From an archaeon (GTDB taxonomy: Archaea; Nanobdellota; Nanobdellia; Woesearchaeales; UBA9642): a DNA stretch of 64,000 nt. The notes beneath the pieces are model-generated. The model was not told the DNA's origin, did not search any database, and was given only the letters and a program-made list of their open reading frames with translations. A program made the position numbers and the translations under genes. The stretch spans positions 1 through 64,000 of the forward strand of contig JAGVGF010000003.1 of NCBI GenBank assembly GCA_020057295.1, read 5' to 3'. The stretch's first letter is position 1, and every line of letters starts with the position of its first letter. Positions 1 through 64,000 of the stretch are shown here, piece by piece.

Positions 1-212
1 AGAAAATAATAATATAATATATATAATAAAAAAGATGTTATTCTTAATAATAATTGTAAAATATAGTTTGTAGTTAAGGTTTGTGCTTAAAATTTAATAA
101 CTTTTTTATTTTTTATTCATAAGTTCCAATAGAAATGAAGGGGTCTACTCTATTCTATAAAGATACTATTCCAATCACGAAATATTTATATAACCTTTGT
201 TTCTTCTGGAAG
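1..212. promoter_or_regulatory. Replication origin (oriC): AT-rich unwinding region plus two inverted ORB elements
   Basis: GTTCCAATAGAAATGAAGGGGT at 123-144 (+) and CTTCCAGAAGAAACAAAGGT at 193-212 (-) match the archaeal ORB consensus (TTCCA-N3-GAAAN..G-string). Positions 1-120 are very AT-rich. Lies directly upstream of cdc6. Confidence 0.85.
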
Positions 213-286
213 TATGTTGTGGGTATTGTATTAATTATTAATATTTTTTAAGCATATTTTAATAACAGTTTAGAGAGGTATTTTAA

Positions 287-1495
287 ATGGATGTTTCAAA
301 TTTTTTAGAAAATTTTATTCGTAAAGAGTCTCTTTTTAAGAATAAATCTATACTACAAAGCTCTTATAATCCAGATGAAATAATGCATAGAGATGAGCAA
401 ATAAACAATATTGCTAAAGTTTTAGCTCCAGCACTAAGACAAGAAAGACCTTCTAATCTATTTATATACGGCAAAACTGGTTCAGGAAAAACATTATCAG
501 TTCATGCAACCATAAAACAGATTCAAACATTAGCACAAAGAGAGGGAATACCTATTAAATTTATATATATTAATTGTAAATTAAAAAAGGTTGCAGATAC
601 AGAATATAGGTTAGTTGCCGAAATTACAAGACATTTTGGTAAGAGTATTCCTCCAACAGGTCTTCCTACTGATGAAGTATATAATATATTTTATAAGGCA
701 TTAGATCAAGAAAAACAAACAGTAATATTAGTTCTTGATGAAATAGATCAACTCGTTAAAAAAATAGGTGATGAAGTAATATATAATTTAACCAGAATTA
801 ATACAGAGTTAAAAAACGCGCAGTTATGTTTATTAGGAATAAGCAACGACATAATGTTTGCTGATAATTTAGATCCAAGAGTTAAAAGTTCTTTAAGCGA
901 AGAAGAATTAGTCTTTCCATCATATAATGCACTTCAAATACAAGATATATTAAAAGTAAGATCTCAGGATGCTATAAAAGACGGCATATTAGAAGAGGGA
1001 GTAATTCCTAAATGTGCAGCATATGCTGCGCGAGAACACGGTGATGCCAGAAGAGCATTAGAATTATTACGTGTAGCTGTAGAACTTGCTGAACGTAAAG
1101 GTTTAGTTAAAATAACAACCAAAGAATTAGATGAAGCAGAGGAAAAGATAGAAAAAGATCGTGTATTAGATATAATAACAACACAACCCAAACAATTTCA
1201 ATTAGTTCTTTATTCTATATTATTATTGTATGATCAACGTAAACAACAAAATATAATCTTTACAGGAGAAATTTATTTATTATATAAAGAATTATGTGCA
1301 AAGGTTAATCTCAGACCATTAACACAGCGAAGGGTTAGTGATGTTATTGCAGAATTTGATTTATTAGGAATAATTAATGCTAAAGTAATATCTAAAGGAA
1401 GATATGGTAGAACTAGAGAAGTATCTGTTGTAACAAACGATACACTAAACGCTAAAATAAAATCCTTACTAGAAGGTGCACTACAGTTAGGTTAG
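287..1495 (+). CDS. cdc6: Orc1/Cdc6 replication initiator
   Basis: Walker A GKTGSGKT, Walker B VLDEID, sensor-2 HGDARRAL, C-terminal wHTH ending GRYGRTR. Confidence 0.97.
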   Translation: MDVSNFLENFIRKESLFKNKSILQSSYNPDEIMHRDEQINNIAKVLAPALRQERPSNLFIYGKTGSGKTLSVHATIKQIQTLAQREGIPIKFIYINCKLKKVADTEYRLVAEITRHFGKSIPPTGLPTDEVYNIFYKALDQEKQTVILVLDEIDQLVKKIGDEVIYNLTRINTELKNAQLCLLGISNDIMFADNLDPRVKSSLSEEELVFPSYNALQIQDILKVRSQDAIKDGILEEGVIPKCAAYAAREHGDARRALELLRVAVELAERKGLVKITTKELDEAEEKIEKDRVLDIITTQPKQFQLVLYSILLLYDQRKQQNIIFTGEIYLLYKELCAKVNLRPLTQRRVSDVIAEFDLLGIINAKVISKGRYGRTREVSVVTNDTLNAKIKSLLEGALQLG

Positions 1496-1503
1496 GTGTA
1501 TAT

Positions 1504-3231
1504 ATGAATGAACAGGAAATCATAGATTTTTATATAGATAATGATATACTGATAAGTCCGGAATTATTATTAGATTTAAAAAATTTACAGATCCCTATAA
1601 ATACTAAATATACAGTAATAAATAAAGACGTTTTAAATATACTCTCTAAAAAGATAGATGTTGATGTAGTAGATTTAGAAAAGGCCTTAGTTCTTAAACA
1701 AAAACATCATGATTCAAAACTTTATGAAAAATTTATAGAATATCTAAAAGAAGATTTATCACAACAAAAAACAAACAACACAACTACTTCGAATAATATT
1801 AAAGATATTGGTCAGAAAAATGTTGAAAACATCACAACATCATTAAATAAAATACAAACACGCGACATAGACAGCACGTTTGGTTTTGATGAAGATTTTC
1901 TTAAGAGAAATAAAATAAAGATAGTTTCTAATTATACTAGTAAGACAAAAAAATGGTCTGTTAATGATTTTGTGGGACTATATAATTCTAGATATAAAGA
2001 ATTAGAAAAAATATTGCGTTCAAGAACAGAATTACAGGGCTTAACATCTATATCAAGAATTTCTGCAAAAAAAGAAAGAGAAAATGTAGCACTGATTGGC
2101 TTCGTATATGAAAAAGGACTAACAAAAGCAGGAAACATAATGCTAACTATAGAAGATCCGACAGGATTCATCAAAGTGGTTGTTACTAAAGTTAAAGAAG
2201 AATTATTCAAATTAGCAGAAGAAATACAGTTAGATGAAATAATAGGCGTAACAGGAATGTGTGATCAAATTGTTTTTGCAAATAATTTATTTATTCCAGA
2301 CATCCCATTAACAAAAGAATTAAAAAAAAGCCCCGAAGAAGGATACTTTGTTCTAATATCTGATCCACAAGTTGGTAATAAACGTTTTTTAGAGAAGGAA
2401 TTTAATAAATTTTTAGCATGGATTAATGGAGAGATAGGCAACGACAAGCAAAGAGAAATAGCTTCTAAAGTAAAATATGTCTTTATTGCAGGAGATCTTG
2501 TTGAAGGTGTAGGAATATATCCTGATCAAGAGTATGATTTAGCAATTATCGATATTAGAAAACAATACGAAGCGGTTGCGGAACTACTAAAAAAAATTCC
2601 CACACATCTTCCAATAATTTTCTGTTTAGGAAATCATGATGTTGGTAGAATGAGTGAACCACAACCACCATTAACAGGAGAATATGCTCAACCACTCTTG
2701 GATCTTCCGAACGTAATATCTTTAAGCAATCCATCAACCGTAAACATATATGCACAACCCGATAAGGGTTTTGAAGGTTTAGATGTGATGTTATATCATG
2801 GAGGATCATTCTTTTATTATATTAATAATGTTTTATCTATTAGAAGAAACGGAGCTTACAAGCGTTCAGATCTTGTCATGAAATATTTATTACAACGAAG
2901 ACATCTTGCTCCAAGTCATACTTCAACACTATATATTCCCGATTCTAAAAAAGATCCGTTATTAATTGATAAAGTCCCAGATTTTCTTTTTTCAGGTCAC
3001 ATTCATAGATCAACAGTAAATAACTATAGAAATGTTACATGTATTAATGCATCATGTTGGACTGCAAAGAGTCCAGAGCAAGAACGTAGAGGTTTAGAAC
3101 CACAGCCGGCCAGAGCATTCATAATCGATATGCAAACAAGAGAAGTTAAAATTATGAATTTCTTATCTAAAGAAGATCAAGAAAAAGAGCAACAAGCCTT
3201 AGAAGATGAAAAGGTGATTGCAAATGGTTGA
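1504..3231 (+). CDS. polB: DNA polymerase D small subunit DP1 (proofreading exonuclease)
   Basis: OB fold followed by calcineurin-like motifs AGDLVEGVGIYP, GNHD, HG, GHIH. Sits between cdc6 and DP2. Confidence 0.95.
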   Translation: MNEQEIIDFYIDNDILISPELLLDLKNLQIPINTKYTVINKDVLNILSKKIDVDVVDLEKALVLKQKHHDSKLYEKFIEYLKEDLSQQKTNNTTTSNNIKDIGQKNVENITTSLNKIQTRDIDSTFGFDEDFLKRNKIKIVSNYTSKTKKWSVNDFVGLYNSRYKELEKILRSRTELQGLTSISRISAKKERENVALIGFVYEKGLTKAGNIMLTIEDPTGFIKVVVTKVKEELFKLAEEIQLDEIIGVTGMCDQIVFANNLFIPDIPLTKELKKSPEEGYFVLISDPQVGNKRFLEKEFNKFLAWINGEIGNDKQREIASKVKYVFIAGDLVEGVGIYPDQEYDLAIIDIRKQYEAVAELLKKIPTHLPIIFCLGNHDVGRMSEPQPPLTGEYAQPLLDLPNVISLSNPSTVNIYAQPDKGFEGLDVMLYHGGSFFYYINNVLSIRRNGAYKRSDLVMKYLLQRRHLAPSHTSTLYIPDSKKDPLLIDKVPDFLFSGHIHRSTVNNYRNVTCINASCWTAKSPEQERRGLEPQPARAFIIDMQTREVKIMNFLSKEDQEKEQQALEDEKVIANG

Positions 3232-6200
3232 ATGTAGTAAGGACATGCAAAAATATTTTGATGAACTAGAAGATGCGTGTGCAAAGGCCGTAAAAATCGC
3301 CGACAATGCTCGTTCTAAAGGATATGATTATGCTGAAAAATCTGAAATCTTTCTAGCTAAAAACATGGCAGAAAGAGTTATTGGTATTATAGCTGTTGTG
3401 GCCCCACAAATACAGAATGGTGGAGCTACTGAAAGAATAATGGAGTTAGAAAAACAGTACGGTATTTTAGATTGGCGTGTAGCATTTACAATAGCTGAAG
3501 AAGTTGCGCGTGAAAAATTCTGTAAATTTAAAGATCAAAAAGAAGCCATGGAAATAGGTATAAGAACAGGATTCGCTTATGTTACAAATGGTGTTGTTTC
3601 TAGTCCTATTGAAGGTTTTACTCATTTAGACATAGTAGATAGGATGGATCATCAAGGAAAATATTTTTGCGTAAATTTTTCTGGTCCTATCAGAAATGCC
3701 GGTGGAACAGCTGCTGCCGTGTGTGTATTAATCGCAGATTTTGTTAGAGTAAAATTTGGATTTGCAAAATATGATGCGACAGACATAGAAATTAAAAGAA
3801 CATTTCAAGAAGTAGAAGATTATCATACAAGATATAGTCCTAGACAATATATGCCTAGTCGTGATGAGATAGATTTTTTAATGAAAAATGTTCCTGTGCA
3901 GATTGGTGCAGAGCAAAGCGAAAAATATGAGGTTTCTAATTATAAAGATCTTCCAAGAGTTCCAACAAATCTTGTCAGAAGCGGATTCTGTTTGTTATAT
4001 ACAGATTGTATTCCTTTAAAAGCTCCTAAGTTATGGAAAGCGTTAAAAATTTGGGGTAAAGATTTTGATATGATTGATTGGATGTTCTTAGAAGAGTATT
4101 TGAATATTCAGAAGCAAGCAAAAGCGCAAAGAAAGAAAGGAGATTCTAGTGGAGCAAAGATTACTCCAGATTATACTTATATTAAAGATTTAGTTGCAGG
4201 AAGACCTGTGTTGGGTTATCCTCTTAGAACAGGAGCTTTCAGATTACGGTATGGTAGAGGAAGAGTATCCGGATATAGTGCACAATCTATACATCCTGCA
4301 ACGATGTTTGTATTGAATAATTATGTGGCTACTGCAACACAATTAAAAGTTGAACGCCCCGGTAAAGCCACAGCAATAACAGTATGTGATTCTATCGATG
4401 GTCCTATTGTAAAATTATATAATGGTAATGTTTTGATGTTAGAAACTGAAGCAATGTCAAAACAGTATAAAAAAGAGGTTAAGGAAATATTGTTTGCAGG
4501 AGACGTATTAGTTGCTTACGGAGATTTTTTTAATAGAAATCATTTACTTGTGCCTCCAGGATATTGTCAAGAGTTTTGGATTTTAGAATTAGAAAAATCT
4601 GCATTAGAAAAATTTCCTAAAAGCTTAAGTGAAATAGCTCCTAAAGATTATACTAACATAGATTTAGAAAAACTATCACAATTTGTAAGAATTCCGCAAG
4701 ATAAGTTAGATATATTATTCCGCAGACCTATAAAAACAAAAATAAGTGTGCAAGCAGCACTAGAATTATCTAGCAAATTAAATATTCCTCTACATCCGCA
4801 GCACACATATTATTGGAAGACCATAAATATCTATGAGTTCAGAACACTTATTTCTTGGTTCGAATCAGCAAAAATAGTTCACTTTGAAAATAAAGAAGAT
4901 GGATTAATAGAAAAAATTATTTTGCCGAAAAGTGATGCTAAGAGAGTTCTAGAAATATTAGGCATTCCACACTTATTTGTAAATAATGAGTTTGTAGTAA
5001 TTGAAGAAGATCATGCACAAGCAATATTATCTACTTTAAACATTCACGATATGCTTATTAAGGAAGATGTTAACGCGATATTACATCAAATCAATGATAT
5101 TATTGAAAAAAAGAACAACAATGAAACTGTTGAAGATGATGTGCTAGCATTGATTAACACTATTGCCCCCTTTATTATTAGAGATAAAGCAGGGGTATTT
5201 ATTGGTTCTAGAATGGGTAGACCAGAAAAAGCAAAAATGCGTAAATTAATAGGTCAACCACACACACTATTTCCAGTAGGAGAGGAAGGCGGAAAATTAA
5301 GAAGTTTTCAATCAGCAATGGATGCAAAGAAGGTTACAGCAAATTTTCCGATATTTTATTGTGAAAAATGTAAGAAGAAAACAGTATTCGCGGTTTGTGA
5401 AACTTGTGATAAACACACAACAAAACTAGAATATTGTATAGATTGCAAATCTACAGAATGCACAAATACTGCTCATAGAAAGGCGAATAATGGTCCGTTT
5501 CAACTTGATATCAATGCTGTTTTTGCAGATCTTCTAAAACGTTTAGACACTAAAATCTATCCTGATATGATTAAAGGAATAAGAGGCACAGCTAACGAAA
5601 ATCATATTCCAGAACACTTGCTTAAAGGAATATTGAGAGCAAAGTACAGTATTGCTGTAAACAAAGATGGAACCACAAGATATGATTGTTCAGAAATCCC
5701 TATAACACATTTTAAGCCAAAAGAAGTTGGTGTATCGATAGACGAGCTGAAAAAGTTAGGATATGTATATGATACAAAAGGGCGCGTTTTAGAACGTGAA
5801 GATCAAATATTAGAAATTAAACCTCAAGATTTACTCTTACCTTGTTGTCCAGATAGTCCAGATGAACCAGCTGATGAAGTTTTATTTAGAACTACAAAGT
5901 TTATTGACGAATTATTAGACAAACTTTATGGACTTAAACCTTATTACAAACTGGAATGTAAAGAAGATTTGGTGGGACATTATATTATAGGACTAGCGCC
6001 CCACACCTCAGCAGGAACGTTAGGAAGAATAATAGGATTTAGTAAAACTCAAGGATTCTTAGCACATCCAATGTTTCACGCAGCAATGCGTAGAGATGCC
6101 GACGGAGACGAATCATGTATATTTTTATTAATGGATGGTTTACTTAATTTTTCTAAACAATATTTATCTAATAGAAGAGGAGCCACAATGGATGCGCCCT

Positions 6201-6847
6201 TAGTATTAACAACAATACTTAATCCGGCAGAAGTTGATGACATGGTCTTTGATTTAGATATAGGATGGAGATATCCATTAGAATTTTATCAGGCAGCGCT
6301 AGATTTTAAGCCAGCACCAACAATAAAAATTAAGCAAATGGGTAAATTTATTGGAACACCAGGACAATATGAAGGAATGGGATTTACACACGATACTGAT
6401 GATATAAATGCAGGGGTATTGTGTTCTGAATATAAGTTACTTCCATCAATGGAAGAAAAACTACTCGGTCAAATGGATTTAGCTATTAAAATAAGAGCTG
6501 TAGATACGGGAGATGTAGCAAGATTAGTTATTGAAAAACATTTTATTAGAGATATTAAAGGTAATTTAAGAAAGTTTAGTACACAACAATTCAGATGCGG
6601 ATCATGTAATACTAAATATCGTAGACCTCCATTAATCGGAAGATGTGTGAAGTGTCATAGTAAAATAATATTTACTATTTCAGAAGGCAGCATTGTTAAA
6701 TATTTAGAACCAACTATAAGTTTAGGCGAGAAATTTAATATTCCTACATACTTAAAACAGACAATTGAATTAACTAAGAAACGTATAGAAGCTTATTTCG
6801 GAAAAGAAGAAGAACATCAAGAAGGACTAGGAAAATGGTTCGGATAA
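3218..6847 (+). CDS. polC: DNA polymerase D large subunit DP2
   Basis: GPIRNAGGTA, FRLRYGR, RMGRPEKAK, catalytic RRDADGDE, C-terminal Zn finger and PIP-like QEGLGKWF. No intein seen. Confidence 0.97.
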   Translation: MQMVECSKDMQKYFDELEDACAKAVKIADNARSKGYDYAEKSEIFLAKNMAERVIGIIAVVAPQIQNGGATERIMELEKQYGILDWRVAFTIAEEVAREKFCKFKDQKEAMEIGIRTGFAYVTNGVVSSPIEGFTHLDIVDRMDHQGKYFCVNFSGPIRNAGGTAAAVCVLIADFVRVKFGFAKYDATDIEIKRTFQEVEDYHTRYSPRQYMPSRDEIDFLMKNVPVQIGAEQSEKYEVSNYKDLPRVPTNLVRSGFCLLYTDCIPLKAPKLWKALKIWGKDFDMIDWMFLEEYLNIQKQAKAQRKKGDSSGAKITPDYTYIKDLVAGRPVLGYPLRTGAFRLRYGRGRVSGYSAQSIHPATMFVLNNYVATATQLKVERPGKATAITVCDSIDGPIVKLYNGNVLMLETEAMSKQYKKEVKEILFAGDVLVAYGDFFNRNHLLVPPGYCQEFWILELEKSALEKFPKSLSEIAPKDYTNIDLEKLSQFVRIPQDKLDILFRRPIKTKISVQAALELSSKLNIPLHPQHTYYWKTINIYEFRTLISWFESAKIVHFENKEDGLIEKIILPKSDAKRVLEILGIPHLFVNNEFVVIEEDHAQAILSTLNIHDMLIKEDVNAILHQINDIIEKKNNNETVEDDVLALINTIAPFIIRDKAGVFIGSRMGRPEKAKMRKLIGQPHTLFPVGEEGGKLRSFQSAMDAKKVTANFPIFYCEKCKKKTVFAVCETCDKHTTKLEYCIDCKSTECTNTAHRKANNGPFQLDINAVFADLLKRLDTKIYPDMIKGIRGTANENHIPEHLLKGILRAKYSIAVNKDGTTRYDCSEIPITHFKPKEVGVSIDELKKLGYVYDTKGRVLEREDQILEIKPQDLLLPCCPDSPDEPADEVLFRTTKFIDELLDKLYGLKPYYKLECKEDLVGHYIIGLAPHTSAGTLGRIIGFSKTQGFLAHPMFHAAMRRDADGDESCIFLLMDGLLNFSKQYLSNRRGATMDAPLVLTTILNPAEVDDMVFDLDIGWRYPLEFYQAALDFKPAPTIKIKQMGKFIGTPGQYEGMGFTHDTDDINAGVLCSEYKLLPSMEEKLLGQMDLAIKIRAVDTGDVARLVIEKHFIRDIKGNLRKFSTQQFRCGSCNTKYRRPPLIGRCVKCHSKIIFTISEGSIVKYLEPTISLGEKFNIPTYLKQTIELTKKRIEAYFGKEEEHQEGLGKWFG

Positions 6848-6872
6848 TTTTACAAATTTTATATATTGTTTT

Positions 6873-7259
6873 TTAAGGTTCATAAGAATTATTTCTTCCA
6901 AGAATATGTCTTACGCCTCCCTTCGGTTCACTGACATCTCCCATATATCTAGGAATTAAATGGATATGTAAATGATCTATACTCCTACCCGCTGCTTTTC
7001 CATCATTAACACCGATATTATATCCGTCAGGAGAATGATTCTCATCTAAAATTTTCTTTACTTCTTTTAAAAAAATATGTAAATCACAAGTATCTTCATC
7101 AGCCACATCAAAAAAAGATATTATATGTTTTTTTGGAACGACAACAGTATGTCCCTTTGTAATTGGACGAGCATCAGAAATCGCAGCAAATTTTTCACTT
7201 TCTAAAATAATTTCAGAACTTCTATCTTTAAGTATATCACAAATTCTACACTCACTCAT
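6873..7259 (-). CDS. HIT family hydrolase
   Basis: CRIC N-terminus, GHTVVVPKKH, histidine triad HLHIHLIPR. Confidence 0.93.
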   Translation of the reverse strand: MSECRICDILKDRSSEIILESEKFAAISDARPITKGHTVVVPKKHIISFFDVADEDTCDLHIFLKEVKKILDENHSPDGYNIGVNDGKAAGRSIDHLHIHLIPRYMGDVSEPKGGVRHILGRNNSYEP

Positions 7260-7267
7260 TTTATCTC

Positions 7268-7675
7268 TTAAATTTTAGAATTTACTGAATGTTTTGCACC
7301 ACATGCTTGACATCTAACAAAAGTTATTACTCCTTCTTTGGTTAGTTTAGTGTCCGGTTTTCCACATTCCTTACATATAACATATGTCTCAACATACTGT
7401 TCAATTTTTTCGTTAATTTTTTGTGAAGGGATTTTTGTATTAAAAACAAGTAATTGTTTTTTTATCTCTCCCTTTGCAGCAGTTTCCCTAGAGATATACT
7501 TTAATAAATGTTCAGGATTTCTTCTAATTGTGTTTGCAATCTGTAGAAAATTGCTTATAACAGTCTTATTTCCCTCTAAATGTCCTGCAACCTTAGGGAT
7601 AGTAAAACGTTCAGTAGCTACGGTATTCTCTGGAAGCTTACTCTTTCCACGATCCAACATAGATTCATAATCCAT
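7268..7675 (-). CDS. eif2b: Translation initiation factor aIF2 beta
   Basis: ERFTIP, GNKTVISNF, YVICKECGKPDT...CQACGA Zn ribbon. Confidence 0.95.
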   Translation of the reverse strand: MDYESMLDRGKSKLPENTVATERFTIPKVAGHLEGNKTVISNFLQIANTIRRNPEHLLKYISRETAAKGEIKKQLLVFNTKIPSQKINEKIEQYVETYVICKECGKPDTKLTKEGVITFVRCQACGAKHSVNSKI

Positions 7676-7780
7676 AACTCAAAAGAATAATTGCTGCCTT
7701 ATAAATTTTATTACTACTCTATTCAATAAAGTTTATAAATATGTTTCTCGTGAATATCTTCATAATGATTTTGTAAAGAG

Positions 7781-8713
7781 GTGTATTTTTTGGTCTTAGA
7801 AAATCTTATTAGTCCTGAGAAAGCAGAAAACAAACCAGCGTTAATGATATTTATAGGATTTTTTTACACATCATTAGCAATGTTTCTAAGTTATTATATT
7901 TTTGAGGCATACAGCAGTATATTTATGATATTTTTAGCAACATTAGCTGCAGCACCAACCATCTATAGATTAATGAAGATGGAAGAGCAGAAAGATTTAA
8001 CAGACATGGAAGAATCGGTACTACTTAAAGAACATTCTAAAGCTCTACAATCATTCATGTATTTGTTTGTTGGTGCAACATTATGTTTTGCGTTCTGGTA
8101 TGTAGTACTTCCTGCGGGAATTAGTGGAACACTATTTCAATCACAATCAACAACAATAAGTTCAATAAATGGAAGAACTGTAGATACGGCTTCAATAAGT
8201 GGAGATGTTATTAATCCTCTCGCTGTTTTCAGTAAAATATTCTTTAATAATGTAAAGGTTTTATTATTCTGCATATTATTTTCGTTCCTTTATGGAGCAG
8301 GGGCAATATTTATCTTGATATGGAATGCATCAATAGTAGGCACAGCAATCGGATCTTTTATTAAAGCGAGTATAGGAACATTGTTGATGAATACTTGCGG
8401 ATTAAATGCAGGAACGGCGTTTTGTGCAGTAAGTGTAGGAATATTCAAATATACTATACATGGTGTTCCTGAAATACTTGCATATTTTATCGCAGCACTC
8501 GCAGGAGGAATAATTAGTATAGCTGTTATTAATCATGATTTCGCGTCAAGAAAATTCGAACACATATTATTAGATAGCGCAGATTTGCTAATGCTAAGCA
8601 TAGGAATACTTTTTGTTGCAGCGTTATTAGAAGTTTTTATTACACCCGCATTAAGCATAGATAAAAGTATGTATTCGTCATGTCTAGGAATGTTTTCGTG
8701 TAGTTTAGCCTAA
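7781..8713 (+). CDS. SpoIIM/DUF95-family integral membrane protein
   Basis: Multiple TM helices, IFFNN, HGVPEILAY, AALLEVFITP. Confidence 0.8.
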   Translation: MYFLVLENLISPEKAENKPALMIFIGFFYTSLAMFLSYYIFEAYSSIFMIFLATLAAAPTIYRLMKMEEQKDLTDMEESVLLKEHSKALQSFMYLFVGATLCFAFWYVVLPAGISGTLFQSQSTTISSINGRTVDTASISGDVINPLAVFSKIFFNNVKVLLFCILFSFLYGAGAIFILIWNASIVGTAIGSFIKASIGTLLMNTCGLNAGTAFCAVSVGIFKYTIHGVPEILAYFIAALAGGIISIAVINHDFASRKFEHILLDSADLLMLSIGILFVAALLEVFITPALSIDKSMYSSCLGMFSCSLA

Positions 8714-8750
8714 TCTTTTTAGAATTAATAATTCAAAATTTATTCTATTA

Positions 8751-9386
8751 TCACAATAATTTTATGTTTCCTGCCTTTGATTCGTAGATTTCTCCGCGCA
8801 TCATCATATCGCTAATTATATCTTCGCCATTGCTAACTTTAGATAATCTTAAAACATCTTCTATGTTTGCTCCTTCTCCTTTATCTAGTTCTTTGATAAG
8901 TTTTGCAATTCTTTCTTTAGATCCTAAAGTGCTTGCATTTTCAACTATTTCAGGTTCGGCTTTCTTTTCAACATGTATTTGTTCCATTTCTCTAACTTTT
9001 TTTATTAACAATAATTCTTTTTTACGATAATTAAGCCATTCTTTTTCTATACTCTTAACAATTTCCAATGTCAAATATATTTTATTGTTATATTCTCTAG
9101 GTCTACCTATTATTAATACTACGCTGCCAACATTTATTTCATTTATTTGTTCTACTCTTTCAAACAATCTTCCACTAATACTGCCTGTACCATCATCTAC
9201 TGTTAAACTATTTTCATCCTTGCCAACAACTACTGCCATAATATTTATTCTAGAAAAATCACCGTACTCAGTCATTAAATAGTTTGATTCCCAGCCTGGT
9301 TTCTTAACGAACGAACCATTATTTAACGTGGAAATATTGCATTTATATGCTGTCTGTCTCTTAAAATCTGTTGTTTGCTCTGCCAT
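8751..9386 (-). CDS. RPA32-like ssDNA-binding subunit (OB fold plus wHTH)
   Basis: RQTAYK, RINIMAVVV, VDDGTGSI, IIGRPREY, C-terminal GEIYE wHTH. Downstream of mcm. Confidence 0.8.
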   Translation of the reverse strand: MAEQTTDFKRQTAYKCNISTLNNGSFVKKPGWESNYLMTEYGDFSRINIMAVVVGKDENSLTVDDGTGSISGRLFERVEQINEINVGSVVLIIGRPREYNNKIYLTLEIVKSIEKEWLNYRKKELLLIKKVREMEQIHVEKKAEPEIVENASTLGSKERIAKLIKELDKGEGANIEDVLRLSKVSNGEDIISDMMMRGEIYESKAGNIKLL

Positions 9387-9407
9387 TTTAATTTTTTATA
9401 ATTTCAA

Positions 9408-11423
9408 TTATATCCTGCTAATAAATCCTGCTCTTGGAGCAAAAATAACTCCTTCCTTCTTTAGCATGTCAAGAATTTCTTCAACCCTCTCAGAATCCAT
9501 ACTTTTTTCTTTAGCTTTCAATAACACATCATCTACAGGAATCTGTTTACCAATCTGTCCCTCTAGTTCTCTAATTATTTCTTTAACCATAGATATATGG
9601 CTTCTTTGAGATGCAGAAACTCCCGTAGTTATTCTATCAATGTCTATCTTGCCCGTTTCTGGATCTACACCAATTTGCATTAAACAAAAGTGTACTAATT
9701 CAATAGCTCTCCTAGCATCAGCCTTAGTAACTTTAGTGCTTAATCTTACTCTTGCACTAGCTTCACTAAGTCTTATCAATGCTTCTAACTGCCTTGCAGA
9801 AATAGGAATTGCTTTATATGCTCCTTCTTCATCGCCTGTACTACGCATTTTAACATAATATTCTTTAATTTCTTCTAATGCTTCATCACTTAAGTGCGGA
9901 TTAAAATTCTGTCTAGAATATGCAATATACTTTTTCAAGAAATCTGTACGTAATTCGGCGTCTCCTCCGCTAGCTTTTTGATGTAATTGTAGAATAAATT
10001 CTGCAGTTCTTTCATCTTTAGCCTTGTTAGGAAGATCTCTTATAGGAAATATTAAATCGAATCTATTTATTAATGTCGATGGCAATTCTATTTGTTTTGG
10101 AATTAATTCGTACGGATCGAATCTTCCGAATTTAGGATTTGCTGCCGCTAAAACGGTTGTTTCTGCTCTTAATGTTGCGGAAATGTTTGCTTTATTTATA
10201 GAAATTGTTTGTTGTTCTAATGCTTCGTGCATTGCGCTAGTATCTTCTTTAGTCATCTTATCCAATTCATCAATACAACAAATTCCGTGATTAGTTAATA
10301 CCAATGCGCCAGCTTCTAGAGCATATCCTCTAAGGAATTCATCTTTAACAACTGTTGCAGTAAGACCTGCTGCACTAGCTCCCTTTCCAGATACAAATCT
10401 TGATTTTGGTGCAACGATGCTTACTCTTTTTAACATCTGAGATTTACCCGAACCCGGATCTCCAATAAGCAAGATGTGAATATCTCCTCTATTTATGGAT
10501 TTATCATCTTTTACTTTTCTAACTCCGCCAAATAATTGTAGTACTAATGCTTCCTTAACTTTATCGTGACCATATATTGATGGTGCTATACTTCCAATTA
10601 TTTTTTTGAAAAGTTTAGGATCTTCAGATAATTCCTTAATTTCAGCAATTTCTTCTGGAGTAATATTTAATTCAGTAAAATCTTCAGCCACAGATTCTGC
10701 ATAGTTTGCTTCAATCATTAAATCAAATCTAGTTAGTTTTCCACCATCTTTGCCTATTAATGGAACTTCTTTTAGTATTCCTACAAGAATATTTTTACTA
10801 CCGGGATTTGTACGTTTTTCAGACATGGGGCTAACTAAATCTCCTTTCAAGAATACATCAATTCTCTTAGGTTGTTCTGAGCCTTCAATATCTTCTGCAG
10901 CTTCTTCTAGAACAATCTTTTGAGCATCAACCATTTCCTGACCTAATAATCTGAACTTTCCCTTTCTACCACAACCACACTTTGTTGGTTCTCTAAATTT
11001 AGTATCTAACTGTAATACAGTCATAGTGTTTCCACACGAAGGACATTCAAATCTTGCGCTAGTAACTTGTGGTCTAACAGGAGATTTTTGTCTTATAATT
11101 CCTACAACTTGAATAAGTTTAGAAAGGTGAGTGCTTCTAATATTTCTAATCATTACTTCTTGTGATTTTGAAAGATTTCTAAAACGTACTTTAAAATTTT
11201 TAACATTTGGAAAATCAAACTGTTCAATAGCAATCTCGCATGCTCTTAATACATCTTCAGGGTTTTCTAATAATTCCTGTGCTAATTCTAGATTAAATTT
11301 ACTTAAATCACTAAAATTTATTATTAAGAAATTTTCGCCACGAGATATTGCGCCATGTAATTGTTCTCTATAGACTAAGTCAAAGAATTCATGAAATTTT
11401 TCGATTTGCTCAGTAATCTCCAT
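9408..11423 (-). CDS. mcm: MCM replicative helicase
   Basis: CPSC Zn finger, GDPGSGKS, IDELDKM, AAANPKFGRFD, arginine finger NRFD, SARQLEALIRL. Confidence 0.98.
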   Translation of the reverse strand: MEITEQIEKFHEFFDLVYREQLHGAISRGENFLIINFSDLSKFNLELAQELLENPEDVLRACEIAIEQFDFPNVKNFKVRFRNLSKSQEVMIRNIRSTHLSKLIQVVGIIRQKSPVRPQVTSARFECPSCGNTMTVLQLDTKFREPTKCGCGRKGKFRLLGQEMVDAQKIVLEEAAEDIEGSEQPKRIDVFLKGDLVSPMSEKRTNPGSKNILVGILKEVPLIGKDGGKLTRFDLMIEANYAESVAEDFTELNITPEEIAEIKELSEDPKLFKKIIGSIAPSIYGHDKVKEALVLQLFGGVRKVKDDKSINRGDIHILLIGDPGSGKSQMLKRVSIVAPKSRFVSGKGASAAGLTATVVKDEFLRGYALEAGALVLTNHGICCIDELDKMTKEDTSAMHEALEQQTISINKANISATLRAETTVLAAANPKFGRFDPYELIPKQIELPSTLINRFDLIFPIRDLPNKAKDERTAEFILQLHQKASGGDAELRTDFLKKYIAYSRQNFNPHLSDEALEEIKEYYVKMRSTGDEEGAYKAIPISARQLEALIRLSEASARVRLSTKVTKADARRAIELVHFCLMQIGVDPETGKIDIDRITTGVSASQRSHISMVKEIIRELEGQIGKQIPVDDVLLKAKEKSMDSERVEEILDMLKKEGVIFAPRAGFISRI

Positions 11424-11513
11424 AACATCTTTACAGTATTTTTAACTGTACCCCCGCAAACCTCGACTCGAATTATTTAATGTGTTAATATAAAATTAAA
11501 AATATAAAAAAAT

Positions 11514-12107
11514 TTATTGAACTTTTTTTAGGATAACTATAAGCTTTTCTAGAGCTTCTCTTGCTTCAGCTTCAGACTTTGTTCCAGTACATACTACTTT
11601 ACCGTTGCTGAACAATAAGAACGTTGCTTTAGCTTCTATTAGCTTATATACTAATCCTGGGAATTGTTCTGGCTCGTATTCTGTGTTTGGAAGCTTCATT
11701 GCTAAGCTATTTAAATTTAGAGCCATTCCAATTGAACCAGCTGCAACCATATTTTGAATGGTTATTTTTGGTTTAATAGTTATCTTTATACCTATTTTTT
11801 GTAAGCTTTCTATTATCTTTTGTATAGATTCTTCAACTTTTTGAATAGATCTAGCACCAGTGCATACAATTTTTCCAGAGCTAAATATTAGTGCTGACGT
11901 CTTAGGTTCTTTGATTCTAATTACTAATCCTGGGAATTGTTCAGGATTATACTCTGTATTGCTTAATGTTGCAGCCATTTTTTCTAATGGAATTGTGTGT
12001 TCTAATGATGAACTAACTACAATATTAACGATCTGCAAATCTCTTTCAGTAGTTTTGCTTTCTTCTACTTTTGCACTTTTAGTTTTTTTAACGGTTTTTT
12101 TGGCCAT
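11514..12107 (-). CDS. tbp: TATA-box binding protein
   Basis: Two repeats of EY(N/E)PEQFPGLV...FS(S/N)GK(I/V)VCTG. Confidence 0.98.
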   Translation of the reverse strand: MAKKTVKKTKSAKVEESKTTERDLQIVNIVVSSSLEHTIPLEKMAATLSNTEYNPEQFPGLVIRIKEPKTSALIFSSGKIVCTGARSIQKVEESIQKIIESLQKIGIKITIKPKITIQNMVAAGSIGMALNLNSLAMKLPNTEYEPEQFPGLVYKLIEAKATFLLFSNGKVVCTGTKSEAEAREALEKLIVILKKVQ

Positions 12108-12208
12108 TTCAATAACCCCCTATATTACGATGAATATTACAGATTTTATTTATAAAGGGAGTCGCCCATTATTTATAAATGCGATTGTTTGTGCTTAGGG
12201 ATAAAACT

Positions 12209-12374
12209 TTCCATTTGAAATAAGGGTTTGTTGTCCCTTCACCAGTGACAACCTTCTTTTCGTATGGAGTTTTTGTTTTGTATCTATTTGGTGTTTTTAG
12301 GCGTTTAAAACCTGTTTCTCTGACTCAGTATACTAAATTCAACATTTAGGGAACCCCTTTAGTGAATATGGAAC
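12209..12374. promoter_or_regulatory. Cluster of ORB-like boxes in the tbp/NUDIX divergent intergenic region
   Basis: TTCCATTTGAAATAAGGGT at 12209-12227 (+), ACTCCATACGAAAAGAAGGT at 12251-12270 (-), GTTCCATATTCACTAAAGGGGTTC at 12351-12374 (-). Confidence 0.55.
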
Positions 12375-12582
12375 ATTACTTTAAAGTGATAGTACACTTA
12401 CACTAGGTATTTGTGTAAAAATAGTTCCAAAACAGTATTTTGTTTATAAACATATTTTATCTTTTTTGATTTTTATTTAATACTATTTGTAATGATTTTC
12501 TTAATTATTTTCGATTTATCTTTTATTTCCATAAACTATATAAAAAGCTGTCTTAACATTTATTCTGTAAAGGTGATTACTT

Positions 12583-13008
12583 ATGGAGATGAAAGGTGTT
12601 CAGGTTATAACTTATGATAATAATGGTGAATTATTCTTCTTAATACTTAGACGTGTTGAAGGATGGAATGGATGGGAATTTCCAAAAACGTTAATACGTG
12701 AAGGAGAAACAGAAGAACAAGCTGTCGATAGGTTGATGGCGGATCAAGTCGGTATTAGCAAGGCAAAAATAATTAAGAAGATGAATAGTACTCAAGCATT
12801 TCAAGATGATCAAGATACACATGTTTTTCAATTCTATTTGATTAATGCTTCTATGAACATTCCTGTAAAAAATTATGCACATGCTAAAAAACACGATAAT
12901 TATTTATGGGCACTACGTGATTCTGTAGATAGAAAATTGACGTGGGAACCAGAAAAGGTAGCATTGCATGAAGCATTACCAATAATTCATGAAATAGAAA
13001 AAATGTAA
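12583..13008 (+). CDS. NUDIX-fold protein with a degenerate Nudix box
   Basis: FLILRR..W.GWEFPK....EGETEEQA..R; the REUXEE stretch is replaced by RLMADQVG. Confidence 0.7.
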   Translation: MEMKGVQVITYDNNGELFFLILRRVEGWNGWEFPKTLIREGETEEQAVDRLMADQVGISKAKIIKKMNSTQAFQDDQDTHVFQFYLINASMNIPVKNYAHAKKHDNYLWALRDSVDRKLTWEPEKVALHEALPIIHEIEKM

Positions 13009-13038
13009 TTATTTATTATGTTTATTTCTTTAATATTT

Positions 13039-13719
13039 TTATTTCATTAATTCAGCAACTTCTTTGTTTGTTAAGAATCTCCATTTGCCTATCTTAACAT
13101 TCATTCTTAGATTTCCTATTTTAGTTCTAGATAACTCGGTAACATAATATCCTAGTTTGAAAAACATTCTCTTAATAATCCATTTTTTACCTTCGTGTAT
13201 TGTTACTTCTAATTGATCTCTATGATATATTTTGACTTTCGCTTTTATTTTGCCATCTAATAAATGAATTCCTTCTTCAATCTGTTTTATATCTCTATCC
13301 TCTATTCTTTTATCTAATTTTACAAAATATGTTTTTTCTTTCTCGTATCTTGGATGTGTTATCTTATTAGCAAAGTCTCCATCATTAGTTAGAAGTAATA
13401 ATCCTGTGGTGTTTTTATCAAGTCTTCCAACAGGGAAGATTCTTACAGATAAAGGCACGAGTTGTAATACACTCTTTTCTACGTTTGGACTTAATGTTAC
13501 TTCATAATGTTTAGGTTTATTTAACATTATATAGATAGGTTTATTCTTTTCTATAATTGTATTATTGATATAAATTTCATCTTTATCAGGATCAGCTTTA
13601 TCGCCTAATTTTATTATCTTACCATTAACCATTACTTTACGATTTTCAATATATTCTTCAGCCTTACGTCTACTACAATACCCTGCATTAGCTATAATTT
13701 TTTGTACGCGTTCTTCCAT
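13039..13719 (-). CDS. Bacterial-type rRNA pseudouridine synthase (RsuA/RluB family)
   Basis: S4 domain ERVQKIIANAGYCSRRKAE, catalytic PVGRLDKNTTGLLLLTNDGD, EGKKW. Confidence 0.93.
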   Translation of the reverse strand: MEERVQKIIANAGYCSRRKAEEYIENRKVMVNGKIIKLGDKADPDKDEIYINNTIIEKNKPIYIMLNKPKHYEVTLSPNVEKSVLQLVPLSVRIFPVGRLDKNTTGLLLLTNDGDFANKITHPRYEKEKTYFVKLDKRIEDRDIKQIEEGIHLLDGKIKAKVKIYHRDQLEVTIHEGKKWIIKRMFFKLGYYVTELSRTKIGNLRMNVKIGKWRFLTNKEVAELMK

Positions 13720-13780
13720 AATAAGAATAACTTGTCCTTTTTTATAAACCTTTTTAAATTATTTTACATTCAAAGACTAT

Positions 13781-14317
13781 ATGGTTGATTTTGATGTAGT
13801 AATACCTAAAGGTAATGAAGAAGAGTTCATACAGCGTGCTTTAGATTTAGGATATACACAAATACTATTTTTATACACTAATTCTAATCAGAAAAAATTT
13901 CAATCAAACAAAATCTCTGTTAAATCAGGATATCTATTAAAGAATCCTTCAGAATTATTAAAAGTTAAGACCAATTTCGATTATATCTTTGCTGTAGCTG
14001 AAAGAAAATATTTCGAAACAAAAACAGATTATATTATTGATTCGGAATTATCTGATAGAAAAGATTCATACCATTATAGAGCTACTATGTTAAATCAAGT
14101 GCATGCAATTTTAGCAAAGAAAAATAAGATCATTGTTACTTTAAGTTTTAATAATATATGCTCTAATCCTTATATTATGTTAGGCAAAATGTTACAAAAC
14201 GCTACGCTTATACGAAAATACTCTTTAAAGAGTGATGCGTTTAGTTTTGCAGAACACCCTTCAGAAATGCGTTCGAAAAGTGTTCTAAGATCATTATTAA
14301 AGTTCGTAGGCTTGTAA
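13781..14317 (+). CDS. rnp3: RNase P protein subunit Rpp30-like
   Basis: A..LGY N-terminus, LNQVHAILAKKNKI, KY, SFA.HP.EMRS pattern typical of Rpp30. Confidence 0.7.
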   Translation: MVDFDVVIPKGNEEEFIQRALDLGYTQILFLYTNSNQKKFQSNKISVKSGYLLKNPSELLKVKTNFDYIFAVAERKYFETKTDYIIDSELSDRKDSYHYRATMLNQVHAILAKKNKIIVTLSFNNICSNPYIMLGKMLQNATLIRKYSLKSDAFSFAEHPSEMRSKSVLRSLLKFVGL

Positions 14318-14350
14318 AACTTTTTAAATAGTTCTTCCTATTAACACTCT

Positions 14351-15130
14351 ATGTATGGTTTTTGGTATTCGATTAAGGAGAATTATTCATTTAGTATAAA
14401 GGAATTAACAGAATTATTTTGGACCACATTAGCATTCACATTCTTAACAACAGCATACTACACAGGCATATTGTATAAGCCCGTGATTTTAGAAGATACT
14501 TTAGGATTTTTTATAGCTTTGTTCATAGCAATATTTTTAGGATTATATCTTCATGTCGCATTACAAAAAGTTGTTGGCATAAAATTAGGTTATAAGGTAA
14601 CGTATACTTATTGGCTTAACGGTATTTTGATCTGTCTCTTTTTAGGATTATTAACGTTTGGAATGGTTCCCTTACTCTCTATATTAATACTTCCCGGCGC
14701 AGTAACCATCGAACACTTACCAAAAATAAGATTAGGAAAGTTTAGATACGGGATTAATGCTAAAGACATTGCAAGAGTTAGTCTTGCAGGACCATTAGCA
14801 CACGTAATTATTGTTATGTTTTTGGGTATTTTTTATTTATCTGCAGGCAGAAGCGAATTAATTTTTCAATTTATAACTGTTAATTTATTACTTGCCATAT
14901 ATTCTATGTTGCCAATTCCAAAGATAGATATACCAACGAGAATGGATAGTGCAAGCGACGGATTAGGGATATTCTTCTTTTCGAGAACTATATATGTATT
15001 ATGTGCATTTACGATTCTCTTTTATGCGATGATGATATGGATTGCAAGTATTTTTTCTTTTGTGACGGCATTTGCGATGGCCGTAATTATGACTATAGTA
15101 TATATAGTTAGTATGGATCAGAAAAATTAA
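14351..15130 (+). CDS. Site-2 protease (M50)-like membrane protein, probably catalytically degenerate
   Basis: SLAGPLAH and NLLLAIYSMLPIPKID resemble S2P motifs. HExxH appears as HVALQ. Confidence 0.6.
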   Translation: MYGFWYSIKENYSFSIKELTELFWTTLAFTFLTTAYYTGILYKPVILEDTLGFFIALFIAIFLGLYLHVALQKVVGIKLGYKVTYTYWLNGILICLFLGLLTFGMVPLLSILILPGAVTIEHLPKIRLGKFRYGINAKDIARVSLAGPLAHVIIVMFLGIFYLSAGRSELIFQFITVNLLLAIYSMLPIPKIDIPTRMDSASDGLGIFFFSRTIYVLCAFTILFYAMMIWIASIFSFVTAFAMAVIMTIVYIVSMDQKN

Positions 15131-15250
15131 CACTGACGACTCGAGTATTCTTGTATATTTTCTCGACTAGAAAAAACCACTAAAATAATAAACTTTATAA
15201 ACAAGTTCCTCTAAGATTTACTAGTTTAACTCATTAATTAGTGAGTTGGG

Positions 15251-15496
15251 GTGAATAAAATGGAGACAGTTGCAAAAGTTGGAGTAAAAAAAGAAAAGGG
15301 AATGTTGTACTTTGTAGATAAGCAAGGAGACATTTCAGCAGCAACTATGGCTCGTGGCGGTAAAGCTAAGAAGGGCGCAAAGAAGGTTGCAAAAGTAGGC
15401 GTTAAGAAGGAAAAGGGATACCTATACTTCGTTGACAAGAAAGGAAATGTTGCTAGAGCAAAGATGGCTCGTGGCGGCAGAAAGAGAAAGAAATAA
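15251..15496 (+). CDS. Small, very basic protein made of two tandem ~38-aa repeats
   Basis: VAKVGVKKEKG(M/Y)LYFVDK.G....A.MARGG occurs twice. SD-like GGGGTGA lies upstream of the ATG at 15260, which may be the true start. Confidence 0.85.
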   Translation: MNKMETVAKVGVKKEKGMLYFVDKQGDISAATMARGGKAKKGAKKVAKVGVKKEKGYLYFVDKKGNVARAKMARGGRKRKK

Positions 15497-15526
15497 ATTC
15501 TCTAGTTTTTTTATAGTTATAAACTA

Positions 15527-15546
15527 CAAGAGGAGTAATCCTCTTG
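15527..15546. terminator. Stem-loop between convergent genes
   Basis: CAAGAGGA-GTAA-TCCTCTTG: perfect 8-bp stem with a GNRA loop. Confidence 0.45.
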
Positions 15547-15570
15547 AAGGTTATTTTATATTTCTAATTT

Positions 15571-16113
15571 CTAAAATGGCTGTGCTTCTTGAATTAATCT
15601 ATGATATTTTTCTATCATAATCGGAGAATTTAATTTTTCTTCTAATAAACTTCCTTTAGGCAAATATGTTACTGCTCTTTCAAATTCGTATCGTATCATA
15701 TCTTCCTTGCTGGGAAAATCTTTAGCATGCGCGTATACGTAAGGCCCTGTTTTTGGGTGAGAGATAGGAAAAGTCTTAATCCAGTTCCACGGCAAGAAAA
15801 TTACTTCTCTAGCAATAATCAAATCAGTCAAGCTCTCTGTTTCTTTTACTTTTTTCACAGGCTTGCTTAAAGTATAATTGAAGAATCCCCAAAATAATTT
15901 TTTTCCTCTATTCTCTCTTTCAAATTTTTTTATTTGATATGCATGTATGGCATAAGAATTGGCATATATAGACATTCGACTTTTTATTTCTATGCCTATT
16001 TCGTCGTCAGCCAAGTCAATTCCGGTACGTTCAGGTATAGGTATATGAAATGTTTCGCCCGTCCATCTTCTGTTTACCACTTCTATTTTACTAGCGAACG
16101 CCTTACGATTCAT
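15571..16113 (-). CDS. Hypothetical protein, possible PD-(D/E)xK nuclease fold
   Basis: GIDLADDEIGIEIKS resembles the D..ExK active-site signature. Confidence 0.5.
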   Translation of the reverse strand: MNRKAFASKIEVVNRRWTGETFHIPIPERTGIDLADDEIGIEIKSRMSIYANSYAIHAYQIKKFERENRGKKLFWGFFNYTLSKPVKKVKETESLTDLIIAREVIFLPWNWIKTFPISHPKTGPYVYAHAKDFPSKEDMIRYEFERAVTYLPKGSLLEEKLNSPIMIEKYHRLIQEAQPF

Positions 16114-16150
16114 AAAATATAGAAAATATTAACACTATATAAATTTGTTC

Positions 16151-17770
16151 TTATTCTTTAGTAGTTTCTTTTTCTGATTTCTTTTCCCCTTTAGTATTTT
16201 CTTTCTTTATTCTTTTCTTTGGAGCATCGTTGTTTTGCATCCATACTCTTTTCTTTGCGTATTGTACTGGGTTTTTTATATTTCTACATAACCCGTCAGG
16301 ATTACAAAATTGTGTATCAATCATATACCCTCGATTATCGCAATTTGGAGGCATCATCTTTTCCTTGTTATTGGCAGCCTGATTTTTATAATATCTTAAC
16401 TGTCCCCTAATATATGTTTCTTTAAGCTGATCGGGTTTGTTTCTTTCGTTCCATTTAAGACAGTATTCTTCTATCTTATCGTGTTCCCAATTACACGAAC
16501 TCAAGAAATTAATAAGCACAAGCAATGCCCGTTTTTTCCCATCCTCTAATCCTCTACTTATTTTTTTGATGCATGGCGGGAAGAATTCTTCTGGAATAGC
16601 AGTATTATCTAAATTAAGATTCTGCGAACTAATCATATTTTTTTCTTTCTCAAATGTTTTTCTTACTACATCTCTGCTACGTTGTAGATTTTCGGATTTA
16701 TAATCAAAAGCTTTCTGAAATAACGTCATTGCTTCTCCAGCATGAGCACTTTTACGATCCAAAAATTTGTAAGATTTAAAGTTTTTAGGGTCTGCTTCAG
16801 TCTTTTCAAATTTCAGTATGTGTTTAATATCGAAAGGCATTGAAACTAATCCTGTTTTCTCATGTAAGGAGTAAGGCATCCTAAACATATGTCTAGAACT
16901 AATAAGTATTGTATCAACATTAACTATAGAAGATAAGTCAAACTCTCTTCTAAATTTGCTTGATCCACAACGACACAGTGCTTTATTAATAACATATTTT
17001 TCCATGATTCGTTTACATTTAGGACAAGATTTAAACTTAGAATCATCTCCTTCTTCGCTATATTCACAGTTAGGACAGATATATTCGCTCTTTGATATGA
17101 TTTTTTTCTCATCAATAGTATTTCTGCAATTTTCACAACGAGTTACTGTTAAGTCAGAATCCTTTTTCCCGGTTTCCTCCAATAATTTATCAAATTTTAC
17201 ATCAATTTTTCCAAATTTTATAAGATTCTTGGTCTTATCCACAATTATCAGATTTTGTGTTATATAGTATAAAAGATATTCTGCAATTTTTCTAGGACCT
17301 TCAGGAAATAAATTTTTGACATCGATACCTACAACTTTATTTGGAAAGGATTCAAAAGGTACAGCTATATGAAATCCTTTTCCTCCAGAAAATTTTACTG
17401 TAACATTATCTATATTATGATCTTTTAACGCTTTAATAAACACATATGTTGTTAATTTAGAAAAATTCCAGTAAGGACAATCAATATCTAATATTAAGTC
17501 CCATCCAATTCTTAAATCATCTAGTTCATTACGTCTAAGATTAGGATTTAATTGTAAAGGATTATTCCATAATTCTTCTGAGCAATGAAAGCTTGTTGCT
17601 CCACGTTTAGCAGATTCTAAGATATCATTATCATAAGCTAATATATCTGGTCTTTTACCAAAGCTTTCGTCAAAACGCACCCCTATCTCTTTATTTGCTG
17701 CATGTTCAAGCATTAATTTCTGTACATCTTTACGCTTGTAATATGATAATGTCTGACTTAGAGTAAGCAT
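16151..17770 (-). CDS. priS: Fused archaeal DNA primase PriS-PriL
   Basis: AEP motifs GWDLILDIDC, KFSGGKGFHI, RHMFRMPYSLH. PriL Fe-S domain FPPCI...PPNC...C...C..IKNPVQY. Confidence 0.93.
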   Translation of the reverse strand: MLTLSQTLSYYKRKDVQKLMLEHAANKEIGVRFDESFGKRPDILAYDNDILESAKRGATSFHCSEELWNNPLQLNPNLRRNELDDLRIGWDLILDIDCPYWNFSKLTTYVFIKALKDHNIDNVTVKFSGGKGFHIAVPFESFPNKVVGIDVKNLFPEGPRKIAEYLLYYITQNLIIVDKTKNLIKFGKIDVKFDKLLEETGKKDSDLTVTRCENCRNTIDEKKIISKSEYICPNCEYSEEGDDSKFKSCPKCKRIMEKYVINKALCRCGSSKFRREFDLSSIVNVDTILISSRHMFRMPYSLHEKTGLVSMPFDIKHILKFEKTEADPKNFKSYKFLDRKSAHAGEAMTLFQKAFDYKSENLQRSRDVVRKTFEKEKNMISSQNLNLDNTAIPEEFFPPCIKKISRGLEDGKKRALLVLINFLSSCNWEHDKIEEYCLKWNERNKPDQLKETYIRGQLRYYKNQAANNKEKMMPPNCDNRGYMIDTQFCNPDGLCRNIKNPVQYAKKRVWMQNNDAPKKRIKKENTKGEKKSEKETTKE

Positions 17771-17822
17771 AACTATGAAAAAGAAAGACGATTTATATAG
17801 ATTGTTGTGCGTTGTCCAGTGC

Positions 17823-18392
17823 TTAGATGCTTACTTTAACGTTTTTCGCTTCTTCAGCAGTTGCTTTAAACATTTCTTCTGCTTGATATTTTAACATGTT
17901 TGCAACTACAACATCAGGAATAGATTGTATCCTTATATTATAATTATTAACAGAATCGTTGTAGAATTCTCTTCTATCCGCTATTTGATTTTCAATTGCA
18001 CTTATTCTCTCTTGTAATTTTAGGAAGTTTTCACTAGCTTGTAATTTAGGATAATTCTCTGCAACTGCAAACAGAGATTTAAGATTTCCACTAATAGTGT
18101 TATTTAATTTGGCCTTTTCGCTCATTGTTGTTGCACTCATTAACGCAGTTCTAGCTTTTGTTATTTCCATCAACGTATTTTTCTCGTGTCTCATATATCC
18201 TTTAACAGTTTCAATTAAATTAGGGATTTCATCATATCTTTGCTTCAAAAGAACATCTATATTTGCCCAAGATTTTTTTATATTGTTTTTTAATTGTATC
18301 AAACCATTAAATATTGAAATAATATATGCTATTATTCCCATAAAAATTATTAACAAAATTGCTGTCAACATAACTGGTCCGAATAAATCCAT
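17823..18392 (-). CDS. lemA: LemA family protein
   Basis: N-terminal TM, IDVLLKQRYDEIPNLIETVKGY, AVAENYPKLQAS. Confidence 0.95.
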   Translation of the reverse strand: MDLFGPVMLTAILLIIFMGIIAYIISIFNGLIQLKNNIKKSWANIDVLLKQRYDEIPNLIETVKGYMRHEKNTLMEITKARTALMSATTMSEKAKLNNTISGNLKSLFAVAENYPKLQASENFLKLQERISAIENQIADRREFYNDSVNNYNIRIQSIPDVVVANMLKYQAEEMFKATAEEAKNVKVSI

Positions 18393-18401
18393 TTTTTCAC
18401 C

Positions 18402-19154
18402 TCAAATAATCATATAAAATATTATAATTCCTAAACAAGTCAATATTAATGCTCCGCCACCATATATCCCGAAAAATATTTTCCATCCAAATGATTTTAA
18501 GACTTCTTTTTCTGGACGATCAGAAATATAATAGAAATCATTTTTTCCACCTTTTGTTATCATAAGATTCTCTTCGTTCCTTCCCGAGTACTCTCCTGAA
18601 GGTTTAGGAACTGCTGTGCCCATCACATATACTTTATCTCCTGTTCCTATTCTATATTCTGTAAAGCGCATTTTTTTATTTGCTCCAAAAAAGTTTTCAA
18701 ATTTAAGATTGTTATCTAAAAGGTATTTTTGAATTTCTTTGGAAGGATCTTTTCCGAATCCTGACTCAAAAGAAAAATCTTTAGGCAATTCTAATTCGCA
18801 ATTCTTAGGATCTACAACAACTTTTCCAGTATCATCATTAACATAAAATGATTCCTTACATTCATCTTGACGCAAGGTTACCCATCTACTACTTTTTCCT
18901 TGGCTTTTATATTCTTCTACAACTATCTTATAATATACGCAAGATTTTTTTGTTAAAGGAGATTTAAAAGGCAAACTTATTGAAGTTGCTTCTCCAAATA
19001 TTTCTACCATCCCAATAGCTAAAGATCGTATCTTTGATGTGGGTGTATTTTCTATTTGTCTTTTTTGTTTTAATCGTATAAAACCTATATAAAATGCAAT
19101 TATTCCTATAAAGAAACAAATAATAGCCGTTACTAGCAGTCTTCCGTCAGTCAT
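18402..19154 (-). CDS. GIDE-domain membrane protein
   Basis: TM, then IENTPTSKIRSLAIG.VEI.G, SPLT...CVYY, FYVNDDTGKV.VDP, RFTE, GDKVYVMG, C-terminal TM. Confidence 0.8.
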   Translation of the reverse strand: MTDGRLLVTAIICFFIGIIAFYIGFIRLKQKRQIENTPTSKIRSLAIGMVEIFGEATSISLPFKSPLTKKSCVYYKIVVEEYKSQGKSSRWVTLRQDECKESFYVNDDTGKVVVDPKNCELELPKDFSFESGFGKDPSKEIQKYLLDNNLKFENFFGANKKMRFTEYRIGTGDKVYVMGTAVPKPSGEYSGRNEENLMITKGGKNDFYYISDRPEKEVLKSFGWKIFFGIYGGGALILTCLGIIIFYMII

Positions 19155-19227
19155 ATTTTTATTTCGTTATTCTTCTTTTTAAATATTACTAAACGCATAG
19201 AGTTATTAAAAAAGTAAGAAGAAATGA

Positions 19228-20124
19228 TCACATGTGTTCTAATCTTTTTATTCTTTCAGTCAACGGGGGATGTGTACTGAATAAATTATTCCAAAATCCT
19301 TTTTTTAATGGGTGTGCGAAGTACATGTGTGCTGTAGCCTTATTAGCATGCTTAGTTTCTATTCCATCTTTCTCTATTTTTTTAAGTGCATTAGCTAATC
19401 CCTCAGGATGTCTGCTTAATATCGCGCCAGTTGCATCTGCAGCATATTCCCTTTTTCTAGATATTGCTAATTGTATTAATTGTGCAATTATCGGTGCAAG
19501 TATTGCTAATACTATTCCTGCAATTATAAATATTAGATTACTGTTGCCTCCTTCATCATCGCTTCCACCACCAAATATTAATCCTCTTAAAAAGAAATCA
19601 CTCAGCAAAGCTATTAATCCTACAAGTATTACTGTTATGGTCATTAATCTTATGTCATAATTTTTTACGTGCGACATTTCATGAGCAATCACGCCTTCTA
19701 ATTCTACTCTGTTTAATTTTTTTAGCGCCCCTTCTGTTACTGCTATTGATGAATTTTCAGGATTTCTACCTGTTGCAAATGCATTAATTGCTTGATCAGG
19801 AATAACATAAATTTTTGGTGTAGGCATTTGCGCAGCTATAGCCAAACCTTCAACAGAGTTAATGTAATGTGCATGATCTTTCCTGTTTGCAGGATATGCG
19901 CTACTTATACTTAATGCAGCCTTATCACCAAGATAATAACTTATTAATGCCATTATTATTGCAATAATAAATGCTATGCTCATAAAGAACCATATTATTA
20001 TCTCACTACCTCTACCGTATATTCTTCCAAAAACATATCCTAGAGCTATTACAATTATTGAGAAACAGAATATTAGTAAGTAACTCTTGAATTTGTTTAC
20101 TGCAGCCTCATCAAATGCGTTCAT
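19228..20124 (-). CDS. htpX: HtpX-like M48 zinc metalloprotease
   Basis: NAFATG, GVIAHEMSH, ISRKREYAAD, FSTHPP. Confidence 0.95.
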   Translation of the reverse strand: MNAFDEAAVNKFKSYLLIFCFSIIVIALGYVFGRIYGRGSEIIIWFFMSIAFIIAIIMALISYYLGDKAALSISSAYPANRKDHAHYINSVEGLAIAAQMPTPKIYVIPDQAINAFATGRNPENSSIAVTEGALKKLNRVELEGVIAHEMSHVKNYDIRLMTITVILVGLIALLSDFFLRGLIFGGGSDDEGGNSNLIFIIAGIVLAILAPIIAQLIQLAISRKREYAADATGAILSRHPEGLANALKKIEKDGIETKHANKATAHMYFAHPLKKGFWNNLFSTHPPLTERIKRLEHM

Positions 20125-20171
20125 ATAATCCCTCTAAAATTATAAAATAAAAAATAAATAATACAAAGAAT

Positions 20172-20783
20172 CTAAAAGCTTACTTTTACAGGTCCTTTTT
20201 GTGTTTCTTCAGTCTTGAAGAATTCCTTTTGTTTAAATGCAAACATTCCAGCAATTAGGCTTCCAGGGAACATTTGAGTACTGTTGTTATAACCTAATAC
20301 TGAATCATTATATGCTTGTCTAGCATAAGCAATTTTGCTTTCAGTTCCTGATAATTCCTCTTGTAGCATCATGAAGTTTTCATTTGCTTGAAGTTTAGGA
20401 TACGCTTCAGCAACTGCAAATAATGATTTTAAAGTACCGCTAAGCATGTCATTAGCTTTAGATTTTTCCTTTAATGATGTAGCATTCATCATTGCTGTTC
20501 TTGCAGCAGTAACTTCTGTGAACAAATTCTTCTCGTGTTTTGCATATCCTTTTACTGTTTCTATAAGATTAGGTATAAGATCGTATCTTCGTTTAAGTTG
20601 AACATCGATTTGAGCCCACGCATTCTCAATACGATTTCTCAATACGATAAATCTATTATATGCTAGTATTAAGAATAGCACTATAACAACCAATACAATA
20701 ATAATGATTAAAGATATAATATCCATAAATTTCACCCCTATAATTAAATAACATACTTTTTCTTTATAAATTTTCTTAAACAT
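20172..20783 (-). CDS. lemA: LemA family protein (true start probably MDIISL at 20726)
   Basis: AWAQIDVQLKRRYDLIPNL, AVAEAYPKLQAN. SD GGGGTGA precedes the internal ATG. Confidence 0.95.
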   Translation of the reverse strand: MFKKIYKEKVCYLIIGVKFMDIISLIIIIVLVVIVLFLILAYNRFIVLRNRIENAWAQIDVQLKRRYDLIPNLIETVKGYAKHEKNLFTEVTAARTAMMNATSLKEKSKANDMLSGTLKSLFAVAEAYPKLQANENFMMLQEELSGTESKIAYARQAYNDSVLGYNNSTQMFPGSLIAGMFAFKQKEFFKTEETQKGPVKVSF

Positions 20784-20895
20784 AAATACTCACACGAATA
20801 CTGTTAATAAACATTAAGAGAAAACTTTATAAATATTCGTTGTTTAATTATGCTATACAAAATTATAATTATAAAAAATAGGAGGGTGATTAGAA

Positions 20896-21258
20896 ATGAG
20901 TAAGGAATTGGATCTTATTGCCAGAATTGGTAGTTGGGCATTCATCATTGGTGTAGTTGTTGCTTTACTAATCGGCGTATTTAGTGGAGGCACTGAAAAT
21001 CCTGTAGCGACATCCGTATTAATAATCTTAGGATTAATAGTAGGATTGCTAAATGTTACTGGAAGAGAAACAACACCATTCTTGTTAGCCACAGTATCGC
21101 TAGTTATAGTATCATACATGGGCGGACCTGTATTTTCTAATGTGGCAGCAATCGGAGCATCGTTGCAATCGGTTCTAAGTGCGTTAATAACTTTTGTTAT
21201 TCCTGCAACCGTCATTGTTTCTTTAAAAGCAATATATGCTTTAGCACACGACGAATAA
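20896..21258 (+). CDS. Small four-TM membrane protein
   Basis: Four hydrophobic segments, GLIVGLLNVT..E...FLLA. SD GGAGGGTGA upstream. Confidence 0.8.
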   Translation: MSKELDLIARIGSWAFIIGVVVALLIGVFSGGTENPVATSVLIILGLIVGLLNVTGRETTPFLLATVSLVIVSYMGGPVFSNVAAIGASLQSVLSALITFVIPATVIVSLKAIYALAHDE

Positions 21259-21303
21259 GTCTTTTATTTTTTTATTTTAATTTTTATATATTTCTAATAT
21301 TCA

Positions 21304-22092
21304 TTAAGAAACAATTATCCTCTGATAACGTCCTACTTTAGAGCGAATCTTTTCTAGTTTTTTAAAGTCAAATTTTGTAATAAATTTTTCAAAGAAGATA
21401 TAATCTCTATTAAATCCCAGTTGTGCTGATTGTCTCAACATTTTTTCTAATTTTATTTTTGTAGCCCACTGATAATATATGTGTTCTTCTTCAAGACTTC
21501 CCTTCTCTATTAACGGGTTAAATTCAGATAATGCAAGATACAGCATGTTAGTTATCAGATCAAAACGTTTTATCTTTTGTTTTATCCCTTCAACATCTAT
21601 TTCTCTGTCTCTTACTAGTATATCTGAGTTATATCTGGTTGGGGTGTTTATATCTGCATATACTGCAATTGCGGGTTTCTGTATTAGTCTTGATTTTTTT
21701 GCTGCTTCTTCTCTTAATTCTCTATTACTAGAATCCATTACTCCGCCATCTTTATCATATTCGAATCCTCCTTTGATTAATTCATAAAATTCTACACCTT
21801 CACGGCTATGTTTTTTCATTGTTAAAAATCTTGGTTCGGAAGGGTCTTTTAACGAGAATATGATATTTCTTACACGAAATTCGTGACAATATGTTATTCC
21901 ATCAACTGATAGTAAATTATGGCTATCTATTATTTTTCGTAGTTCACGATATACTATTCCGTTCATCCATGTTGTCCGGATGATGTCGTTAATAACTTCT
22001 GACGCCCTTCCATTAATATAATCTTCATAGAATTCAGGTTTCCATAATGAACTATCTGCTAATAGGTCTGAAATATCTACCTTCCTATTCAT
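21304..22092 (-). CDS. Divergent NUDIX-like protein
   Basis: ELIKGGFE...SSNRELREEA resembles a Nudix box. Confidence 0.55.
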   Translation of the reverse strand: MNRKVDISDLLADSSLWKPEFYEDYINGRASEVINDIIRTTWMNGIVYRELRKIIDSHNLLSVDGITYCHEFRVRNIIFSLKDPSEPRFLTMKKHSREGVEFYELIKGGFEYDKDGGVMDSSNRELREEAAKKSRLIQKPAIAVYADINTPTRYNSDILVRDREIDVEGIKQKIKRFDLITNMLYLALSEFNPLIEKGSLEEEHIYYQWATKIKLEKMLRQSAQLGFNRDYIFFEKFITKFDFKKLEKIRSKVGRYQRIIVS

Positions 22093-22169
22093 AACGCCCC
22101 CGTCTATGTTTTATAAATACTTCAAACTTTTAATATTTTACTAGAATCTTTTGATCTTAATAAAAAATA

Positions 22170-22191
22170 AGGGTGCTCACGTGAACACCCT
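22170..22191 (-). terminator. Hairpin followed by a U-tract on the minus strand
   Basis: Minus strand reads AGGGTGTTCACGTGAGCACCCT then TATTTTTT. Confidence 0.55.
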
Positions 22192-22207
22192 CAGAATTTA
22201 CGGAGGC

Positions 22208-22321
22208 TTAATCTTCGCTTGTAGAAATTGTAGTTTCAGTAATGTAATCATCATATAATGATTCGCGTCTCATGATTCTGGCGCGGTATGATTCATCATA
22301 TATATTTCTCATTTTGATCAT
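22208..22321 (-). CDS. Putative 37-aa micro-protein (MIKMRNIYDESYRARIMRRESLYDDYITETTISTSED)
   Basis: Translated by hand. Its ATG overlaps the TGA of the upstream micro-ORF (ATGA), and it ends just before a terminator hairpin. Confidence 0.4.
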   Translation of the reverse strand: MIKMRNIYDESYRARIMRRESLYDDYITETTISTSED

Positions 22322-22404
22322 ACGAAAGCATCTATTAATTCCATATCTGAATCTTCGGAAGCATCTCTTATTTCCAAAAATCCGTACTTATTTACGCATA
22401 TCAT
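22318..22404 (-). CDS. Putative 28-aa micro-protein (MICVNKYGFLEIRDASEDSDMELIDAFV)
   Basis: Translated by hand. SD GGGGTGAT and a TATA-like TATATATA lie upstream. Confidence 0.4.
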   Translation of the reverse strand: MICVNKYGFLEIRDASEDSDMELIDAFV

Positions 22405-22524
22405 ACATATCACCCCATACAAATGTATGGAGGCAATGAACTATATATATTTTTTCAACATATAAGCATACATATATGCCTTTAATAACGAAATATATAT
22501 AAACTCTTTATCTTTTTAATTGTC

Positions 22525-23454
22525 ATGAAACGCAAAGTTGTACAACATGGACCTAGTTCTTTAATTATTTCATTGCCATCTGAATGGGTTAAGAAAAATG
22601 GTGTAAGAAAGGGCGACGATTTGGATGTTACTGAAAGTAATAATATTATCGAAATAAGTACTAAGCCACTAATTAAAGACCAATCTGTAACTATTGATGT
22701 TTCAGGATTAAACAGAACTTCTATATTATTATATTTACTAAGCATGTATAGGCGAGGGTATAAAGAGATCAACATAAAATTTAATAATACCTCAAGTCAG
22801 CATTACAGAACAGGACACGATGTTCCTGTGCTGTCTGTGATTCAAGATGTTATTACGCGTTTTATCGGTGTAGAAATAGTTAAACAATCTAAAGACTTCG
22901 TACAAATAAAACAAATTTCTGAGGATTCAGAAAAGGATTTTGACATGTTAATACGTAGAGTTTTATTTCTAACTGTAGAAGCATTTAAAGAATTTGAAAA
23001 TGGAGTTATAGAAGAAAACGAACAACTAGTAAACGTGACAGAGACACATTATATCACTATAAGAAAATTTATTAATTATTGTATAAGATTAATACATGAA
23101 GGTGCTGTTACTCAAACAGCTAAAGCACTTACATTGATGACGATACTATCTGGAATGGATAGAATTATAAAATCTTTAAAACAATTTGGTCGAGAGAAAC
23201 GCGATAGAAGAATAAAATTATCTAGAAAAGTAATTCCGGTAACTAAAGAAGTAAGGGAGTCGATGGAATTATTTCAGAAATTCTTTCTTAGTAAGGATTT
23301 GAAATTATTAGATGATATTGAGTCTAAGAGACAAAACATTAAGAAACAGATATTTAATATAAAATTAGATTCAGATTCAATGCTAATATTAGATTTCTTT
23401 AAAATAACCGTAGAAACAATTCAAGATATGGTTGAAGGAACCTTAAGATTATGA
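22525..23454 (+). CDS. AbrB-PhoU family phosphate-uptake-type regulator
   Basis: MKRKVVQHGPSSLIISLPSEWVKK.GV.KGD AbrB domain followed by helical PhoU-like repeats. Confidence 0.85.
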   Translation: MKRKVVQHGPSSLIISLPSEWVKKNGVRKGDDLDVTESNNIIEISTKPLIKDQSVTIDVSGLNRTSILLYLLSMYRRGYKEINIKFNNTSSQHYRTGHDVPVLSVIQDVITRFIGVEIVKQSKDFVQIKQISEDSEKDFDMLIRRVLFLTVEAFKEFENGVIEENEQLVNVTETHYITIRKFINYCIRLIHEGAVTQTAKALTLMTILSGMDRIIKSLKQFGREKRDRRIKLSRKVIPVTKEVRESMELFQKFFLSKDLKLLDDIESKRQNIKKQIFNIKLDSDSMLILDFFKITVETIQDMVEGTLRL

Positions 23455-23455
23455 G

Positions 23456-24085
23456 TTATTCGTAATTCTTTAATGTGTTGATTAATTCTTTAATAGTTTG
23501 AGAATTTCTTACTTCTTCAGCAACATCATCATATTTGAATACATCTATTATCCAGTTTGCAAAATCATTTCTTCCCTCCGTAGTATGATGATTAAATACG
23601 CTTACATCCATTTTATCTAATGTTTTCAATAATTCTTTTAAGCTACGTAGTTTTGTTCCATCCGGAAGAACGAACGCGCTAGCCTCCTCACAATTTTTAT
23701 CTAATATGCTAATATTCTTTGTAGGCAGGATTTTTGTTAATACTTTCGCCGGTTCTTCATATTTTTTAAGAATCTCTTGTGACAGCTCTGGTATATTTTC
23801 TACAGTATATCCTCGTTTTTTTAACATGTCTTTATATTCTTTTAATGTTATAAAACCTTGCTCGTAACTTTTTTTCAACAATAATATTCTCTTATGTATG
23901 TTTATTGCTTTCTTTTTTCTTCTATCATTCTCCGTGCTTGTTTTATTATTTATCGTTCTTTTAAAATATTCTATTTTATCTTCAAAATACGTTTTATAAT
24001 ATACTCTGTCAATAAATAAGTATATTTTATAACTTATTATTGCTAGCAAAAAAATTAACACTATAAACCAATATTCTTTAATCAT
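23456..24085 (-). CDS. Membrane-anchored protein with a DUF5752-like C-terminal domain
   Basis: N-terminal TM; AFVLPDG..LRSLKEL...MD.SVFNHH....RNDFANWI.DVF. Confidence 0.7.
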   Translation of the reverse strand: MIKEYWFIVLIFLLAIISYKIYLFIDRVYYKTYFEDKIEYFKRTINNKTSTENDRRKKKAINIHKRILLLKKSYEQGFITLKEYKDMLKKRGYTVENIPELSQEILKKYEEPAKVLTKILPTKNISILDKNCEEASAFVLPDGTKLRSLKELLKTLDKMDVSVFNHHTTEGRNDFANWIIDVFKYDDVAEEVRNSQTIKELINTLKNYE

Positions 24086-24891
24086 TTTTTTAGTGTCCTC
24101 AACAATTCTTTACGCGAAATATGCTGTCTGTGGCGTACATCTACTTTTGTTACATTTAGCACTTTATCTACAAATAATTTTCTTATCTCTTCTATTTCAA
24201 ATTGTTCGTCGCTTAATTTTTCTAATAATTCTATTATATCATATAATTTTTTGGATTCACTAATAGTGTAGTCTGTTACTTTATCAGGATTTATTCTTGT
24301 AGATATATTCGTAGATAATTTCCAAATCCTTAAAACTATTATTATAAATAATATTATTGCTAGTATTCCTGCGAAGTAATACAATAACTCTTTGATTTTA
24401 GAATCATATTCAGTTATGGTTGTTTTATCTTCTTCTGTCTTTATAGAAAATCCTGATCCGTTACTATCTACTACAAGTATGTTTATTTGCCTGCCAATCT
24501 CCATACTCGATGGAATTAATGTTGTGTTATTTATTATTGGTCTGACAGCATATCTTAAATAATACTCCTCTCCTACCGTACTATTTCTAGGTATAGTTAT
24601 ATCAAAATAGAATGTGTTATTGAAAGTCTCCGTCGGTATTAATTTATTTCTATCACGTAATATTGCTATATCTTTTGTTGAGGTATATGTTATATTAACA
24701 ATATAATCTTCTTCTTCAGCGTTTTGTATTGTTATAGCATAAACATATGATTGTCCAGGCTCTAGTTTTATAAGATCATTTTCTATATATTGTGTTGATA
24801 TTCCGAATCCATTAATATTAGGCAATATTAATGCTAACACTAATAAGAAAGATATTGCTATTGCACCCCTTTTTACTAATGTTTTATACAT
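24082..24891 (-). CDS. Secreted or membrane-anchored protein with an Ig-like beta domain
   Basis: Signal peptide, beta-rich domain (LEPGQS), internal TM. ATGA overlap with the next gene. Confidence 0.7.
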   Translation of the reverse strand: MYKTLVKRGAIAISFLLVLALILPNINGFGISTQYIENDLIKLEPGQSYVYAITIQNAEEEDYIVNITYTSTKDIAILRDRNKLIPTETFNNTFYFDITIPRNSTVGEEYYLRYAVRPIINNTTLIPSSMEIGRQINILVVDSNGSGFSIKTEEDKTTITEYDSKIKELLYYFAGILAIILFIIIVLRIWKLSTNISTRINPDKVTDYTISESKKLYDIIELLEKLSDEQFEIEEIRKLFVDKVLNVTKVDVRHRQHISRKELLRTLKK

Positions 24892-24963
24892 AGCTCATTG
24901 ATTATAGCATGTTTTTATTATAAAATTTTCGAAAAGAAAAGCTTTTAGACTCTTTCTCATACT

Positions 24964-25062
24964 TTATTTATTTCCTAATAAAGGAATTAGCACCGGGGTA
25001 AGAATTATAACCATTGTAGTAAGAAATATTAATATGCTTAGGATTATTATTTTTTTGTTCAT
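24964..25062 (-). CDS. Putative 32-aa single-TM peptide (MNKKIIILSILIFLTTMVIILTPVLIPLLGNK)
   Basis: Translated by hand. AGGT SD-like site upstream; basic N-terminus followed by a hydrophobic helix. Confidence 0.4.
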   Translation of the reverse strand: MNKKIIILSILIFLTTMVIILTPVLIPLLGNK

Positions 25063-25206
25063 TTTTACCTTTAAGTGTTTATAATGATATATTGTGCTAT
25101 TTATTTATATTCTTTTTGTTTTTTTTATGTTGATGATTACCAAACATAAGGTATACATTAATTATTTAGGCAATATTTTATTTATTACTAAGCCAGAACA
25201 CGATAT

Positions 25207-26130
25207 CTATAATTTTACCTTCATAAAATCGTATGCTACTTCAACATTCTGAAATGCTGTTTTTGCATCATCTAATACTTCGCCAGGTTCTTTGTATCTT
25301 TGAGAAAGATGTGTGATTATTAGTTTTTTTACGTTAGCATTATTTGCTAATATAGCAGCATCCTTGGCAGTCATATGTTTTGTTTTTTCTGCCTTATCTC
25401 CTAATTCTGATGCAAACGTAGCTTCACAAATTAAGATTTCAGAATTTTCTGAAAGTTTTATTGCATTTTCACACAATCCTGTGTCTAGTATGAATGTTGT
25501 TTTTAATCCCTTCTTCATTGTAGAAATTTCTTCCGGAATAATTTCTTTTCCATTATAAACTATCTTCTCGCCATTCTGTAATTTGCCTATTAATGGGCCG
25601 TTTGTTAATCCAAGAATGTTTAGTTTATTCATATCTATTTTACGCGTATCTTTCTCTATGAAACTGTATCCTAAGCAAGGTACGCTATGTTCTAAAAGTG
25701 TTGTTTGTACATAGAAATCTTCATTTTCGATTATTGTTAATATTTCGTTTCTTTTTGGAATTATTTCATGAATTTCTAAAACTAACTTATTTTCAAATAT
25801 ACATGTTTTCAACATATGTTCCATTCTTTCTTCTGTTTCTTTAGGTCCGTATATGTGAAGTACTGGACGCTCTTCATTTTGTGCATTTTGATTTCCTAGA
25901 GTTTGTATCAATCCTATTAGTCCAGAAACATGATCGCCATGCCAATGGCTTAATAATACATAATTGACTTTATTTCTATTGATTCCTGCAATATTCATCT
26001 GTCTTTGCGTGCCTTCACCACAATCTATTAACATCCCCTTATTCTTGTAGCTAAGAAACATTCCTACAACATTTCGTTCTTTAGTCGGAACCATCGATCC
26101 TGTTCCTAAGAAAGTTATTTCTGTTGGCAT
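25207..26130 (-). CDS. rnz: Ribonuclease Z
   Basis: FLGTG..VPT.ERN, DCGEGTQRQ, SHWHGDH, GP-rich exosite, EATF, THLSQRY. Confidence 0.96.
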   Translation of the reverse strand: MPTEITFLGTGSMVPTKERNVVGMFLSYKNKGMLIDCGEGTQRQMNIAGINRNKVNYVLLSHWHGDHVSGLIGLIQTLGNQNAQNEERPVLHIYGPKETEERMEHMLKTCIFENKLVLEIHEIIPKRNEILTIIENEDFYVQTTLLEHSVPCLGYSFIEKDTRKIDMNKLNILGLTNGPLIGKLQNGEKIVYNGKEIIPEEISTMKKGLKTTFILDTGLCENAIKLSENSEILICEATFASELGDKAEKTKHMTAKDAAILANNANVKKLIITHLSQRYKEPGEVLDDAKTAFQNVEVAYDFMKVKL

Positions 26131-26261
26131 AGAATTATAGAGTCAACGAATGTTTATAAAGTTTGTTCAGCGTTTATAGCTTATTCAATCCGCATATAAT
26201 AATAATCTTTTTAAACAACATTCCCCCGGCAATATTAAGTATATATTAATTTGTTAGCGAG

Positions 26262-26489
26262 GTGGTTTTTATGTGTTGTTGTGAAGGTAGTTGTGGAAAA
26301 TGTAGTAGCTGGCTAAAAGCACTTTTAGGTATATTGATGTTAATCAATTTATTTGTTTGGCCTAAATGGACGGGCGTTGACGGATGGCTAGCATTTGCTG
26401 CTGTATTGTTAGTATTATGCGGCATAATATTTAGCTTCACTGGTTCATGCACTTGTGCAACACCAGCGCCAGCAAAGAAGAAAAGATAA
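26262..26489 (+). CDS. Small Cys-rich two-TM membrane protein
   Basis: MCCCEGSCGKC, two TM helices, CTC, basic tail. SD GAGGTG upstream of the ATG at 26271. Confidence 0.65.
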   Translation: MVFMCCCEGSCGKCSSWLKALLGILMLINLFVWPKWTGVDGWLAFAAVLLVLCGIIFSFTGSCTCATPAPAKKKR

Positions 26490-26602
26490 ATATCTTTATT
26501 TTTTATTTTTTTTAGCAAACTTCTTATATTATTTTTTTACGCAATATGTTCTTTACTTTTATTCTTTGAATAACTTTAAAAACAAGTATTGCTATCTTAA
26601 TT

Positions 26603-27217
26603 ATGGTTGAAAACATGTCTGATGATTATACTGATAAAGAATTAAAGAATTTAAAAGTAAAAGAAATTATCTTAGATAGTAGACCTAAAAGAGAAAAGAT
26701 AAAAACTTTATTTGCTAATGAAAGAGTATTAGCAGAGTCTAATAATGAGACTAGAGAATTATATAATCAGTCAAGATATGGTACGTTATTAGATAATGGA
26801 AAACTGCAATTATCTTTACTTGAAGCATTATACCTTTTAGAAAAGAAAAAGATTGAAATTAAAAATTCTAAAAACGTTTCTTTAGACTTTGATCAATTTT
26901 TGAAAAAAGCCACAAAACTCGAACCTAATTTTTGGTTGAGATACTGCGTGTTTAAGGATATGCGTGATAGAGGATATATTATCAAAACTGCACTAAAGTT
27001 CGGCGCAGATTTCAGAGTCTATGATCGCGGAGTAAAGCCTGGAGAAGATCATGCTAGATGGATAATTTATCCTGTGCATGAAGGCGCCACACTAACCTGG
27101 TATGATTTTGCAGCAAAAAACAGAGTGGCACATTCAACAAAGAAGAGACTCATGATGGGTATTGTTGATGATGAAGGTGATGTGACTTATTATGAGATTA
27201 AATGGATAAAGCCTTGA
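26603..27217 (+). CDS. endA: tRNA-splicing endonuclease (single-unit alpha type)
   Basis: LSLLEALYL, RDRGYIIKTALKFGADFRVY, catalytic H (EDHA), R.AHST.K. Confidence 0.95.
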   Translation: MVENMSDDYTDKELKNLKVKEIILDSRPKREKIKTLFANERVLAESNNETRELYNQSRYGTLLDNGKLQLSLLEALYLLEKKKIEIKNSKNVSLDFDQFLKKATKLEPNFWLRYCVFKDMRDRGYIIKTALKFGADFRVYDRGVKPGEDHARWIIYPVHEGATLTWYDFAAKNRVAHSTKKRLMMGIVDDEGDVTYYEIKWIKP

Positions 27218-27291
27218 GAAATTATAACACAAGGTAAAATTCGTCACTTTTAAATAACAACATTTTTAAATACATTTTTTTATCTTATTTT

Positions 27292-27759
27292 ATGGTTAAT
27301 AACACTCTAGATTCAAGAATGTCGGATTTTACAGACATTACTTCAAATTCTAATATGACGCTGTTTGAAGCAGCTATTTATACAGAACAAGGAACAATTA
27401 GTCAGCATACTAATTCATCTGGTTTAACAACTCATTATTATGCACCTTCGCAAACATATGCTTTAGAAGTAAAATGTGATTCTCCTATAATAGCATCATT
27501 AGTGGCTATTTTTATGAATAGTGCCATAAAGAATAAGCCAGTATCTATAGATCTAAATAATGAGCATCTTAGTGCTGTATCTGCAATAACTCATCCGGAA
27601 TATGTCATAATTCGTTACAGAAATATGGCTGTGCTAAGGACTACTGAAGAAAGAACCACGGATGGTAGATCTTTTTACGACTTAATGAAAACCTTTTGTA
27701 AAGAAAAATTAAATGTAATTCCAAAAGAAGAAAAAATAGTGATGAACTATAATAACTAA
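27292..27759 (+). CDS. Hypothetical protein
   Basis: 155-aa ORF with a TATA box ~25 nt upstream; no recognisable motif. Confidence 0.6.
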   Translation: MVNNTLDSRMSDFTDITSNSNMTLFEAAIYTEQGTISQHTNSSGLTTHYYAPSQTYALEVKCDSPIIASLVAIFMNSAIKNKPVSIDLNNEHLSAVSAITHPEYVIIRYRNMAVLRTTEERTTDGRSFYDLMKTFCKEKLNVIPKEEKIVMNYNN

Positions 27760-27807
27760 TTATATTCAATATATCTATATATATTTCCTTATAAAAAATT
27801 AATTTCC

Positions 27808-28983
27808 TTATTTCTTTTCAATTTCTTTTCTTAGTACACTTGCCTTATCTGTCTTTTCCCATGTAAAATCAGGATCTTCTCTTCCAAAGTGTCCATACGC
27901 CGCAGTTTTTCTATATATTGGTCTTCTAAGTTTTAGCTGATCTATTATGTCTTTCGGTTTGACGGGAAAATGTTTCCATATTAGTTCAACAATTTTTTCT
28001 TCAGAAATTTTTGATGTTCCAAAAGTGTCGACAAATATTCCCATTGGTTGAGCAACTCCTATAGCGTAAGATAATTGTACTTCACATTTGTCTGCAAGTC
28101 CTGCCGCGACTATATTCTTAGCGATATATCTGCAAGCGTATGCTGCACTTCTATCAACTTTAGAAGGATCCTTTCCCGAAAATGCTCCTCCGCCATGTCT
28201 TCCCATTCCACCATATGTATCAACGATAATCTTTCTACCAGTCAATCCAGAATCTCCTTCTGGTCCTCCAATAACAAATCTTCCTGTAGGATTAATATAA
28301 TATTTTGTATCTTTATCAAGATATTTTTCGCAAACTGGCTTGATTACTTTATCTAATATTTCTTTCTTTAATATTTCTGAAGATTTGTCTTCAATATGTT
28401 GTTGTGATACAACAACTGTTTGTATTCTTTTAGGTTTTCCATCTACATATTCTATTGTTACTTGTGATTTTCCATCAGGACCGATTCCTTTAATTATTCC
28501 TTTTTTTCTTACTTCAGATAATTTTTGTGTTAATTTATGTGCTAATGTTATTGGTAATGGCATTAATTCTTTAGTTTCATTACAAGCATATCCAAACATC
28601 ATTCCTTGATCTCCTGCTCCTTGTTCTTTGAATTCTCCTTTTCCTTCTGTTACTCCCTGGCTTATGTCAGGACTTTGAGAATGTATAGCTACCCATACTC
28701 CTGCATCATCACAGTCTATTCCGAATCTCGGATCAGTATATCCTATATTTTTTAGAGTTTCTCTAGCAATTTTTTGAACATCTGCATAACCTTTTGTTGT
28801 TACCTCTCCAGCAACATGGATTGTGCCAGTTGTTGTCAAACATTCAACAGCAACCCTTGAATAAGGGTCTTGACGCAATAATTCGTCTAGAACAGCATCA
28901 GATATCTGATCACATATCTTATCAGGATGTCCTTCGGTTACAGATTCAGATGTAAAAATATAATTTTTTGTCATAATTATCAC
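27808..28983 (-). CDS. metK: S-adenosylmethionine synthetase, bacterial/eukaryotic type
   Basis: [50 protein letters not shown]. Confidence 0.98.
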
Positions 28984-29090
28984 CGCTTAAACCTTGCATA
29001 TCTTGTTTAAAAACCTTGTTAAACTATGTTCTTGATTAGTATTTCAAGTATAACAACAAATTTTTAAAGTTGTGATATTATCGTTCTATC

Positions 29091-29990
29091 ATGTTTCAAA
29101 ACATTCCTAAAGATAAGGTTTTAGAAGTTGTTAAGCAAGGCCCAACATATCCTTCAAAAATTGTCAAAATAGTTGGAGGAGATACAATGATCGTTGGTGC
29201 AGTATTATCTACACTAATTAGTACGGGTGATGTGAAAGTTTCTACATTAAAAATAGGCGGGACACCTTTATATTATGTTCCGGGTCAAGAATCTAAACTA
29301 GAAGAGTTTATGGATCACCTAAATGAGAAGGATCATAAAACTGCAAATATATTAAAAGAAGCTAAAATTTTAAAAGATTCAGATCAAGATCCATTAATCA
29401 GAGTTTCTTTAAGAACGATCAAGGATTTTGCAAAATCATTTGAAATAGAAAACAACGGTGTCAAAGAATTATTCTGGAGATATTATCTTGTTCTAAAAGA
29501 TGAAGCGATTTTGTTAGCAAAGAATATTTTAAAAGAAACCATTGTTAGTAGTCCTGTTGCTATTGTAGAGACTATAAATCCTGTGAAAGTCGAAGTTTCA
29601 ACCGTAATTGAAACAGAACAAGATTCTAAACCCGTTCGTCATAGAAAAGAAGCTGCTGAGAAAGTTGTTTCCTCCGATGATATTTCTAAAATAGATTTTT
29701 TTGAAATTGTTAAAAAACATATTCTTTCCAAAAATTTAGATATTATTAGTAAGGAGAAAATTAAGAAATCTGAATACGATTTTGTTCTTAAAAATCACGA
29801 TAACAATGAATATATTTACTGTAAATCAAAAGATAAGAAGAGCATTAACGATGGAGATTTGGCTTCAGCGTTTGTGTTTGCTCAGAGTAAGAAAATGCCT
29901 TGCTTATTTATCACTACAGGACATTTAACTAAAAAAGCAGAACATATGATGACGAAAGAATTTAATGGTTTACAACTAGAACAAATATAG
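29091..29990 (+). CDS. Hypothetical protein: N-terminal wHTH and C-terminal Mrr/restriction-endonuclease-like domain
   Basis: GPTYP..I...GG.PLYY N-terminus; C-terminal YDF..K.....I.DGD.....FITTG.LT..A. Confidence 0.55.
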   Translation: MFQNIPKDKVLEVVKQGPTYPSKIVKIVGGDTMIVGAVLSTLISTGDVKVSTLKIGGTPLYYVPGQESKLEEFMDHLNEKDHKTANILKEAKILKDSDQDPLIRVSLRTIKDFAKSFEIENNGVKELFWRYYLVLKDEAILLAKNILKETIVSSPVAIVETINPVKVEVSTVIETEQDSKPVRHRKEAAEKVVSSDDISKIDFFEIVKKHILSKNLDIISKEKIKKSEYDFVLKNHDNNEYIYCKSKDKKSINDGDLASAFVFAQSKKMPCLFITTGHLTKKAEHMMTKEFNGLQLEQI

Positions 29991-30012
29991 TTCTTTTTAC
30001 TACACGCGTTAT

Positions 30013-30609
30013 TTGTATACTTTGAACAAACTTTATAAAATACAACCCATAAATGAGACTATGAAGAAATCCAAGAGCGTATCAAAAACAACATCTAAGT
30101 CAAAAGATTTACACATAGGATTTAAATATATTCTTCTTATCGTTATAGCTGTATTGTTAAGTTATATTACATTATTATTGAAGATTCAAAATTATTGGAG
30201 TGTGATCGTAAACATTGCTTTAATATTACTTTTATGGTATAATTTTAGAACTCACGAAGGAGTTTTAGTTATAGTTTCTGCAATGATTCTTAGCGCACTA
30301 ACACTTCCTATAACTGTCTTCTCTTTATCAAGATCTCAAGAGGTACAGTTAATAGTATTTTCAGTTAATATGATTCTAGTTTTACTTATGGCATTAGGCT
30401 TAAAACATTTAACTAAATGGGGATTATACTTATCTATTGTGGTATTTGCAGTATCTGTTGTTAGCTTATCTATTATAACTTATGTGTATCTTGCAAGTCT
30501 TTCTTTATCGCTCTTTTCAGTCTTCGCATTGTTAAAATATTTAACACAAATAATATTTTATGTTACTTCAGTATGGTTTTTGTTAAAGCACAGGAAATAC
30601 TTCAGCTAA
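30013..30609 (+). CDS. Multi-pass membrane protein (start probably 30061)
   Basis: About six hydrophobic segments. Confidence 0.7.
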   Translation: MYTLNKLYKIQPINETMKKSKSVSKTTSKSKDLHIGFKYILLIVIAVLLSYITLLLKIQNYWSVIVNIALILLLWYNFRTHEGVLVIVSAMILSALTLPITVFSLSRSQEVQLIVFSVNMILVLLMALGLKHLTKWGLYLSIVVFAVSVVSLSIITYVYLASLSLSLFSVFALLKYLTQIIFYVTSVWFLLKHRKYFS

Positions 30610-30689
30610 TAATCCGAAGAACATATTAGATGAAGATATTCCGAACAAATTTAGACAAAATATATAAACATCCGTTCTAAACTTCTATC

Positions 30690-31823
30690 ATGGTTAATAA
30701 CACTCTTGCTAATGAAAATTTTAAAGTAACACCTTGGGAAGTTAAGGGCGACATAGATTATGATAAACTAATCAAAGAGTTCGGTGTCCAACCACTGGAA
30801 GATTTACCTAAATTATTTAGTAATAACACGTTGTTTCGTAGAAAAATAATATTTGCTCACAGAAGTTTTGGCCAAATTGTTAGCGCCATAGAAAAAAATA
30901 AGCCTTTTATTATGATGACGGGGTTAATGCCTACAGGAAAATTTCATATAGGACATATGCTTGTTGCTAGACAAATCATATTCTATCAAAATTTAGGTGC
31001 TAAAATATATGTTACTGTTGCAGATGTAGAAGCATATAATGCACGTGGACAATCATTAGAAGAAAGTAGACAAATTGCTATTGAAGAATATATTCTTAAC
31101 TACATCGCTTTAGGTTTAAAGCCTGAAAATTGTGAAATATATTTCCAAAGTGATAGATCTAAAGATGCTTCAAAAGCTAACGCCTTTTATAGATTACAAA
31201 ACATGCTTGCTAGACATGCCACATTTAATGAGTTTAAAGCAGTATATGGAGAAATTACTCCGGGGAAAATGATTTCAGCACTACTCCAAGCTTCAGATAT
31301 GTTGCATCCACAATTACCTGAATTTGAGGGTCCGATGCCTGTTGTAATACCTGTAGGAATAGATCAAGATCCACACATAAGACTTGCAAGAGATATGACT
31401 GGAAGAATCAATACATATAATAATTTTAATTTTAAGGAGATTAGTTCAACATATCACACATTTATGCCGGGCCTAAACGGCGGAAAGATGTCATCATCAG
31501 ATCCGACATCATTTATCGCACTAACAGATTCTCCTGAAGAAATGTCTCGCAAAGTTAAAAAATATGCATTTAGCGGTGGTAGAGACACTTTAGAGGAACA
31601 CAGGAAGCACGGCGGCAATCCCGACATTGATGTGTCTTATCAATGGTTGCGTGTATTTGAGGAAGATGATGTTTTATTGAAAAAAATTTATGATGATTAC
31701 AAGAGTGGAGAATTATTATCTGGAGAACTAAAGAAACTGTTAATAGATAAATTATCTTTCTTCCTAACAGAACATCAAAAAAATCGTGAGCACGCAAAGA
31801 AAGTGTTAAATAAATACATTTAA
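30690..31823 (+). CDS. trpS: Tryptophanyl-tRNA synthetase
   Basis: VTPWEV, HIGH, GIDQDPH, KMSSS, AFSGGRDT.EEHR..GGNP. Confidence 0.97.
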   Translation: MVNNTLANENFKVTPWEVKGDIDYDKLIKEFGVQPLEDLPKLFSNNTLFRRKIIFAHRSFGQIVSAIEKNKPFIMMTGLMPTGKFHIGHMLVARQIIFYQNLGAKIYVTVADVEAYNARGQSLEESRQIAIEEYILNYIALGLKPENCEIYFQSDRSKDASKANAFYRLQNMLARHATFNEFKAVYGEITPGKMISALLQASDMLHPQLPEFEGPMPVVIPVGIDQDPHIRLARDMTGRINTYNNFNFKEISSTYHTFMPGLNGGKMSSSDPTSFIALTDSPEEMSRKVKKYAFSGGRDTLEEHRKHGGNPDIDVSYQWLRVFEEDDVLLKKIYDDYKSGELLSGELKKLLIDKLSFFLTEHQKNREHAKKVLNKYI

Positions 31824-31939
31824 AAATATTAAAAAATTCATAACAAAATGATAATTCCATTGATAGATATAATTTTTATCGTAGGAATATTCTATATATA
31901 TTACGGATTATTTATTTAATGTGAGAATATTTTTCTTCC

Positions 31940-32563
31940 TTAATTTTTATTATATTCTTCTATTCCGGGAATTATCCCTGCAGTTGTTCTATCGAAATAG
32001 TCAACAAGACTTATGATTTGCTCTTTTCTTGGAAGTCTAAATATTTCTGTAGGCATAACTATATGTTCAACACCATTCTCTTCAAATATTTCAGTGATTA
32101 AACTATCAATCGCGAGTTGAAATTCTTTACTATCGCTTCGTACGCCGTCCTTTGTTATATCTGGTTTCCATATAGGAATTCTATATATTAATTGATAAGG
32201 ATGATTTTTTGTAAATTGAAGTATAGACTCTCGCATAGCTTCGGTTTTTGCTTTTCCAAACTTTAGTCTAGGATATGCATAGTCATCCCATCTTGTTCGA
32301 TCGCATATTATATGATCAAACTTTCCTTCTCTAGAAAGATCTTCGTAATCTATTTCTCTTTTTGCTTTAACATTTTGGATGCGCCATTGTGCTTCAAGCG
32401 TTGTTTGATCGTTAATCGGTAAGCGTTCTGTTAATAATAGTTCTCTTGCTATCTCAGGAATTATTTCACAATTTATACTCATCTGTTTGTAATAGAATGC
32501 AAGAAAAGATACTAGTGCTGTTTTACCGACACCATGCGTACTAGCAAATGCGATTTTACTCAT
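31940..32563 (-). CDS. NadR/Ttd14-type AAA_28 P-loop kinase/ATPase
   Basis: THGVGKT, EIAR, ICDR...D.YAY, DGVR. Confidence 0.8.
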   Translation of the reverse strand: MSKIAFASTHGVGKTALVSFLAFYYKQMSINCEIIPEIARELLLTERLPINDQTTLEAQWRIQNVKAKREIDYEDLSREGKFDHIICDRTRWDDYAYPRLKFGKAKTEAMRESILQFTKNHPYQLIYRIPIWKPDITKDGVRSDSKEFQLAIDSLITEIFEENGVEHIVMPTEIFRLPRKEQIISLVDYFDRTTAGIIPGIEEYNKN

Positions 32564-32679
32564 GATAAACCCCTCAGATAATTTTGTGCAATCGCTGGTT
32601 TAAATATTTACCCCATCATCGACGATAAAAATTTATTTGTTATTACCGCGGCCGAGTTATTTCTTCTAATTTTTTATAG

Positions 32680-32746
32680 AGAACTTTGAATAAGCTATAT
32701 TCAAAGTTCTTCTTAGAGAGTTTTCGAGATATTTCAAAACTCTCTA
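32680..32746. repeat. Two adjacent perfect inverted repeats upstream of fen
   Basis: AGAACTTTGAATA-N5-TATTCAAAGTTCT (32680-32710) and TAGAGAGTTTT-N11-AAAACTCTCTA (32714-32746). Confidence 0.8.
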
Positions 32747-32783
32747 TAGTAATCTTTAAAAACGTAGTATAATACTTCTAATC

Positions 32784-33821
32784 ATGGGTACTAAGATTAC
32801 TGAATTGATGCAGTCTAAAGAATTATCTATTGATGATTTGAAAGGAAAAATTGTGGTTGTAGATGCATTTAATCAATTATACATGTTCCTATCAAGTATA
32901 AGACAGCCAGATGGTTCACTATTAAAAGACTCACACAATAATGTGACATCACATTTGAATGGATTATTTTATAGATTTACCAAATTAATGCAGCATGATA
33001 TAAAATTTGTATTTGTGTTTGATGGTAAAGCTCCTGAACTAAAATTAAAAGAAAGAGAGAGAAGAAATGCATTAAAGCATGATGCTGAATTAAAGTTTGA
33101 AAAAGCAGCTGAAGAAGAAAACTTAGAAGATATGAAGAAATATGCTTCTAGAACTAGCAAATTAACTCCTGAAATGATTTCTGATGTTAAAGAATTGATT
33201 GCTGCACTTGGCTGTCCTATTATTCAGGCACCTGCAGAAGGAGAAGCACAAGCAGCATTACTCGTTAAAAATAAAGATGCATATGCAAGTTTAAGTCAGG
33301 ATGCCGATTCTTTATTATTCGCTTGCCCGTTAGTTGTTAAAAATCTAACTTTATCTGGAAGAAAGAAATTACCTAATAAATTATCTTATGATACTATCAC
33401 TCCGGAACTAATTTCCTTAACAGATACACTTAATTCTTTAAGTATTGATCAGGATCAATTAATTGTCCTTGCGATGTTGACAGGTACCGATTATAATATT
33501 GGTGGTATTAAAGGTATCGGTCCAAAGACTGCACTAAAATTAGTTAAAGAATATGGTTCCGGAGCAGACAATTTTGAAAAACTATTCGATGAATATAAAT
33601 GGAATGAACATTTTAATTATGATTGGAAAGAGGTTTTTAATATAATTAAACATACAGAAACAACGAATAATTACAAACTAAATTTTTCCGATGTTGATGA
33701 TGAGAAAGTTGTTGAAGTATTGTGTAAAAATCATGATTTTAATGAAGAAAGAACAAGAAAAGTTTTAGAAACATTACATAAAAGACCATTAGCGCAGAAA
33801 GGTCTTGGAGAGTATTTCTGA
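32784..33821 (+). CDS. fen: Flap endonuclease 1
   Basis: VDAFNQLY.FL..IRQPDG, EGEAQA, SQDAD, GTDYN.GGIKGIGPK, PIP box QKGLGEYF. Confidence 0.97.
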   Translation: MGTKITELMQSKELSIDDLKGKIVVVDAFNQLYMFLSSIRQPDGSLLKDSHNNVTSHLNGLFYRFTKLMQHDIKFVFVFDGKAPELKLKERERRNALKHDAELKFEKAAEEENLEDMKKYASRTSKLTPEMISDVKELIAALGCPIIQAPAEGEAQAALLVKNKDAYASLSQDADSLLFACPLVVKNLTLSGRKKLPNKLSYDTITPELISLTDTLNSLSIDQDQLIVLAMLTGTDYNIGGIKGIGPKTALKLVKEYGSGADNFEKLFDEYKWNEHFNYDWKEVFNIIKHTETTNNYKLNFSDVDDEKVVEVLCKNHDFNEERTRKVLETLHKRPLAQKGLGEYF

Positions 33822-34855
33822 TGTTAGGATTAAAAGTTCCATTAAAGGATGCAGAAAAATGGAAACAATATATTATTGTAAATAACTTCATTAATAATAA
33901 TTATCAGTATTTGAAGGATAAAAACCATATTTATTTTCCTCTAATAAGCGAGTTTACTATAATACGTTCTCAAGGTTTAGAATTCGTAGATAAAGAATTT
34001 AATAAAACGAAGCACAAAGGTACACTAAGAGAAAATTTAGGCAAGTCCTTAACAAAGGAAGAGTTAGAGTTTGTAAAAACTGCGCATGATATTATAGGAT
34101 CTATAGCAATCCTTGAAATCCCTCAAGATTTAGTATTTAGAGAGAAGGTTATTGCTGAAACATTACTACAAACTAATAAACAGATTAAAACAGTTCTAAA
34201 GAAGGCAGATATTCATGGTGGAGTTTATAGAACTCAGAAAATGATTTATTTAGCAGGGGAGAAAACTAAAGAAACGATTTATAGAGAAAATAACGTTCAA
34301 TTAAAGCTAGATGTAGAAAAAGTTTATTTTTCTATACGTTTATCTAATGAACGTAAACGTATAATGAAATTAATACAGCCGGGAGAAGAAGTGTTAGTTA
34401 TGTTTAGCGGATGTGCTCCATATCCTGTAGTTTTAGCTAAAAATACAGAAGCGAAACATATCTTAGGAATTGAAATAAATCCAGACGGACATAAATATGG
34501 TTTAGAAAACGTCAAATTAAATAAAATCAAGAGTGTCGATCTAATATGCGGAGATGTACATGAAGTGATTCCAAAATTGAAAGAAAAAAATTCTAAATTA
34601 ACGTTTGATAGAATTTTGATGCCTTTGCCAAAAACAGCTGACGAATTTTTAGATGATGCATTAGCTGTTTCAAAAAAAGGAACTATGATACATTTCTATG
34701 ACTTTTTAGAATTAGGAAAATTTGATGAAGCAACAGAAAAAATTGATAAGGCATGTAAAAAAGCAGGATTTAAACATAAGATTTTAGAAATTGTAAAATG
34801 TGGTCAGCATGCACCATACATCTACAGAATCTGTGTAGATTTTAAGATAATATAA
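33821..34855 (+). CDS. trm5: Trm5/Taw2-family tRNA methyltransferase
   Basis: DIIGSIAI, ETIYREN, VYFS.RL..ERKR, MFSGCAPY, EINP, FDRILMPLP. Confidence 0.85.
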   Translation: MLGLKVPLKDAEKWKQYIIVNNFINNNYQYLKDKNHIYFPLISEFTIIRSQGLEFVDKEFNKTKHKGTLRENLGKSLTKEELEFVKTAHDIIGSIAILEIPQDLVFREKVIAETLLQTNKQIKTVLKKADIHGGVYRTQKMIYLAGEKTKETIYRENNVQLKLDVEKVYFSIRLSNERKRIMKLIQPGEEVLVMFSGCAPYPVVLAKNTEAKHILGIEINPDGHKYGLENVKLNKIKSVDLICGDVHEVIPKLKEKNSKLTFDRILMPLPKTADEFLDDALAVSKKGTMIHFYDFLELGKFDEATEKIDKACKKAGFKHKILEIVKCGQHAPYIYRICVDFKII

Positions 34856-34887
34856 TAGCCGGTTTTTAGAATTCTATAAATTTTAAG

Positions 34888-34970
34888 TGTGCGCTCAGCA
34901 GTTACTTCCGTTAATCATTTCTCAAGTTTTACCTTGAAATCATCGGGTGTTCACAACCTCATCGCGCACA
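34888..34970 (-). ncRNA. Box C/D methylation guide sRNA
   Basis: Minus strand: terminal stem UGUGCGC/GCGCACA, C box GCGAUGA, guide GGUUGUGAACAC, D' CCGA, C' AUGAUUA, guide ACGGAAGUAACUG, D box CUGA. Own TATA box TTTATAAA at 34991-34998. Confidence 0.8.
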
Positions 34971-35066
34971 ATAACTAGAATGAATGATTGTTTATAAAGT
35001 TTATATGAAAATTTGTGAAAGAAAATTAAAGAAAGATATTTTTAGAAATATAGAATTGCTTTAAGT

Positions 35067-36293
35067 TTATCCGAACATACTTACATAATCTTTACCGTAT
35101 TGATCTTCGTCTTTTCTAATTTTTACAATTGCCTTTGTGAAATCTTCTTCAGTAACAACATCTCTATCTTCTCTTATTGCGAAGTATCCTGCTTCTGTTG
35201 TTACAGCACGTATCTCTGCTCCAGATAATTCTTGTGATAGGTCATATAATTTATTCAAATCTAACTTCTTTTCCACAGGCATATTTTTCATATGTATTTT
35301 ATATATTTGTTTTATTCCTTCTTTGTCAGGATTTGGTACTTCGATTAATCTATCCATTCTTCCAGGTCTTAAAATAGCGGGGTCAAGAATATCCTTTCTG
35401 TTAGTACATCCTATGATTTTAACGTTGTCTAATGATTTGAATCCATCAAGCTCCGCTAGTAATTGCATGAATGTTCTCTGAACTTCTCTTTCTCCTGATG
35501 TTCCTAATTCTATTCTCTTTGCACATAGCGCATCTAGTTCGTCAATGAATACTATTGCTGGAGCTTTAGATTTTGCTAATTGAAATATTTCTTTAATTAA
35601 TTTTGCACCATCGCCTATGAATTTTTGTATGATTTCAGAGCCTACTACTTCTATGAATGTAGCGTCCGTACTGTTAGCGATTGCTTTTGCAAGTAATGTT
35701 TTTCCAGTTCCTGGAGGACCATGTAATAATATTCCTTTAGGAGGATTTATGCCTAACTTCCTGAATAATTCGGGTTTCTTTAATGGTAGTTCTATAACTT
35801 CCTTTATTTCTTCAACTTGTTCTGTTAATCCGCCAATCTCGTTCCATGTAGTTTTAGGTTTTTCTATTATAACAAATCTTTCAACATCAAAATTTTTAGA
35901 AATATTAATCTTGTCAATAATATTTAAATTTTTTTGCTCAACTAATACTCCGTCACCAGCTTCCAATTTCTTAAGATTTGAAGATATAGTTACAAAAAAT
36001 TTATTACCGTTAGGAATTTTTATTATTGCACGATTATTTGGCAGCACATCTGTAACTTCTGCAACCATCAAAGAAGGAGCTCTTAAACGTTCAACTTCAT
36101 CTCTTAAAGAATTTAGCGCTTCTTTTAATATCTTGTTTTCATCCTCTAAAGCACTATTAAAGTTAGCAGTAGTATATGAATAACCTACATTATTATTGCC
36201 GTTAGTAGAACTAGTGCTCTTTACTTTCGTATCAGAATCTTTACCAACCATTACCGAGGGAAATACGAATTTATTTATAAACTTTTGCGTCAT
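35067..36293 (-). CDS. pan: Proteasome-activating nucleotidase (start probably MVGKDS)
   Basis: Coiled coil and OB domain, EIGGL, GPPGTGKT, FIDELD, GTSGEREVQRT, DPAILRPGR.DR. Confidence 0.95.
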   Translation of the reverse strand: MTQKFINKFVFPSVMVGKDSDTKVKSTSSTNGNNNVGYSYTTANFNSALEDENKILKEALNSLRDEVERLRAPSLMVAEVTDVLPNNRAIIKIPNGNKFFVTISSNLKKLEAGDGVLVEQKNLNIIDKINISKNFDVERFVIIEKPKTTWNEIGGLTEQVEEIKEVIELPLKKPELFRKLGINPPKGILLHGPPGTGKTLLAKAIANSTDATFIEVVGSEIIQKFIGDGAKLIKEIFQLAKSKAPAIVFIDELDALCAKRIELGTSGEREVQRTFMQLLAELDGFKSLDNVKIIGCTNRKDILDPAILRPGRMDRLIEVPNPDKEGIKQIYKIHMKNMPVEKKLDLNKLYDLSQELSGAEIRAVTTEAGYFAIREDRDVVTEEDFTKAIVKIRKDEDQYGKDYVSMFG

Positions 36294-36333
36294 AAATTGC
36301 TATATTTAAATAGAATTTTAGTTAATGTTGTGC

Positions 36334-36849
36334 TTAAGGAGTATTTTTTGCGGCTATAGTTTTAATTATGTTAAGTTTTTCTATAACATCATTATCACTG
36401 TTAATAAAATCCTCATATCGTTCATGTAATAATCCGAATAGTCTATCAAACCCTTTTTTTACACCTTCAGAATTATTTATTGCGCCAGCAGTAATCCATC
36501 CTGTTATTTCTTTCAAATTTTTGATGTAAGCATCTAAGTCATAAATCATATTTCCTAAATCTGTTAGCACTTGATTATACACCGTTTCTGCAGGTCCGCC
36601 GGCAAATTCACTCTTTCTACTGGCAAATGCTTCCAGTTCTCTTGTGCATATATCTCTAATAGGTACTAATTTTTTTGAACAACTTCTTAATTTTTCTACC
36701 TCGGCAAGTGCGTTCCCAGAATCTTGTATAACATCGTTCATGTTTTTATATTCGTTGTAGAACATTATTGCCTTCTGCTGTATAGTACGTACAACATCTT
36801 CTATTTTTGCATCCATATATCTTTGTTCTTCAATAAATTGATTTTCCAT
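36334..36849 (-). CDS. Hypothetical helical protein
   Basis: 171-aa ORF co-oriented with and adjacent to the upstream gene. Confidence 0.6.
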   Translation of the reverse strand: MENQFIEEQRYMDAKIEDVVRTIQQKAIMFYNEYKNMNDVIQDSGNALAEVEKLRSCSKKLVPIRDICTRELEAFASRKSEFAGGPAETVYNQVLTDLGNMIYDLDAYIKNLKEITGWITAGAINNSEGVKKGFDRLFGLLHERYEDFINSDNDVIEKLNIIKTIAAKNTP

Positions 36850-36850
36850 T

Positions 36851-37486
36851 TTAATCTTTTCCTAAAAGATCTGCAGTACATGCTCCCACAACCGCGGCAA
36901 GCATCACTCCTGCAACCATCTTATATGATTCTTCAAAATTATGTCCGAACGAAGGATAGAATATGTATAACACTAATATAGACATTATTAGTGAACAAAC
37001 ATATAATACTAGTAATCTTAATGGCATAAACATTAATATTTTAGTATCTTTGACCTTTCTAAATCCTGTAGCGTAGATAAATAATAATCCTACTATAAAA
37101 GTCAAAGGAAATAACAATGTGGCTCTAGTTATAGTCATTTTTTCTGAAATTTCTACACCATAAATAAATGTGTAATGTATAGCAAGTCCGATGAATGCTC
37201 CTACTAAACCTTTAGTAAAATCTTTTAATGTTACTGTTGCTAAAGGATGCTCTCCTACTTCAGCTCTTATTTCTTCTTCTAATTTTTCTAATTTTTGTAT
37301 ATCGTTAGATTCGGTATTTAAGCTTCTCTTTATATCTTCAACACCTTTCTCTTCCTCTGCAAGAAGTTCTTCCTTTTTTTCTACAAGTTTTTCCTCTCGT
37401 AAAAGATTATTTTCTGCTTTTAGAATACTATCCAATTTATTATTAATAGATTGCTTCTTAGATTTTTTAACTTTCTTTTTGACCAT
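36851..37486 (-). CDS. DUF2391-like membrane protein with N-terminal coiled coil
   Basis: KDFTKGLVGAF, four TM helices, C-terminal AAVVGACTADL. Confidence 0.7.
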   Translation of the reverse strand: MVKKKVKKSKKQSINNKLDSILKAENNLLREEKLVEKKEELLAEEEKGVEDIKRSLNTESNDIQKLEKLEEEIRAEVGEHPLATVTLKDFTKGLVGAFIGLAIHYTFIYGVEISEKMTITRATLLFPLTFIVGLLFIYATGFRKVKDTKILMFMPLRLLVLYVCSLIMSILVLYIFYPSFGHNFEESYKMVAGVMLAAVVGACTADLLGKD

Positions 37487-37511
37487 TGTTACTTACCATT
37501 ATTAAAGATTT

Positions 37512-38840
37512 TTAAATGTTCTGTTTATCTCTAAAATATTTTTCTATATGGTATATTCCTCTTCGCGGAGCATCTATAAATCCTTGGATTGCTGCATCTG
37601 CAAGTCTACCGTCTTGTAACCAATAATCGAGCCAATCTTTAACAAACACAGGATCCTCTTGGACAAATCCTGAACCAATATGCTCAAGCCATTCTTTATT
37701 ATAGGTCTCGTGTGCACCTATTGGTGGCGCAATAATTATTGGTAATCCCAAAGCAGTATAGAATGACATCTCGCTAGGCTTGGTCCATAATATATCTGTT
37801 ACTCTGAGTATTTTGTTTGTTTCAGAAAATATTGTTTTCTTATCAAATGCAAATATTATATTAATATTTTTTCCAATATATTCTTTTAAACCCATTTCTA
37901 TTAAGGATTTTTCGAAAAATATTTTTAATTCTAATTTTACACCAACAACAATGTTTATTATAATATTATTAGTTATAATTTTTTCTTGTAATGAAGATAC
38001 AATGCTTAATGCTATCTCGCGCTGGGCTCCCGCACCACCTATAGCATAAGTTATTGTTAATTTATGAGTCTTACATTTTGATAAACTTTTAATATCGAAT
38101 TTTTGAGATTTTTTTAATCCAAGTTTTTCGATTAATAATCCTTTATATTTCTCAAAAAATATTCCCGTAGGATCAAGATTTATTAGTCTTGGAAACATAT
38201 CTTTTTTTACTATTTCATCTTTTTCTCCAATATTCTCTTTAGGGAGAGGGAATCCTGTTTCTATTATCTTCTCATCTGATACTCCGTATTGTTTCAATCT
38301 TAAAACCACGTGTTTACATGGAGCAAAATATATTATTTTACTTTTTTTCGGATCATCCGCAACCCATATTCTATTAATATCTGTGTCAGTAACTACTGAA
38401 TAAACTTCTTTGCCGTTATAATCTAGTAGCAAGGAGGGAATGGGATGAGTGGTTATTACAGGGATATTTTCTCTAGATACATACTCTAACAAACTCTTAC
38501 CAAATCCTCTATCTATTATCGATTTCATTCTTAAAGTGCTAAAATTAGGTTTAGATTGATCTCTAAAAGGATAGAATGGAGAAATTTTTTGTAATCGATC
38601 ATATAAGTCAAATGTTACGCTGCCAACTACGGGAATATTTTTTAGTCTAGAAACATTTTCATAAAATAGTCTCGTACGTTCCCACAATCTCTTATCACTA
38701 TCAGATACGATTTTATCATTATTCGCTGTTAGAATACGCTCATAAGCAATATCTTTCAAAGGATATGCTGCACGTTGATGTCCATAACCCATATCAACAG
38801 AAATAATCCATGCCTTAATATCTTTATTTTTTTTAATCAA
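37512..38840 (-). CDS. GT-B glycosyltransferase-like protein (MGDG synthase/UgtP-related)
   Basis: VDMGYGHQRAA, VVTDTD..R.W, TGFPLP, GGAGAQ, DILWTKPSE.SFY.ALGLP, HE..N. Confidence 0.8.
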   Translation of the reverse strand: MIKKNKDIKAWIISVDMGYGHQRAAYPLKDIAYERILTANNDKIVSDSDKRLWERTRLFYENVSRLKNIPVVGSVTFDLYDRLQKISPFYPFRDQSKPNFSTLRMKSIIDRGFGKSLLEYVSRENIPVITTHPIPSLLLDYNGKEVYSVVTDTDINRIWVADDPKKSKIIYFAPCKHVVLRLKQYGVSDEKIIETGFPLPKENIGEKDEIVKKDMFPRLINLDPTGIFFEKYKGLLIEKLGLKKSQKFDIKSLSKCKTHKLTITYAIGGAGAQREIALSIVSSLQEKIITNNIIINIVVGVKLELKIFFEKSLIEMGLKEYIGKNINIIFAFDKKTIFSETNKILRVTDILWTKPSEMSFYTALGLPIIIAPPIGAHETYNKEWLEHIGSGFVQEDPVFVKDWLDYWLQDGRLADAAIQGFIDAPRRGIYHIEKYFRDKQNI

Positions 38841-38980
38841 AATATCTTATCCTCTTTTTATGTATATCTCAGATACGGAGATTACTGTTTTAAATAATTA
38901 TCGGAATATTTCTTGTAAAATAATAAGAATGTAAAACTTACGCAAAATTTAAAAATACTAACTGAAGAGTAGTATTAAGG

Positions 38981-39838
38981 ATGATGTTTTGTGTGTTTTA
39001 TAACTATCCGATTATATTTTGGTGTTATATGGTTAATGGTCTTGCAAAAATAATAAAAGATTATGAGGACGATGGTTTTATAGTTATTAAACTCTCTGAA
39101 GATGAAGTTTTAGACGGAGATAGATTAAGAATATATAATCATACAGTTTTTAATTATCCTGACAAAGAACTATTCTATGCTTGTCTTGCTACAGAGTATG
39201 CTAAACAAATTGCGAAAGAACGTAAGGGTAAAAAAGTTAATGCTGCCAAAGAAGTCGAATCTTTTGCTAAAGATAAAAAGTTTCCAGATGATCTTCACTT
39301 AACATATTCTCAACTTCCGTTAATTAGAGGTAATGTTCCATATTATGCTTTTATTAGCATGATATCAGAATATAAAATAGGATTAGAAGAGCGCATGAGT
39401 ATGCAGGGATTCAGCGAGATGTATAGAAACAATTTAGGATTAATTGCTGATGAAGTTCTTATGAATGCCTTCAAACACGGAAATAATGGCGGAATACGTA
39501 AAGAGATAGAAGTTAATGAAATATATATGCGAGGATTATCTAGACACGGATATGTAATTATAGTGCGAGATAGTGGCGCAAAAATGTTGACCAAAGAAAT
39601 AATTGAGGAACATAAAACAGCAATTGATTCCTCGACTGGAAAACCTAAAATGACAACATCTAAAAGAGGCTTTGTATTGATCGATGCGTTATCTGATAGA
39701 TCTTGGGTTCTCCCTGGCTTAGGTAATAATGTTGGTGTGCATTTATTTGAACCAATGCCAGAACATATTATGGGAAATCATTATGTTCAAAGAAAAAGGA
39801 GCAAAATTTATGTTCCTGAACATTTAGAATCACAGTAG
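38981..39838 (+). CDS. GHKL ATP-binding protein resembling RsbW/SpoIIAB kinases (start probably 39029)
   Basis: N box EVLMNAFKHGN, G1 VRDSG, G2 RGFVLIDALSD. Confidence 0.7.
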   Translation: MMFCVFYNYPIIFWCYMVNGLAKIIKDYEDDGFIVIKLSEDEVLDGDRLRIYNHTVFNYPDKELFYACLATEYAKQIAKERKGKKVNAAKEVESFAKDKKFPDDLHLTYSQLPLIRGNVPYYAFISMISEYKIGLEERMSMQGFSEMYRNNLGLIADEVLMNAFKHGNNGGIRKEIEVNEIYMRGLSRHGYVIIVRDSGAKMLTKEIIEEHKTAIDSSTGKPKMTTSKRGFVLIDALSDRSWVLPGLGNNVGVHLFEPMPEHIMGNHYVQRKRSKIYVPEHLESQ

Positions 39839-39884
39839 ACATTCTCGGAAAAAGTTTTTAAACAAATAATATTTCTTATAATTT

Positions 39885-40745
39885 ATGGTCTCTGCTACTC
39901 AGCTTTCAAGTTATCTTTATTGTCCTAGAAAATTATTTCTTAGTAATGTGTTGTTAGTCGAGGAACCAATAAAAGCAGAACTTGTTTTAGGAACTATATG
40001 GCATCAAACTTACGAATCATTAAATAATTCTGAAGAGTCAATAGTCACCAGTATAGCTACGAGTAATTATCAAGAAATATTCGATATCTATCGTCATAAG
40101 TATTCTAAAATATTGCGTGATGTAATACTTAAAAATAAATCTAAATTGAAAGAATTTAATACTTCAATGATTGATGTGTTCAATAAATATTGGCCGAATT
40201 TCGAGGAGGAAGCAAAAGAACATGCATTAAATATTTCTAGTTTCATTTCTAAACATAAAATTTTCGGAAAAGAATTATGGAACGAGTTGACTCCTAAAAT
40301 TTTATCAGAACAATATTTCAAGTCGAAGAAATTAAATTTATCAGGAGTAATAGATGTGATTGAAATTCATGAAAATAAATTTCATGTTCCTATAGAATTA
40401 AAGACAGGAAAATTTCCCGAAAAAGGAATGTGGGACGGACATAGAATACAATTAGCTGCTTATATGTTACTTCTTGACGATGCAGGAAAGAATGTTAACG
40501 AAGCTGTTATGAAATACCGAGGAACTGATAAACGAATATTATCGATGAATTCTTTTTTAAAAGAAGAGGTTTTAGATTTAATAAATAAAACCAGCACTGT
40601 TCTGAACAGTCTTGAAGTTCCAAAATACGTCGATAATAAAAACAAATGCAAGAGTTGTCAATTCAAAGATACTTGTTACGACCAAGACGCAATAAAAAAA
40701 TTACTTGCTGATGCCACTAATCGTCTAAAAACTTCTAAAAAATAA
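39885..40745 (+). CDS. cas4: Solo Cas4-family Fe-S exonuclease
   Basis: YLYCPRK, G...H, LSGVID, PIELKTG, IQLAAY, KCKSCQFKDTC. No CRISPR array or other cas gene nearby. Confidence 0.9.
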   Translation: MVSATQLSSYLYCPRKLFLSNVLLVEEPIKAELVLGTIWHQTYESLNNSEESIVTSIATSNYQEIFDIYRHKYSKILRDVILKNKSKLKEFNTSMIDVFNKYWPNFEEEAKEHALNISSFISKHKIFGKELWNELTPKILSEQYFKSKKLNLSGVIDVIEIHENKFHVPIELKTGKFPEKGMWDGHRIQLAAYMLLLDDAGKNVNEAVMKYRGTDKRILSMNSFLKEEVLDLINKTSTVLNSLEVPKYVDNKNKCKSCQFKDTCYDQDAIKKLLADATNRLKTSKK

Positions 40746-40913
40746 TGATTTTAATGCCTTTTTATTAGAAAAAATTATTTTTTTTTGAATTTAAGCGATT
40801 TTTACTCATACTTTATCCTTTTAAATTAAACATTTTCTAATAGTAAAATTTATATATGACTAACCTCTTTATCTTCTTATATTGACGAAAGTTTATGCTT
40901 AAGGTGATGTATA

Positions 40914-41207
40914 ATGGCTGATATGATGAATAAATCGGAAGCGAAAATGACTGATGAGAAAAAATTCTCAAAACAATTAATCGGTAAAACTGTTATTTCT
41001 AAATCAGGAAAGAGATTTGGTGAAGTTGGAGATATAGTATTCGAAGCTAGAACAGGCGAATTAATACATATAGTATTGGTAAACCCTACTACTTATATCG
41101 AAAAATTAGAGTTAGAAAAGACTAAGGAAGGAAACATTCTAGTACCATTTTCAGCAGTAATTGCTGTCGGTGACTTCGTAGTTTTAGCAGAAGAAGATAT
41201 TATATAA
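40914..41207 (+). CDS. PRC-barrel protein (CdpB-like)
   Basis: LIGKTVIS.SG.RFGEVGDI.F...TGEL...VPFSAV.AVGDFV. Confidence 0.9.
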   Translation: MADMMNKSEAKMTDEKKFSKQLIGKTVISKSGKRFGEVGDIVFEARTGELIHIVLVNPTTYIEKLELEKTKEGNILVPFSAVIAVGDFVVLAEEDII

Positions 41208-41298
41208 AATCTTCTGATTTTTATTTTATTTTAACCAATTTTTTCAAATTTTTTGTTTCTTGATAAAAATTATAAACTAAAGATATTCTTATGCTTTT

Positions 41299-41694
41299 AT
41301 GCTAATGAATAAAAAAGCTAAAGGAAGTAATTCTGAGAGAGATTTGATTCATAAATTCAATAATAATGGATGGGTCGCAATACGTAGTGCAGGTTCTGGA
41401 AGTTCACAGTTTCCAAGTCCGGATATTCTTGCGGGAAATAATTTGCGAAGAGTAGCTATTGAATGCAAAGCTACAGCTGATACGAAGAAGTATTTGACGA
41501 AAAAAGAAGTCGATGAACTAGTTTTTTTTGCTAACAAATTCGGTGCAGAAGCTTGGATTGGAGTAAAATTCGACAGAATGGATTGGTTCTTTATCAATAT
41601 TGAAGATCTTGAAAAAACAGAGAAAAGTTATTTGATTGATATTCCTTCGGCAAAACGTAAAGGACTTTCATTCGAGCAATTAATTGAAAAATAA
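41299..41694 (+). CDS. hjc: Holliday junction resolvase Hjc
   Basis: KGSNSERDL, RSAGSG, PDILAG, IECK. Confidence 0.93.
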   Translation: MLMNKKAKGSNSERDLIHKFNNNGWVAIRSAGSGSSQFPSPDILAGNNLRRVAIECKATADTKKYLTKKEVDELVFFANKFGAEAWIGVKFDRMDWFFINIEDLEKTEKSYLIDIPSAKRKGLSFEQLIEK

Positions 41695-41752
41695 CACAAA
41701 ATATATAAATGTCTTATACGATATTCGTTTATAATCACGATTTTTAAAAGAG

Positions 41753-41971
41753 GTGCGTAAAATGGCATTAGACACGGTAATTTTAGCAATAATTATAGGT
41801 ACATTAGCTGCAATAGTTTATAGTCTAAGGGTTCTTGTATTATTGGAGCGAAGAATAGCTCGTATGGACGAGAATATAGAGAAAATGACTCTACACTTGG
41901 CTAAAGAAGAACAGCAAGTATTGAATGAAGAATTTAAAATCGAAAAATCTCTTAAGAGAAGAAAGAGATAA
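41753..41971 (+). CDS. Small single-TM coiled-coil protein (start probably 41762)
   Basis: IIIGTLAAIVYSLRVLVLLERRIARMD; SD GAGGTG upstream. Confidence 0.75.
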   Translation: MRKMALDTVILAIIIGTLAAIVYSLRVLVLLERRIARMDENIEKMTLHLAKEEQQVLNEEFKIEKSLKRRKR

Positions 41972-42014
41972 ATATTCATAACCTTTTTATTTTCATATTT
42001 TTCCTTCTATTATT

Positions 42015-42644
42015 ATGATTATTCACAAATCTTTCAAGCACGGATGGTTCTATCATTATCGTATACATGATCCCAAAACTCAAAAGTTGTGTTGTAATGG
42101 ATTATCGTCTATTAATGAATATTTACATCATGTTATAGATCATTGTCCTAATGAATATTTCGAGAAAGGTCCTAGAAGTAGTCAATTGCGTATGAAATTT
42201 GATGTGGGTATGAAACAGATTGATGGGCACGAAGTTTCTGAATTAGCGCGTAAAGGTCTAGAATTCTCTAAATTTAATACCGCTCATACTAATGTTCAAA
42301 TGTTTATGTTACAGAACGATAATAAAACTATCAGTATAGAAGTTCCAATATGGCTTTTAGAGAGTGAAATACCTCATTATCATGATTTATTATCCTCTAA
42401 AGATGCGTTAACAGGACATATTGATGCATTACGTATTGAAGATGGTAATGTTTGGGTGTGGGATTATAAACCTAATGCTGCTAAAGAAAAATATGCTGCT
42501 ACACAGATACAATTTTATGCAATAATGCTTAGTCAAAGAACAGGCATCCCTATTGATAAATTTAGATGTGGTTATTTTGATGCAGACACAGCATTTGTAT
42601 TTAAACCATTAAAATGTGACGTCTTAAAATCGAAACTTATATAA
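42015..42644 (+). CDS. PD-(D/E)xK nuclease superfamily protein
   Basis: EVPIW...TGHID...WDYKP...QIQFYA RecB-like motifs. Confidence 0.85.
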   Translation: MIIHKSFKHGWFYHYRIHDPKTQKLCCNGLSSINEYLHHVIDHCPNEYFEKGPRSSQLRMKFDVGMKQIDGHEVSELARKGLEFSKFNTAHTNVQMFMLQNDNKTISIEVPIWLLESEIPHYHDLLSSKDALTGHIDALRIEDGNVWVWDYKPNAAKEKYAATQIQFYAIMLSQRTGIPIDKFRCGYFDADTAFVFKPLKCDVLKSKLI

Positions 42645-42702
42645 ATAACGTTATTATTTATGTAGTAGTTAAAACGATTTAATGCATAGCAGGTGATTTA
42701 AG

Positions 42703-42972
42703 ATGTTGAAGATGAAAAAAGTTTCTGAAACTTATGAGATGAGAGTTTTTACTGATACTGGCGACTATTTCGGTGACGTTGAAGAAGCAATCATACAGAA
42801 TACTAAGATTACAGGATGGAGAGTACGTGCGACAAAGAATTCATTCCTAAATAAAGTCTTAGGAAGTGCTAAAGGCGTAATTATTCCACACAACTTAGTA
42901 AAGAGTATTGGTGATATAATGATCATCAATAGACAAGCAATTCCAAACGCTCCAGAAGGAGACGCGGAATAA
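42703..42972 (+). CDS. PRC-barrel protein (CdpB-like)
   Basis: MRVFTDTG.YFGDVEE...GVIIPH.LVKSIGDIMII. Confidence 0.9.
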   Translation: MLKMKKVSETYEMRVFTDTGDYFGDVEEAIIQNTKITGWRVRATKNSFLNKVLGSAKGVIIPHNLVKSIGDIMIINRQAIPNAPEGDAE

Positions 42973-43004
42973 ATTTTTATTTTTCTTCCTTATTTCTAAT
43001 AACA

Positions 43005-43310
43005 ATGGCTTCTATAAGAATTTCTGATGACGAAGAGTTAAAGATTGGTCAAGCTATAGATTTATTACAAGAACTATCTGTTTTAATAGAAGATAACTCA
43101 TTTGATAAAGCCAAAATATTATTTTCAGAAATAGATGGTTTATTAAAAGAATTAAACCCTTTGTTCAGTGTTAATCTGGATAAAAACTATTTGAATGCTT
43201 TCAAAGAATTTGTTCGAGATTTGGGCGAGAGCATAAATAATAAAATAAAATCCGAATCTAGACTCAATTGTGGTCTAGTAAAAGATGAATTATTAAAACT
43301 AGTCTCTTAA
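43005..43310 (+). CDS. Hypothetical helical protein
   Basis: 101-aa ORF in a co-oriented gene run. Confidence 0.55.
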   Translation: MASIRISDDEELKIGQAIDLLQELSVLIEDNSFDKAKILFSEIDGLLKELNPLFSVNLDKNYLNAFKEFVRDLGESINNKIKSESRLNCGLVKDELLKLVS

Positions 43311-43312
43311 TC

Positions 43313-43963
43313 ATGATTATAAGAAAATATCGAAAATCAGATAGATCTCAAGTCGAGCATATTCAATTTGAAACATATTTTTTAGGAAAATCTGGAAGTC
43401 TTATCGCCACTAATCCTAAAAGATTCCATAAAGAGATAAGATATTATCTAGAAAAAGAACAGGAAAGTTGTTTTGTCGCTGTTAATAATGGAAAAGTTAT
43501 AGGATATCTTTTAGGATGTTTAGATGATGAGAATCATGAAGAGTCTATAAACGCATTCTTATTAAAAAGTATATTTCTGTTTTTTCAATTACCTTTTATG
43601 AATAGGAAAGACAGAACATTTTGGTTTGGAACTATCAAAATGATATTTGGCGCAATTCTGGGGAAATCCGAAGAGAAAAATTTTATTCCGCCTAAAAATT
43701 CAGGTCACATCCATATAAATTTATTACCCGAAGCTAGAGGTAAAAGTACCGGAACAAAACTTTTAAAAGCATTCCTCGAGTATGCAAAATCCAAAAATGT
43801 TAAGTTAATTCATGCTGACTCATTTCAAACAAGAGTCAATCCTAACAAGAATTTTTGGATAAAGAACGGATTCAAAGAATACATCAAGGTCAAAACATCC
43901 ATGTGGAAAACGTATTATCCCAAAGAAGACATAAGGCTTGTTTGCTATGTGAAAAAATTATGA
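43313..43963 (+). CDS. GNAT-family acetyltransferase
   Basis: IRKY...DR, FVA..NGKVIGYLLG, HIHINLLPEARGKSTGTKL, FW.KNGF. Confidence 0.9.
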   Translation: MIIRKYRKSDRSQVEHIQFETYFLGKSGSLIATNPKRFHKEIRYYLEKEQESCFVAVNNGKVIGYLLGCLDDENHEESINAFLLKSIFLFFQLPFMNRKDRTFWFGTIKMIFGAILGKSEEKNFIPPKNSGHIHINLLPEARGKSTGTKLLKAFLEYAKSKNVKLIHADSFQTRVNPNKNFWIKNGFKEYIKVKTSMWKTYYPKEDIRLVCYVKKL

Positions 43964-44006
43964 TTTTTTTCGTTAACTTTTTAATTATAGTATCTTAAAA
44001 TATATT

Positions 44007-44690
44007 ATGTCTTCAAGCCTGCCATGCAACATTCCGTACGTTTTAAGTTTAGTTTCTAAAAATGTCTTTGCAAAGTCAGATTTTAAGAAATTAAATATTA
44101 AGGATGTGATGGACGGAAAGCCACTTCCTCTCCCTAAATTTTCTATTCTTGATGTAGGTTTTGGATTTGGTAAATGGGGATTTCTTATACGAGACACATT
44201 TGATGTAATGATTGGTCAAAATTTCAAAAAAGCGGATTGGAAAATACAAATTACAGGAATAGAACCATTTAATAAATGTATAACCCCTATACAAAAAGAA
44301 GTTTATAACAAAATAATCAAGAAAGATGTTTTTGAGGTAATAGATAAACTTGGGAAATATGATTTAATCATGTTTGGCGACGTAATAGAACATTTCGAGA
44401 AGGATAAAGCGTACAAATTATTAGATAAATTATTACAGCATTCTAATAATATTATTATATCTACGCCGTTAGGATTTATGCCTCAAGGCGCATGGGCCGG
44501 AAATGAACGAGAGATACACAGGTCGGGATGGGTTCCAGAAGACTTCAAAAAATATCATGTTGTAGAATGTAAGATAATAGAAGATGATTTGTTCTCAGAT
44601 ATAATGAAAAAAGATATAATAAAAAGTATTCCTGATTTACCTAAGGATGCGATTAGTGCAAAATTGCTTGTGTTATGGATAAAGAAATAA
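44007..44690 (+). CDS. Class I SAM-dependent methyltransferase
   Basis: ILDVGFGFGKWG, GIEPF, YDLIMFGDVIEHF, ISTP. Confidence 0.88.
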   Translation: MSSSLPCNIPYVLSLVSKNVFAKSDFKKLNIKDVMDGKPLPLPKFSILDVGFGFGKWGFLIRDTFDVMIGQNFKKADWKIQITGIEPFNKCITPIQKEVYNKIIKKDVFEVIDKLGKYDLIMFGDVIEHFEKDKAYKLLDKLLQHSNNIIISTPLGFMPQGAWAGNEREIHRSGWVPEDFKKYHVVECKIIEDDLFSDIMKKDIIKSIPDLPKDAISAKLLVLWIKK

Positions 44691-45185
44691 TTAATTCTCT
44701 TCGCTTTCGTCTTCTTCTGAATTTGTGCCTTCCTCGAACATCGATGTCTTCTTTTTTCCTGCCTTTATTTCCGCAACCTTTCCATTTGCTGTATCAAACA
44801 TTGTTCGAAGACCAGATTCTATGCTTTCCGGATCCGCTATCATAGAATGTGTGTGAGGATTTATTACCCATTTATCGTTTATCTTTAAGTTTACGAATAC
44901 AAAACTTAGATTTTTTATTTCGGATAATTTTTTCCAGTTTTTTATTAAGAATTTAAAATTTAGTTCATCGTTCAGGCAAACTATAACTTTATACTCGTTA
45001 CCTTTTATTCTTTCAAACAGTTCATCTTTTAGTTGCTCTAGAATATGATGCGTTATTACTTTATCTTTGAATTGGAAGTCTATGTACTCTTTGCTAAGAT
45101 GCTCATCCCATTTTACTAATTTTCTGAACGTTAAATCTCTATTCTTTACGTAATTTATTGTCCAATCCTTTAATTCTTTATTCAT
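44691..45185 (-). CDS. Hypothetical protein
   Basis: 164-aa ORF (KWVINPHTH) with an acidic tail. Confidence 0.65.
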   Translation of the reverse strand: MNKELKDWTINYVKNRDLTFRKLVKWDEHLSKEYIDFQFKDKVITHHILEQLKDELFERIKGNEYKVIVCLNDELNFKFLIKNWKKLSEIKNLSFVFVNLKINDKWVINPHTHSMIADPESIESGLRTMFDTANGKVAEIKAGKKKTSMFEEGTNSEEDESEEN

Positions 45186-45211
45186 GTCTATATATCTTTT
45201 ATAACTTATTT

Positions 45212-45715
45212 TTAAATTTCTCGATTCTTACGAACTTGATATACTATGTGTGGTATTAAAAACACTGCTGCGTAGATACTTGCTATAACATATATGTTAT
45301 GTGTTAGTGTCAATCCAGATTTAGTTCCGAACTGTCCTGAAAAATATATTATAAAATAGAAATTTATCAAACTTGCAACTATAAAACCTATGAATAAGTC
45401 TAATTCTCTTCTCGGATGAGTTTTCTCCACATCATATATAGCTATAGTAAATAATATGCTAAATACGAATGCTATTAAAGATACTATGACAATCACAAAT
45501 GATGAATGCATTGCATATATGAACGGAATAATTACTGCCGAACATACAAACACATTAACTAACAATAATCCTGCTAATAATGCAATGAGTATTTTATCTA
45601 TAGTTTTGCTTCTAGAATGCTTATGTTCTTCGGCGTGTGCAATAACTCTTGACGCATGATCTATCTCTGAAGCTTTCCAACCTTTAGATAGAAGATCCAA
45701 CTTATTAATATTCAT
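45212..45715 (-). CDS. Four-TM membrane protein
   Basis: L..KGW...EI N-terminus followed by four TM helices. Confidence 0.7.
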   Translation of the reverse strand: MNINKLDLLSKGWKASEIDHASRVIAHAEEHKHSRSKTIDKILIALLAGLLLVNVFVCSAVIIPFIYAMHSSFVIVIVSLIAFVFSILFTIAIYDVEKTHPRRELDLFIGFIVASLINFYFIIYFSGQFGTKSGLTLTHNIYVIASIYAAVFLIPHIVYQVRKNREI

Positions 45716-45771
45716 ATACCCTCTTTTTAGAATACGAGATTGGTTATTATTTAAATTTTGTTGTTATGGTG

Positions 45772-46914
45772 CTATAGATCCATCTCGTTAGTTTTCTCGT
45801 CAACAAATATTTTCTTTTGTTTTGCCAGTCGTTCTCTCTTTCTTTCAGCGATTTTACTGACTTCTTCTTTGGTTATTCTTCCGCTTAAACCAACTTGTGG
45901 TGTTTGTTTTAAGAAATCGTATTTATCATAATCCTTATTAGAATTTACTAGTTCATGCCATTTGTCGAAATCAATCCATGTAAACCATTTATCATTTTTC
46001 TTGAATGTTTTTTTTGCACACATTACTACTCTTGACGGTACATGTTCAGTAACAATCTCATAATCGGATAAATATTTCATTAATTCTTTACTAAATTCTA
46101 CTATTTCCTCATGCCAAGGCATATGATCTATTGTTAGTCTTTCCCTAGATGGTCCGACATGCATGTATGATTTTATTTCGATAAAATCAGGATTGCCTTT
46201 CATTATAAGTTTAGCATATTCTTCGATGTTTGCATCGTTTAATCCTTTAACTATTGTTAATCTTATACATGTGCGATCTTTTTTTTGAGCGCAATATTCT
46301 AAACTTTTATTTAATCTCTCCCAATAGTCGGGAAATAAAGGTACATCTATCTTTTTTAATAAATCTTTAGTTGGTGCATCAACGCTCAAGTATAGTTGTG
46401 TCACACGATTTAAATCTCTTATTTGATCAGGATATTGAGAATTAGTCACAAGAAATGTGCTTATGCCTTCTTTGTTAAACCGTAATAATAACTCGTTCAT
46501 TCTAGGATATGTTATAGGTTCTCCTGTCAAACTTAAAGCCACATGTTTTACTGTTTTAGACATTTCAAACATATGTTTTGCTTCTGGCTGTCCCCCAAAT
46601 CCTGCTAATAATTTATGATGTGCTTCTATACTTCCATCAAATATTAATTCAGGATCATCAACACCCCACTTCCATTCCTTAGAAACGGGTGCTTTATACC
46701 CTCTCCAACAGAATACGCAACGATTAGCACAAGATATTGATGTGGTCATCTGCATACACTGATTGCTCATTATTCCATAGAATTTGAGTTTATAACATCC
46801 GCCCTTGCCCTTAATCATGTTCTTCGTCCAACCACATGTCTTTACGGCACTATGTTCACCAACAATTCTATACTGTTGTCTTATTAGTTCATCCTTAGCA
46901 GTTTGTGTAAGCAT
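45772..46914 (-). CDS. taw1: 4-demethylwyosine synthase (radical SAM)
   Basis: HSAVKTCGW, CYK..FYGI, CANRCVFCWR, HVALSLTGEP, TFLVTN, FIEIKSY. Confidence 0.95.
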   Translation of the reverse strand: MLTQTAKDELIRQQYRIVGEHSAVKTCGWTKNMIKGKGGCYKLKFYGIMSNQCMQMTTSISCANRCVFCWRGYKAPVSKEWKWGVDDPELIFDGSIEAHHKLLAGFGGQPEAKHMFEMSKTVKHVALSLTGEPITYPRMNELLLRFNKEGISTFLVTNSQYPDQIRDLNRVTQLYLSVDAPTKDLLKKIDVPLFPDYWERLNKSLEYCAQKKDRTCIRLTIVKGLNDANIEEYAKLIMKGNPDFIEIKSYMHVGPSRERLTIDHMPWHEEIVEFSKELMKYLSDYEIVTEHVPSRVVMCAKKTFKKNDKWFTWIDFDKWHELVNSNKDYDKYDFLKQTPQVGLSGRITKEEVSKIAERKRERLAKQKKIFVDEKTNEMDL

Positions 46915-46945
46915 GATTAGAAGAAAAATATCTATATTAAAAAGA

Positions 46946-48187
46946 TTATTGCTTATTTGTCTTTGTAGAATCTAATTTGACTTTTGTAAAATCTTCTAGT
47001 GATGTTTTCGGAACCCATCTATAAATTCCTTCACTGCTAGATGCCGGTTCATATCTTAAGTATGTCCATCCAACATCTCTATAAAATTTTTTTAAATATT
47101 TTTCAGTTTGTAATAATCCTGCTAATTTATTTACTGTTTCTATGGTTGGAGAATATTTTATAGTGTCTAATTCCTCCCGCAATCCCTTTAATCTCTTAAA
47201 GAATCTATGATATTCCGTAGTATCAGGGTATGATGGGAGTCTGGTTAGTGTTTCGGAAGTTCTTGAATACGCTCTTAATATGTTTAAAGCCTGTTCAGGC
47301 AGAATCTCTATATTTTCTGTCTCTTGCTTTATCCTTCCTATTGCTTTTTCAAAGGATTCTTCTCCATGTCTGTTTGAAAGTGCCAGATTTTCTTGTGATT
47401 CTAATTGAATAGCGTAAACTACATTTAATATTTCGTACGCTTCATCTATGGTTTTATTTTTTTCGGACAGATTATTTACAAAAAGTGTTCCCAAAACAGA
47501 ACCTGTAATTAAAGTGCCGGCTGTTAACGCTGTTAAGGTTTTTCTGTGTCTTTCTTTCCAATTTTCCCACATTCTCTTTCGTAAACTTTTTGTTTTTACA
47601 CTCTTTTTTGGAGCTAATTTTGCGGTTTCTTTATCAGAAATTGTTTTAAGGATGTCTCTGGCCATTCCTAAGTAGGCTTCTGCTTGAGAGTTTATCCATT
47701 CCGATTCGCTTCCTTCTATTGCTTTTTGTGATCCATTAATAATATAGTGCCCTTGACCATGTCCTTTCATATTTCTTATTTGAACCAAGGGACTGGTTGG
47801 TAAATAATTGTGTGCTCTTCTGTGTCTTTCAAATACTGTTTCACCTGTGTCTAGTTTTGGTGCTTCTCGCGTATTTTTTTCTATATCTTTTAAATTTCCT
47901 TTATATGTTCCGTACAAAACTTGTAAAAAAATGTTTAAATTATCTGCAAGATTTTTAGCATCTAATGCAAATTCGGCGATATATCTGCTTCTTTCAAAAT
48001 CTTCATATGATTTGTTGAAGGCAGTATATTTTTGCATTAACGTTTTAGAATCGCTTTTTATTCCGGATAATGACCTAAGAAAATCTATGTTTGTTAAATA
48101 TGTTTGAGAATTTTTGTTAGCTTTAACTCTTTGTTCTATTTCATCTGTTAGCACTTCTATTTCAGCTAATTTTCTTTCTAAGCTCAT
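46946..48187 (-). CDS. Hypothetical helical protein with a central TM segment
   Basis: 413-aa ORF; basic stretch followed by TLTALTAGTLITGSVLGTLFV. Confidence 0.65.
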   Translation of the reverse strand: MSLERKLAEIEVLTDEIEQRVKANKNSQTYLTNIDFLRSLSGIKSDSKTLMQKYTAFNKSYEDFERSRYIAEFALDAKNLADNLNIFLQVLYGTYKGNLKDIEKNTREAPKLDTGETVFERHRRAHNYLPTSPLVQIRNMKGHGQGHYIINGSQKAIEGSESEWINSQAEAYLGMARDILKTISDKETAKLAPKKSVKTKSLRKRMWENWKERHRKTLTALTAGTLITGSVLGTLFVNNLSEKNKTIDEAYEILNVVYAIQLESQENLALSNRHGEESFEKAIGRIKQETENIEILPEQALNILRAYSRTSETLTRLPSYPDTTEYHRFFKRLKGLREELDTIKYSPTIETVNKLAGLLQTEKYLKKFYRDVGWTYLRYEPASSSEGIYRWVPKTSLEDFTKVKLDSTKTNKQ

Positions 48188-48247
48188 TCTATGGTGTTCT
48201 AGTTATAATTTATAAAGTTGATTATTTTAATCACTGTTTAGTAGCAC

Positions 48248-48281
48248 TATTTTTGTTTTAATCTTATTTTTGTTTTAATCT
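48248..48281 (+). repeat. 17-bp tandem duplication in a T-rich tract
   Basis: TATTTTTGTTTTAATCT occurs twice in tandem. Confidence 0.75.
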
Positions 48282-48523
48282 TGATTATTTTTTCTTTTTT
48301 TACATTTTTTTACGTTCTCGTCGACAATTTTTTTTATTCTCGTCTATTTTTTTTTATCTTTTTTTTAATGTTTCTGTCTTTTTTTGCTTAAAAGTTATGC
48401 TCACTTGAGCACAAAACGGAACATTTAAATATAAGCCCCACCACTAAAATAACTATTGGTATACAAAAGCGTATACCTAGATACATCCAATTAACTGTTT
48501 ACATCCAATAATCCATAACGAAA

Positions 48524-49342
48524 ATGAACGGCTCCGCAGTATTTGATAGGCTTAATATTACTTACATAGTAGGAATATGGCTCCTCGGCGTGCTCATTTT
48601 CGGTTCACTGTATTTCGGCTTAACATTCACAAATCAACCCCTAATGTACAAAAACGGACCATTAACGAGTGATGTTATTGGTTTAGGAAACAGCCTATAT
48701 TTCAGTTTTATAACTGCATTAACAATAGGATACAACGATATAACACCAGTAGGCTTTGGAAAATTAGCTGTGATATTAGAAGCAATATTTAGTGTAGCCT
48801 TACTAGGATTGTTCGTAGCAAAAATAGTTGCAGTAAAACAAGAAGAACTGTCACAAGAAGTAGAAGAGCTAAGTTTCGAAGAATCAACTAATAGCGCAAT
48901 TTCAGAATTATATATTTTCAGAAATGACGTTAAAAATATTCAAGACAAAATAGTCACAACAAAGAAATTAAGTAACGAAGTAAAAACTTTCGAGCAAACA
49001 TTACCAAACATGCGTTTAGCATTAGAAACTTTAGAACACGCAACAGATAAATTATCAAGCGAACAAAAACAAAATAGTTCATTAAGAGTAGAGCTGATCA
49101 TTAACAGCATAAACTTTTCACTCTCAAGAATGATTGAAATGTTAGAGGCATTCAATCACAAAAAAGCGGATTGGAAAAAAGAGTCTACAACAGCAACAAT
49201 CACCGAATGCGCGAGGATTACACAGAAACTATACGACCAGTACAGTTTACTAAGATCCAATGAGCACTCAGGAACGAAAGTAGCAGAGAAGTTGGACGAC
49301 TTGAATAAGACTTTAGCAACACTGAATGAATCACTAAAATAA
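48524..49342 (+). CDS. Two-TM potassium-channel-family protein with a helical C-terminal domain and variant filter TIGYND
   Basis: TM1, pore helix SLYFSFIT, filter LTIGYNDITP, TM2 (EAIFSVALLGLFVAKIV), helical tail. Confidence 0.85.
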   Translation: MNGSAVFDRLNITYIVGIWLLGVLIFGSLYFGLTFTNQPLMYKNGPLTSDVIGLGNSLYFSFITALTIGYNDITPVGFGKLAVILEAIFSVALLGLFVAKIVAVKQEELSQEVEELSFEESTNSAISELYIFRNDVKNIQDKIVTTKKLSNEVKTFEQTLPNMRLALETLEHATDKLSSEQKQNSSLRVELIINSINFSLSRMIEMLEAFNHKKADWKKESTTATITECARITQKLYDQYSLLRSNEHSGTKVAEKLDDLNKTLATLNESLK

Positions 49343-50200
49343 GCGATCGAATGTGCTTTGAACTGATTCAACCCTTCAAAATCCAAGTTTTTGGATAACA
49401 ACAGAAGGATATGAAAATACGGTACTGAAAAATTCATGTTGTATAAAGCAAAACTTTGGTTTTATTCCCGAAACGTTTTGAGTGCGAGTTTGACTCTGCA
49501 TTCAATCAGACTTGTATTTTCAAAAATATGTTTAGAAATCGAAAAAATCATGCTGAAGTCAAGTCACTTCGTTTGTGACTTCACCGTTCACATAGTTCAC
49601 GCTGAAGTATTCACGCAATCCTTGACCTCCTGGAGTTAATCTAGGAGGGCCCATTCCATTCAACAAATGTAGTAACAAGAAAACAAGTAATAACTAATAG
49701 AAACAACAAGTAACAACAAAAACGACGAAGAGCGCCGGGAAAAAGAGATAAAAGACAAAGAACATAAAAACCAAGAGAATATTGGTACCGTAACAGATAG
49801 TAAGAATAAAGAAATTTATTCCTAAACACCTAAATAATGCCTAGCTAAAAGGTGTCGAAAAATTGAGGTATAAACCATAATCAAGTCCGCGCAATAGCAC
49901 ATAAGGACTTGATGAAGTTAGCCAGTGAAAAAATATTCACAGAGGAAAACATCTAACAGTGTTTTTCAAAGACAAAACTAGAATAAAGTTTTCAAAACCA
50001 CAACGGCAAAAAAGAAGATTGGGAACTGAGATTGGCGTACAGTCACACAAACACACAACAACGATTGTAACAATCACAAAACCGTCGAGCCACAGAAACA
50101 ATAGAAAACCATAAAACTAGTCGAATATAAGTAACCAGTGAGACAATAATGGTCGAAAAAATCAACTATCGGCACCGCAAGTTAGTCAAATCATCTCCAA
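49343..50200 (+). ncRNA. Candidate large structured non-coding RNA or very long structured 3' UTR
   Basis: No credible ORF. More than 10 stem-loops, whose wobble pairs are G-U on the + strand, joined by A/C-rich, U-poor linkers. Confidence 0.55.
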
Positions 50201-50208
50201 TTATGTTC

Positions 50209-51069
50209 TTATTCTTTAAATTTAGATAGAATTTCTTCCCTCAATTTGTCAGCTATGGTTTTATTCTTCATCACCATTACTTTGATCTTTGTTTTAAATC
50301 TAAGTATGTCTGCAATTTTTATAAGATCTAATGTTTCTAAGTCTTTTGTACTTTGATAGAATTCTTCTAGTCTTGAGTATATCTCTTCTGGATAGTCATA
50401 TTGAATTATGTATTCTCCGAATACGTTTAAAGCAGTTTTTATTTCAGTCGAATCAGGATTTATCTGATATCTTCCATATTTTCCATAAAATTTCTTTTCC
50501 CACTTATCTAAAACCGTATTTCCGTTGGTTAAATTGTATATTTTTATCTTGTGTAAAAAAACATCTTCCAAAACTGCTTGTTCCATGCCTAGGTGTGCAA
50601 AAACATACCATAAATGTGGTCCATTGAAGAAAAATCTATTATCATCACTCTCTTTCATATTGTATACTAAATCAAAGATTACTTCATTTACAAATTGATC
50701 TGCTAGAATAAGTGTTTCAAATTCGTATGTTGATATTGCTTCCTTTGTTTGTGTAGGTAGACTTTTTCCTCGTTTGTCTCCAGCAAAATAATTTCTCATT
50801 ATTTGATCTGATATTCTTTTTAATTCTAAACTATAATTTTTATCAATGGAGTATGATTTATCTTTTAACGATAGAATTTTTCTTTCAACCATTGCATTAA
50901 GGCTTTTTCTGATTGCTTGAAAACTTAATTCAACATGAAATTCATTTTTTAGTCTATGACATATTTCTCCAATTTTTAACGGATATTCTTTTGCTAGAAC
51001 TAAAAGTATTACATCATGTAGTTGTTTTTTATACTCTCCATATCTAGAATCAATAACTTCTAAAGCCAT
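50209..51069 (-). CDS. Putative winged-helix transcriptional regulator with a C-terminal effector-like domain
   Basis: VILLVLAKEYPL...EI...L......SFQAIRKSLN.MVE..IL wHTH pattern. Confidence 0.7.
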   Translation of the reverse strand: MALEVIDSRYGEYKKQLHDVILLVLAKEYPLKIGEICHRLKNEFHVELSFQAIRKSLNAMVERKILSLKDKSYSIDKNYSLELKRISDQIMRNYFAGDKRGKSLPTQTKEAISTYEFETLILADQFVNEVIFDLVYNMKESDDNRFFFNGPHLWYVFAHLGMEQAVLEDVFLHKIKIYNLTNGNTVLDKWEKKFYGKYGRYQINPDSTEIKTALNVFGEYIIQYDYPEEIYSRLEEFYQSTKDLETLDLIKIADILRFKTKIKVMVMKNKTIADKLREEILSKFKE

Positions 51070-51198
51070 ATTTGTGCTTAGATGCTTAGATATTTAAACT
51101 TTTTGTATCTATTTAACTTTTAGTTTAATGCCTCTTTAACACAACATTTATATAAAAGTATTCACTTCCTAGTAGTATTATTATTTATAGGGGATAAC

Positions 51199-51936
51199 AT
51201 GAAAAAAACACCATTATTACTAATTTTAGCAGCTCTATTGGCTGGTCAAGTAAAAGCTCAAACTTCACCCGAGACATCTAAAACTAAGCTTGAAACAACT
51301 GTTGTTCAGGATTTCTTTGATCTTTATAGAATGAGAGGATTAAATTTTTCCACTGGTCCAGTTTCTCAAACAAATTTGATTATGAATTATGGAAACCTTG
51401 CAGGAATTGTTCTTGTAAACCATAATTTCGATAGAGGGCATATTGACGAATATGATTTTGTAGCAAGGTACACAGACACTCTTAATGTAAATATTGCTGG
51501 AGCTAAACCTATAGTTTTTGGACAATTCGTTTATTTAGATATGGCGCGTCAACAAGCCGGCAAGTCAAAAGAAGCAGCAGTTGTAGCAACTTTGCCAATA
51601 TCATTAAATTCGAAAATGACTTTAACTCCTACGGTTACAGTAGCTAAAGATTTTGATAAAGGAAAAGGAGAATATCTTGGATTAGGCTTTAGTCAAGATA
51701 TTGCTGTAGATTCAGCATCAGGAATTGCTGCCAATATTTCAGGAGTAGTTGGTTACAATAATAAATATTGGAACTCTACATCAACATGGTCGCATGCAGA
51801 TATTTCTGCGAGAGTTTCCGTTCCTCTCGGAAATGGTTGGACAGCAACACCTAATATAACTTACAGCGGTAGTCTTAACAAAGAGTATTTCTCTAATGCA
51901 ACAGTTGCTGGTTTACAAATAAGTAAACAATTTTAA
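51199..51936 (+). CDS. Secreted beta-strand protein resembling bacterial outer-membrane barrels (TorF/Gcw_chp/MipA-like)
   Basis: Sec signal peptide (VKA|Q), Y..RG......P..Q, E.D....Y, alternating amphipathic strands, C-terminal GLQISKQF. Confidence 0.65.
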   Translation: MKKTPLLLILAALLAGQVKAQTSPETSKTKLETTVVQDFFDLYRMRGLNFSTGPVSQTNLIMNYGNLAGIVLVNHNFDRGHIDEYDFVARYTDTLNVNIAGAKPIVFGQFVYLDMARQQAGKSKEAAVVATLPISLNSKMTLTPTVTVAKDFDKGKGEYLGLGFSQDIAVDSASGIAANISGVVGYNNKYWNSTSTWSHADISARVSVPLGNGWTATPNITYSGSLNKEYFSNATVAGLQISKQF

Positions 51937-51957
51937 TTTATTTTAGAATTATTTTAT

Positions 51958-54447
51958 TTATTCTTTTATAATTTTCGACATATTAATTGCTTTATCAGTA
52001 GAACCTAACTTAATTAAACGAACTCCTTGAGTGTTTCTTCCGACTGTAGAAATTTGTTCACATGATGTTCTTATTAGGATTCCTTTTTTAGAAATAAACA
52101 TTACTTCGTCATCATCCATTACAGATAATATTGCACTTACATTTCCATTTCTTTCTGAACAAATTATATTAATCACTCCTTTTCCGCCACGATTAATTAA
52201 TCTGTATTCCGTTGTTTCTGTTTTTTTACCAAATCCATTCTCTGTTAACGTTAATACTTTATGCGTATCTTCAGCAATTATCATTCCGATAACATAATCT
52301 TTATCTTCAAGTCTTATTCCTCGAACTCCTTGACTCGTTCTACCCGTACTTCGTACATCTTCTTCACTAAATCTTGCTGCTGCGCCTTGATGTGTTGCTA
52401 ACATTAAATTCTTAGTACCATCAGTCATTACAACATTGATTAATTCATCTTTTAGATCTTCATCTAATTTTATTGCTGCAATTCCGCCCTTTCTAGGATT
52501 TGAAAATTCTATTAGGTTACATTTCTTTATTGTTCCGAACTTTGTAGCCATTACGATATAATGTTTATCGTCGAATTCTCGAACTGGGATAATTGCATTA
52601 ACTTTTTCATCTGCATCAAGCTCTAACAAGTTTACTATTGCTTTGCCCATTGATTGTCTTGATGCATCTGGAATTCTATGAACTTTGATCCAGTATAATT
52701 GACCTTTGTTAGTAATTATTAATAAATATGAGTGTGTTCTAGCTACAAATAATTTTTCTATGTAATCTCCATCTTTAACATCTGATGCAATAACTCCTTT
52801 TCCGCCACGATTTTGAACCTTATATGTTTCTATTGGTAATCTTTTGATATATCCTGAATGTGTCATAGTAATTACTACAGGCTCATCAGGTATTAAATCT
52901 TCAACTTCATAATCTAATTCCTCGTCTTTAGCATCAACAATTTTTGTTTTACGCGGATTATTCTTGCCGTATGTTTGTATGATCTCTGTCATTTCGTCTT
53001 TGATTATGTTTCTTACTCTAGTTTCAGAGTTCAATATATCTTTTAATTCTTTAATTTCTAATTGTAACTCAGCATGTTCGGTGTTTATCTTTTCTTGCTC
53101 AAGCATTGCAAGTCTTCTTATCTTCATTTCAAGTATTGCATTGCTTTGAGGTTCGCTAAGTGCATATCTTTTAATAAGTTCGGCTTTTGCATCTTCGTCA
53201 GCACTTCTACTATTCTTTAATATTTTAATTATTTCATCAATATTTTTAAGAGCAATGATTAATCCTTCAAGAATATGTGCTCTCTCTTGAGCTTTTCTTA
53301 AATCAAATGCTGATCTTTTTCTAACAACTTCAATTCTGTGTTCAACGTAATGTCTTAGATATAATTTTAATGATAATAATTTCGGCTCAGTTCCATGAAC
53401 TAATGCGACCATATTAATTCCGAAACTATCTTCTAAACGTGAAAAGTTATATAACATATTTTTTACAATTTCTGGATTTACATCTTTCTTTAATTCAATA
53501 ACTATTCTTACACCATCTCTGTCAGATTCATCTCTTAAATCAGAAATTTCCGTAATCTTCTTTTCTTTGACTAGATTTGCTAAATCTTCTACTAATTGTG
53601 ATTTATTGACTTGATACGGTATCTCGTTAACAACTAATCTTTGACGACCTTTCTTTTCTTCAACGGTAATTACTGATCTTATTCTGATGCTTCCTCTTCC
53701 TGTATTATATGCGTCAACTATTCCTTTTCTACCAACAATTTCTGCGCCTGTAGGAAAGTCTGGACCAGTCACAATTGTCAATAATTCTTCAGTACTAATT
53801 TCTGGATTGTCAATCATAGAAGTTACTGCAGTACATATTTCGGTAATGTTGTGTGGAGGAATGTTTGTTGCCATACCAACAGCAATACCCGAACTTCCAT
53901 TAATAAATAAATTTGGAAATTTACTCGGAAGAACAACAGGCTCTTTTAACGTTCCATCGAAGTTAGAAGTAAAATCAACAGTCTCTTTTTCAATATCTTG
54001 TAGCATTTCATCTGAAATTTTTGCGAGTCTTGCTTCAGTATATCTCATAGCAGCAGCAGAATCTCCATCTATAGAACCAAAGTTTCCTTGGCCCTGAATT
54101 AAAGGATAACGTAATGAAAATTCTTGTGCCATTCTAACTAATGAATCATACACTGCAACATCACCGTGAGGATGATATTTACCAAGTACTTCTCCAACGA
54201 TTCTAGCACACTTTTTGTAAGGTTTATTGTAAGTGTTGCTCAATTCATTCATAGCATAAAGAATTCTTCTATGAACGGGCTTTAAACCATCTCTCACATC
54301 AGGAAGAGCTCTTCCAACAATAACAGACATAGCATAATCTAAATAAGATCTCTTCATCTCATCTTCTACAGTCTGTAAAATCATTCGGGGATTAAACTCA
54401 GAAGTACTTCCATTTTCATTATTTTGAGCAGTTTTATCGTCAACCAT
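51958..54447 (-). CDS. gyrA: DNA gyrase subunit A
   Basis: [29 protein letters not shown], GyrA box QNRGGKG, beta-pinwheel C-terminal domain. Confidence 0.98.
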
Positions 54448-54564
54448 TTTATTTAAATTTGTATCTAGACTGTGATTTTTATGATAAAAAGAATTATCTA
54501 TTATTTATAAGTGTTGCGGTTTGTTTATCGACGATAAAAGATAAGAAAAAAGGTTTTTTTAGAA

Positions 54565-54816
54565 CTATTTTATATCTGCTCTGCATGTGTCTTTTTCTGT
54601 AACCTTACCGCGTTTATTGCTATCAAATATGCTTTGCATTACAAATATTAATGATTCCTCGTTGGCTTCAACATTCAACTCGCACGACTTAAGATTCATA
54701 ATTTCTCCTGCTACCATTCCTTCTTGTTCAGGATGTTCTTCATGTCTGTATCCTTGCTGTTTTGCCATCCATAATTGCACTTTTGTTACTGTATCACCAT
54801 TGTCTATGCGTGCCAT
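54565..54816 (-). CDS. Hypothetical 83-aa protein
   Basis: Strong SD AGGAGG overlapping the stop of the upstream ORF. Confidence 0.6.
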   Translation of the reverse strand: MARIDNGDTVTKVQLWMAKQQGYRHEEHPEQEGMVAGEIMNLKSCELNVEANEESLIFVMQSIFDSNKRGKVTEKDTCRADIK

Positions 54817-54824
54817 TTCGCCTC

Positions 54825-54974
54825 CTAATTAATTATTCTACTCTTAACCTGATTTGAATGTACTTTAAACGAACATCCGCAATATACACATCTCTTAATT
54901 TTATCTGTTATACTGCCTGTTTGTGGTTGATAACTCTGAATTTTTTTACATCTTGGACATGATACTTTTAACAT
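54825..54974 (-). CDS. 49-aa zinc-ribbon protein absent from the ORF track (MLKVSCPRCKKIQSYQPQTGSITDKIKRCVYCGCSFKVHSNQVKSRIIN)
   Basis: Translated by hand. CPRC...CVYCG..F; fills the gap between scpB and the 83-aa ORF. Confidence 0.75.
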   Translation of the reverse strand: MLKVSCPRCKKIQSYQPQTGSITDKIKRCVYCGCSFKVHSNQVKSRIIN

Positions 54975-54980
54975 AATAAA

Positions 54981-56324
54981 TCACTTCTGCATTTTTTCTT
55001 TTACTCGTTGTAATTCATCTTTAAATTTCTTCTCTAATTGTTTCTTCGTTAGTTGTTTAGGTTTAAGATGTTGATCTTCAGGTTTCTGAAAATGGTGTTC
55101 TCCATCAGCACTATCTGTAGTAATAACAATATCCTCGTCATCTTTTATCTTTACTGCTCCCCCTTCAATTATTTCTGGAGGTTGCTCAGTAACAGCTTCT
55201 AATGGCACTTGTGGAGGTTCCTGTTCATGCATTGGTCTCGGAATATCGGCAGAATATTCATCAGTTCTTTTAGATGTGGCTTCTATTTTATTATGCATCT
55301 GTTCTAGGAATGCTTTCTCAGAAATCTTATCCTCTTCACGATATTCTATACGTCTAGTTTCTATTGTTTCTAGAGTTTTTAGCAATTTTTCTCTAGAATC
55401 AATAATTTCTTCTGTAGGTTTAGTCTCTTCTAGTGTAGTCTGTACTGTAGGAATCTTGGCTTCACTCATAACACTTTGTAAATTCTTTTGATCTATATCA
55501 AAATAGTTATAGAATTTATCTGTGGTTTTTATAACATAACTTCTTCCTTTCTTTATTTTTGTTATAAACCCAGCAGTTTCTAATTCTGCAATATGATCAT
55601 AGCACTTATTTCCTCTAATTCTAACAACTTCATTCTGATATATTGGACTCTTCCATGCAATAACTGACAATGTCTCCATTATAGATTTAGATAATTCTGT
55701 GTCAGAGACTATTTTTCTAACCAACGAAAGATATTTTTCTCTAACATTAATCTTCCAATTATTGCCTTCTTGAATAATAATAAGCGCAGATTTTTTTGAA
55801 TCATAATCTTTCTTTAATTCTTCTAAAGCTTTTTTAGTATTACGCTTATCTATCTCACATAGTTGTGAAATGGATTCTTCCTCAAGATATTTGCCTACAG
55901 CAAATAATATTGCTTCAACTCTAGCTTTATTATCTTCTAAAGGATTGCTTTTATCTTCTTTTAGAACATGAACTTCAGGATTATGTATTATTAGAGGATT
56001 TTCCTCAAGTTTTTCTAGAATTTTTTCTTTCATATCTTCTAGAGATTTTATTTCTATTTTTGGAGCAGGCGATTCTTCTATTTTTGACTCTAATAAAGGA
56101 GTAGGTTCAATGTGTATTGTTTGTTTAACATTTTTAATCTCTTTATCTATCTTAGTTTTATCTACATGTTCAGATTTCTTGATTTTTGATATTTTTTTAT
56201 CTTTTTTTTTAGATATTTTTTCCTTAGAAAGCTTAACTACTTGTTTAATCTTTGTTGAATGTTTCTTATCAACAACTTCCAAATGTTTTTTAGAATTTTT
56301 AACTGCTTTTACGATACTTCTCAC
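54981..56324 (-). CDS. scpB: SMC-Scp complex subunit ScpB with long N- and C-terminal extensions
   Basis: VEAILFA, LSKS.METLSVIAW..PI.Q.EV..IRG, TTDKFY.YF. Confidence 0.9.
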   Translation of the reverse strand: MRSIVKAVKNSKKHLEVVDKKHSTKIKQVVKLSKEKISKKKDKKISKIKKSEHVDKTKIDKEIKNVKQTIHIEPTPLLESKIEESPAPKIEIKSLEDMKEKILEKLEENPLIIHNPEVHVLKEDKSNPLEDNKARVEAILFAVGKYLEEESISQLCEIDKRNTKKALEELKKDYDSKKSALIIIQEGNNWKINVREKYLSLVRKIVSDTELSKSIMETLSVIAWKSPIYQNEVVRIRGNKCYDHIAELETAGFITKIKKGRSYVIKTTDKFYNYFDIDQKNLQSVMSEAKIPTVQTTLEETKPTEEIIDSREKLLKTLETIETRRIEYREEDKISEKAFLEQMHNKIEATSKRTDEYSADIPRPMHEQEPPQVPLEAVTEQPPEIIEGGAVKIKDDEDIVITTDSADGEHHFQKPEDQHLKPKQLTKKQLEKKFKDELQRVKEKMQK

Positions 56325-56889
56325 CGTCTTTAACCAAAGTCTTTTCTCTAATCATTGCATCAATGAATGGTTGTATGTGTTCAGTATCAATACCAACTTT
56401 TTCGGATACTTCCTCTAAAGTTTTAGGTTCAGTAATGGCCAAGACCACACAATTTCTTATAGCCCTGTTCAAATTAACTTTTAATAAATCGTTTTCTCCG
56501 TTTAAATTCTTCAGACTTATTCCAACTTCGTGTAGTCTAGACATAAGATCATTATACCAATCACCCATTTTTTTATCGCTTATAGTGAAATTTTCTGGCT
56601 GTAATATTTCTATACTTGCTGGTCCAAGATTAAAACATAATATATTTAATTTATCGAAGCTACTTATCAATATTTCAGCTTCATAAAATGTACTCCATAC
56701 TCCTTCGGTCTCTTCTGCAGGAGCCATATATTCTTTAGTAAATATGTAATCTGGATCTTCCTTAATTGTGTGAATATAACTCATTAAGGTTTTTTCTACA
56801 TGATCTTTAGGATTACCTGCCATTTCAAATATTACTCTACAAAATATGTGTCCTTGGCTTATAAAATCTTTTAACTCTTTATCATTCAT
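56299..56889 (-). CDS. Hypothetical protein with a C-terminal wHTH
   Basis: IFEMAG.PK.HVE, WSTF.E.E, P.SIEIL.P; C-terminal HTH-like segment. Confidence 0.7.
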   Translation of the reverse strand: MNDKELKDFISQGHIFCRVIFEMAGNPKDHVEKTLMSYIHTIKEDPDYIFTKEYMAPAEETEGVWSTFYEAEILISSFDKLNILCFNLGPASIEILQPENFTISDKKMGDWYNDLMSRLHEVGISLKNLNGENDLLKVNLNRAIRNCVVLAITEPKTLEEVSEKVGIDTEHIQPFIDAMIREKTLVKDGEKYRKSS

Positions 56890-57004
56890 AAAAGTCCTCC
56901 AGACTTTTAAGTCCTAGAAATCGTAGATTTCTATGACATAAAAATACACCTTAAATAATTAGAATATAAACCTGTTCTTTTTTATAAATCTATCGTTTGA
57001 ACGT

Positions 57005-58501
57005 TCAGTAGTCATCCTTGATTTTATGTGCTTTCTTAGACAAGAATTTGTATGATGCTATGGTTATACTAGCAAGTCCTAATAGTATTAATCCTATGAG
57101 TGAATAAAATTTATTTTTCTGATTAGGAGATTCATAGATTACTTTTCCACTTATTCCTAAAAGTTCTTTAGAAGAATTAATTGTGTTATTAGCAGAGTTT
57201 GTTATTGCCTTATTGTTTGATTCTATACTAAGATTTTTCTGATTTATATTTGACGTTTCATCATTGTTTTTATTATCTTGATTGGATGTTTGGTTAGATC
57301 TAGATTGATTGCATACATTTACGGTTTTTATTACCATCTCTTTTGAACATTCGAGAGTGTTTAAAGGTATATTCCGACAATTACAAACATCACATTTAAT
57401 GGTCTTGCATGATGAGGACGGACAATTCGGCAATGGTGCAATATATTGGTTATTATTTACTAATATCATTTTTTCAGTAGGAGTATTATTAAATGTACAA
57501 TTTATATCTTTAATTACTGCCTTGATTAATAATATTTTGTCTCTCTCATCAATTTTTGGTGTAAAACTTTTTTCATCTTGATTATTCGTAACTATATGAT
57601 TTTTAATGAGCATTCCAGAGAGATCTTCCACCCAATATTCTATAGAATAATTTATATCTTCCATTTCAGATATTAGTAAAGGATTTATTGATATCTTAAT
57701 GTAGAATTTTATCGACATTCCTTCATCGTATATTGCGGAATAATTTTTTAATGTGATATTTATAGATGCATAGCATGATGAATTATTTTTTGTAGAAATA
57801 TTTTCTAAATATAAATTATTAGATAAGTTAGATAGATTCATTGAGTTGTTGATATTTAATGTAATATTTGATGTACTGTTTGAGGTAATATTCTCTTCTT
57901 CGGTTATGTTTGCATTTGAAGCGTTATTAAAAAACACTTTAGTTATATTTCCAGGTTCTCCTTTATTTATGAACGATTCTCCCCATATTTCATCAATATA
58001 CTCAATAGTATATCCTTCACGTATTGTTACATACTGTAATATTGCGGTATAATTTATTTCGTCAATTATAGAATTTCCGTAATTTATTCCAATTGTTTCA
58101 CCAGTATTTCCGAGGTTAAACGCACTTCTATATAGGGCGATTTTTTTTGAACTATCATTCAAATCGTTTGATGTATCATTCAACATTGTATTGATTAGGG
58201 GATAATCTTCAAGAAACTTATCTATATCATTACATAATATAGCGTAATTACAAGCAACATCGCTCGTATAAGAATAGATGTTATGATTTGTGTTCTCTTC
58301 GAATAATTTGTATTGTGTAAAATTTATGCATCCTTCGCTGTTATTTATCTGTATTTCAATCCATTCTCTTCCACTATCCGCTCCTTGTGGATTAAACATT
58401 ATTTCTGTAAATTGTAAAGCGCAAATATGTGGTACTGTAATTAATGCTATACTGCACATTATAAATAAATTTATGCTTATAATTTTCTTTCTAAATTTCA
58501 T
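57005..58501 (-). CDS. Surface glycoprotein with a lamin-tail (LTD) domain and C-terminal TM
   Basis: Signal peptide, FTEIMFNP.G.D.GREWIEI, L.N.GE.I, many N-x-S/T sequons, Cys cluster, TM anchor. Confidence 0.8.
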   Translation of the reverse strand: MKFRKKIISINLFIMCSIALITVPHICALQFTEIMFNPQGADSGREWIEIQINNSEGCINFTQYKLFEENTNHNIYSYTSDVACNYAILCNDIDKFLEDYPLINTMLNDTSNDLNDSSKKIALYRSAFNLGNTGETIGINYGNSIIDEINYTAILQYVTIREGYTIEYIDEIWGESFINKGEPGNITKVFFNNASNANITEEENITSNSTSNITLNINNSMNLSNLSNNLYLENISTKNNSSCYASINITLKNYSAIYDEGMSIKFYIKISINPLLISEMEDINYSIEYWVEDLSGMLIKNHIVTNNQDEKSFTPKIDERDKILLIKAVIKDINCTFNNTPTEKMILVNNNQYIAPLPNCPSSSCKTIKCDVCNCRNIPLNTLECSKEMVIKTVNVCNQSRSNQTSNQDNKNNDETSNINQKNLSIESNNKAITNSANNTINSSKELLGISGKVIYESPNQKNKFYSLIGLILLGLASITIASYKFLSKKAHKIKDDY

Positions 58502-58604
58502 CTTATCGATAAATAATATCTTTTAATAAGTCTATCTACAGAATTATCGTAAATTGTTCAAAGATATCGAAAAATCTTCAATAAATTTTTACGCTCTGGA
58601 ATGA

Positions 58605-59618
58605 TTAGAATTCTCCAGGAATTTTTACTCCGCATTTGGTACACTTACTCTTTTCTATTCCAACAATTTTTACATGATAGTTTTCTCTATCTACAAGCAA
58701 TGTATTACATTTTGAACAGCAAGTATTATCGAGAAATCCTAAATTCCCAATATAAACATAGTTTAATCCTATTTCTAGTGCAATTTTCTTTGCATTCTCA
58801 ACAACTTTCGAAGGAGTCGGAGTTATGTCTTTTGCATGATAATATGGATAAAATTTTGAGAAATGTAACGGCACATTAACTCCTACATTATCTTTTACCC
58901 ACTTACATAATTTTTTTATATCTTCAGTATTATCATTTAATTTTGGAATTAGAAGGTTTGTTAATTCAATCCATACTCCTGATTCATATAGTGTTTTTAT
59001 GGTATTTAATACTGGCTGCATTTTTGTCTTACTGTATCCCTTATAAAATTCTTCTGTTATTCCTTTAAGATCTATATTTGCTGCATCAATATATTTTATT
59101 AATTCTTTTAATGGTTCAGGATTAATATATCCGTTACTTACTATAATATTTTTTATTCCTTTCTTTCTAGCAAGTTTTGCAATATCGATTATGTATTCAA
59201 AAAATATTGTTGGCTCGTTGTATGTATATGCTATTAATTTAATGTTATTTTCTAAAGCTAAATCCACTATTTCTTCAGGATGATAATATTTTAATTCAGA
59301 AGTTTCCTTAGCATCTCTACGTGTAATATCGAAGTTTTGGCATCCTCTACAAAATAAATTACAACCAAATGTTCCAAAAGATAATATTTCGCTGCCTGGA
59401 TAGAAGTGATATAGTGGTTTTTTTTCTATTGGATCTACATGAATACTACAAGGATAACCATAAACCATACTATAAAATTTTCCATTAATGTTTATTCTGG
59501 TCTTACATAATCCGCTTTTACCTTCAAGAATCACACACTTATTAGGACACAAATCACACCGTATGTTATTATTTTCGAGTGTCTGGTAGTATTTTTTTAT
59601 TAAGTGCGCTTCGACCAT
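58605..59618 (-). CDS. amrS: AmmeMemoRadiSam system radical SAM enzyme
   Basis: CDLCP..C, DPIEKKPLYHF.PG, GCNLFCRGCQN, AYTYNEP, ANIDLK, YVYIGN. Confidence 0.93.
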   Translation of the reverse strand: MVEAHLIKKYYQTLENNNIRCDLCPNKCVILEGKSGLCKTRININGKFYSMVYGYPCSIHVDPIEKKPLYHFYPGSEILSFGTFGCNLFCRGCQNFDITRRDAKETSELKYYHPEEIVDLALENNIKLIAYTYNEPTIFFEYIIDIAKLARKKGIKNIIVSNGYINPEPLKELIKYIDAANIDLKGITEEFYKGYSKTKMQPVLNTIKTLYESGVWIELTNLLIPKLNDNTEDIKKLCKWVKDNVGVNVPLHFSKFYPYYHAKDITPTPSKVVENAKKIALEIGLNYVYIGNLGFLDNTCCSKCNTLLVDRENYHVKIVGIEKSKCTKCGVKIPGEF

Positions 59619-59758
59619 AGTTTAGTTATATTGTTTAAGTATTAATTTATTACTAAAAACAACATCCTCGATAAATTATTTTTACCATTATGTAATAATA
59701 AGAAAACTTTTAATACTGTTTTAAAATATAAGCATATAGAGTAAAAAAGGGGTGTATT

Positions 59759-60439
59759 ATGGGTTTGTTCGATTTTTTGAAGAAAAAGGAGTCAGATCAA
59801 CCTATAAGTCAGTCTTTTGATAATCAATCTATACCTTCTGATTTACCTTCTATTGACGGAAGTGCTGCTCAGCAATTACCTCCAATAAGTTTAAGTAAAG
59901 GGTTTTCAGATTCTTCTGAATCAAAATCTATAAGTCTAAACATGCCGACTCTAGATTTTAGTCTTCCTCCATCAGATGAAGTTCCAGTACAGAAACCTGT
60001 AGACAAAGGTTATTTATCTGTTGAAGATCTTAATAAATTATTTTTATCTGATAACTGGAAAGAACCAGATTGGCAAAATTTCGAACCATATTCTCAAGAA
60101 AAGATTGAAGAACCCAAACCCGAAGATTTTGGAGTTGTCGGACATTCAGATCTTCCATCATTTGAAGAAGATCATTCTCCAATACCGGTTGCTCCTCCTC
60201 AAGAAGTTAAGAGAGCAGGACCAAAACCTGTAGAATTATACATTAAAGGTAAAGCATACAACAGAGTTTTTATAGAATTAGATTCAATGAGTCAAGCATT
60301 ACAACAGAGAGATATAAAAATTTCGCATTATGAAAATCTTGTCAAATCAGAAGAGCCTCTATCAACAAGTGCCAAGGAAAATATGGAATATTTGTATAGA
60401 AAATTAGCTCAAGTAGACAAAAAGATATTTGCTCAATAA
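59759..60439 (+). CDS. Hypothetical protein: MGLFDFLKK tip, Pro/Ser/acidic disordered linker, C-terminal coiled coil
   Basis: Sequence composition; SD GGGGTG upstream. Confidence 0.75.
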   Translation: MGLFDFLKKKESDQPISQSFDNQSIPSDLPSIDGSAAQQLPPISLSKGFSDSSESKSISLNMPTLDFSLPPSDEVPVQKPVDKGYLSVEDLNKLFLSDNWKEPDWQNFEPYSQEKIEEPKPEDFGVVGHSDLPSFEEDHSPIPVAPPQEVKRAGPKPVELYIKGKAYNRVFIELDSMSQALQQRDIKISHYENLVKSEEPLSTSAKENMEYLYRKLAQVDKKIFAQ

Positions 60440-60450
60440 AAGGTGATATT

Positions 60451-60675
60451 ATGGATAAAAATGTTCCAGTATTCGTGAAGATTGCTGATTACAAAGAAGT
60501 ATTAGATATAGTTGATGTGATGAAACAGAAATTAAAGGAAACAACTCAAACTTTAGAAAAGTTAAAGGAGTTAAAAGCCGAAGAGGATAGGGAATTGCAG
60601 GAGTGGGAGAAAAATGTTACAGAAATCTCACGAAGATTAGCATTTATAGATTCAGCATTCTTTGAAAATGAATAA
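60451..60675 (+). CDS. Small coiled-coil protein
   Basis: PVFVKI.DY..V followed by heptad repeats; SD AGGTGA upstream. Confidence 0.8.
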   Translation: MDKNVPVFVKIADYKEVLDIVDVMKQKLKETTQTLEKLKELKAEEDRELQEWEKNVTEISRRLAFIDSAFFENE

Positions 60676-61093
60676 GAAAATCGTAAAAAGAAAATTAGAA
60701 GTGCCGACAGAGCACGAAACATACTTCATATATTTGAAGAATCCTTTAGAGTATAGAAGACAATTGCTTGAGAGTTCTAGAAAAACACTCTATAGTTTAA
60801 AAAATTATCAAAAGATATTGTTAATTAGAACTAAGAAGCTCGAGGAATTACATAAATTAAGAACTTCAGTTAAAGAATTATTATATCTTAATAAAAAATT
60901 CAATGATAAACTGCCAAAATATGAATCTAAAGTTTTAGGTGGATTAAATTCAGAAGACAAGGTTAAAAATGTGAAAATGCATGTAATAAATGTAAAGAAA
61001 CCTAGTACTCCCGTATCAAGAGAAAAATCTGAGTTAGAAAGATTAGAAGAATCATTAGCAGGTATTGAGAAAAAATTAAGAACGTTACAATAA
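60662..61093 (+). CDS. Basic coiled-coil protein (start probably 60668)
   Basis: YFIYL.NP...RR.LLES; C-terminal SELERLEESL..IEKKL. Confidence 0.75.
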   Translation: MKMNKKIVKRKLEVPTEHETYFIYLKNPLEYRRQLLESSRKTLYSLKNYQKILLIRTKKLEELHKLRTSVKELLYLNKKFNDKLPKYESKVLGGLNSEDKVKNVKMHVINVKKPSTPVSREKSELERLEESLAGIEKKLRTLQ

Positions 61094-61193
61094 ATCTTTT
61101 TCTTTTCAAATAATTTTATAAACCATTAGATAGTCCTATGAGTATGTCGCTATAGGCGACCTTTTTTGATAAACCTTTTTTCTAAAAAGGTTT

Positions 61194-61277
61194 GCGGGGA
61201 TACCAAAGTGGCCAAATGGGGTGGACTCAAAATCCTCTGGCTTAGTGCCTTCGTGGGTTCGAATCCTACTCCCCGCA
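61194..61277 (+). tRNA. tRNA-Leu(CAA), no intron, CCA not encoded
   Basis: Acceptor stem GCGGGGA/TCCCCGC plus discriminator A, anticodon loop CTCAAAA, long variable arm, T-loop GTTCGAATC. Confidence 0.92.
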
Positions 61278-61395
61278 TTTTTTACAAAAAATGCAGTAAA
61301 AGTAATGAACATCACGAAAACGTGAGTTCATCTGTTACTATTTATGTTGCTTTAGCTTCTTTTTCCCAAGGCTTTTTCTAAAAAGGCTTAGGAGT

Positions 61396-61410
61396 ATCCT
61401 ACTCCCCGCA
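61396..61410 (+). repeat. 15-bp direct repeat of the tRNA-Leu 3' end (att-like)
   Basis: ATCCTACTCCCCGCA is identical to 61263-61277. Confidence 0.8.
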
Positions 61411-61604
61411 CTTTTTTCTTTTACAAAGAAAAACCTGCGCTAAAAAGAAAAGGCTGACAAGGTCAGCATTTTCTAAATGTTTTCTAAGACGACAAAAGAC
61501 CCCTGAATTCTTCACTACTTATCAATAACAACCAAAACCTTTATAAAGCACTTAATAATCTGAACATCCGGTATACAAATGTATATCATAACGGAGGAGA
61601 TAAA

Positions 61605-62360
61605 ATGACTAGAGTTCACGAACCAAAGCAAATACAAGTAAATAAAGTACAATCTTCAAAGATAAAGAATTTTTTATCGGATAAAGGATATCCTGAAGCG
61701 GAATATATTATGGGTGAAGGAATGGAAACTGTTTACATTAACAGCCCAGACGCTCAAGCAAGTTTAATGTTATTATTCAGCGAGTCATTAAATCATTATG
61801 CGAGAACTACAAGAGGATTTGTAGAAGCATGTTTAAGAGATGAGGTTAGATCTAAGGAACACCCAAATGGAAGAGTTTACATAAAATTAAGTACTGATGG
61901 TGTAGCTTTCTATAAGAAAAATTTAGATCCTAACAGTTCAGTGTTTGGTTTAGATGATCCACAAGGATTTTTACATTCTGATGATCTTAGCGTAGAACCA
62001 TCAGCAACATATAAAATTAATGGACGTATCAATCGAAGATTCTCTGCAGTAGCACCTGGTATAGATAAAAGAATACCTTCTGATTTAGAAATGAATGTTT
62101 TGGATGGCGCAGAATCTGTTGTGTCAATACCTATTACTGAAGATCAGATTTTAGGATGCTCAGAAGTAGTTGAATTTAATCAACCTGGTTTTAAAAAAGG
62201 TAAGGGAAAATATTCTGGATCTCTTGGCATACCTACTCCAAAACGTGATTGTTTAGATGTAGTTTGTTCTTTAGGTTCTAATTTAGTTTATCTAAGAATG
62301 GATCCTGAAGTTGCACAACATCTTGATAACTTAAAAAAAAGTATGGAACAAGAAAAATAA
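61605..62360 (+). CDS. Hypothetical protein
   Basis: 251-aa ORF with SD GGAGGAG and an upstream TATA box; no motif recognised. Confidence 0.7.
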   Translation: MTRVHEPKQIQVNKVQSSKIKNFLSDKGYPEAEYIMGEGMETVYINSPDAQASLMLLFSESLNHYARTTRGFVEACLRDEVRSKEHPNGRVYIKLSTDGVAFYKKNLDPNSSVFGLDDPQGFLHSDDLSVEPSATYKINGRINRRFSAVAPGIDKRIPSDLEMNVLDGAESVVSIPITEDQILGCSEVVEFNQPGFKKGKGKYSGSLGIPTPKRDCLDVVCSLGSNLVYLRMDPEVAQHLDNLKKSMEQEK

Positions 62361-62522
62361 TTTTTTATTTTTTTTAATTAAAAAACATTCTTTAAAAGGA
62401 TGTTTTCATTACATTTTTAAAGTTCTTCTTCTGAACATAATTACATTTGATACAAGATAAAATAAAAGGATTAAATACTAGTAATAACTAGTGATAATAA
62501 ATATAGAGGTAAAATAAATAAA

Positions 62523-63842
62523 ATGATAGAAATTATGCCAATTGGCGGATTTAGAGAAGTCGGTAAGAATTGTACCGCAATAAAAGTTGATAATGAAGTG
62601 ATTATTCTCGATATGGGTTTACATTTACAGCATTACATAGATTATACACAAGATGAGGATGAAGCAGATTTATCCTTAGAAAAATTGATTGAAATAAAGG
62701 CTGTGCCAGATATTAATATGATTAAGGATTGGATTCCATTAACAAAAGCTATCTGTATTAGTCACGCACATTTAGATCATGTAGGTGCAGCACCATTCTT
62801 AGCATCAAAGTTCAAATGTCCGATACATGGAACACCTTATACTATAGAAGTTTTAAAGGCATTAATTGCAGATAAGGAGATACGCGTACATAATAAATTA
62901 ATATCACACGATGCTAATGCCATGTTCAGAGTTTCTGACAATATAAAAATAGAGTTTATCAGCGTAACACATTCAGTAGTTCATACAGCATTAGTGGCTG
63001 TGCATACAAAGTATGGCACAGTAGTTTATGCTAATGATTTCAAGCTAGATAATCAACCAACTCTTGGTTTAAAGTCGAATATAGGGCGAATGAAAGAAAT
63101 GAAAAACGTTAAAGCTTTGATAATTGATTCATTATATGCGCATAAGCCTATAAAGACTCCATCGGAATCAGTTGCCAGGGAATTGTTAAGAGATGTGATG
63201 TTGAGTACTAATAGTAAAGGAAAAGCAATGATTATATCTACATTCTCAAGTCATCTTGCAAGAATAAAATCTATACTAGAATTTTCAAAAATTCTTAATA
63301 GACAAGTAGTATTTCTTGGTAGAAGTATTGAAAAATATATTATGGCGGGAGAAAGATGTGGTATTGTCGAATTTTCTAAGCAAGCAAAGATAATAAAATA
63401 TCGGCGTGAAGTTCAAAAATTCTTGAAAAATTGTAAAAATCCAGAAGATTATGTATTTGTAGTTACAGGACATCAGGGAGAACCAAAATCTGTTCTAGCA
63501 AGAATGATATTCAACAATTATTTCCAGTTTAGGACTGAAGATATTGTAATATTTAGTTGTCACGTCATTCCAGGAGAAGCTAATATCAAGAACAGAGAGA
63601 TAATGGAGACAGAATTAAAACGTAAAAAAGTAAGGATTTTCAGAGATATTCACGTATCTGGACACGGTGCAAGAGAGGATCAAAGAGATTTAATAAATCT
63701 TATAGAACCGCAAATACTTTTGCCAGCACACTCAGAAATAAACGTAACAGAACAATTCTTAGAACTAGCAGAAGAAATGGGATACAAAGAAAATAAGAAC
63801 GTCTTCATATTAAAGAATGGACACAAGTTTAAGATAGAATAA
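62523..63842 (+). CDS. rnj: Ribonuclease J (beta-CASP)
   Basis: GGFREVGKNCTA, SHAHLDHVGA, THS, NDFKLD, TGHQGEP, HVSGH, PAH. Confidence 0.95.
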   Translation: MIEIMPIGGFREVGKNCTAIKVDNEVIILDMGLHLQHYIDYTQDEDEADLSLEKLIEIKAVPDINMIKDWIPLTKAICISHAHLDHVGAAPFLASKFKCPIHGTPYTIEVLKALIADKEIRVHNKLISHDANAMFRVSDNIKIEFISVTHSVVHTALVAVHTKYGTVVYANDFKLDNQPTLGLKSNIGRMKEMKNVKALIIDSLYAHKPIKTPSESVARELLRDVMLSTNSKGKAMIISTFSSHLARIKSILEFSKILNRQVVFLGRSIEKYIMAGERCGIVEFSKQAKIIKYRREVQKFLKNCKNPEDYVFVVTGHQGEPKSVLARMIFNNYFQFRTEDIVIFSCHVIPGEANIKNREIMETELKRKKVRIFRDIHVSGHGAREDQRDLINLIEPQILLPAHSEINVTEQFLELAEEMGYKENKNVFILKNGHKFKIE

Positions 63843-63854
63843 GCTATTATAAAA

Positions 63855-64000
63855 ATGGAAAAATATCTCGGAATATTAGAAAATGAATTAAAGAAAACAT
63901 TTAAGAAAGATTATTCTCATGATGTACATCATTTGAAAAGAGTTCTAAAACTATCTTTGTTTATTCAAAAACATGAAGGCGGAGATAAGAAAGTGATTGC
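63855..64000 (+). CDS. HD-domain protein, N-terminal fragment running off the window
   Basis: Translated by hand: MEKYLGILENELKKTFKKDYSHDVHHLKRVLKLSLFIQKHEGGDKKVI, matching the H...H..RV......EGGD pattern. Confidence 0.75.
   Translation, partial: MEKYLGILENELKKTFKKDYSHDVHHLKRVLKLSLFIQKHEGGDKKVI

Follow-up and report, generated by a model that had tools for sequence, protein, structure and literature searches.

The question raised by this locus is what occupies the longest ORF-free stretch of the window, i.e., the 64,000 nt of archaeal DNA analysed here. This gap (49343-50208, 866 nt; the runners-up are about 533, 475 and 440 nt) lies between a channel-like gene and a convergent ORF, contains no ORF of at least 90 aa, and shows stops throughout all six frames.

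48524..49342, + strand: channel-like gene of 272 aa, with a two-helix pore and a C-terminal cytoplasmic domain that is helical throughout; it precedes the gap sequence without exception
50209..51069, - strand: convergent ORF of 286 aa

The initial annotation had proposed that the gap encodes a large structured RNA tied to the channel gene, and its description of the sequence was accurate: the gap is the longest intergenic one in the window, each of the eight hairpins that it named folds as described, and the linkers are U-poor, with exactly 11 T in 49661-49780 (A71 G20 C18 T11). The shuffle test that it had proposed gave a moderate folding excess, larger on the + strand (z = -3.55 for the whole gap) than on the - strand (z = -1.42; 20 shuffles each). 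Two 300-nt windows of the + strand stood out, 49300-49599 (z = -3.5) and 49700-49999 (z = -3.6), and the remaining windows of 46300-50399 mostly lay between -1.4 and +1.9, with two outliers near -3 on the - strand (40 shuffles). The decisive evidence for an RNA is comparative and goes beyond this folding excess.

A comparison anchored on orthologues of the channel gene, also proposed at the outset, showed an RNA homologue with strong covariation directly 3' of the Ion_trans_2 channel orthologue in 13/13 genomes of the genus. The covariance model R1 found one copy each in twelve of them, this genome (G000) included, and in the thirteenth (G002) the RNA was recovered by a profile HMM (E 2e-43). 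Behind the channel orthologues of seven same-genus genomes the DNA forms collinear blocks of 68-88% identity. All 23 metagenome contigs found with the RNA motif hold the RNA, and the channel is upstream in all 19 that reach far enough. The genes downstream of the RNA vary between genomes and are convergent in seven of the first eight loci. The RNA was not found in 6 sister-genus genomes and 149 other genomes of the order, and as far as searched it appears confined to one genus of Woesearchaeota-labelled DPANN archaea. The scan of genome contigs with a 16-base motif gave at least 119 matches, nearly all of them chance, and the four genuine ones were genomes already included. Nucleotide identity to G000 is 49-66% for the RNA, slightly below the 56-74% of the channel CDS, and the conservation of the RNA is confined to blocks; the idea that the RNA is better conserved than the adjoining CDS is thus false overall.

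The base pairing of these homologues was then the measure of RNA structure. The first alignment of 8 sequences gave 58 predicted pairs, 24 with compensatory changes. In the alignment of 32 sequences, 89 pairs are predicted in 16 helices and 89.2% of the cells are paired, versus 33-46% when the alignment is slid; two-sided changes occur at 46 pairs and in 192 cells, versus 19-31 pairs and 36-68 cells in the slid controls. None of 500 shuffles reached any of five structure measures, and these shuffle-based measures are inflated by the relatedness of the 32 sequences and by the prediction of the structure from them, which the slid and out-of-sample controls answer partly. Applied to 23 sequences outside the set of 8 used for the prediction, the predicted pairs are formed in 92.3% of 1286 cells, versus 34-50% when slid. 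The compensatory base-pair changes are therefore beyond the controls, as expected of a structured RNA. G-U cells outnumber A-C cells (279 versus 108) and several G-U pairs are near-invariant, which places the RNA on the + strand, in agreement with the earlier argument from imperfect G-T pairs. An all-against-all scan of alignment columns for extra long-range or pseudoknot helices was dominated by noise from U-runs and purine-runs, and none was adopted. Second copies of the conserved RNA loops in the own genome were at chance level only.

Our results show a conserved and covarying RNA on the + strand, present in single copy and always adjoining the channel gene, and both linkage and covariation support the initial reading. 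Since all relatives examined have retained it behind this gene, with base-pair changes that match, a functional RNA of a new kind is very probable. The gap could also be seen as a DNA-level element, such as a replication origin or an array of protein-binding sites, or as a decayed gene, since its strand is A-rich, with an AT skew reaching +0.51, as in coding sequence on the + strand, and short motifs are repeated in it. However, compensatory changes at 46/89 pairs and the excess of G-U over A-C are expected of RNA and not of duplex DNA, the indels are not multiples of three while all frames are full of stops, and no Orc1/Cdc6-like protein is among the five flanking proteins scanned. These explanations are largely refuted and very improbable.

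The RNA would extend over about 49341-50190 of the + strand, a length of about 850 nt in G000, compared with some 650-1100 nt among its relatives, and its predicted anatomy is a 5' hairpin array with conserved loops and covarying stems, an A-rich spacer and a 3' domain of about 345 nt. The 5' array contains the following features.

49341..49358, + strand: first hairpin, AAGC/GCUU in G000 with GAAU in the loop, overlapping the channel stop codon (49340-49342)
49366..49416, + strand: three-tier stem-loop, AUUCA/UGAAA, CCUUC/GAAGG and AUCCAA/UUGGAU
49445..49469, + strand: conserved block AAAGCAAAACUUUGGUUUUAUUCCC with a small hairpin AAAG/CUUU at 49445-48 / 49454-57
49478..49505, + strand: hairpin with an AUGAC-type loop, folding at -11.9 kcal/mol, third in the list of the initial annotation
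49555..49582, + strand: module hairpin GAAGUCA-AGUCACUUCGUUUG-UGACUUC, 0 to 3 copies per species
49606-49621, + strand: most conserved block AGUAUUCACGCAAUCC, then a G+C-rich hairpin CCUCCUGGA/UCUAGGAGG at 49626-34 / 49640-48

The hairpin on the stop codon was assessed by single-sequence folds because MAFFT placed its stems in different registers; it has at least 4 bp in 24 of 27 sequences, with differing stem sequences, and a mean MFE of -4.2 versus -1.6 kcal/mol for shuffled sequences. Helices 1-3, which form the three-tier stem-loop, are paired in 83%, 92% and 94% of the cells, the innermost with 3 pairs changed on both sides, and helix 4 (AAAG/CUUU) is 92% paired with 2 such pairs. The equivalents of 49478-505 in relatives are GUAGA/UCUAC, GUGGAG/CUCUAC and GUAGA/UUUAC, as judged by eye and not by a formal count. 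The loop of the module hairpin, AGUCACUnCGUUYG, is conserved, and its stem in G000 differs from AAAGUUC/GGAACUUU of the relatives at two pairs, both compensated (by eye). In the most conserved region, AGTATYCACGCAATCCT is invariant across the first 8 sequences and the inner TTCACGCAATCC is 90-100% conserved in 32; the adjoining helix 5 (49626-34/49640-48) is 88% paired with 4 two-sided-change pairs, e.g., CCCUCUGAC/GUCAGAGGG.

The list of eight hairpins drawn up from the single sequence thus stood in part. Those at 49373-408, 49626-48 and 49880-913 are conserved and covarying, and those at 49478-505 and 49561-81 recur in relatives with altered stems (judged by eye, without a formal count), the register 49555-61/49576-82 being a better fit to the relatives for the latter. 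Three are without conservation: 49358-71 is not preserved in that form among the relatives, 49804-21 is confined to G000 and M163, a metagenome sequence 97.5% identical to it, and the 3' arm of 49826-55 instead pairs in a conserved long-range helix.

The hairpin array is followed by the spacer.

49661..49840, + strand: A-rich, U-poor spacer of variable length, including the G000-specific hairpin 49804-21
49686-94, 49699-707 and 49709-17, + strand: AGURAYGAC repeats
49737-47, + strand: motif GGGAAAAAGAG

The spacer is predicted to be largely unpaired, with 2-4 AGURAYGAC repeats per RNA. Seventy copies of this motif are found in the spacers of the 32 RNAs, versus 3.4 expected from shuffles, and the other 22,641 nt hold 10. 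A pairing of GGUUUUAUUCCC with GGGAAAAAGAG was considered and dropped, as a check of divergent members by eye gave no support.

The 3' domain and the probable end of the RNA comprise the following features, with the closing helices given as in G000.

49841..50187, + strand: 3' domain (about 345 nt); four long-range helices, (a)-(d), stack to close it
49841-46 / 50180-85, + strand: closing helix (d), CUAGCU / AGUUAG
49851-58 / 50169-76, + strand: closing helix (c), GGUGUCGA / UCGGCACC
49862-66 / 50162-66, + strand: closing helix (b), AUUGA / UCAAC
49873-78 / 50149-54, + strand: closing helix (a), AACCAU / AUGGUC
49880-49913, + strand: hairpin inside the domain
49917-24 / 50136-44, + strand: helix inside the domain
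49944-52 / 49959-67, + strand: hairpin with a CUAACA loop inside the domain
50018-22/50082-86, 50027-34/50071-78 and 50038-41/50066-69, + strand: further helices inside the domain
50188..50224, + strand: probable 3' end region; G000 has just a U-rich stretch here, which overlaps the end of the convergent ORF

Helices 7-16, which make up this domain, are paired in 72-96% of the cells, and 33 of their 56 pairs carry two-sided changes. When the 32 sequences were cofolded one by one, nearly all showed the closure by (c), (b) and (a), as read by eye. The duplexes of (c) and (d) have a mean of -16.3 kcal/mol for cognate arms versus -9.1 for non-cognate arms, and 0/10,000 permutations were as low; in one subgroup these two helices are swapped for a 13-bp helix of unrelated sequence. 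A run of at least five U follows the GACA anchor by 28-54 nt in 28/32 sequences, the exceptions being G000, M163, G009 and G012, and in most species an oligo-U terminator would thus come after the closing helix.

Whether such an RNA is already known was examined with the Rfam models. When 48300-51200 was searched by cmscan with the complete set of 4227 Rfam families (E <= 10), it returned five sub-threshold chance rows only, none of them credible, and the scan of the whole window at the gathering thresholds found only a tRNA; the earlier statement that the gap matches no familiar archaeal RNA family, for which this very check had been suggested, is borne out. Besides rRNA, the large structured RNAs known to be universal in archaea are RNase P RNA and SRP RNA, and their archaeal forms are comparably helix-rich, with G-U-containing helices. 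Both were located elsewhere in this genome and neither has a match in the gap: the RNase P RNA (RF00373) at 216184-216494 of contig C1 with 125.4 bits (cut-off 84), and the archaeal SRP RNA (RF01857) at 11868-12140 of contig C2 with 135.7 bits (cut-off 96.5). We had entertained an RNase P reading of the gap, as the blocks CAAAGUCC and GAAAUUGGCUUA appeared to resemble CR-I and CR-V of RNase P. It was rejected with the true RNase P RNA located elsewhere, and because the compensatory change in G000 supports a local hairpin and not a P4-like pairing.

GOLLD, ROOL, raiA, HEARO and other large Rfam RNAs gave no row at E <= 10. GOLLD and ROOL of bacteria and phages are similar to the RNA described here in being very large and ornate, of unknown function and defined by covariation, but the present RNA has no family match, no match in viral contigs with the motif pattern, a single chromosomal copy and a fixed gene neighbour. 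GOLLD and ROOL form RNA-only homo-oligomers (PMC12286853). A riboswitch or other 5' cis-regulator is not indicated either, as the RNA lies downstream of the channel ORF and the next genes differ. The size of the element, its many hairpins and a length that varies by inserted modules would suit a mobile or self-processing element, such as an IS/MITE remnant, a group I/II intron, a retron or the guide RNA of a transposon nuclease. The initial annotation had itself named an IS or MITE as what would overturn its reading, and no signature of one was found. On the contrary, the RNA locus is single copy in the 1.2-Mb genome (one match), each genus genome has one R1 match, and the position is fixed behind one gene in all genomes; Rfam gave no intron, ribozyme or guide-RNA match, the motif pattern had no match in the viral contig collection, and no reverse transcriptase, IscB or TnpB adjoins the locus. 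We regard a mobile origin as extremely improbable.

The constant neighbour of the RNA belongs to the potassium channel family Ion_trans_2 (Pfam PF07885, E 1.6e-11, 44.4 bits, cut-off 22.5, residues 19-104). The canonical selectivity filter has the consensus T-x-G-Y-G-D; the filter reads TIGYND in G000 and its clade, and TLGYGN, TIGYGD or TVGYSN in others. In the AlphaFold2 model (mean pLDDT 83) residues 78-271 form five long helices. The channel structure had no PDB match at E <= 0.001, and no recognisable RNA-binding fold was seen in the C-terminal domain, whose pI of 5.2-8.1 is acidic to neutral. Among PDB entries, Foldseek matched this domain best (E 3.8e-3) to fungal lipid-binding helical bundles, translin rows have a TM of 0.2-0.3, and the ESM Atlas scores of 0.77-0.81 are inside the range of shuffled queries. 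Full-length homologues of the channel are found in about 40/200 genomes of the order, and orthologues of sister genera and other families share the same C-terminal domain. Eleven channel loci outside the genus (two sister genera, nine other families) are without the RNA and without a long gap, which indicates that the channel can dispense with the RNA.

How the RNA is produced can be approached from the promoter.

48420..48435, + strand: promoter-like AACATTTAAATATAAG box preceding the channel gene

AACATTTAAATATAAG matches the AAC(C/T)TTTWTAAA box that stands about 25-40 nt before many tRNA genes and before the RNase P and SRP RNA genes of this genome, and judging from this match it is likely the promoter of the whole channel and RNA transcript. 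Inspection by eye revealed no such box in the final 100 nt of this ORF in G000. Because no promoter box lies between ORF and RNA and the fold starts at the stop codon, the channel transcript probably runs on into the RNA, which would most likely be made as its 3' continuation.

An alternative is an independent non-coding RNA gene with its own non-canonical promoter in the last channel codons, whose product acts in trans, e.g., as a protein sponge through AGURAYGAC, its position being historical. The RNA is genus-specific while the channel family is far wider (about 40/200 genomes of the order, and 0/11 outside loci with the RNA), the excess of single-stranded repeats (70 versus 3.4) would fit a sponge, and some 40 nt ahead of the stop codon the ORF has a conserved block, GAGAAGTTGGAnGACTTGAATAA. 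But the synonymous variation in this block is uncompensated and the conserved peptide EKLxDLNK accounts for the block, no copy of the strong promoter box lies in the final 100 nt of the ORF, the stop codon lies inside the first hairpin, and the RNA is never parted from the channel in 13 genomes and 19 contigs even though the downstream neighbours change. We consider an independent gene unlikely. An RNA structure under the ORF block GAGAAGUUGGAnGACUUG was rejected, since changes there are uncompensated.

The same linkage could also reflect a purely cis-acting 3' UTR through which the channel mRNA would be regulated in its stability, translation termination, localisation or membrane targeting. 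The shared strand, the lack of a terminator or promoter between ORF and RNA, the hairpin on the stop codon and the strict linkage with the ORF all agree with it. Nevertheless, to our knowledge the known 3' stabilisers need far less than about 850 nt and 16 helices, and the RNA has about 850 nt, at least 16 conserved helices, conserved loops and a closed domain of 345 nt, while the channel orthologues of other genera do without it. A role in cis alone is thus quite unlikely. The 3'-UTR-derived small RNAs of bacteria such as CpxQ and SroC are base-pairing regulators of about 50-150 nt; they resemble the present RNA in being functional RNAs from the 3' end of an mRNA with a shared terminator, and differ from it in that it is about 850 nt long, has a closed multi-helix domain and is archaeal.

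We favour, with a probability of roughly 0.6, a new structured RNA of about 850 nt that is likely the 3' continuation of the channel mRNA and most likely serves as the scaffold of an RNP. The first hairpin on the stop codon, the lack of a promoter box between ORF and RNA and, in most species, the oligo-U run after the last helix would fit its synthesis with the channel mRNA. The conserved loops and repeated single-stranded motifs may be docking sites of a protein-binding scaffold, and as the RNA would be made in cis with a membrane channel, the leading candidate is a complex located at that channel or close to it. The RNP role and its partner are speculative. OLE is described as a highly structured RNA of about 600 nt with long stretches of conserved nucleotides, which is encoded beside a membrane-protein gene and forms a membrane-associated RNP, its biochemical function being unknown (PMC3413148, PMC12265935, PMC9723947). 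Like OLE, the RNA described in this study is large, ornate and tied to a membrane-protein gene. Unlike OLE (RF01071, Bacillota), it has no sequence or structure match to that family, its host is an archaeon with archaeal RNase P and SRP RNAs, and its neighbour is an Ion_trans_2 channel instead of OapA. It also lies 3' of the gene, beginning at the stop codon, and has been seen in one genus only. It is doubtful that this is the first lineage-specific class of ornate large RNA in Archaea, made on one transcript with an ion-channel subunit and joining it co-translationally into a membrane-bound RNP. Assembly would then proceed via the helical cytoplasmic domain of the channel or an adaptor protein, as an archaeal counterpart of OLE-OapA, and the RNA would modulate or report on a channel.

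Large intricately folded non-coding RNAs are rare, and each class has been either a central machine or an open puzzle, like OLE, GOLLD and ROOL. We know of no such large RNA described in archaea outside rRNA, RNase P and SRP RNA, and our literature search found no report of one in Woesearchaeota or DPANN archaea. A 1.2-Mb genome spends about 850 nt on this single RNA, and the genus kept it while the adjoining protein diverged to 33-40% identity. Its biological reach may be narrow because it is known from one uncultured genus only. The fixed place on a channel transcript offers a testable lead to a partner, which is rare among orphan RNAs, and the alignment of 32 sequences with a supported secondary structure is enough for an Rfam seed and for the design of constructs for probing or cryo-EM.

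Parts of the locus, 49089-49315, 49364-49495 and 49804-50208, are represented in contigs of two metatranscriptome studies (85-99% likeness); the contigs come from relatives, give no strand, ends or level, and may contain DNA. Among the contigs listed, none spans the channel stop codon. One contig of 537 nt aligns over 49804-50208 and stops there, and contigs of this kind cannot define ends. The 5' part of the ORF, its 3' part and the RNA differ in contig depth.

The gap at 49343-50208 (866 nt) is indeed the longest ORF-free stretch of the window, as the initial annotation held, and it is flanked by convergent ORFs encoding a 272-aa channel protein (48524-49342, + strand) and a 286-aa protein (50209-51069, - strand). 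No ORF of at least 90 aa occurs within it, and stops break all six frames. After it in length come three other stretches free of ORFs of at least 90 aa, at 54448-54980, 12108-12582 and 15131-15570; Rfam at gathering thresholds matched none of them. The hairpins read from the sequence by the initial annotation all fold where it placed them, and a recount of 49661-49780 gave exactly the 11 T that it had stated. A predominates on the + strand of the gap, where AT skew reaches +0.51. The shuffle comparison that it proposed showed that the gap folds moderately better than dinucleotide shuffles, and more so on the + strand (z = -3.55) than on the - strand (z = -1.42; 20 shuffles). The + strand 300-nt windows 49300-49599 and 49700-49999 gave z = -3.5 and -3.6, and adjacent coding windows were mostly near 0, apart from two on the - strand that fell to about -3 (40 shuffles). 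Thermodynamics by themselves would not settle whether this is a structured RNA.

A DNA search of 60 relatives returned collinear multi-block matches of 68-88% identity in seven same-genus genomes, each directly 3' of a channel orthologue whose product shares 40-70% amino-acid identity with the 272-aa protein, and the gene next after the RNA is different at each of these seven loci. A TYW1-like radical-SAM wyosine gene (45772-46914, - strand; PF08608 and PF04055) is found on the 5' side of the channel gene at many loci, so synteny is kept there and lost 3' of the RNA. The 286-aa protein matches Pfam DUF5457 only weakly, at 19.6 bits and thus below the cut-off (25.2); its homologue (63-73% identical) adjoins the RNA in the metagenome loci L162 and L163, and not in the other genus genomes. 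A covariance model of the best conserved part of the RNA (127 positions) matched a single time in each of 12 genus genomes out of 13, and the thirteenth, G002, carries a divergent copy detected by profile HMM (E 2e-43). The channel orthologue (33-52% identity) is directly upstream in G002 and in all four further matches of the covariance model. The orthologue-anchored comparison that had been proposed thus places the RNA behind the channel gene in same-genus genomes, with covarying structure. A gapped motif retrieved 23 metagenome contigs (three identical to genomes in the set and one 97.5% identical to the window). The RNA is complete in all 23; 19 also contain the channel gene upstream of it, and four stop at the contig or locus edge before reaching that gene. 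The covariance model found no copy in 6 genomes of the family's four other genera, and, under stricter filters, none in 149 genomes drawn from 142 further genera in the order. Of 200 genomes sampled from the order, about 40 encode a full-length channel homologue that includes the C-terminal domain; at nine such loci examined and behind two sister-genus orthologues the next ORF is at most 364 nt away, with no HMM match. Since the RNA is found in the genus only while channel homologues extend wider, it is an addition peculiar to one genus within the sample searched.

From the first eight sequences RNAalifold derived 58 pairs, some of them in several long-range helices spanning about 280-330 nt; compensatory changes occur in 24 of the 58. 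With an alignment of 32 distinct sequences it predicted 89 pairs in 16 helices. In the larger alignment 89.2% of cells form a standard pair (33-46% when partners are slid by 1-3 columns), changes on both sides are seen in 46 pairs (19-31 when slid) and 192 cells (36-68 when slid), and no column shuffle out of 500 came up to the real alignment in any of five measures; the structure is derived from this same alignment and the sequences are kin, and therefore an out-of-sample test was made. The 58 eight-sequence pairs are standard in 92.3% of 1286 cells from 23 sequences unused in the prediction, as compared to 34-50% in slid controls, and 104 double changes fall in 25 of the 58 pairs. Of the hairpins initially described, those at 49358-71, 49804-21 and 49826-55 lie outside this conserved fold. 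The reading of G-T pairs on the + strand as a sign of RNA folding was borne out across relatives: there are 279 G-U cells to 108 A-C cells, and several of the G-U pairs hardly vary, so the folded strand, as judged from the pairing, is the + strand, that of the channel gene. This asymmetry argues against the rival reading of the region as a DNA element.

The elements of the RNA are listed below with coordinates for the source genome, given partly by direct reading.

Features of the RNA, 5' to 3'
49341-49358, +, stop-codon hairpin, which includes the channel stop codon
49366-49416, +, three-tier stem
49445-49469, +, conserved block
49478-49505, +, hairpin
49555-49582, +, module hairpin, 0-3 copies depending on species
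49606-21, +, most conserved block, AGUAUUCACGCAAUCC
49626-48, +, G+C-rich covarying hairpin, 3' of the block AGUAUUCACGCAAUCC
between hairpin 49626-48 and the 3' domain, A-rich, U-poor spacer of variable length
49841-50187, +, 3' domain, about 345 nt, with a closure of stacked long-range helices

Counterparts of the stop-codon hairpin, at least 4 bp long and with a GAAU-type loop, form in 24 of 27 sequences; their stems are unrelated in sequence. The spacer contains a GGGAAAAAGAG motif and, in 28 of 32 sequences, 2-4 copies of AGURAYGAC; this 9-mer occurs 70 times in the spacers, where shuffles predict 3.4, and only 10 times elsewhere, in 22,641 nt. The stacked closure of the 3' domain, read by eye, recurs in single-sequence cofolds of nearly all 32 sequences. 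Its outermost helices vary in sequence between lineages and retain complementarity, one subgroup having a 13-bp helix of unrelated sequence at this position; the mean duplex energy of the outermost segments is -16.3 kcal/mol for cognate and -9.1 kcal/mol for non-cognate partners, and 0 of 10,000 permutations were as low as the cognate mean.

Membership failed for every family in Rfam 15 (4227 models), in agreement with the claim that no known RNA family is matched: region 48300-51200 at E <= 10 gave five sub-threshold chance rows and nothing else, and the whole window at gathering thresholds gave one tRNA-Leu and nothing else. RNase P RNA and SRP RNA were ruled out, the genome's own copies being located elsewhere (C1:216184-216494, 125 bits, and C2:11868-12140, 136 bits). 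Against the rival of a mobile element, the 1.2-Mb genome (6 contigs) has a single copy of the gap sequence, which rules out a repeat, and a specific 25-base gapped motif had no match among the viral contigs searched. Searches of freely accessible full texts listed no account of an RNA of this kind from Woesearchaeota or DPANN archaea. Among orphan 'ornate' bacterial RNAs, OLE is closest in kind and also has a membrane-protein neighbour, but these RNAs have no sequence, host domain or partner family in common with the present one. Because it belongs to no Rfam family, is distinct from the RNase P and SRP RNAs and has no literature description, we rate it as a new RNA class, of high interest for RNA biology, tempered by the narrow known distribution and by evidence of expression that is indirect.

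In 28 of 32 sequences the closing helix is immediately followed by a run of 5-9 U, beginning 28-54 nt past an anchor in the 3' domain, as would be expected of an archaeal terminator; the run was not found in the source genome, its metagenome twin, G009 or G012. In the source genome a strong promoter-like box, AAC(C/T)TTTWTAAA, is located upstream of many tRNA genes and of the RNase P and SRP RNA genes; for many non-coding RNA genes its distance from the mature 5' end is about 25-40 nt. ARAGORN found only 29 tRNA genes in this genome, rated 100% complete; intron-containing or split tRNAs may be missed. The same box precedes the channel gene (48420-48435), and none resembling it is present in the last 100 nt of the channel ORF, which argues against the rival of an independent trans-acting gene. 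A conserved nucleotide block near the ORF end was rejected as RNA structure, since it lacks compensated pairing and is explained by a conserved peptide. Given the terminator-like U run, the box before the channel gene only and the hairpin on the stop codon, the most economical reading is that channel ORF and RNA are probably one transcript, of which we infer the RNA to be the 3' part. Metatranscriptome contigs from two runs of different studies cover 49089-49315, 49364-49495 and 49804-50208 with a likeness of 85-99%. They place this sequence, or a close relative of it, in RNA libraries and carry no information on strand, ends or abundance.

Our results demonstrate a structured RNA on the + strand that is single-copy, is under strong constraint and, within one genus, is never separated from the channel gene, and we regard it as a real functional RNA with a probability of about 0.95. 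Probably made as the 3' portion of the channel transcript, the RNA would present conserved loops on its covarying stems for protein docking, and the repeated single-stranded 9-mers and the variable-copy module would be further RNP-type features. A purely cis-acting 3' UTR is the rival here; conserved loops on covarying stems, a variable-copy module and a single-stranded 9-mer array typify RNP-forming RNAs over a simple stabiliser, and we favour a protein-binding scaffold, at about even odds. The channel, or a factor acting on it, would be the first candidate partner because of synthesis in cis with a membrane protein, by analogy with OLE-OapA, while the channel itself as partner seems rather unlikely.

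Pfam Ion_trans_2 spans residues 19-104 of the 272-aa protein. Its selectivity filter (residues ~66-72) is TIGYND, not the canonical GYG-D, and orthologues carry TLGYGN, TIGYGD or TVGYSN; with a filter that departs from the canonical one and varies among orthologues, ion selectivity and even conduction are uncertain. The AlphaFold2 model (mean pLDDT 83) contains two membrane helices and a pore helix, then five long cytoplasmic helices; a search for structural relatives gave no convincing match. The cytoplasmic domain is acidic to neutral, and the protein gives no hint either way as to RNA binding. Each of the 13 genus genomes also has a second, distant Ion_trans_2 paralogue (17-23% identity), which in the source genome lies at C3:105310-105930.
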